From positions 1 through 10,807 of the forward strand of contig CBFGJN010000061.1 of the NCBI GenBank assembly GCA_965649115.1: a stretch of DNA of 10,807 nucleotides, given 5' to 3'. A program made the position numbers and the translations under genes. The DNA comes from a candidate division WOR-3 bacterium (GTDB lineage Bacteria > Hydrothermota > Hydrothermia > LBFQ01 > DSFT01). This document shows, one piece after another, positions 1-10,807 of the stretch. Positions within the stretch are counted from its first letter, which is position 1. Every line of letters begins with the position of its first letter. The notes beneath the pieces are model-generated. The model saw only the letters and a list, made by a program, of their open reading frames with translations. It made no database searches and was not told the DNA's origin.

Positions 1-146
1 ATAAAAGCCTTCGGCTTTAAAATACCCATTTTTTGCTTTGGGGGGCAGAGCCCCCCTAATAATCCCCCCAATAAATCAACAATTTCCTTAAAAATTTTAT
101 AAATTATTGATTATCAATCGCTTAACATCATTTATTGGACAAAGCA
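1..146 (+). mobile_element. MITE copy 1 (5' part beyond window edge)
   Basis: Hairpins at 4-18 and 40-56, palindrome at 100-124, right TIR ttattggacaaagca ending at 146. Confidence 0.85.
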
Positions 147-155
147 TCTTAATGG

Positions 156-331
156 TGCTTTGTCTAGTAATTCTGAAAATATAGATTATTTCTTATTTTG
201 CCCGCCCACCCTGTAATTAAGCCTTCGGCTTACAAATTCCCATATTTAGGCTATGGGGGGCTTCGCCCCCCTATAATCCCCCCATAAAATCTATAATTTC
301 TTCAAAGCTTTTATAAGTTTTGGACGAAGCA
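156..331 (+). mobile_element. MITE copy 2 (176 bp, palindrome deleted), flanked by tcttaatgg direct repeats
   Basis: Left TIR tgctttgtctagtaa, right end tggacgaagca. Identical 9-mers at 147-155 and 332-340. Confidence 0.88.
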
Positions 332-340
332 TCTTAATGG

Positions 341-568
341 TGCTTTGTCTAGTAATTCTAAAAATATGATTATTTCTTATTTTCCCCACCCACCCTGAAA
401 ATAAGGCTTCGCCTTAAAAGCTCTGCCCTCCATAAGTTTCCCCGATAAATTCAATAATTTCTTTGAGTTTTTAATAAGCTATTGATTATCAAGGACTTAA
501 CAAAAGGGCTTTAAAAATAAAGCTTCGCTTTATAAATGTCCAATTTTCGGTAAGGGGGCAAAGCCCTC
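341..568 (+). mobile_element. MITE copy 3 (341-~502, no right TIR) plus internal fragment (~513-568)
   Basis: Left TIR at 341, hairpin 402-416, palindrome 475-499. A second set of hairpin 1 (517-533) and hairpin 2 remnant follows. Confidence 0.78.
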
Positions 569-592
569 GAGCAAAATAATCATATTTAGAAA

Positions 593-1768
593 TTATTTAT
601 CTCTTATCATTTCTGAATAAACTGAGTTTGGATAATTTTCAATTAGTTTATCTTTATATGAGCTTATTTTTGTTATCTCGTAAAGTTTATATAATGCGAA
701 AGGTTTAATCCAACTACTATCTGAGATTTTTTCATAATAATTTTTAGCTTCAAATAAAAAATTTTTTCTTTCAAAGTAAATAGCATAAGCAAGATTTTCA
801 AGATTTTTATCTTGAATTTCTTTTTTTTCACCTTTCAATATATAAAAAAAACTTAAAGCATTTTCTAAATCATATGTGTTCAAAATTTCCACATAAAGTG
901 CTATATCATTGTCTATATTTCTTGCTCTTGGAAATGTTCTCTTGAAATAATTTATAACACTTTCAGGACTTTGTGTGTATAAGTAAGATAAAAAGCATTC
1001 CTTATAAAAGTCATTAGAACAAAATTTTATAACATCTTTGTACTTTTTCATTTCAAATAAAGAAATTATAATTTTTGATGTATCTTTTGTTAATTTAATT
1101 GCTTTTTGATAGTTTCCAATTTTCATATAACTTATAGCAGATGTTTCTGGTTCTAATTCTTCAAGAATTTTTGATGCTTCTTCATAATTGCCAGTTTTAT
1201 AGAGCGAAAGTCCATATAATCTCCTTGAAAATTCATCATTTTTATTTTTTAGAATTTCTATAACTTTGTTATAATTTCCGTTCTCATAATAACTATTTGC
1301 AATAGTTAGACTATCCGAAATATCATTAGCCCACTTCAAAGCCATTTCAAGCTTATTATCAGTAATTAAAAATCTAAAAATTGATTTTCTAAAAACATAA
1401 TTTCCTTTATATTTTTCAATATATCTGTAAATTTTACTGCCATAACTACTATATAGTCTTAGTATTTGATAAAAAATATAGTTTTCATCTTTTGATTTTG
1501 AAAGCTCAAATAATGAATTTTCAATATCATCCTTTTTATAATAGTACTCAAATGCCTCATTTATCATAATATTTTCACTTTTTAAAACTTCCCTTGCTGT
1601 TTTAATAACGATCATTTCATCTAAATTGTATCTTAAAAATAAATAATATGCTTTTGTAAATTCTTGTTCAGTTTTTAAGTTTTTAAGTTCAGAAATTGCT
1701 AATTCAATTTGATGATTTTTTAAGTAATTTTCTAAGTTTTTTAGTTCAACTATTATTGCTATTAACAT
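593..1768 (-). CDS. Tetratricopeptide-repeat (TPR)-like helical protein
   Basis: 391-aa ORF with repeated TPR-like helices (IANSYYENGNYNKVIEIL, YGLSLYKTGNYEEASKIL, YMKIGNYQKAIKL) and a C-terminal LIENYPNSVYSE typical of TPR envelope proteins. Its start overlaps the hflX stop region. Confidence 0.7.
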   Translation of the reverse strand: MLIAIIVELKNLENYLKNHQIELAISELKNLKTEQEFTKAYYLFLRYNLDEMIVIKTAREVLKSENIMINEAFEYYYKKDDIENSLFELSKSKDENYIFYQILRLYSSYGSKIYRYIEKYKGNYVFRKSIFRFLITDNKLEMALKWANDISDSLTIANSYYENGNYNKVIEILKNKNDEFSRRLYGLSLYKTGNYEEASKILEELEPETSAISYMKIGNYQKAIKLTKDTSKIIISLFEMKKYKDVIKFCSNDFYKECFLSYLYTQSPESVINYFKRTFPRARNIDNDIALYVEILNTYDLENALSFFYILKGEKKEIQDKNLENLAYAIYFERKNFLFEAKNYYEKISDSSWIKPFALYKLYEITKISSYKDKLIENYPNSVYSEMIRDK

Positions 1769-2981
1769 AACTATAAAACCTCTTATGAATTATTCCTTTT
1801 ATTCTTATTTTCCCATCTAAAATTTCTTCCTCTTCAATTAAAGCAAATCTCCTAATTTTTGAATATAAGTTGTAGTTTTCTGTTATAATTTCAAACTCCA
1901 AAAATTGTCTTAATATCAATTCTTTAATTTTTTCTAATAAATTTTCTATTCCTATTTTGAGTTTTGCAGAAATAAAAACACTATCTGAAAATTTTTCTCT
2001 AAATCTATATATTTGGTTTTTGTCAATAATTAAGTCTATTTTGTTAAATACCATTATTTTTGGCTTTTCTTCAAGACCCATTTCTGATAAAATTTTTTCA
2101 ACAGTTTCAATATGCTCATTTACATTAGGATGAGAAATATCAACGACATGTAAAATTAAATCTGCATCTTCAATAACTGATAATGTTGCTTTAAATGATG
2201 CAATTAAGTTTGGTGGTAAGTCTCTTATAAATCCGACTGTATCTGAAAGAACAACTTTATATGGAATTCCATCAATTTTTAAACTTCTAGTAGTAGCATC
2301 TAAGGTCGCAAATAGTTTATCATCTACATAAACATTTGATTTTGTTAATAAGTTCATAATCGTTGATTTTCCAACATTTGTATAACCAACAAGTGATATT
2401 TTTATGAATTCTCTCCTGCTTTCTTTTTGAATTTCTTTGGTTCTTTCTATATCTTTTAATTTATTCTGTAAATGTCTTATTCTTTCTTTAATTCTTCTTC
2501 TTTCATTTTCAAGTAATTGCTCACCAGGTCCTCTTGTTCCTGGAACACCTGCTAACCTTGAAAGCGAAATTTCTTTACTTAAACCTACAAGATGAGTTAA
2601 TTGATATTGCCAATATGCGATTTCAACTTGAATTTTTGCTTCTGATGTTCTTGCTCTTCTTCTAAATATCTCAATTATTAGTTCAGTTCTATCTATTATT
2701 TTTTTATTTGTTGCTTTTTCTATATTCCTCTTTTGAATTGGTGTCAAATCATTATCAAAAATAATAACAGGAATTTTATAGTCATCACATATTTTCTTTA
2801 ATTCAAGAACTTTTCCTTTACCTATTAAATATGCAGGGTCAGGTTTTTCTCTTATTTGAATGAATTTTTCAAAGACTTCAAATTCAGCAGATTTTGCAAG
2901 TTCTTCAAGTTCTTCAAGTCTATCTAATCCTTTCCATCTATCTTTACTATTTCTTATTAGAGATATTAAAATTGCTTTCAA
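1746..2981 (-). CDS. hflX: GTPase HflX (ribosome-splitting factor)
   Basis: IGKGK, IDRTELIIEIF..RART.EAK.QVE, RGPGE, G1 GYTNVGKST, LFATLD, G3 DTVGFI and G4 NKID motifs. TTG start overlaps the clpX TGA stop. Confidence 0.97.
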   Translation of the reverse strand: MKAILISLIRNSKDRWKGLDRLEELEELAKSAEFEVFEKFIQIREKPDPAYLIGKGKVLELKKICDDYKIPVIIFDNDLTPIQKRNIEKATNKKIIDRTELIIEIFRRRARTSEAKIQVEIAYWQYQLTHLVGLSKEISLSRLAGVPGTRGPGEQLLENERRRIKERIRHLQNKLKDIERTKEIQKESRREFIKISLVGYTNVGKSTIMNLLTKSNVYVDDKLFATLDATTRSLKIDGIPYKVVLSDTVGFIRDLPPNLIASFKATLSVIEDADLILHVVDISHPNVNEHIETVEKILSEMGLEEKPKIMVFNKIDLIIDKNQIYRFREKFSDSVFISAKLKIGIENLLEKIKELILRQFLEFEIITENYNLYSKIRRFALIEEEEILDGKIRIKGIIHKRFYSYVNSNNS

Positions 2982-4189
2982 GCTGCTTCTATAATTGGTT
3001 CCTTATCTTTATCAACAACTTCTCTTGTTATTATAATTCTTCTTACACCCTTCATACTTGGAATTTTGTACATCCATTCCATAAGGATATCTTCAACAAT
3101 TGCTCTAAGTCCTCTTGCTCCAACTTTCTTACTATAAGAAATTTCCGCTATTCTTCTTATAGCATCATCAGTAAAAACAAGCTCTATGCCTTCCATTTCA
3201 AAAAGTTTTTGGTATTGCTTAATTAAAGCATTTTTTGGCTCTTTTAAAATTCTTTCAAGTGTTCCTATGTCAAGTGGGTCAAAGACAGCAATTACTGGTA
3301 ATCTTCCAACCATTTCTGGAATAATACCATATTTTATTAAGTCTTCTGGCTCAACATAATGTAATATCTGACTATCTGTAATTTTATTTAAATTTGCCAT
3401 AAATCCAATTTGTTTTTTCCCAAGTCTTGACTTTATAATTTCAGCAAGTCCTTCAAATGAACCTCCCATCATAAATAAAATGTTAGTTGTATCAAGTTGA
3501 ATGTAGCTTTGTTCAGGATGTTTCCTTCCTCCTTGTGGAGGGATATTTGCAATTGTCCCTTCAACAATTTTTAGTAATGCTTGTTGAACACCTTCACCAC
3601 CAACATCTCTTGTAATTGATGGATTATCACTTTTTCTTGAAAGTTTATCAAATTCATCAAGATAAACAATTCCTATTTCTGCCATTTTTAGATTATAATT
3701 AGCATTTTGAACAAGCCTTAAAAGAACATTTTCTACATCTTCTCCAACATAACCTGCTTCTGTTAATGGTGTTGCATCATAGATAGCAAATGGAACTTTT
3801 AATAGTTTTGAAAGTGTTTTTGCCATAAGTGTTTTCCCAACACCTGTAGGACCAATCATAAGGATATTTGACTTTTCAATTTCAACATCTTTAAATTTGT
3901 TTTTAAATTTAATTCGTTTATAATGATTATAAACAGCTACTGAAATAATTTTTTTTGCCTTTTCTTGGCCAATTATATACTCGTCTAAGAATGCTTTTAT
4001 TTCAGATGGTTTAGGCAGATTATAATTCATTTCTTCAAATTCAAGTTCCTCATCATTAATAATTTCATAAGCAAGTTCTATACAATCTCTACAAATATAA
4101 GCAAAATTTCCACCTACTAATTTTCCAACTTCTTTTTCACTCCTACCACAAAAGGAGCATTTCAAATCAGAAAATTTTCTTTTATTCAT
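2978..4189 (-). CDS. clpX: ATP-dependent Clp protease ATP-binding subunit ClpX
   Basis: C4 zinc-binding domain (CSFCG...CRDC), Walker A GPTGVGKT, GYVGEDVE pore loop, Walker B VYLDE, RDVGGEGVQQALLK, RKH and IGF loops. The ATG at 4189 is preferred over the TTG at 4195. Confidence 0.98.
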   Translation of the reverse strand: MNKRKFSDLKCSFCGRSEKEVGKLVGGNFAYICRDCIELAYEIINDEELEFEEMNYNLPKPSEIKAFLDEYIIGQEKAKKIISVAVYNHYKRIKFKNKFKDVEIEKSNILMIGPTGVGKTLMAKTLSKLLKVPFAIYDATPLTEAGYVGEDVENVLLRLVQNANYNLKMAEIGIVYLDEFDKLSRKSDNPSITRDVGGEGVQQALLKIVEGTIANIPPQGGRKHPEQSYIQLDTTNILFMMGGSFEGLAEIIKSRLGKKQIGFMANLNKITDSQILHYVEPEDLIKYGIIPEMVGRLPVIAVFDPLDIGTLERILKEPKNALIKQYQKLFEMEGIELVFTDDAIRRIAEISYSKKVGARGLRAIVEDILMEWMYKIPSMKGVRRIIITREVVDKDKEPIIEAA

Positions 4190-4196
4190 CTTCAAA

Positions 4197-4202
4197 ATTT
4201 TA
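4197..4202 (-). promoter_or_regulatory. Putative -10 box (TAAAAT) 7 nt upstream of the clpX ATG
   Basis: Minus strand reads gcttTAAAATtttgaagATG. The same motif precedes three other operon-first genes. Confidence 0.55.
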
Positions 4203-4216
4203 AAGCATAAATTTAT

Positions 4217-4397
4217 TGCTATGTCTAGTAATTCTGAAATTATTTATTTTTCTTATTTTTCCCTTCCACGCTGAAATTAAGCCTTCGGCTTATAAATCTT
4301 CGCCCCCCATTAAAACCTCCCTTAAATAAATAATTATAATAAAATTTTTATAAGTCCTTGATAATCAATTGCTTAACACTATTTACTGGACAAAGCA
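4217..4397 (+). mobile_element. MITE copy 4 (181 bp), flanked by taaatttat direct repeats
   Basis: TIRs tgctatgtctagtaa / ttactggacaaagca. 9-mers at 4208-4216 and 4398-4406. A TIR-end remnant aaagca lies at 4202-4207. Confidence 0.88.
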
Positions 4398-4406
4398 TAA
4401 ATTTAT

Positions 4407-4574
4407 TGCTTTGTCTGGCAATTCTGAAAGTATTTATTTTTCCCACCCGCCCTAAGATTAAGGCTTCGCCTTAAAGCTATGCCCCCCATCAACCCCCCTA
4501 AAATCAATAATTTTCTTAAAAGTTTTATAAGTCATTGATAATCAATAACTTAACGCTATCTACTAGACAAAGCA
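4407..4574 (+). mobile_element. MITE copy 5 (168 bp, internal deletions)
   Basis: TIRs tgctttgtctggcaa / ctactagacaaagca, hairpin 4458-4474, palindrome 4528-4552. Confidence 0.87.
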
Positions 4575-4583
4575 TTATAGATT

Positions 4584-4789
4584 TGGTGTCTCCAATAATT
4601 CTAGAAACATATATTTTTCTATATTTTGCCCACCCACTCTGTATTCAAGCGGACGGCTTTAAAAGAACCCCATCTTATGCCTTGGGGGGCTTTGTCCCCC
4701 AATAATTCTCCCGTTAAATCAACAATTTTCTTAAAACTTCTATAAGTTATTGATAATCAAGGACTTATCATCATTTATTGGACAAAGCA
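4584..4789 (+). mobile_element. MITE copy 6 (206 bp), flanked by ttatagatt direct repeats
   Basis: Variant left end tggtgtctccaataa, right TIR ttattggacaaagca. 9-mers at 4575-4583 and 4790-4798. Confidence 0.88.
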
Positions 4790-4798
4790 TTATAGATT

Positions 4799-4968
4799 TG
4801 GTGTGTCCAGTAATTCTAAAATCATTTATTTTTCTTTATTTTTCCACCCACCCTATATTCAAGACTTAGCCTTTAAAATTCCCATTTTTCGGCATTGTGG
4901 AGCTATGCCCCCATAATTCCCCCCATTAAGTCAATAATTTCATTTAACATTAATTACTGGACAAAGCA
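4799..4968 (+). mobile_element. MITE copy 7 (170 bp, palindrome deleted)
   Basis: Ends tggtgtgtccagtaa / ttactggacaaagca, with degenerate hairpins. Confidence 0.85.
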
Positions 4969-5017
4969 TTTTTTATACCTCGGGGGCGATACTCCTATAA
5001 ATTCAGTAGTTTTAAGT

Positions 5018-5221
5018 TGCTTTGTCTAGTAATTCTAAAAACATATATTTTTCTTATTTTTCCCACCCACCCTATGAATAAGCCTTCGGCTTATAAATAC
5101 CCCATCTTTTGCTGTGGGGGACTTCGCCCCCCTACAATTCCCCCGAAAAATAAATAATTTCCTTGAAAATTTTATAAGTTATTGAAAATCAAGAACTTAA
5201 CACCATTTATTGGACAAAGCA
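5018..5221 (+). mobile_element. MITE copy 8 (204 bp, full length) with 9-bp TSD gttttaagt
   Basis: TIRs tgctttgtctagtaa / ttattggacaaagca. gttttaagt at 5009-5017 and 5222-5230. Confidence 0.92.
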
Positions 5222-5240
5222 GTTTTAAGTAGATTTTTAT

Positions 5241-5300
5241 CAGAAAACATTTATTTTTCCTATTTTTTCCACTCGCCCTGAATTCAAGCCTTTGGGTTAT
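5241..5300 (+). repeat. Degenerate MITE left-arm fragment
   Basis: gaaaacatttatttttcctattttttccactcgccctgaattcaagcctttgggtt aligns with the element's left arm and hairpin 1. No TIR. Confidence 0.7.
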
Positions 5301-5312
5301 ATTGGTAGTCAA

Positions 5313-5756
5313 TCACTTAATATAACTTTCAACAATTTTAATGATTTTTTCAACTTTTTCAAAACCATCATCTATTGCTTTTTTACTTTGTAATTCTCTA
5401 TAATAACCACCAAGATGAAGAATGTCATAAACATGATTAAAAAGTTTTCTTATAATATCTTTATCTTTACCAAGTCTTGAAAGCTCATTTATGAATTTAT
5501 CATACATATCAACTTTTTTTAGTTTCTGTTTTATTTCTTTTTCGTCTAATAATTCTTCACTTATAAATAGCGCTTTTAATGCTTCAAGTGCTGATAAGTA
5601 TGCCTTACCACAAGCTGATGATACATATTTAACATCTACATACTCTCCAACTTTCTTATCAACTTTTGCTTTCTTTAAATCCTCCTTAGCATTTTCTAAA
5701 TAACGCTTTGCCAACTCTAACCTCTTTAATGCTAATCCATTTTTCCTATCTTTCAT
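5313..5756 (-). CDS. DUF5618/PaREP1-like HEPN-superfamily helical protein
   Basis: AKRYLENAKEDL...Y.D.KYVSSACGKAYLSALEALKAL...YDILHLGGYY...IDDGF resembles the DUF5618/PaREP1 pattern, recognised by eye. The ATG at 5756 (147 aa) is preferred because it follows the same TAAAAT-N7 motif as other operon starts. Confidence 0.65.
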   Translation of the reverse strand: MKDRKNGLALKRLELAKRYLENAKEDLKKAKVDKKVGEYVDVKYVSSACGKAYLSALEALKALFISEELLDEKEIKQKLKKVDMYDKFINELSRLGKDKDIIRKLFNHVYDILHLGGYYRELQSKKAIDDGFEKVEKIIKIVESYIK

Positions 5757-5763
5757 AAATAAA

Positions 5764-5769
5764 ATTTTA
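5764..5769 (-). promoter_or_regulatory. Putative -10 box (TAAAAT) 7 nt upstream of the HEPN-like gene ATG
   Basis: Minus strand reads ccttTAAAATtttatttATG. Confidence 0.55.
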
Positions 5770-5791
5770 AAGGATGATAAATTCAATTAAT

Positions 5792-5995
5792 TGGTGTGTC
5801 CAAAAATTCTGAAAATATATATTTTTCTATATTTTGCCCACCCACCCTAAAATTAAGGCTTCGCCTTTAAAATTCCCATTTTTCGGCTTTGGGGGGCTTC
5901 GCCCCCCATCAACCCCCCATAAAAACTATAATTTTCTTAAAATTTTTATAAATCCTTGATAATCAATAACTTAACATTATTTACTAGACACAGCA
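5792..5995 (+). mobile_element. MITE copy 9 (204 bp, full length, no evident TSD)
   Basis: Ends tggtgtgtccaaaaa / ttactagacacagca, with both hairpins and the palindrome (5949-5973) intact. Flanks tcaattaat and aaatataat differ. Confidence 0.88.
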
Positions 5996-6012
5996 AAATA
6001 TAATTACTTTTT

Positions 6013-6885
6013 TTAAAACTTTGCAATTGAAAATGAAAATAAACTAATTAAACTTGCTTCAATTGAAGCATATCTTTTTATTAAATCTTCAATTTCAAGA
6101 GAATGTTTAAGAATTTTATAGTGAATTTCATTTGAGCTTTCAATATATTTCTTCTTATAATAAAATCTAAAAACTCTTAAAAAATTCATAAAATCCCTTG
6201 AATCTTGAATAGTTTTTGAAATTTCTAAAACCTCTTTAACACTTCTTATTTCATTTAATATATTTAGCCAATCATTTATTGGATAATTATTTAATTGCTT
6301 TGCTATGCCAATTGAACCTTCTGAAATTTCATAAATCAATTTTATATTGTAATTCCAATTGTATTCATAACTTGAAAATTCTTCAAAACTTAAACATTTA
6401 AAAGAAATTTTTAAAGTTCTTGAAAGAATTGTAGGAAGAATTTTTAAATAGTTTGAAGTTATTAAAATGAATGTTGTTCTCTTTTGGTATTCTTCAAGAA
6501 TTTTTAAAAGTGAATTTTGGGCTTCAATTGTAAGCATATCCGCATCCATTATTATTACAATTCTTTTTTTTGCATAAATTGGTGGTTTTTGTAATTCAAT
6601 TTTTAAATTTCTAATTTGTTCTATGGAGATATTTTTTAGATTATCAAAATTTTCTGGTCTTGGGCCATAAGGCTTTAATTCACCAACACTAATAAAAATA
6701 ATGTCAGGATGATTCAATTTATAAATTTTTTCTTCTTGTTTTGGATTACATAAAGAACAAAAATATAGGGCAGTTGTCGATTTACCAATACCAAATTGAC
6801 CATAAAATAATAAGGGAGGAACATTTTCAAATTTTGAAATGGAAATTAAATGTTTTAAAATATCTTTATGGCCGATGATGTTCAT
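6013..6885 (-). CDS. holB: DNA polymerase III subunit delta' (clamp loader)
   Basis: NIIGH start, LLFYGQFGIGKST, HPD, ISIEQIR.L, IIMDADMLTIEAQNSLLKILEE and ILPTILSR motifs. The 290-aa length fits HolB rather than DnaX. Confidence 0.88.
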   Translation of the reverse strand: MNIIGHKDILKHLISISKFENVPPLLFYGQFGIGKSTTALYFCSLCNPKQEEKIYKLNHPDIIFISVGELKPYGPRPENFDNLKNISIEQIRNLKIELQKPPIYAKKRIVIIMDADMLTIEAQNSLLKILEEYQKRTTFILITSNYLKILPTILSRTLKISFKCLSFEEFSSYEYNWNYNIKLIYEISEGSIGIAKQLNNYPINDWLNILNEIRSVKEVLEISKTIQDSRDFMNFLRVFRFYYKKKYIESSNEIHYKILKHSLEIEDLIKRYASIEASLISLFSFSIAKF

Positions 6886-6903
6886 AAAGTTTGATAATTA
6901 TAA

Positions 6904-7280
6904 TGCTTTGTCTAGCAATTCTAATGCTGTGTCTAGTAATTCTGAAAATATAATCATTTGTATATTTTTCCCACCCACCCTATATTCAAGGCTTCGCCTT
7001 TAAAATACCCTATCTTATGCTTTGGGGGGCTTCGCCCCCCTTAAATTCCCCCATTATTTCAAGCATTTTAATGAATTTTTAATAAGTTATTGACTATCAA
7101 ACACTTAACATTATTTACTAGACAAAGCACAATTCTAAAAATATATATTTTTCTTATTTTGCCCACCCACCCTAAATATAAGCCTTCGGCTTTAAAAACC
7201 CCAACTTTTGCCATCAGGGGGCTCTGCCCCCCTTAAATACCCCATTAAGTCAGTAGTTTCATCATTTATTGGACAAAGCA
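6904..7280 (+). mobile_element. MITE copy 10 (6904-6924 + 7139-7280), interrupted by copy 11
   Basis: The left TIR starts at 6904, the body resumes after the duplicated caattctaa, and the right TIR ends at 7280. Confidence 0.87.
6925..7129 (+). mobile_element. MITE copy 11 (205 bp, full length), nested in copy 10 with TSD caattctaa
   Basis: TIRs tgctgtgtctagtaa / ttactagacaaagca (14/15 complementary). caattctaa at 6916-6924 and 7130-7138. Confidence 0.92.
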
Positions 7281-7312
7281 AGACAAAAATAAGAGTATAA
7301 TTTTTAGTCCTT

Positions 7313-7318
7313 TAAAAT
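7313..7318 (+). promoter_or_regulatory. Putative -10 box (TAAAAT) 6 nt upstream of the efp ATG
   Basis: Plus strand reads ccttTAAAATtttcatATG. A TATAAT at 7296-7301 is an alternative. Confidence 0.5.
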
Positions 7319-7324
7319 TTTCAT

Positions 7325-7885
7325 ATGGCTGAAATAAGAAAAGGAATAGCAATTAAATATAAAAATGAACCCTATTTAGTCCTTGATTTCAAACATGTTC
7401 ATAAAGCAAACGATATTACTACATATTCCTTAAAGGTTAAACATATAAAAACAGGAAATGTTTATAATTTGACAATGAAAAGAGATGAACCATTTGAAGA
7501 AATTGAACTTGAAAAACATCAAGGAATTTTCTCTTATAAGCTGAATGACGAAACATTTGTATTTTTTGACAATCAAACTTACGAAGAAGTTCATTTAAAT
7601 AAATCTGATATTGAGAATGCTCTTGGGTACTTAAAGGAAGGTATGGAATTATTTATATTATATATTGATAATCAACCAATTGGTATTGAACTACCTAACT
7701 TTGTTGAACTTGAAGTTATTGAAACCGAACCTAATTTTAAAGGTGATACAGTTGCTGGTGGTGGAAAACCTGCAAAACTTGAAACGGGAATTGTTATAAA
7801 AGTTCCATATTTCATTGAAGTTGGTGATATTATAAAAGTAGATACAAGAGAAGATAAATATGTTGAAAGGGTAGGAAAAAAATGA
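7325..7885 (+). CDS. efp: Translation elongation factor P (atypical domain-I loop)
   Basis: 186 aa with [31 protein letters not shown]...[23 protein letters not shown]...YVER. Lies upstream of accB, a common linkage. Confidence 0.95.
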
Positions 7886-8340
7886 GATTTGAAGATATTT
7901 TAAAAATTATAGAAATTTTTGAGAAAAGCAACTTAACTGAGCTTGAAATAAAAATTGATGAGCCTAAATTTAAAATAAAGCTTTCAAAAAATAATCAATT
8001 TCAAACACAAGTTGTTCAAATTCCACAAATTCAAAATTTTCAACCAATTCAAAAGGAAGAAGTTATTAAAGAAACAAAAGAAGAAAAGAAAGAAAACATT
8101 CATATTATTAAATCTCCACTTGTAGGGACATTTTATAGAGCACCTTCACCAGGTGCTGAACCATTTGTTAAAGAAGGTGATTTTGTTAAGAAAGGACAAG
8201 TTTTATGTATTATTGAAGCGATGAAAGTTATGAATGAAATTGAAAGTGATGTTGATGGTATCGTTGAAAGGATTCTTGTTGAAAATGGAAAACCTGTTGA
8301 ATATGGTCAAGAACTATTTATTATTAGGTTAAGTTCTTGA
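7882..8340 (+). CDS. accB: Acetyl-CoA carboxylase biotin carboxyl carrier protein
   Basis: [21 protein letters not shown] and the biotinylation motif [15 protein letters not shown] overlap with efp. Confidence 0.97.
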
Positions 8341-9848
8341 TTATCTTTGCTTTAATTTTAGTTCTCATCTTAAATTTAATTTTAGTAAAGCCTTTGTTTT
8401 CAAAAATTTTAAGAGCACTTGCTATATTCATTTTAATTTTAATGGTTTTAAATCCAAAAATAACAACCTACGAATATAAAAAAGAAAAAATTGCTATTGT
8501 ATTTGATTTAACAAAAAGTTCAAAGTGGCTTTTGGAATTTTATAAAAGTTTAGATACAAAAAATTTTGATAAATATGAACTTGGCGATAGTATTTACAAA
8601 TTTAAAAATTTTGAATTTAAATACAATATCACGAATTTAAATGCTTTAAGCTATCTTAAAAATTATGATAAAATCATTTATGTTGGTGATGGGTGGCATA
8701 ACTATCCATCTGAAATTGATTATAATGGTTTTTTTTCACCGATTTATGTAATTTATCCAAATGTAAAAGCAAGTGAAATATCAATAAAAAATTATATTTA
8801 TCCTAAGTTTGTTGAACCAAATGAAATTTTTCAAACTTATCTTGAAGTTTTTTCAAATAAAGATACAACAATAAATTTTCAAATTAAACTTGATACAATC
8901 ATTCAAAAGAATTTAAATTTATCAAAAGGTATAAATTCATTTACCTTTATTCTAAAAGCACCAAGTCTTGATGGAAATTATAAAATAAATTTGAAAATAT
9001 CAAATAAATTAAGACAATATAGTTTAAATGTAAAAAGTCCTTCAAAAAATGTTCTAATTAATGTTTATAAAATTACACCTGAAATTGGCCTATTAAATAG
9101 ACTTCTTAAAGATTTAGGATATAATGTTGTTTTAAATTTAAAAAATGAAAAAATTAGTGGAAATTTTGAATTAACAATTGGATATGGAAAGGATAATGGG
9201 GAAGATTTAGTTTTTATTGAGGGCAAGAAAAAATTTGTTAATTTTAGGGGCATTGATAGTGTTGTTGATTTTAAGTTAGATGAATTTATTTTAAATCCTA
9301 TTAGTGGAATTTATAATAATAGAGTTTTTGTTCTAACTAATGAGCTTTGGAAAATTGGAAGATTTGATTTTTTAGAGTATAAAAATTTATTATTGCCAAC
9401 CATAAACACTGCCTTAAATTTAAAACCAAGAATAGATATTGATTATCATGTCGTTTTCAATAAGGCATATTTAAAAGTTAGTTCAAATAATCCAAATGTT
9501 AAATTTTATTTAAATGACAAAGAAATCCCAAATTATAATGTACTTAAAATTCTTAAACCTGAAACGTTAAATTTAAAAGCGTTTTTAAATGCAAGAAAAA
9601 TTTATGAGAATAAAATTACTTTAATGCCTGATACAATTGGTTTTGAGAATGAAGAAGGAATAGATAGTTTAACACTTGCTAATCTCGTTAATAAAACAGG
9701 TGGAAAATTTATAAAAAGCCCAAATGAAATTAAATCTGAAAAAATTAAAATTCAAAAAGAAATTTTTAATAATTTATTTTTTGGATTTTTGGTTATTTTT
9801 TTAATTTTAATTGATTTTGTATTAAGAAGATTTTTCGGTTTCAGATAG
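8337..9848 (+). CDS. Membrane-anchored protein with degenerate vWA-like domain
   Basis: Two N-terminal hydrophobic helices, MIDAS-like [15 protein letters not shown], a beta-rich middle region, [12 protein letters not shown] and a C-terminal TM helix ending [14 protein letters not shown] start overlaps the accB stop. Confidence 0.6.
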
Positions 9849-10346
9849 TTCTCTTACATAAGGTAAATATCTAAATTTTTCAGAAAAATCAAGACCATAT
9901 CCTACAAGAAATTTATCAGGAACAACGAAACCAACATAATCTGCTTTTATATCAACTTTTCTTCTTTCAACTTTATCAAGCAAAACAGCTAATTTAAGAG
10001 ATTTTGGGTTTCTTGAAAGAAATAAATCTTTTATATATTTAAGCGTTAAACCTGTGTCAAGTATATCTTCAACAATAATAACATCTTTATTTGTTATATC
10101 AAGAGAGGTGTCAAGTTCAATTCTAACAATTCCTGAACTTTCCGTAGCTTGACCATATGATGAAACTTTTATAAAATCTATTTTAGATGGAATTTTAATT
10201 TCTCTCATAAGATCTGCTAAAAATACAAAGGCTCCCTTTAAGACACCTATTAAAATTATTTCATCACAATTTTTATAATCTTCGTTTATTTTTTGTGCTA
10301 TTTCCTTAACTTTTTTTCTTATTTCATCTTCTGTTATTATGAACAT
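9822..10346 (-). CDS. hpt: Hypoxanthine phosphoribosyltransferase
   Basis: GVLKGAFVFLADL, VSSYG, PRPP-binding IIVEDILDTGLTL, LLDK and FLVGYGLD motifs. Confidence 0.97.
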   Translation of the reverse strand: MFIITEDEIRKKVKEIAQKINEDYKNCDEIILIGVLKGAFVFLADLMREIKIPSKIDFIKVSSYGQATESSGIVRIELDTSLDITNKDVIIVEDILDTGLTLKYIKDLFLSRNPKSLKLAVLLDKVERRKVDIKADYVGFVVPDKFLVGYGLDFSEKFRYLPYVRELSETEKSS

Positions 10347-10353
10347 AGTGAAA

Positions 10354-10359
10354 ATTTTA
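10354..10359 (-). promoter_or_regulatory. Putative -10 box (TAAAAT) 7 nt upstream of the hpt ATG
   Basis: Minus strand reads ccctTAAAATtttcactATG. Confidence 0.55.
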
Positions 10360-10386
10360 AGGGTAGTTTTACTTTAAAATTGGCAA

Positions 10387-10487
10387 GGGGGCTTCGTCCC
10401 CCACTGCCGAAAAATGGGTATTTATAAAGCAAAGCTTTATTTTCAGGGCGGGTGGGGAAAATATAGTAAAATAAATAATTTTAGAAT
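10387..10487 (-). repeat. MITE fragment in reverse orientation, truncated by copy 12
   Basis: Hairpin 2 remnant, hairpin 1 at 10424-10440, agggcgggtgggg and the left arm, which stops at ttttagaat. Confidence 0.78.
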
Positions 10488-10692
10488 TGCTTTGTCTAAT
10501 AAATAGTGTTAAGTGATTGATTATCAATAGTTTATGAAAATTATGCTGAAATTATTGATTTTTTGGGGGGAATTAAAGGGGGGCGGAGCCCCCCGAGGCA
10601 TAAAAATGGGTTTTTTAAAGCCAAAGGCTTAATAGCAGGGTGGGTGGGAAAAATAAGAAATAATGATATTTTCAGAATTATTAGACAAAGCA
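10488..10692 (-). mobile_element. MITE copy 12 (205 bp, full length, reverse orientation)
   Basis: Ends tgctttgtctaataa / ttattagacaaagca form a perfect 15-bp inverted repeat. All internal motifs are present in reverse order. Confidence 0.9.
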
Positions 10693-10701
10693 TAATTTAC
10701 T

Positions 10702-10807
10702 TGCTTTGTCCAATAATTATTGTTAAGCGATTGATAATCAATAATTTATAAAATTTTTAAGGAAATTGTTGATTTATTGGGGGGATTATTAGGGGGGCTT
10801 CGCCCCC
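10702..10807 (-). mobile_element. MITE copy 13 (reverse orientation, truncated by window edge)
   Basis: TIR tgctttgtccaataa lies exactly 9 bp (taatttact) from copy 12. Palindrome at 10724-10748. Confidence 0.85.

Follow-up and report, generated by a model that had tools for sequence, protein, structure and literature searches.

A MITE family with a probable IS903-group parent at promoter-like boxes in a candidate division WOR-3 bacterium

The intergenic regions of a 10.8-kb contig from a candidate division WOR-3 bacterium are occupied by a single family of MITEs. Most probably, this family is moved in trans by a parent insertion sequence (IS) of the IS903 group (IS5 family) and is placed at promoters with its left end toward the gene. 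The window, that is, the whole stretch analysed (10,807 nt), corresponds to the complete contig.

The repeat family and its copies

A search profile was built from five full-length copies of the window (F, H, J, K, and M). It gives 15 matches in the window, all belonging to one family of about 205 bp (Table 1). The matches to copies A, B, G, and L span 5–146, 156–327, 4799–4967, and 7131–7274, and the others have the positions listed in the table. These matches cover 2,435 nt (22.5% of the window) and are present in all five intergenic gaps, in line with the sequence-only reading, which had placed the family in every gap and over about a quarter of the window. The fixed order of modules that it described is seen in the alignment. 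Also as described, full-length copies measure 204–206 bp and five copies (B, D, F, H, and K) carry exact 9-bp flanking duplications; comparison of the flanks of copies E, G, J, and M revealed no 9-bp duplication. No ORF of at least 80 aa lies inside the copies, and a domain search of the nine window ORFs found no transposase domain, as expected from the same reading. Copy K is nested in copy L, of which it duplicated one 9-mer. Thus, uninterrupted family copies represent the empty site.

Table 1. Family copies, their flanking duplications and neighboring promoter-like boxes in the window
Feature	Position	Strand	Description	Exact 9-bp duplication
Copy A	1–146	+	Cut at contig start; profile 64–205 from base 5; right end 146	
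Copy B	156–331	+	176 bp; deletion near right end	TCTTAATGG at 147–155 and 332–340
Copy C	341–502	+	Profile 1–186; lacks right inverted repeat; 9 nt beyond copy B	
clpX box CTTTAAAATTT	4195–4205	-	ATG at 4189; copy D left end 11 nt upstream	
Copy D	4217–4397	+	181 bp; promoter-proximal in D-E-F-G array	TAAATTTAT at 4208–4216 and 4398–4406
Copy E	4407–4574	+	168 bp; deleted form; unlike flanks	
Copy F	4584–4789	+	206 bp; full length	TTATAGATT at 4575–4583 and 4790–4798
Copy G	4799–4968	+	170 bp; deleted, lacks palindrome module; unlike flanks	
Copy H	5018–5221	+	204 bp; full length	GTTTTAAGT at 5009–5017 and 5222–5230
Fragment I	5240–5299	+	Profile 17–77; abuts 3′ end of DUF5618/HEPN gene	
DUF5618/HEPN gene box	5762–5772	-	ATG at 5756; copy J left end 19 nt upstream	
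Copy J	5792–5995	+	204 bp; full length; canonical 19-nt position; no duplication left in flanks (TCAATTAAT vs AAATATAAT)	
Copy L, left 21 bases	6904–6924	+	Split by copy K insertion; resumes 7130–7280	
Copy K	6925–7129	+	205 bp; nested in copy L	CAATTCTAA (copy L profile 13–21) at 6916–6924 and 7130–7138
Copy L, remainder	7130–7280	+	Deleted form; profile 13 onward; right end 7280	
efp box	7310–7320		Copy L right end 29 nt upstream (non-canonical)	
hpt box	10351–10362		Adjoined by truncated fragment N, non-canonical orientation	
Fragment N	10384–10490	-	Profile 12–118; truncated at both ends	
Copy M	10488–10692	-	205 bp; full length; unlike flanks	
Copy O	10702–10807	-	Cut at contig end; profile 101–205; 9 nt beyond copy M	

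The genome-wide count that had been suggested from the window yields 699 profile matches, 223 of them full length, on 93 of the 99 contigs. The family thereby amounts to 94,080 nt, or 5.1% of the 1.85-Mb genome. The source organism is a hot-spring bacterium, and its genome is 94.5% complete. Among 193 full copies with both flanks available, 87 are flanked by an exact 9-bp duplication, and in another 12 the duplication contains a single mismatch; the next 9-mers outwards, taken as a control, give no exact pair. Duplications of 7, 10, or 11 bp are found in 0/193 copies, and of 8 bp in 7/193. Positions 1–17 pair with positions 205–189 in most of 203 copies, forming the terminal inverted repeats. 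The mean pairwise identity of the copies is 79%, and a sibling at least 98% identical exists for 40 of 203 full copies. The repeats are thus short and non-coding, with inverted repeats, 9-bp duplications, ends shared with an IS, and empty sites, and they constitute a MITE family. The sequence-only reading had reached this conclusion from the inverted repeats, the 9-bp duplications, and the lack of coding capacity; these features and the high copy number are confirmed. The empty sites whose search it had advised are intact family copies, which show a single 9-mer where copy K entered copy L, and the clpX promoter, empty in three congeners; no strain-level empty allele was seen. Fragment I corresponds to an old insertion that is the same at the orthologous DUF5618/HEPN gene of congener G002. 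A search of Rfam returned a single sub-threshold match (21.6 bits vs a gathering score of 58.6).

A REP/BIME-like role had also been considered possible. According to this explanation, the family would have been domesticated by the host, and hairpins serving as terminators, insulators, or RNA stabilisers would maintain the copy number. Like REP/BIME sequences, the MITE is abundant, intergenic, hairpin-bearing, and clustered. Its stems are conserved in spite of the divergence of the copies, hairpin 1 contains a compensatory pair (C-G 126, G-C 59, other 11; n = 196) unlinked to other alignment columns, and copy H folds better than its shuffled versions (z -6.5 on the + strand, -2.8 on the - strand). 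However, the hairpin motifs are nearly confined to the MITE (264 inside vs 7 outside, and 398 vs 6), which argues against a general host signal. A terminator pattern, made of a hairpin and a T-run, occurs in one window copy only, and no match to a Y1/RAYT transposase (PF01797) was found. Moreover, the loops of hairpin 2 form complementary pairs (TTC 35/GAA 20; TTT 15/AAA 14; TCC 12/GGA 8), which points to loop inversion at the DNA level and not to a selected RNA loop. REPs have neither terminal inverted repeats nor target duplications. The MITE, unlike REP/BIME sequences and their RAYT, possesses both, together with a DDE parent, and these features account for the copy number without a host function. 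Domestication therefore appears improbable.

The parent insertion sequence

Ends of the parent IS were found at 26 contig ends or near-ends, the interior of the element being unassembled. At 10 of them, a right-like end is followed by the start of a transposase gene; the other 16 carry the left-like end, which in the parent IS is the end downstream of the transposase gene. Six of the 10 right-like ends have a left-like partner through an identical 9-mer, where chance would give about 0.003 such pairs (rough estimate). The genome therefore contains 16 or more copies of the parent IS. Its 126-nt ends at contig ends are 98–100% identical to each other, suggesting recent copies. The search for a transposase bounded by the family ends, which had been recommended, thus delivered the ends and the transposase start, at contig ends, but not the interior.

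The nearest complete transposase, the 300-aa protein P0001 encoded on other contigs, was used as a stand-in for the product of the unassembled gene; the 56-residue N-terminus read from C93 is 92% identical to it. P0001 matches PF01609 (88.9 bits), PF13737 (73.5 bits), and NF033579 (245.5 bits). The parent can be assigned to the IS903 group of the IS5 family, with a length of about 1,052 bp obtained by adding its pieces (67 + 903 + 82). As in IS903 and IS903B, a single ORF would encode a DDE transposase of about 300 aa combining PF13737 and PF01609. The length is also close to that of IS903B (1,057 bp), the target duplication is of 9 bp, and the 18-bp inverted repeats agree at 14 of 18 bases (GGCTTTGTTGAATAAATC in IS903B, TGCTTTGTCCAATAAATA in the parent IS). 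The transposases, in contrast, have diverged, with 26.6% identity between P0001, aligned over residues 4–290, and the IS903B protein. The sequence common to the MITE and the parent IS is limited to about 17 nt on the left and about 26 nt on the right. The MITE interior, with its two hairpins, C-runs, and palindrome, does not correspond to a simple internal deletion of the parent.

The sequence-only reading had favored an IS256/Mutator-like donor, to which the 9-bp duplication and the TGTC at positions 6–9 of the inverted repeat alone would point. This proposal must be considered refuted for all practical purposes. The IS that shares both the ends and the duplication length of the MITE encodes an IS5-family transposase (PF01609, PF13737), and Transposase_mut (PF00872) has no match in the 94.5%-complete genome, whereas the control search matched 6 of 14 known genomes.

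Position and orientation relative to the box

The box CTTTAAAATTT stands 3–9 nt before start codons. Among 573 exact boxes in the genome, 314 have an ATG 3–9 nt downstream that starts an ORF of 60 aa or more, as compared with 6/573 in the reverse-complement control. Judged by its position before start codons only, the box would be a -10-like promoter element; no -35 motif is visible at the insertion sites. If targeting is real, the insertion sites point to a -10-like box lying very near the starts, and this proximity suggests that many genes are probably leaderless.

Left ends occur at a defined distance from this box, a dependence of insertion on promoter position and orientation that had escaped the sequence-only reading. 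Among 281 free left flanks (those not adjoining another copy), the box is 18–19 nt away in 164 and 10–13 nt away in 47, and 56 have no box within 80 nt. The main peak is narrow, with 121 flanks at 19 nt and 43 at 18 nt, as compared with 4 at 20 nt and 2 at 17 nt. Right flanks have a box within 80 nt in 30/153 cases, at no preferred distance. In total, at least 141 exact boxes at separate loci have an element end 18–19 nt away. The parent IS behaves likewise, 11 of its 16 left ends being 18–19 nt from a box, and all IS relatives from metagenomes whose left end could be read lie at similar distances (6/6; 19, 19, 18, 19, 11, and 18 nt from the box or a variant of it). The arrangement recurs in a second species (Candidatus Hydrothermia bacterium), where 17 of 35 left ends are found at 18–19 nt and 7 at 11–12 nt; chance matches of the pattern in other genomes, used as a control, give 0/44 at these distances. 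At the clpX promoter, the copy lies 11 nt from the box in the source genome but 19 nt from it in G002, two distances that indicate independent events. In G001, G003, and G004, this promoter is empty. Finally, head-to-tail neighbor pairs exactly 9 nt apart number 88/104, while right-to-right and left-to-left pairs are represented by one case each.

It can be proposed that the IS903-group DDE transposase recognizes the shared 15–18-bp terminal inverted repeats and cuts the target with a 9-bp stagger, as the duplications suggest. Target choice is not random, the left end facing the gene 18–19 nt (major register) or 10–13 nt (minor register) upstream of the box. Such an insertion would spare the core promoter, only the DNA upstream of it being replaced. 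A new copy inserted at the same 9-mer of an already occupied promoter would give rise to a head-to-tail array with exact 9-nt spacers, and repetition of such events would have filled every intergenic gap of the window.

A fixed distance and orientation could also result from random insertion into AT-rich intergenic DNA followed by selection, the survivors being copies that spare or help the core promoter. Insertions within genes or core promoters are expected to be lost, the nearest harmless place is just upstream of the core promoter, and among 191 full copies, 40 are found away from both boxes and other copies. It should, however, be noted that the peak spans only one or two bases, although the whole upstream spacer would be harmless, and that no distance is preferred by the right end. 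The left ends of the parent IS, apparently recent, have the same position in 11/16 cases, and the orientation within arrays is nearly absolute. Selection as the source of the pattern is thus very improbable, and we infer targeting instead.

What is targeted deserves separate consideration. The main target might be the outer edge of a resident left end, the link with promoters being inherited from rarer founder insertions. Among 55 exact-duplication copies at a box, 32 have an older copy beyond the distal duplication, which raises the possibility that a resident left end, and not the promoter, attracts part of the insertions. Similarly, 6–7 of the 10 right-end flanks of the parent IS adjoin MITE remains. 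For insertions in the minor register, the 9-bp target is immediately adjacent to TG+CTTT (G at -1 in 19/24), a sequence identical to bases 1–6 of the inverted repeat. Nevertheless, the other 23 of the 55 copies are singletons, and the number of separately occupied boxes implies that many founder events were themselves precise. Re-use of an attractive promoter would account for the same arrays. We therefore consider the resident end rather unlikely as the main target and retain the promoter in this role.

Comparison with known systems and possible recognition of the box

The target motif of IS903 is WTTYA-N9-TRAAW (Table 1 of PMC2577343). Complete matches to this motif (5/5) are found at 3.7% of the insertion sites and in 4.3% of control windows, showing no enrichment. 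Thus, unlike IS903, the present element has no preference for this motif and inserts in an oriented manner at a fixed distance from a box. Preference for WTTYA-N9-TRAAW is a behavior of IS903 itself and does not define the IS903 group.

Promoter homing has been described for TnGBS, ISLre2, and ISKra4. These elements with prokaryotic Mutator-like transposases insert at sigma-A promoters, 15–17 bp upstream of the -35 box, and their orientation is attributed to asymmetry of the inverted repeats (PMC3942029). The relevant part of this source describes no MITE expansion for them. The element studied here displays the same homing behavior without being a member of the group. Its transposase belongs to the IS5 family and is thus unrelated to the Mutator-like superfamily, in which a signature motif is linked with promoter targeting. 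In addition, its end lies 18–19 nt from a -10-like box, approximately where a -35 box would begin. A full-text literature search found no report of promoter homing for the IS5 family or for any MITE, and in the literature searched, oriented and base-precise promoter homing by DDE transposases is restricted to the Mutator-like TnGBS, ISLre2, and ISKra4.

How the promoter would be found can be considered only tentatively. An IS903-group transposase with no additional domain as compared with IS903 may read the box directly by docking on it as on a pseudo-end. The box and its preceding TG (TGCTTTAAAA...) resemble the six bases with which the inverted repeat begins (TGCTTTGTC...), and a transposase subunit docked there might direct insertion a fixed distance upstream and in one orientation. 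If this is correct, promoter homing would have arisen twice independently in bacteria, here by a simple mechanism, and one MITE would sit on about one third of the promoters of an organism that survives it.

If targeting is real, insertion upstream of core promoters would represent a safe-haven strategy, and would help to understand how a 1.85-Mb genome bears about 700 copies. A 300-aa protein and two 18-bp ends would then provide a simple system for studying how a transposase finds promoters, and the insertions would be natural promoter markers in an uncultured lineage. A MITE copy touches 82 of the 198 contig ends and IS ends occur at 26, which accounts for the fragmentation of assemblies from these organisms.

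The MITE family and its copies

The assembly comprises 1.85 Mb in 99 contigs, with 27.6% G+C, and the window is the complete contig C61 (10,807 nt), both termini of which fall within copies of a repeat. It holds nine ORFs, for a TPR protein, HflX, ClpX, a DUF5618/HEPN protein, DNA polymerase III delta', EF-P, biotin carboxyl carrier protein, a 503-aa protein and a phosphoribosyltransferase; no transposase is found among them. A tRNA scan of the window returned none and an Rfam search gave no match above threshold. According to a repeat finder, a single repeat family is present in all the intergenic gaps, with + strand copies as far as position 7280 and - strand copies from 10384 onwards. Alignment of nine copies bears out the module order proposed in the sequence-only reading (left inverted repeat, AT tract, CCCACCCACCCT, hairpin 1, hairpin 2, C-runs, palindrome, right inverted repeat), as well as the size of 204-206 bp for full copies. 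Exact 9-bp duplications flank copies B, D, F, H and K, as had been noticed, and are absent around copies E, G, J and M.

A search profile made from the five full window copies gives 15 matches in the window (22.5% of the sequence). The genome-wide count that had been called for yields 699 matches, 223 of them full-length, on 93 of the 99 contigs and covering 5.1% of the genome. An exact 9-bp duplication is found in 87 of the 193 full copies having both flanks, and a duplication with one mismatch in 12 more. As a control, the next 9-mers outwards match in 0 of these 193 copies, and other duplication lengths give 0-7. Moreover, copy K is inserted in copy L, whose profile positions 13-21 (CAATTCTAA) flank K on both sides; this 9-mer is present only once in uninterrupted family copies, so that the family holds its own internal proof of an empty site. 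Together with the inverted repeats and an insertion sequence (IS) parent sharing its ends, the duplications confirm that the repeat family is a MITE. In pairwise comparison, full copies are on average 79% identical, yet 40 of the 203 are at least 98% identical to another copy, three pairs being identical; the family is thus old and still active.

When copy H was searched against 19 genomes of the order, including the one under study, the family was found in the latter and in its congeners G002 (62 matches) and G003 (3 matches). The two other genomes of the genus, G001 and G004, and the 14 from other genera gave zero matches. The genome under study and G002 have in common an old copy lying downstream of the HEPN gene. 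Contigs of four public runs aligned to the window contained no clean empty allele, the joints being cross-matches between MITE copies of other loci. In a 95.6%-identical strain, contigs end at MITE boundaries (4215, 5996 and 6885). RNA-library contigs of a relative span genes and some MITE parts and are uninformative on transcription, starts and ends.

The parent insertion sequence

MITE copies touch 82 of the 198 contig ends. Two further sequences, of about 126 nt each, recur at contig ends, and both begin with the inverted repeat of the MITE family. The right-like one, on 10 contig ends or near-ends, resembles the MITE right end and holds a host-type box (a putative -10-like promoter element) and an ATG opening MGKVNWQEYNKELVRRGEIW. 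The left-like one, on 16 contig ends, resembles the MITE left end and contains the last transposase codons followed by 82 non-coding bases. The outer 9-mer is common to a right-like and a left-like end in 6 of the 10 right-like ends, so that the IS, too, makes 9-bp duplications. The common 9-mers predict six contig joins (C1-C22, C20-C39, C38-C16, C83-C33, C88-C76 and C93-C43).

A query of 56 N-terminal residues from contig C93 retrieved one longer protein, P0001, from other contigs, which matches 86% of the query at 92% identity and stands in for the unassembled transposase. It has 300 aa, contains PF01609 and PF13737, reaches 245.5 bits against NCBIfam NF033579 ('IS5 family transposase') and aligns over residues 4-290 with annotated IS903B transposases at 26.6% identity. 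An IS903B copy from a plasmid record measures 1,057 bp, with 18-bp repeats GGCTTTGTTGAATAAATC; the inverted repeat of the parent IS, TGCTTTGTCCAATAAATA, is identical to them at 14 of 18 positions. Summed from its pieces, the inferred length of the parent is 67+903+82 = 1,052 bp. Its domain content, its size, its repeats and the length of its duplication place the putative parent in the IS903 group. The earlier suggestion of an IS256/Mutator-like donor was therefore wrong, since the IS sharing the MITE ends is of the IS5 family and Pfam Transposase_mut (IS256) has no match in the genome.

Pfam DDE_Tnp_1 also gave zero matches on the whole genome, a misleading negative because only the first 19-56 transposase codons are assembled. 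With no contig shorter than 2.8 kb, a multicopy IS of 1 kb would be lost from the assembly. When the parent was sought among pairs of inverted repeats separated by 400-4,000 bp, the 13 candidates obtained were all ordinary host genes between two MITE copies (e.g., an alanine-racemase-like ORF), none being an IS. The sequence that MITE and IS have in common is limited to about 17 nt at the left end and about 26 nt at the right; an origin of the MITE by internal deletion of the IS was rejected, alignment being convincing at the ends only.

In G013, a genome of the same order and another family, contig ends carry the opening codons of a related transposase, so that a related IS is probably unassembled there too; the MITE family itself was not found in this genome. 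A different MITE of about 170 bp, with the same ends and palindrome module and without the two hairpins, lies inside a decayed related IS on the metagenome contig L016. A literature search on insertion sequences of the source lineage returned no paper among the matches listed.

Oriented insertion upstream of putative promoters

The notable feature is the oriented, near base-precise insertion upstream of putative promoters by an IS5-family element. In free left flanks, i.e., those with no adjoining copy, the motif AAATTTTAAAG (read as CTTTAAAATTT on the gene strand) stands at 18-19 nt from the left end in 164/281 cases (major register) and at 10-13 nt in 47/281 (minor register). Right flanks show no preferred distance, with a box within 80 nt in 30/153 and at most 3 at any single distance. 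The ATG of an ORF of at least 60 aa follows the exact box CTTTAAAATTT at 3-9 nt in 314 of 573 cases, compared to 6/573 in the reverse-complement control; no -35 motif is visible. By this position, the box is a gene-start signal, and its spacing from the ATG suggests that a large share of the genes of this lineage would be leaderless or nearly leaderless, read from a -10-only promoter. An element end lies at most 40 nt upstream of 205 of the 573 exact boxes, at 18-19 nt in 141 and at 10-13 nt in 41.

The left-like ends of the parent IS are placed at 18-19 nt from the box in 11/16 cases (10 at 19 nt, 1 at 18 nt). Six IS relatives on other metagenome contigs stand at 19, 19, 18, 19, 11 and 18 nt from the box or a variant such as CTTTATACTTT. 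For a second species ('Candidatus Hydrothermia bacterium'), 17/35 left ends are at 18-19 nt and 7/35 at 11-12 nt, and 0 of the 44 chance occurrences of this pattern in unrelated genomes fall at those distances. Within the window, copy J is 19 nt from the HEPN-gene box and copy D 11 nt from the clpX box; the exceptions are the efp and hpt boxes, which adjoin non-canonically placed copies. The AAAGCA preceding copy D was considered as a right-end remnant and rejected, as it corresponds to the clpX box plus two bases. At the clpX promoter, the copy is 11 nt from the box in the genome under study and 19 nt in G002, the site being empty in G001, G003 and G004; the differing distances indicate two independent insertions.

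In the minor register, the box is preceded by G at -1 (TG) in 19/24 cases, vs. 28% in the major register, an enrichment that is weaker over the wider 10-13 nt class. Since TGCTTT is the tip of the MITE inverted repeat, one idea is that the box with its preceding TG might act as a pseudo-end for the transposase. Each full MITE copy also contains a sequence close to that of the host box (CTTAAAATTTT and variants; profile positions ~143-160), which aligns with the putative transposase promoter of the IS.

Target choice differs from that of IS903, for which Table 1 of PMC2577343 gives the palindromic motif WTTYA-N9-TRAAW; this motif is not enriched at the present insertion sites. TnGBS, ISLre2 and ISKra4 are described in PMC3942029 as inserting in a single orientation 15-17 bp upstream of the sigma-A -35 box. 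The likeness to them is functional, but their transposases are Mutator-like whereas the present one is of the IS5 family. Nothing relevant was found on promoter targeting by IS903/IS5-family elements or on such a MITE, in a search of literature mostly outside subscription journals.

Among head-to-tail neighbour pairs, 88/104 are exactly 9 nt apart; right-to-right and left-to-left pairs occur once each. This spacing follows if the promoter-side duplicate of an earlier insertion is the target of the new copy. In several arrays the same 9-mer is found along the whole array. Exact duplications flank 27/55 promoter-proximal copies vs. 13/35 other copies, and the distal array copy is often truncated. 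At a box, 32 of the 55 copies with an exact duplication stand beside an older copy, reflecting either hot promoters or a resident left end that helps attract the next copy. Two dimers have one 9-bp duplication outside (ATTTTTTTG; TTATTTTTG) and an inner spacer that differs from it, suggesting that dimers are able to transpose as one unit.

Positions of features in the window (C61), in other contigs of the genome under study and in G013 and L016
Feature	Sequence	Position	Strand	Remark
503-aa ORF	C61	8337-9845	+	downstream of accB; no Pfam match at E 0.001
Box CTTTAAAATTT	C61	4195-4205	-	
Box CTTTAAAATTT	C61	5762-5772	-	
Box CTTTAAAATTT	C61	7310-7320	+	
Box CTTTAAAATTT	C61	10351-10362	-	
Copy K	C61	6925-7129		
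Near-copy of box in MITE	C61	5162-5172; 5935-5946		examples
Hairpin 2	C61	261-267; 5119-5125		examples; profile columns 105-111
HEPN gene end	C61	5296-5330		
HEPN gene ends	C22; C13; C50; C71; C7	11360; 7753; 3726; 3821; 48766		paralogs, in the order of the contigs
MITE dimers	C1; C4	59266; 18773		
Related transposase, first codons	G013 C46	4648-4686		
Related transposase, first codons	G013 C39	16084-16121		
Related transposase, first codons	G013 C1	21780-21817		
~170-bp MITE	L016	~210-370		

Interior modules and host function

A single compensatory pair exists in hairpin 1: of 196 copies, 126 have C-G, 59 have G-C and 11 have another combination. It is linked to no other column. Hairpin 2 has a nearly invariant stem, and its loop of three bases occurs in complementary pairs (TTC 35/GAA 20, TTT 15/AAA 14, TCC 12/GGA 8). 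These pairs look like the product of loop inversion in a DNA hairpin, by template switching. The sequence GCGAAGC, found on one strand in some copies, is described in PMC13037366 as an extraordinarily stable DNA mini-hairpin.

A REP-like chromosomal role had also been envisaged for the element. It is unsupported: the hairpin motifs are nearly restricted to the MITE, the terminator pattern does not fit, and Pfam Y1_Tnp has no match in the genome. A simple sigma-70/terminator scan gave 6 terminator-like sites vs. 3.8 expected, with only one MITE hairpin qualifying; neither motif distribution nor terminator pattern provided evidence for a host function of the hairpins.

Six DUF5618/HEPN paralogs, including that of the window, end in ..Y(V/I)K-stop. 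In some of them (e.g., that of C22 and, in a degenerate version, that of the window), a TTGATTATCAATA-type palindrome comes after the stop, and this palindrome is the right subterminal module of the MITE; at the C22 locus the palindrome has no MITE after it. The module may have been acquired by the MITE from the end of a HEPN gene, or the reverse.

Follow-up and report, generated by a model that had tools for sequence, protein, structure and literature searches.

A non-coding bacterial repeat forms head-to-tail stacks with 9-bp spacers beside putative host promoters

The described elements that most resemble the present repeat belong to the IS903 type. IS903B produces a 9-bp direct repeat, and its IRL and IRR are printed (PMC10569121). 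MITEAba12 is a non-coding, AT-rich element of 113 bp with 9-bp duplications, intact in 40% of copies, for which the accessible text gives no target pattern beyond AT-richness (PMC6382973). For IS903 the flank consensus WTTYA-N9-TRAAW is reported in the available part of its account (PMC2577343), and the accessible portions of the IS903 and MITEAba12 accounts hold no mention of promoter-anchored stacking. The present repeat resembles the pairs IS903/IS903B and MITEAba12/ISAba12 in the type of inverted ends, in the 9-bp duplications and in being a non-coding MITE derivative.

Promoter-upstream targeting is associated with the name of the ISLre2 family. In bacteria it is described for Mutator-like families in the accessible text of PMC3942029. 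The promoter-upstream targeters of the Mutator-like TnGBS/ISKra4 group use a transposase superfamily unrelated to the IS903 type, and stacks of non-autonomous copies with a spacer of duplication length are not described in the available parts of these accounts. Head-to-tail dimers are reported for the Drosophila P element, where the junction is one 8-nt duplication and double insertion occurs at a preferred site (accessible text of PMC5932611, McGurk & Barbash 2018). In contrast to that eukaryotic, autonomous element with its mostly dimeric arrays, the repeat treated here is bacterial and non-autonomous and forms stacks of up to at least four copies with a readable age order. Elements of the IS1202 family are found at dif/pdif in fixed orientation and at a fixed 5 bp from a host protein-binding site (available text of PMC10132070), but the family, the XerC-site target and the duplication length are different.

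IS30 and IS911 show similarity in another respect, as their insertion next to an inverted repeat produces left-right junctions in strict head-to-tail orientation, separated by a short spacer of constant length (accessible text of PMC9333248). Their preferential insertion at inverted repeats (IRs), invoked by the initial annotation to explain the arrays of this locus, is in print in the same source. On the contrary to the present case of stable 9-bp junctions that are mainly anchored to a motif, these elements move by copy-out-paste-in and their junctions are highly reactive, with spacers of 2-3 bp. A search of open-access literature text found no description of a bacterial MITE that forms promoter-anchored stacks.

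The window, i.e., the whole analysed stretch of 10,807 nt of a candidate division WOR-3 bacterium, carries several copies of a non-coding MITE of ~205 bp, which is present in ~700 copies and occupies 5.2% of the 1.85-Mb genome (nhmmer model of 205 positions; 700 matches on 99 contigs). The element contains GC-rich hairpins. Its left end reads TGCTTTGTCYARTAAT... and the complement is found at the right end in 9/9 seed copies, forming terminal inverted repeats (TIRs). Both tips are present in 269 copies genome-wide, and 176/519 copies have a relative of ≥95% identity elsewhere in the genome. The inverted ends, of the type GCTTTGT...AATAAAT, match the IS903B repeat (PMC10569121) at 14/18 positions, the right tip of the window being compared by eye. 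The Rfam scan of the window gave 0 matches. Of the 198 contig ends of the draft assembly (99 contigs), 82 fall inside the repeat, and long stacks are therefore under-sampled.

To judge from its ends, the MITE was probably mobilised by an IS903-like DDE transposase, which is absent or unassembled. No transposase or full-length element was found with Pfam and NCBIfam models in this genome or in four congeners (G000-G004); PF01609, PF13737 and NF033580 had 0 matches in the genome itself (G000), and PF01609 and NF033580 had 0 in the congeners G001-G004. PF01609 matches from more distant relatives were discarded as unrelated GC-rich sequence with no matching tips. Similarly, no transposase lies between tip pairs 0.7-6 kb apart in the genome (draft 94.5% complete). 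When tip pairs at 0.3-6 kb with matching flanks were inspected, all proved to be stacks except for one copy interrupted by ~1 kb of unrelated genes (C11:31359-32784), and self-BLAST for long multi-copy repeats returned methyltransferase paralogues and no IS. In contrast to the IS903 group, this is an element of 205 bp and ~700 copies, making up 5% of a genome, with no DDE_Tnp_1-type transposase match. In IS911 and IS30 circles a promoter is formed across the end-to-end junction. Across the R-9bp-L junction of the present element, no -10-like hexamer was seen by eye 17 nt from TGGACA.

The invariant 9-bp spacers are target-site duplications of the MITE. Among 112 solitary copies, 48 have perfect 9-bp flanks and 56 have flanks with at most one mismatch, against 0/217 with ≤2 mismatches in a shifted control; after tip rescue, 104 copies have perfect flanks. 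As each insertion makes a 9-bp duplication, the "paired spacers" noticed earlier are the duplications flanking the middle copies. These spacers (tcttaatgg, taaatttat, ttatagatt and taatttact) lie where they had been quoted (table 1), and a fourth pair had been missed, namely GTTTTAAGT around copy H. They are identical within pairs and differ between them, as observed at first, because the 9-mer on the promoter side varies from stack to stack. In the window they are bounded on the left by ...GACAAAGCA and on the right by TGCTTTGTC... or TGGTGTGTC....

The initial annotation held that every junction measures exactly 9 bp. This is correct for all six window junctions with two intact tips at short range (A/B, B/C, D/E, E/F, F/G and N/O) but not for the rest, since the gap between G and H is 49 nt (4969-5017), K is nested and M abuts N. 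The genome-wide tabulation of inter-tip distances, proposed as a check, gave a sharp 9-bp peak, well in excess of chance. For oriented element calls, 104/126 head-to-tail junctions up to 100 nt are of 9 bp, nine are of 8 bp and none is of 10 bp; for distances of ≤60 nt from a right tip to the next left tip, 105/135 are exactly 9. Only three tip-to-tip junctions are other than head-to-tail. Independent contigs from public runs (4 of 18 compared, all 18 being assembled contigs) run through both junctions, D/E and E/F, without a single difference (X1 record 4 and X5 record 19). Many apparent joints in the public-run contigs were rejected as empty-site alleles or circle junctions, being repeat cross-mapping with sides <35 nt.

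Table 1. Copies, spacers and promoter motifs located in the window
Feature	Positions	Strand	Basis or remark
Copy A, right-hand part	1..146	+	nhmmer model positions 64-205; 100% identical to copies elsewhere
Spacer TCTTAATGG, right flank of A / left flank of B	147..155	+	copy of the 9-bp target
Copy B, 176 bp, internal deletion near right end, perfect 9-bp duplication	156..331	+	best identity elsewhere 0.92
Spacer TCTTAATGG, third copy of the target 9-mer	332..340	+	sequence read directly
Copy C, right end lost	341..502	+	model positions 1-186; best identity elsewhere 0.88
Promoter-like motif AAAATTTTAAAG + CA, upstream of clpX	4194..4207	+	orthologous promoters of G001, G003 and G004 conserve the motif
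Spacer TAAATTTAT, left flank of D	4208..4216	+	11 nt from motif G to the left end of D
Copy D, promoter-proximal, perfect 9-bp duplication	4217..4397	+	nhmmer model, flanks
Spacer TAAATTTAT, second copy	4398..4406	+	sequence read directly
Copy E, unlike flanks TAAATTTAT / TTATAGATT	4407..4574	+	nhmmer model, flanks
Spacer TTATAGATT, left flank of F	4575..4583	+	sequence read directly
Copy F, full length, perfect 9-bp duplication	4584..4789	+	nhmmer model, flanks
Spacer TTATAGATT, second copy	4790..4798	+	sequence read directly
Copy G	4799..4968	+	nhmmer model
Copy H (5018-5221) with perfect duplication GTTTTAAGT at 5009-5017 and 5222-5230	5009..5230	+	sequence, model
DUF5618 gene promoter motif (5761-5772) and solitary copy J (5792-5995), 19 nt apart	5761..5995	+	
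Older copy interrupted by nested K (6925-7129): tip at 6904-6915, body at 7139-7280	6904..7280	+	
Stack of O (10702-10807), spacer (10693-10701), N (10488-10692) and truncated M (10386-10487)	10386..10807	-	

The main ruler for the position of the copies is the host promoter motif rather than the TIR. The motif AAAATTTTAAAG, which contains TAAAAT, is located 3-8 nt upstream of start codons, with 406 instances at ≤10 nt from a start codon, and most likely represents the -10 region of promoters for near-leaderless mRNAs. It is present within 80 nt upstream of 237/475 left ends, at distances that concentrate on 19 nt (124 cases), 18 nt (46), 11 nt (30) and 12 nt (13). Thus, 200 of the 237 left ends are at 19, 18 or 11 nt from the motif, or 213 if 12 nt is included. 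Right ends show no distance peak to the motif (38/360, scattered). The start codon was rejected as the ruler, since the CAT-to-motif distance ranges over 0-11 nt in either register. Left of the target, the 19-nt sites are T-rich and not YA as in the IS903 consensus, and the TG that is frequent at the right is confounded by old element tips. The distance preference probably reflects targeting as opposed to survival of insertions, although selection against insertions elsewhere would leave the same trace in the sequence.

Solitary copies share the fixed distance and orientation to the motif. Among the 63 stacks in which the left end of the first copy is present, 50 are anchored to a promoter; 31 of these 50 show the duplication around the promoter-proximal copy, and in the other 19 the first copy has no matching flanks. 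Of 138 copies not adjacent to the motif, 13 are the first of a stack, a smaller share than the 50 of 228 among motif-adjacent ones (p = 0.0025). For most of these 13, a degenerate motif or a further copy is present upstream. Facing stacks are tail-to-tail in 26 cases and head-to-head in 2, as would be expected between divergent promoters. In 67 kb of the congener G002 the pattern was replicated: five of seven gaps measure 9 bp, and the distance is 18-20 nt for 14 left ends and 11-13 nt for five.

Copies are older and shorter the farther they are from the motif, and stacks grow at the promoter-proximal end only. From position 1 (promoter-proximal) to positions 2 and 3, the median best identity elsewhere decreases from 0.963 to 0.889 and 0.858, and the median length from 204 to 152 and 146 nt. 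Position 1 is the younger in 30/41 pairs (paired Wilcoxon p = 2e-4). The earlier reading of the arrays as one-directional records of insertion order is borne out by these gradients, and its remark that genes are left undamaged agrees with the location of the arrays in intergenic DNA. Of 86 stacks, just two contain a copy that is cleanly inserted at a TIR-TIR junction inside the stack, namely copy F of the window and one copy on contig C80.

In the stack at the start of the window, the left part of copy A is located on contig C81, which overlaps positions 1-59 and reads, in order, promoter ...AAAATTTTAAAGCA, TCTTAATGG and the left end of A. The promoter tie of this stack is given by the contig overlap, and the identities of A, B and C decrease (1.0, 0.92 and 0.88), A being the youngest and C the oldest. 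Further element debris follows copy C, to about 575. At the other end of the window, O continues on contig C20, where the same 9-mer is found on its other side, 19 nt from a promoter motif, and M lacks its left tip and abuts N at 10487/10488. Copy K interrupts another copy, lying 12 nt inside the left tip of the latter, and is flanked by a 9-bp duplication of its own, CAATTCTAA (6916-6924 and 7130-7138).

The stack near clpX, whose start codon is on the minus strand at 4187-4189, has the spacer pattern x x y y z and shows no age gradient. Copy F is placed at an internal junction, and is either an insertion into that junction or a recombination product of two stacks. A decayed copy is found after H, at 5240-5300. 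The letters aaagca at 4202-4207, at first taken for the remnant of a TIR, are actually the end of the clpX host promoter motif and occur in congeners without the element: the orthologous clpX promoters with no element at the site read aaagca (G001), aaagtc (G003) and aaagcc (G004). The clpX promoter of G002 also reads aaagca and has its own insertion further out (d=19); the G002 contig breaks within the clpX stack, and the synteny of the DUF5618 gene differs in this congener. In total, the orthologous loci of the congeners yielded just empty sites and one independent insertion.

These data make it probable that the stacks arise by repeated insertion of the MITE, in the same orientation, into the same promoter-side 9-mer, with the newest copy nearest to the promoter. 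An IS903-like DDE transposase with a 9-bp staggered target cut would leave a 9-bp duplication around every insertion. Insertion would be specific for site and orientation, the left end being set 18-19 nt, and less often 11 nt, from AAAATTTTAAAG. The first insertion would preserve an intact 9-mer (t) on the promoter side, and the next would reuse this 9-mer, duplicating it anew. This would give the order promoter - t - newest - t - older - t - oldest, in which the copies are head-to-tail, 9 bp apart and unrelated to their neighbours. Promoter (C81) - t - A - t - B - t - C and the O-N-M stack would be such cases, and the exceptions may be due to the movement of whole stacks as composites (a-X-b-Y-a) and to recombination among copies. 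Observed directly are the 9-bp duplication, the spacing and orientation, the anchoring at the promoter motif, the gradient of age and the fact that neighbours are not sisters.

The explanation first given for the arrays was that a transposase recognises a resident IR, as in IS30/IS911, and inserts into the abutting 9 bp, so that any resident copy could start and extend an array. Each new copy indeed lands exactly in the 9 bp next to a resident TIR, strictly in register with the resident tip (104 gaps of 9 nt, nine of 8 nt and none of 10 nt), and IS30 yields exclusively IRL-IRR junctions according to the accessible text of PMC9333248. The eleven stacks at the minority 11-nt register as against one nested 19-nt insertion, the mimicry of the tip (AAAGCA in 16/30 sites at 11 nt) and the internal insertions (F and the one on C80) also speak in its favor. 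Nevertheless, solitary copies, with no resident present, are already at the fixed distance and orientation to the motif, growth is polar and confined to the promoter side, and off-motif copies head stacks less often. The two clean internal insertions could each be produced by recombination of two stacks, and two apparent 'abb' spacer patterns are 1-nt register shifts. Furthermore, the junctions of IS30/IS911 are reactive intermediates, whereas here junctions persist beside decayed copies. A resident repeat was therefore not found to be sufficient as a target (50/63 anchored; p = 0.0025; 2/86 internal), and as the main cause of the stacks the resident TIR is unlikely.

Tandem duplication, by which a single copy would become t-X-t-X-t through slippage or unequal crossing-over at its two 9-bp flanks, with later divergence of the copies, would produce the head-to-tail order and the identical spacers automatically, and all-equal patterns (aaa, aaaa) do exist. 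However, the neighbor is the best match of either copy in just 1/71 adjacent pairs, and the mean neighbor identity of 0.769 is close to the 0.751 of all pairs, with a median best match elsewhere of 0.89. The bodies are thus divergent, as had been noted, and adjacent copies are not sisters, a check proposed earlier which points to growth by new insertion. The 176/519 copies with close relatives elsewhere, the perfect 9-mers beside bodies diverged by ~25%, unexpected for old duplications, and the gradients of age and length, which it does not predict, make tandem duplication the most improbable of the explanations. Hardly more credible is the origin of the arrays as relics of intermediates, by which circles or dimers with 9 bp of donor flank recombine with a resident, or arrays spread only as composite dimers. 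In four dimers of the form a-X-b-Y-a (C1:59266, C4:18773, C64:8001 and C34:8712), the spacer between the copies differs from the duplication that flanks the pair, and in some cases an inner 9-mer is common to two loci, for instance GTAGAAAAT on C27 and C39 with related copies. But composite movement is in the minority (5 'aba' among 86 stacks) and needs a dimer formed beforehand, many shared 9-mers are contig-end overlaps of a single locus, and the IS903 type is not among the copy-out-paste-in families listed in the available text of PMC9333248. A circle recombining with a resident was set aside as the source of a-X-b-Y-a, since composite movement explains the examples equally well.

Within the preferred reading of promoter-anchored insertion, the register of the copies hints at a secondary attraction exerted by the tip of the element itself (AAAGCA followed by 9 bp). 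Where one copy sits at 18 nt, the left tip that follows was found at a gap of 9 nt ten times and never at a gap of 10 nt, whereas a promoter ruler independent of the locus predicts ~73% at 10 nt. Eleven stacks keep the minority 11-nt register, compared with a single nested 19-nt insertion into a resident at ~10 nt. AAAGCA, identical to the last six bases of the element, follows the motif in 16/30 sites at 11 nt versus 23/124 at 19 nt (p = 3e-4) and 67/406 promoter motifs overall (p = 1e-5). Stack sizes are overdispersed relative to Poisson (17 stacks of three, 6.7 expected), with promoter heterogeneity and contig breaks as confounders. Register reuse and overdispersion allow some pull from the resident copy. 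It may tentatively be suggested, as a possibility that is less favored than promoter targeting by itself, that the putative transposase follows two target rules, i.e., the promoter-motif ruler (18-19 nt, one orientation) and its own six-base tip (AAAGCA, then the 9-bp target). The tip rule would account for the 11-nt hits at promoters ending in AAAGCA and for the perfect register of later insertions. If this is true, stacks would be self-propagating, gene-sparing landing pads and an ordered record of bursts at hundreds of promoters.

An IS903-type element thus appears to share the safe-haven strategy of insertion upstream of promoters, reaching ~700 copies in a 1.85-Mb genome with the genes spared. 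The stacks break short-read assemblies (82/198 contig ends), move as composites and probably drive rearrangements. As the youngest copy lies closest to the promoter, bursts of transposition can be placed in order and compared between strains.

One repeat of ~205 bp, beginning with TGCTTTGTCTAGTAATTCT and ending with ATTTAYTRGACAAAGCA, is present in every intergenic region of the window (table below), which is the entire contig C61 of a draft genome of 1.85 Mb (99 contigs, 27.6% G+C). The gene set around it is ordinary. It consists of a TPR protein, an HflX-type GTPase, ClpX and a DUF5618 protein, then DNA polymerase III delta', EF-P and a biotin carboxyl carrier, and finally a 503-aa protein and a phosphoribosyltransferase. 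The 503-aa ORF, downstream of accB, matched nothing in Pfam at E <= 1e-5. Assembled from short reads, the draft genome breaks in this repeat, with 82 of 198 contig ends inside it. A profile made from nine copies in the window gave 700 hits genome-wide (695 once merged), that is, 5.2% of the genome, and no Rfam family matched the repeat.

Positions of the repeat copies and other features in the window
Feature	Position	Remark
Copy A	1-146
Copy B	156-331
Copy C	341-502	truncated
Copy D	4217-4397
Copy E	4407-4574
Copy F	4584-4789
Copy G	4799-4968
Copy H	5018-5221	flanked by GTTTTAAGT at 5009-5017 and 5222-5230
Copy J	5792-5995
Copy K	6925-7129	nested 12 nt within left tip of older copy; own duplication CAATTCTAA; whole nest 6904-7138
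Copy M	10386-10487
Copy N	10488-10692
Copy O	10702-10807
Promoter motif	4194-4205; 5761-5772; 7310-7321 (minus); 10351-10362
GC-rich hairpins	215-232; 253-271	equivalent positions in every copy
Sequence shared with contig C27	5996-6094	C27:23278-23376
503-aa ORF	8337-9848

Among 112 copies standing alone, free of junctions on both sides, 48 are flanked by identical 9-mers and 56 by 9-mers that differ at no more than one position, while shifting the right flank by 12 nt left 0 of 217 cases with fewer than three mismatches. On this evidence the repeat is a MITE generating 9-bp target-site duplications. Its tips equal the inverted repeat of IS903B at 14 of 18 positions, and the direct repeat of that element is likewise 9 bp (PMC10569121). 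MITEAba12/ISAba12 are published relatives of this IS903-end kind (PMC6382973). Genome-wide, no pair of tips encloses a transposase and none of the long repeats is an IS. PF01609, PF13737 and NF033580 had 0 matches in the genome, and PF01609 and NF033580 had 0 in four congeners. Since the draft is 94.5% complete and transposase-bearing elements of this kind often drop out of assemblies, these results are not proof of absence. Each copy also carries two hairpins with TTCG-type loops (AAGCCTTCGGCTT and GGGGGGCTTCGCCCCCC), one stem pair being swapped in some copies (GCC/GGC vs GGC/GCC), and a palindrome, TTGATAATCAA, lies close to the right end.

The initial annotation held that every junction between tips is exactly 9 bp. 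All seven spacers it quoted are in place, each between a right and a left tip, and the rule applies to the six window junctions of two intact facing tips. It fails for G and H (gap of 49 nt), for the nested K, and for M, whose tip is gone where it joins N. A fourth spacer pair, around H, had been overlooked. The genome-wide distance test proposed there covered 135 intervals of up to 60 nt from a right tip to the next left tip, and 105 of them measured exactly 9. Once calls were oriented and tips rescued, head-to-tail junctions numbered 126: 104 of 9 bp, nine of 8 bp and not one of 10 bp. Just three tip-to-tip junctions are oriented otherwise. Contigs from public runs span the D/E and E/F junctions with 0 differences (X1 record 4 and X5 record 19). 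As the repeat makes 9-bp duplications, the paired spacers are the target-site duplications of the copy in between (B, D, F and H). Adjacent copies are not sisters, as had been predicted: just 1 of 71 pairs has a partner whose best match is its neighbor, and mean identity is 0.769 for adjacent copies vs 0.751 for all pairs, which rules out tandem duplication. Elsewhere in the genome the median copy finds a best relative at 0.89, and 176 of 519 copies have one at 0.95 or above.

The flanks of the 104 copies with perfect duplications showed that what precedes the leading copy of a stack on its left is, with few exceptions, the right tip of another copy or a motif of the form (CAT, 3-8 nt) GAAAATTTTAAAG, in which CAT is a start codon on the opposite strand. 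The motif lies within 80 nt of 237 out of 475 left ends. Counted from the last G of the motif, the left end is 19 nt away in 124 cases, 18 in 46, 11 in 30 and 12 in 13. No such peak is seen at right ends (motif near 38 of 360, scattered). Genome-wide there are 1,448 instances (both strands, at most one mismatch), 406 of them within 10 nt of CAT. Read as CTTTAAAATTTT, the motif is very strong, 3-8 nt upstream of ATG at ~400 gene starts. With TAAAAT inside it a few bases ahead of ATG, it is probably a -10 element serving near-leaderless mRNAs. Of the motif-bearing promoters, about half carry the MITE. The K nest adjoins the start of holB, where the upstream region has TATAAT and not the usual motif. 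The start codon was rejected as the ruler, and the 10 nt between motif and target hold no conserved sequence. Sequence alone cannot tell targeting from selective retention at this fixed distance, but a peak sharp to one base would be hard to get by selection.

Chained through exact 9-bp junctions, the copies form 86 stacks, of which 69 have two members, 16 have three and one has four. Among the 63 with a left end on the first copy, 39 begin 18-20 nt and 11 begin 10-13 nt from the motif. The duplication is on the promoter-proximal copy in 31 of 50 anchored stacks (spacer patterns aa-, aaa, aab, aaab, aaaa etc.). A clear age order runs from the promoter outward: from position 1 to 3, the median best identity elsewhere is 0.963, 0.889 and 0.858 and the median length 204, 152 and 146 nt, with 30 of 41 pairs ranking position 1 above position 2 (Wilcoxon p = 2e-4). 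Where stacks face each other, they meet tail-to-tail in 26 cases vs 2 head-to-head, as expected if each stack grows outward from one of two divergent promoters. Throughout the genome, 206 copies keep the left tip and have lost the right, vs 91 the reverse, which fits decay on the promoter-distal side. The simplest mechanism would be repeated insertion into one promoter-side 9-mer, restored by each insertion. This would yield head-to-tail order, exact spacing, unrelated neighbors, promoter-specific 9-mers and a recorded insertion order. A like logic applies to P-element dimers, whose 8-nt junction comes from double insertion at preferred sites (PMC5932611).

Individual loci follow this order. 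Contig C81 overlaps window positions 1-59 and reads promoter ...AAAATTTTAAAGCA, TCTTAATGG, left end of A. The complete stack runs promoter - t - A - t - B - t - C, where all three t are the same 9-mer. Best identities elsewhere fall from 1.0 (A) to 0.92 (B) and 0.88 (C); thus C was inserted first and A last. The other window end continues on contig C20 as promoter, 10 nt, AGTAAATTA, O, AGTAAATTA, N, M, O being the young copy. At clpX, the aaagca preceding the first TAAATTTAT, previously taken for an element remnant, turned out to be native promoter sequence; the element-free orthologous promoters of congeners have aaagca (G001), aaagtc (G003) and aaagcc (G004) at this place. Congener G002 has an independent insertion there at 19 nt, the counterpart of D at 11 nt in the present genome. 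The unique sequence shared with C27 stands behind different copies, J in the window and another on C27, which points to rearrangement, strain variation at elements or an assembly fork.

The same features recur in a 67-kb sample of G002. Five of seven gaps are 9 bp, and 14 left ends fall 18-20 nt and 5 fall 11-13 nt from the motif. Of 26 full copies, 12 show no more than one mismatch between their flanks, and close neighbors share their orientation in 19 of 20 cases.

The initial annotation explained the spacing, itself confirmed, by new copies targeting the 9 bp that abut a resident tip, and this interpretation is supported in part. When the promoter-proximal copy is at 18 nt, the next left tip is 9 nt off in 10 cases and 10 nt in none, although an independent choice of register by the older copy (19 nt in ~73%) would make most of these gaps 10 nt. 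Copies at 19 nt are followed by gaps of 9 nt (35 cases) or 8 nt (2). The minority 11-nt register still holds 11 stacks, with just one 19-nt insertion nested in a resident at ~10 nt. CA follows the motif at 16 of 30 11-nt sites, which places AAAGCA, the six bases that also end the element, right next to the target; the count is 23 of 124 at 19 nt (p = 3e-4) and, for promoter motifs overall, 67 of 406 (p = 1e-5).

On the other hand, stack heads are fewer away from the motif (13 of 138 copies) than beside it (50 of 228; p = 0.0025), and a degenerate motif or a further copy lies upstream of most of these 13. Just two stacks, that of F and one on contig C80, contain a clean insertion at an internal junction. 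Two apparent further cases were rejected as 1-nt register shifts. The order x-D-x-E-y-F-y-G (x and y being spacers) could also come from recombination between copies of two stacks; the unmatched flanks of half of the solitary copies point, indirectly, to recombination between copies. Recognition of the element's own tip is thus a possible, though less likely, secondary rule and not the main cause.

Stacks can also move as composite units, because an outer duplication encloses a dimer (a-X-b-Y-a) in five of them and some inner 9-mers turn up beside related copies at a second locus (e.g., GTAGAAAAT on contigs C27 and C39), many shared 9-mers being merely contig-end overlaps. On contig C11 (31359-32784), an insert of ~1 kb interrupts one copy whose duplication, TATATCTTT, is perfect. 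The insert contains a 246-aa ORF of no assigned family together with another MITE copy and a second promoter motif, and may represent gene capture or a composite.

IR-targeting by IS30 yields left-right junctions exclusively, and IS911 has a documented dual target specificity (PMC9333248). The likeness is one of geometry, whereas the independence from host sequence which defines those systems does not hold for the present stacks. Mutator-like transposases are described as integrating upstream of promoters (PMC3942029). The IS903 target consensus WTTYA-N9-TRAAW (PMC2577343) is not evident left of the 19-nt sites. Searches of open-access text turned up no bacterial MITE stacks or promoter-anchored MITEs. 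Judged by its ends, the element would depend on an IS903-type transposase, and the arrays are promoter-anchored stacks of such a MITE, a variant on known kinds.
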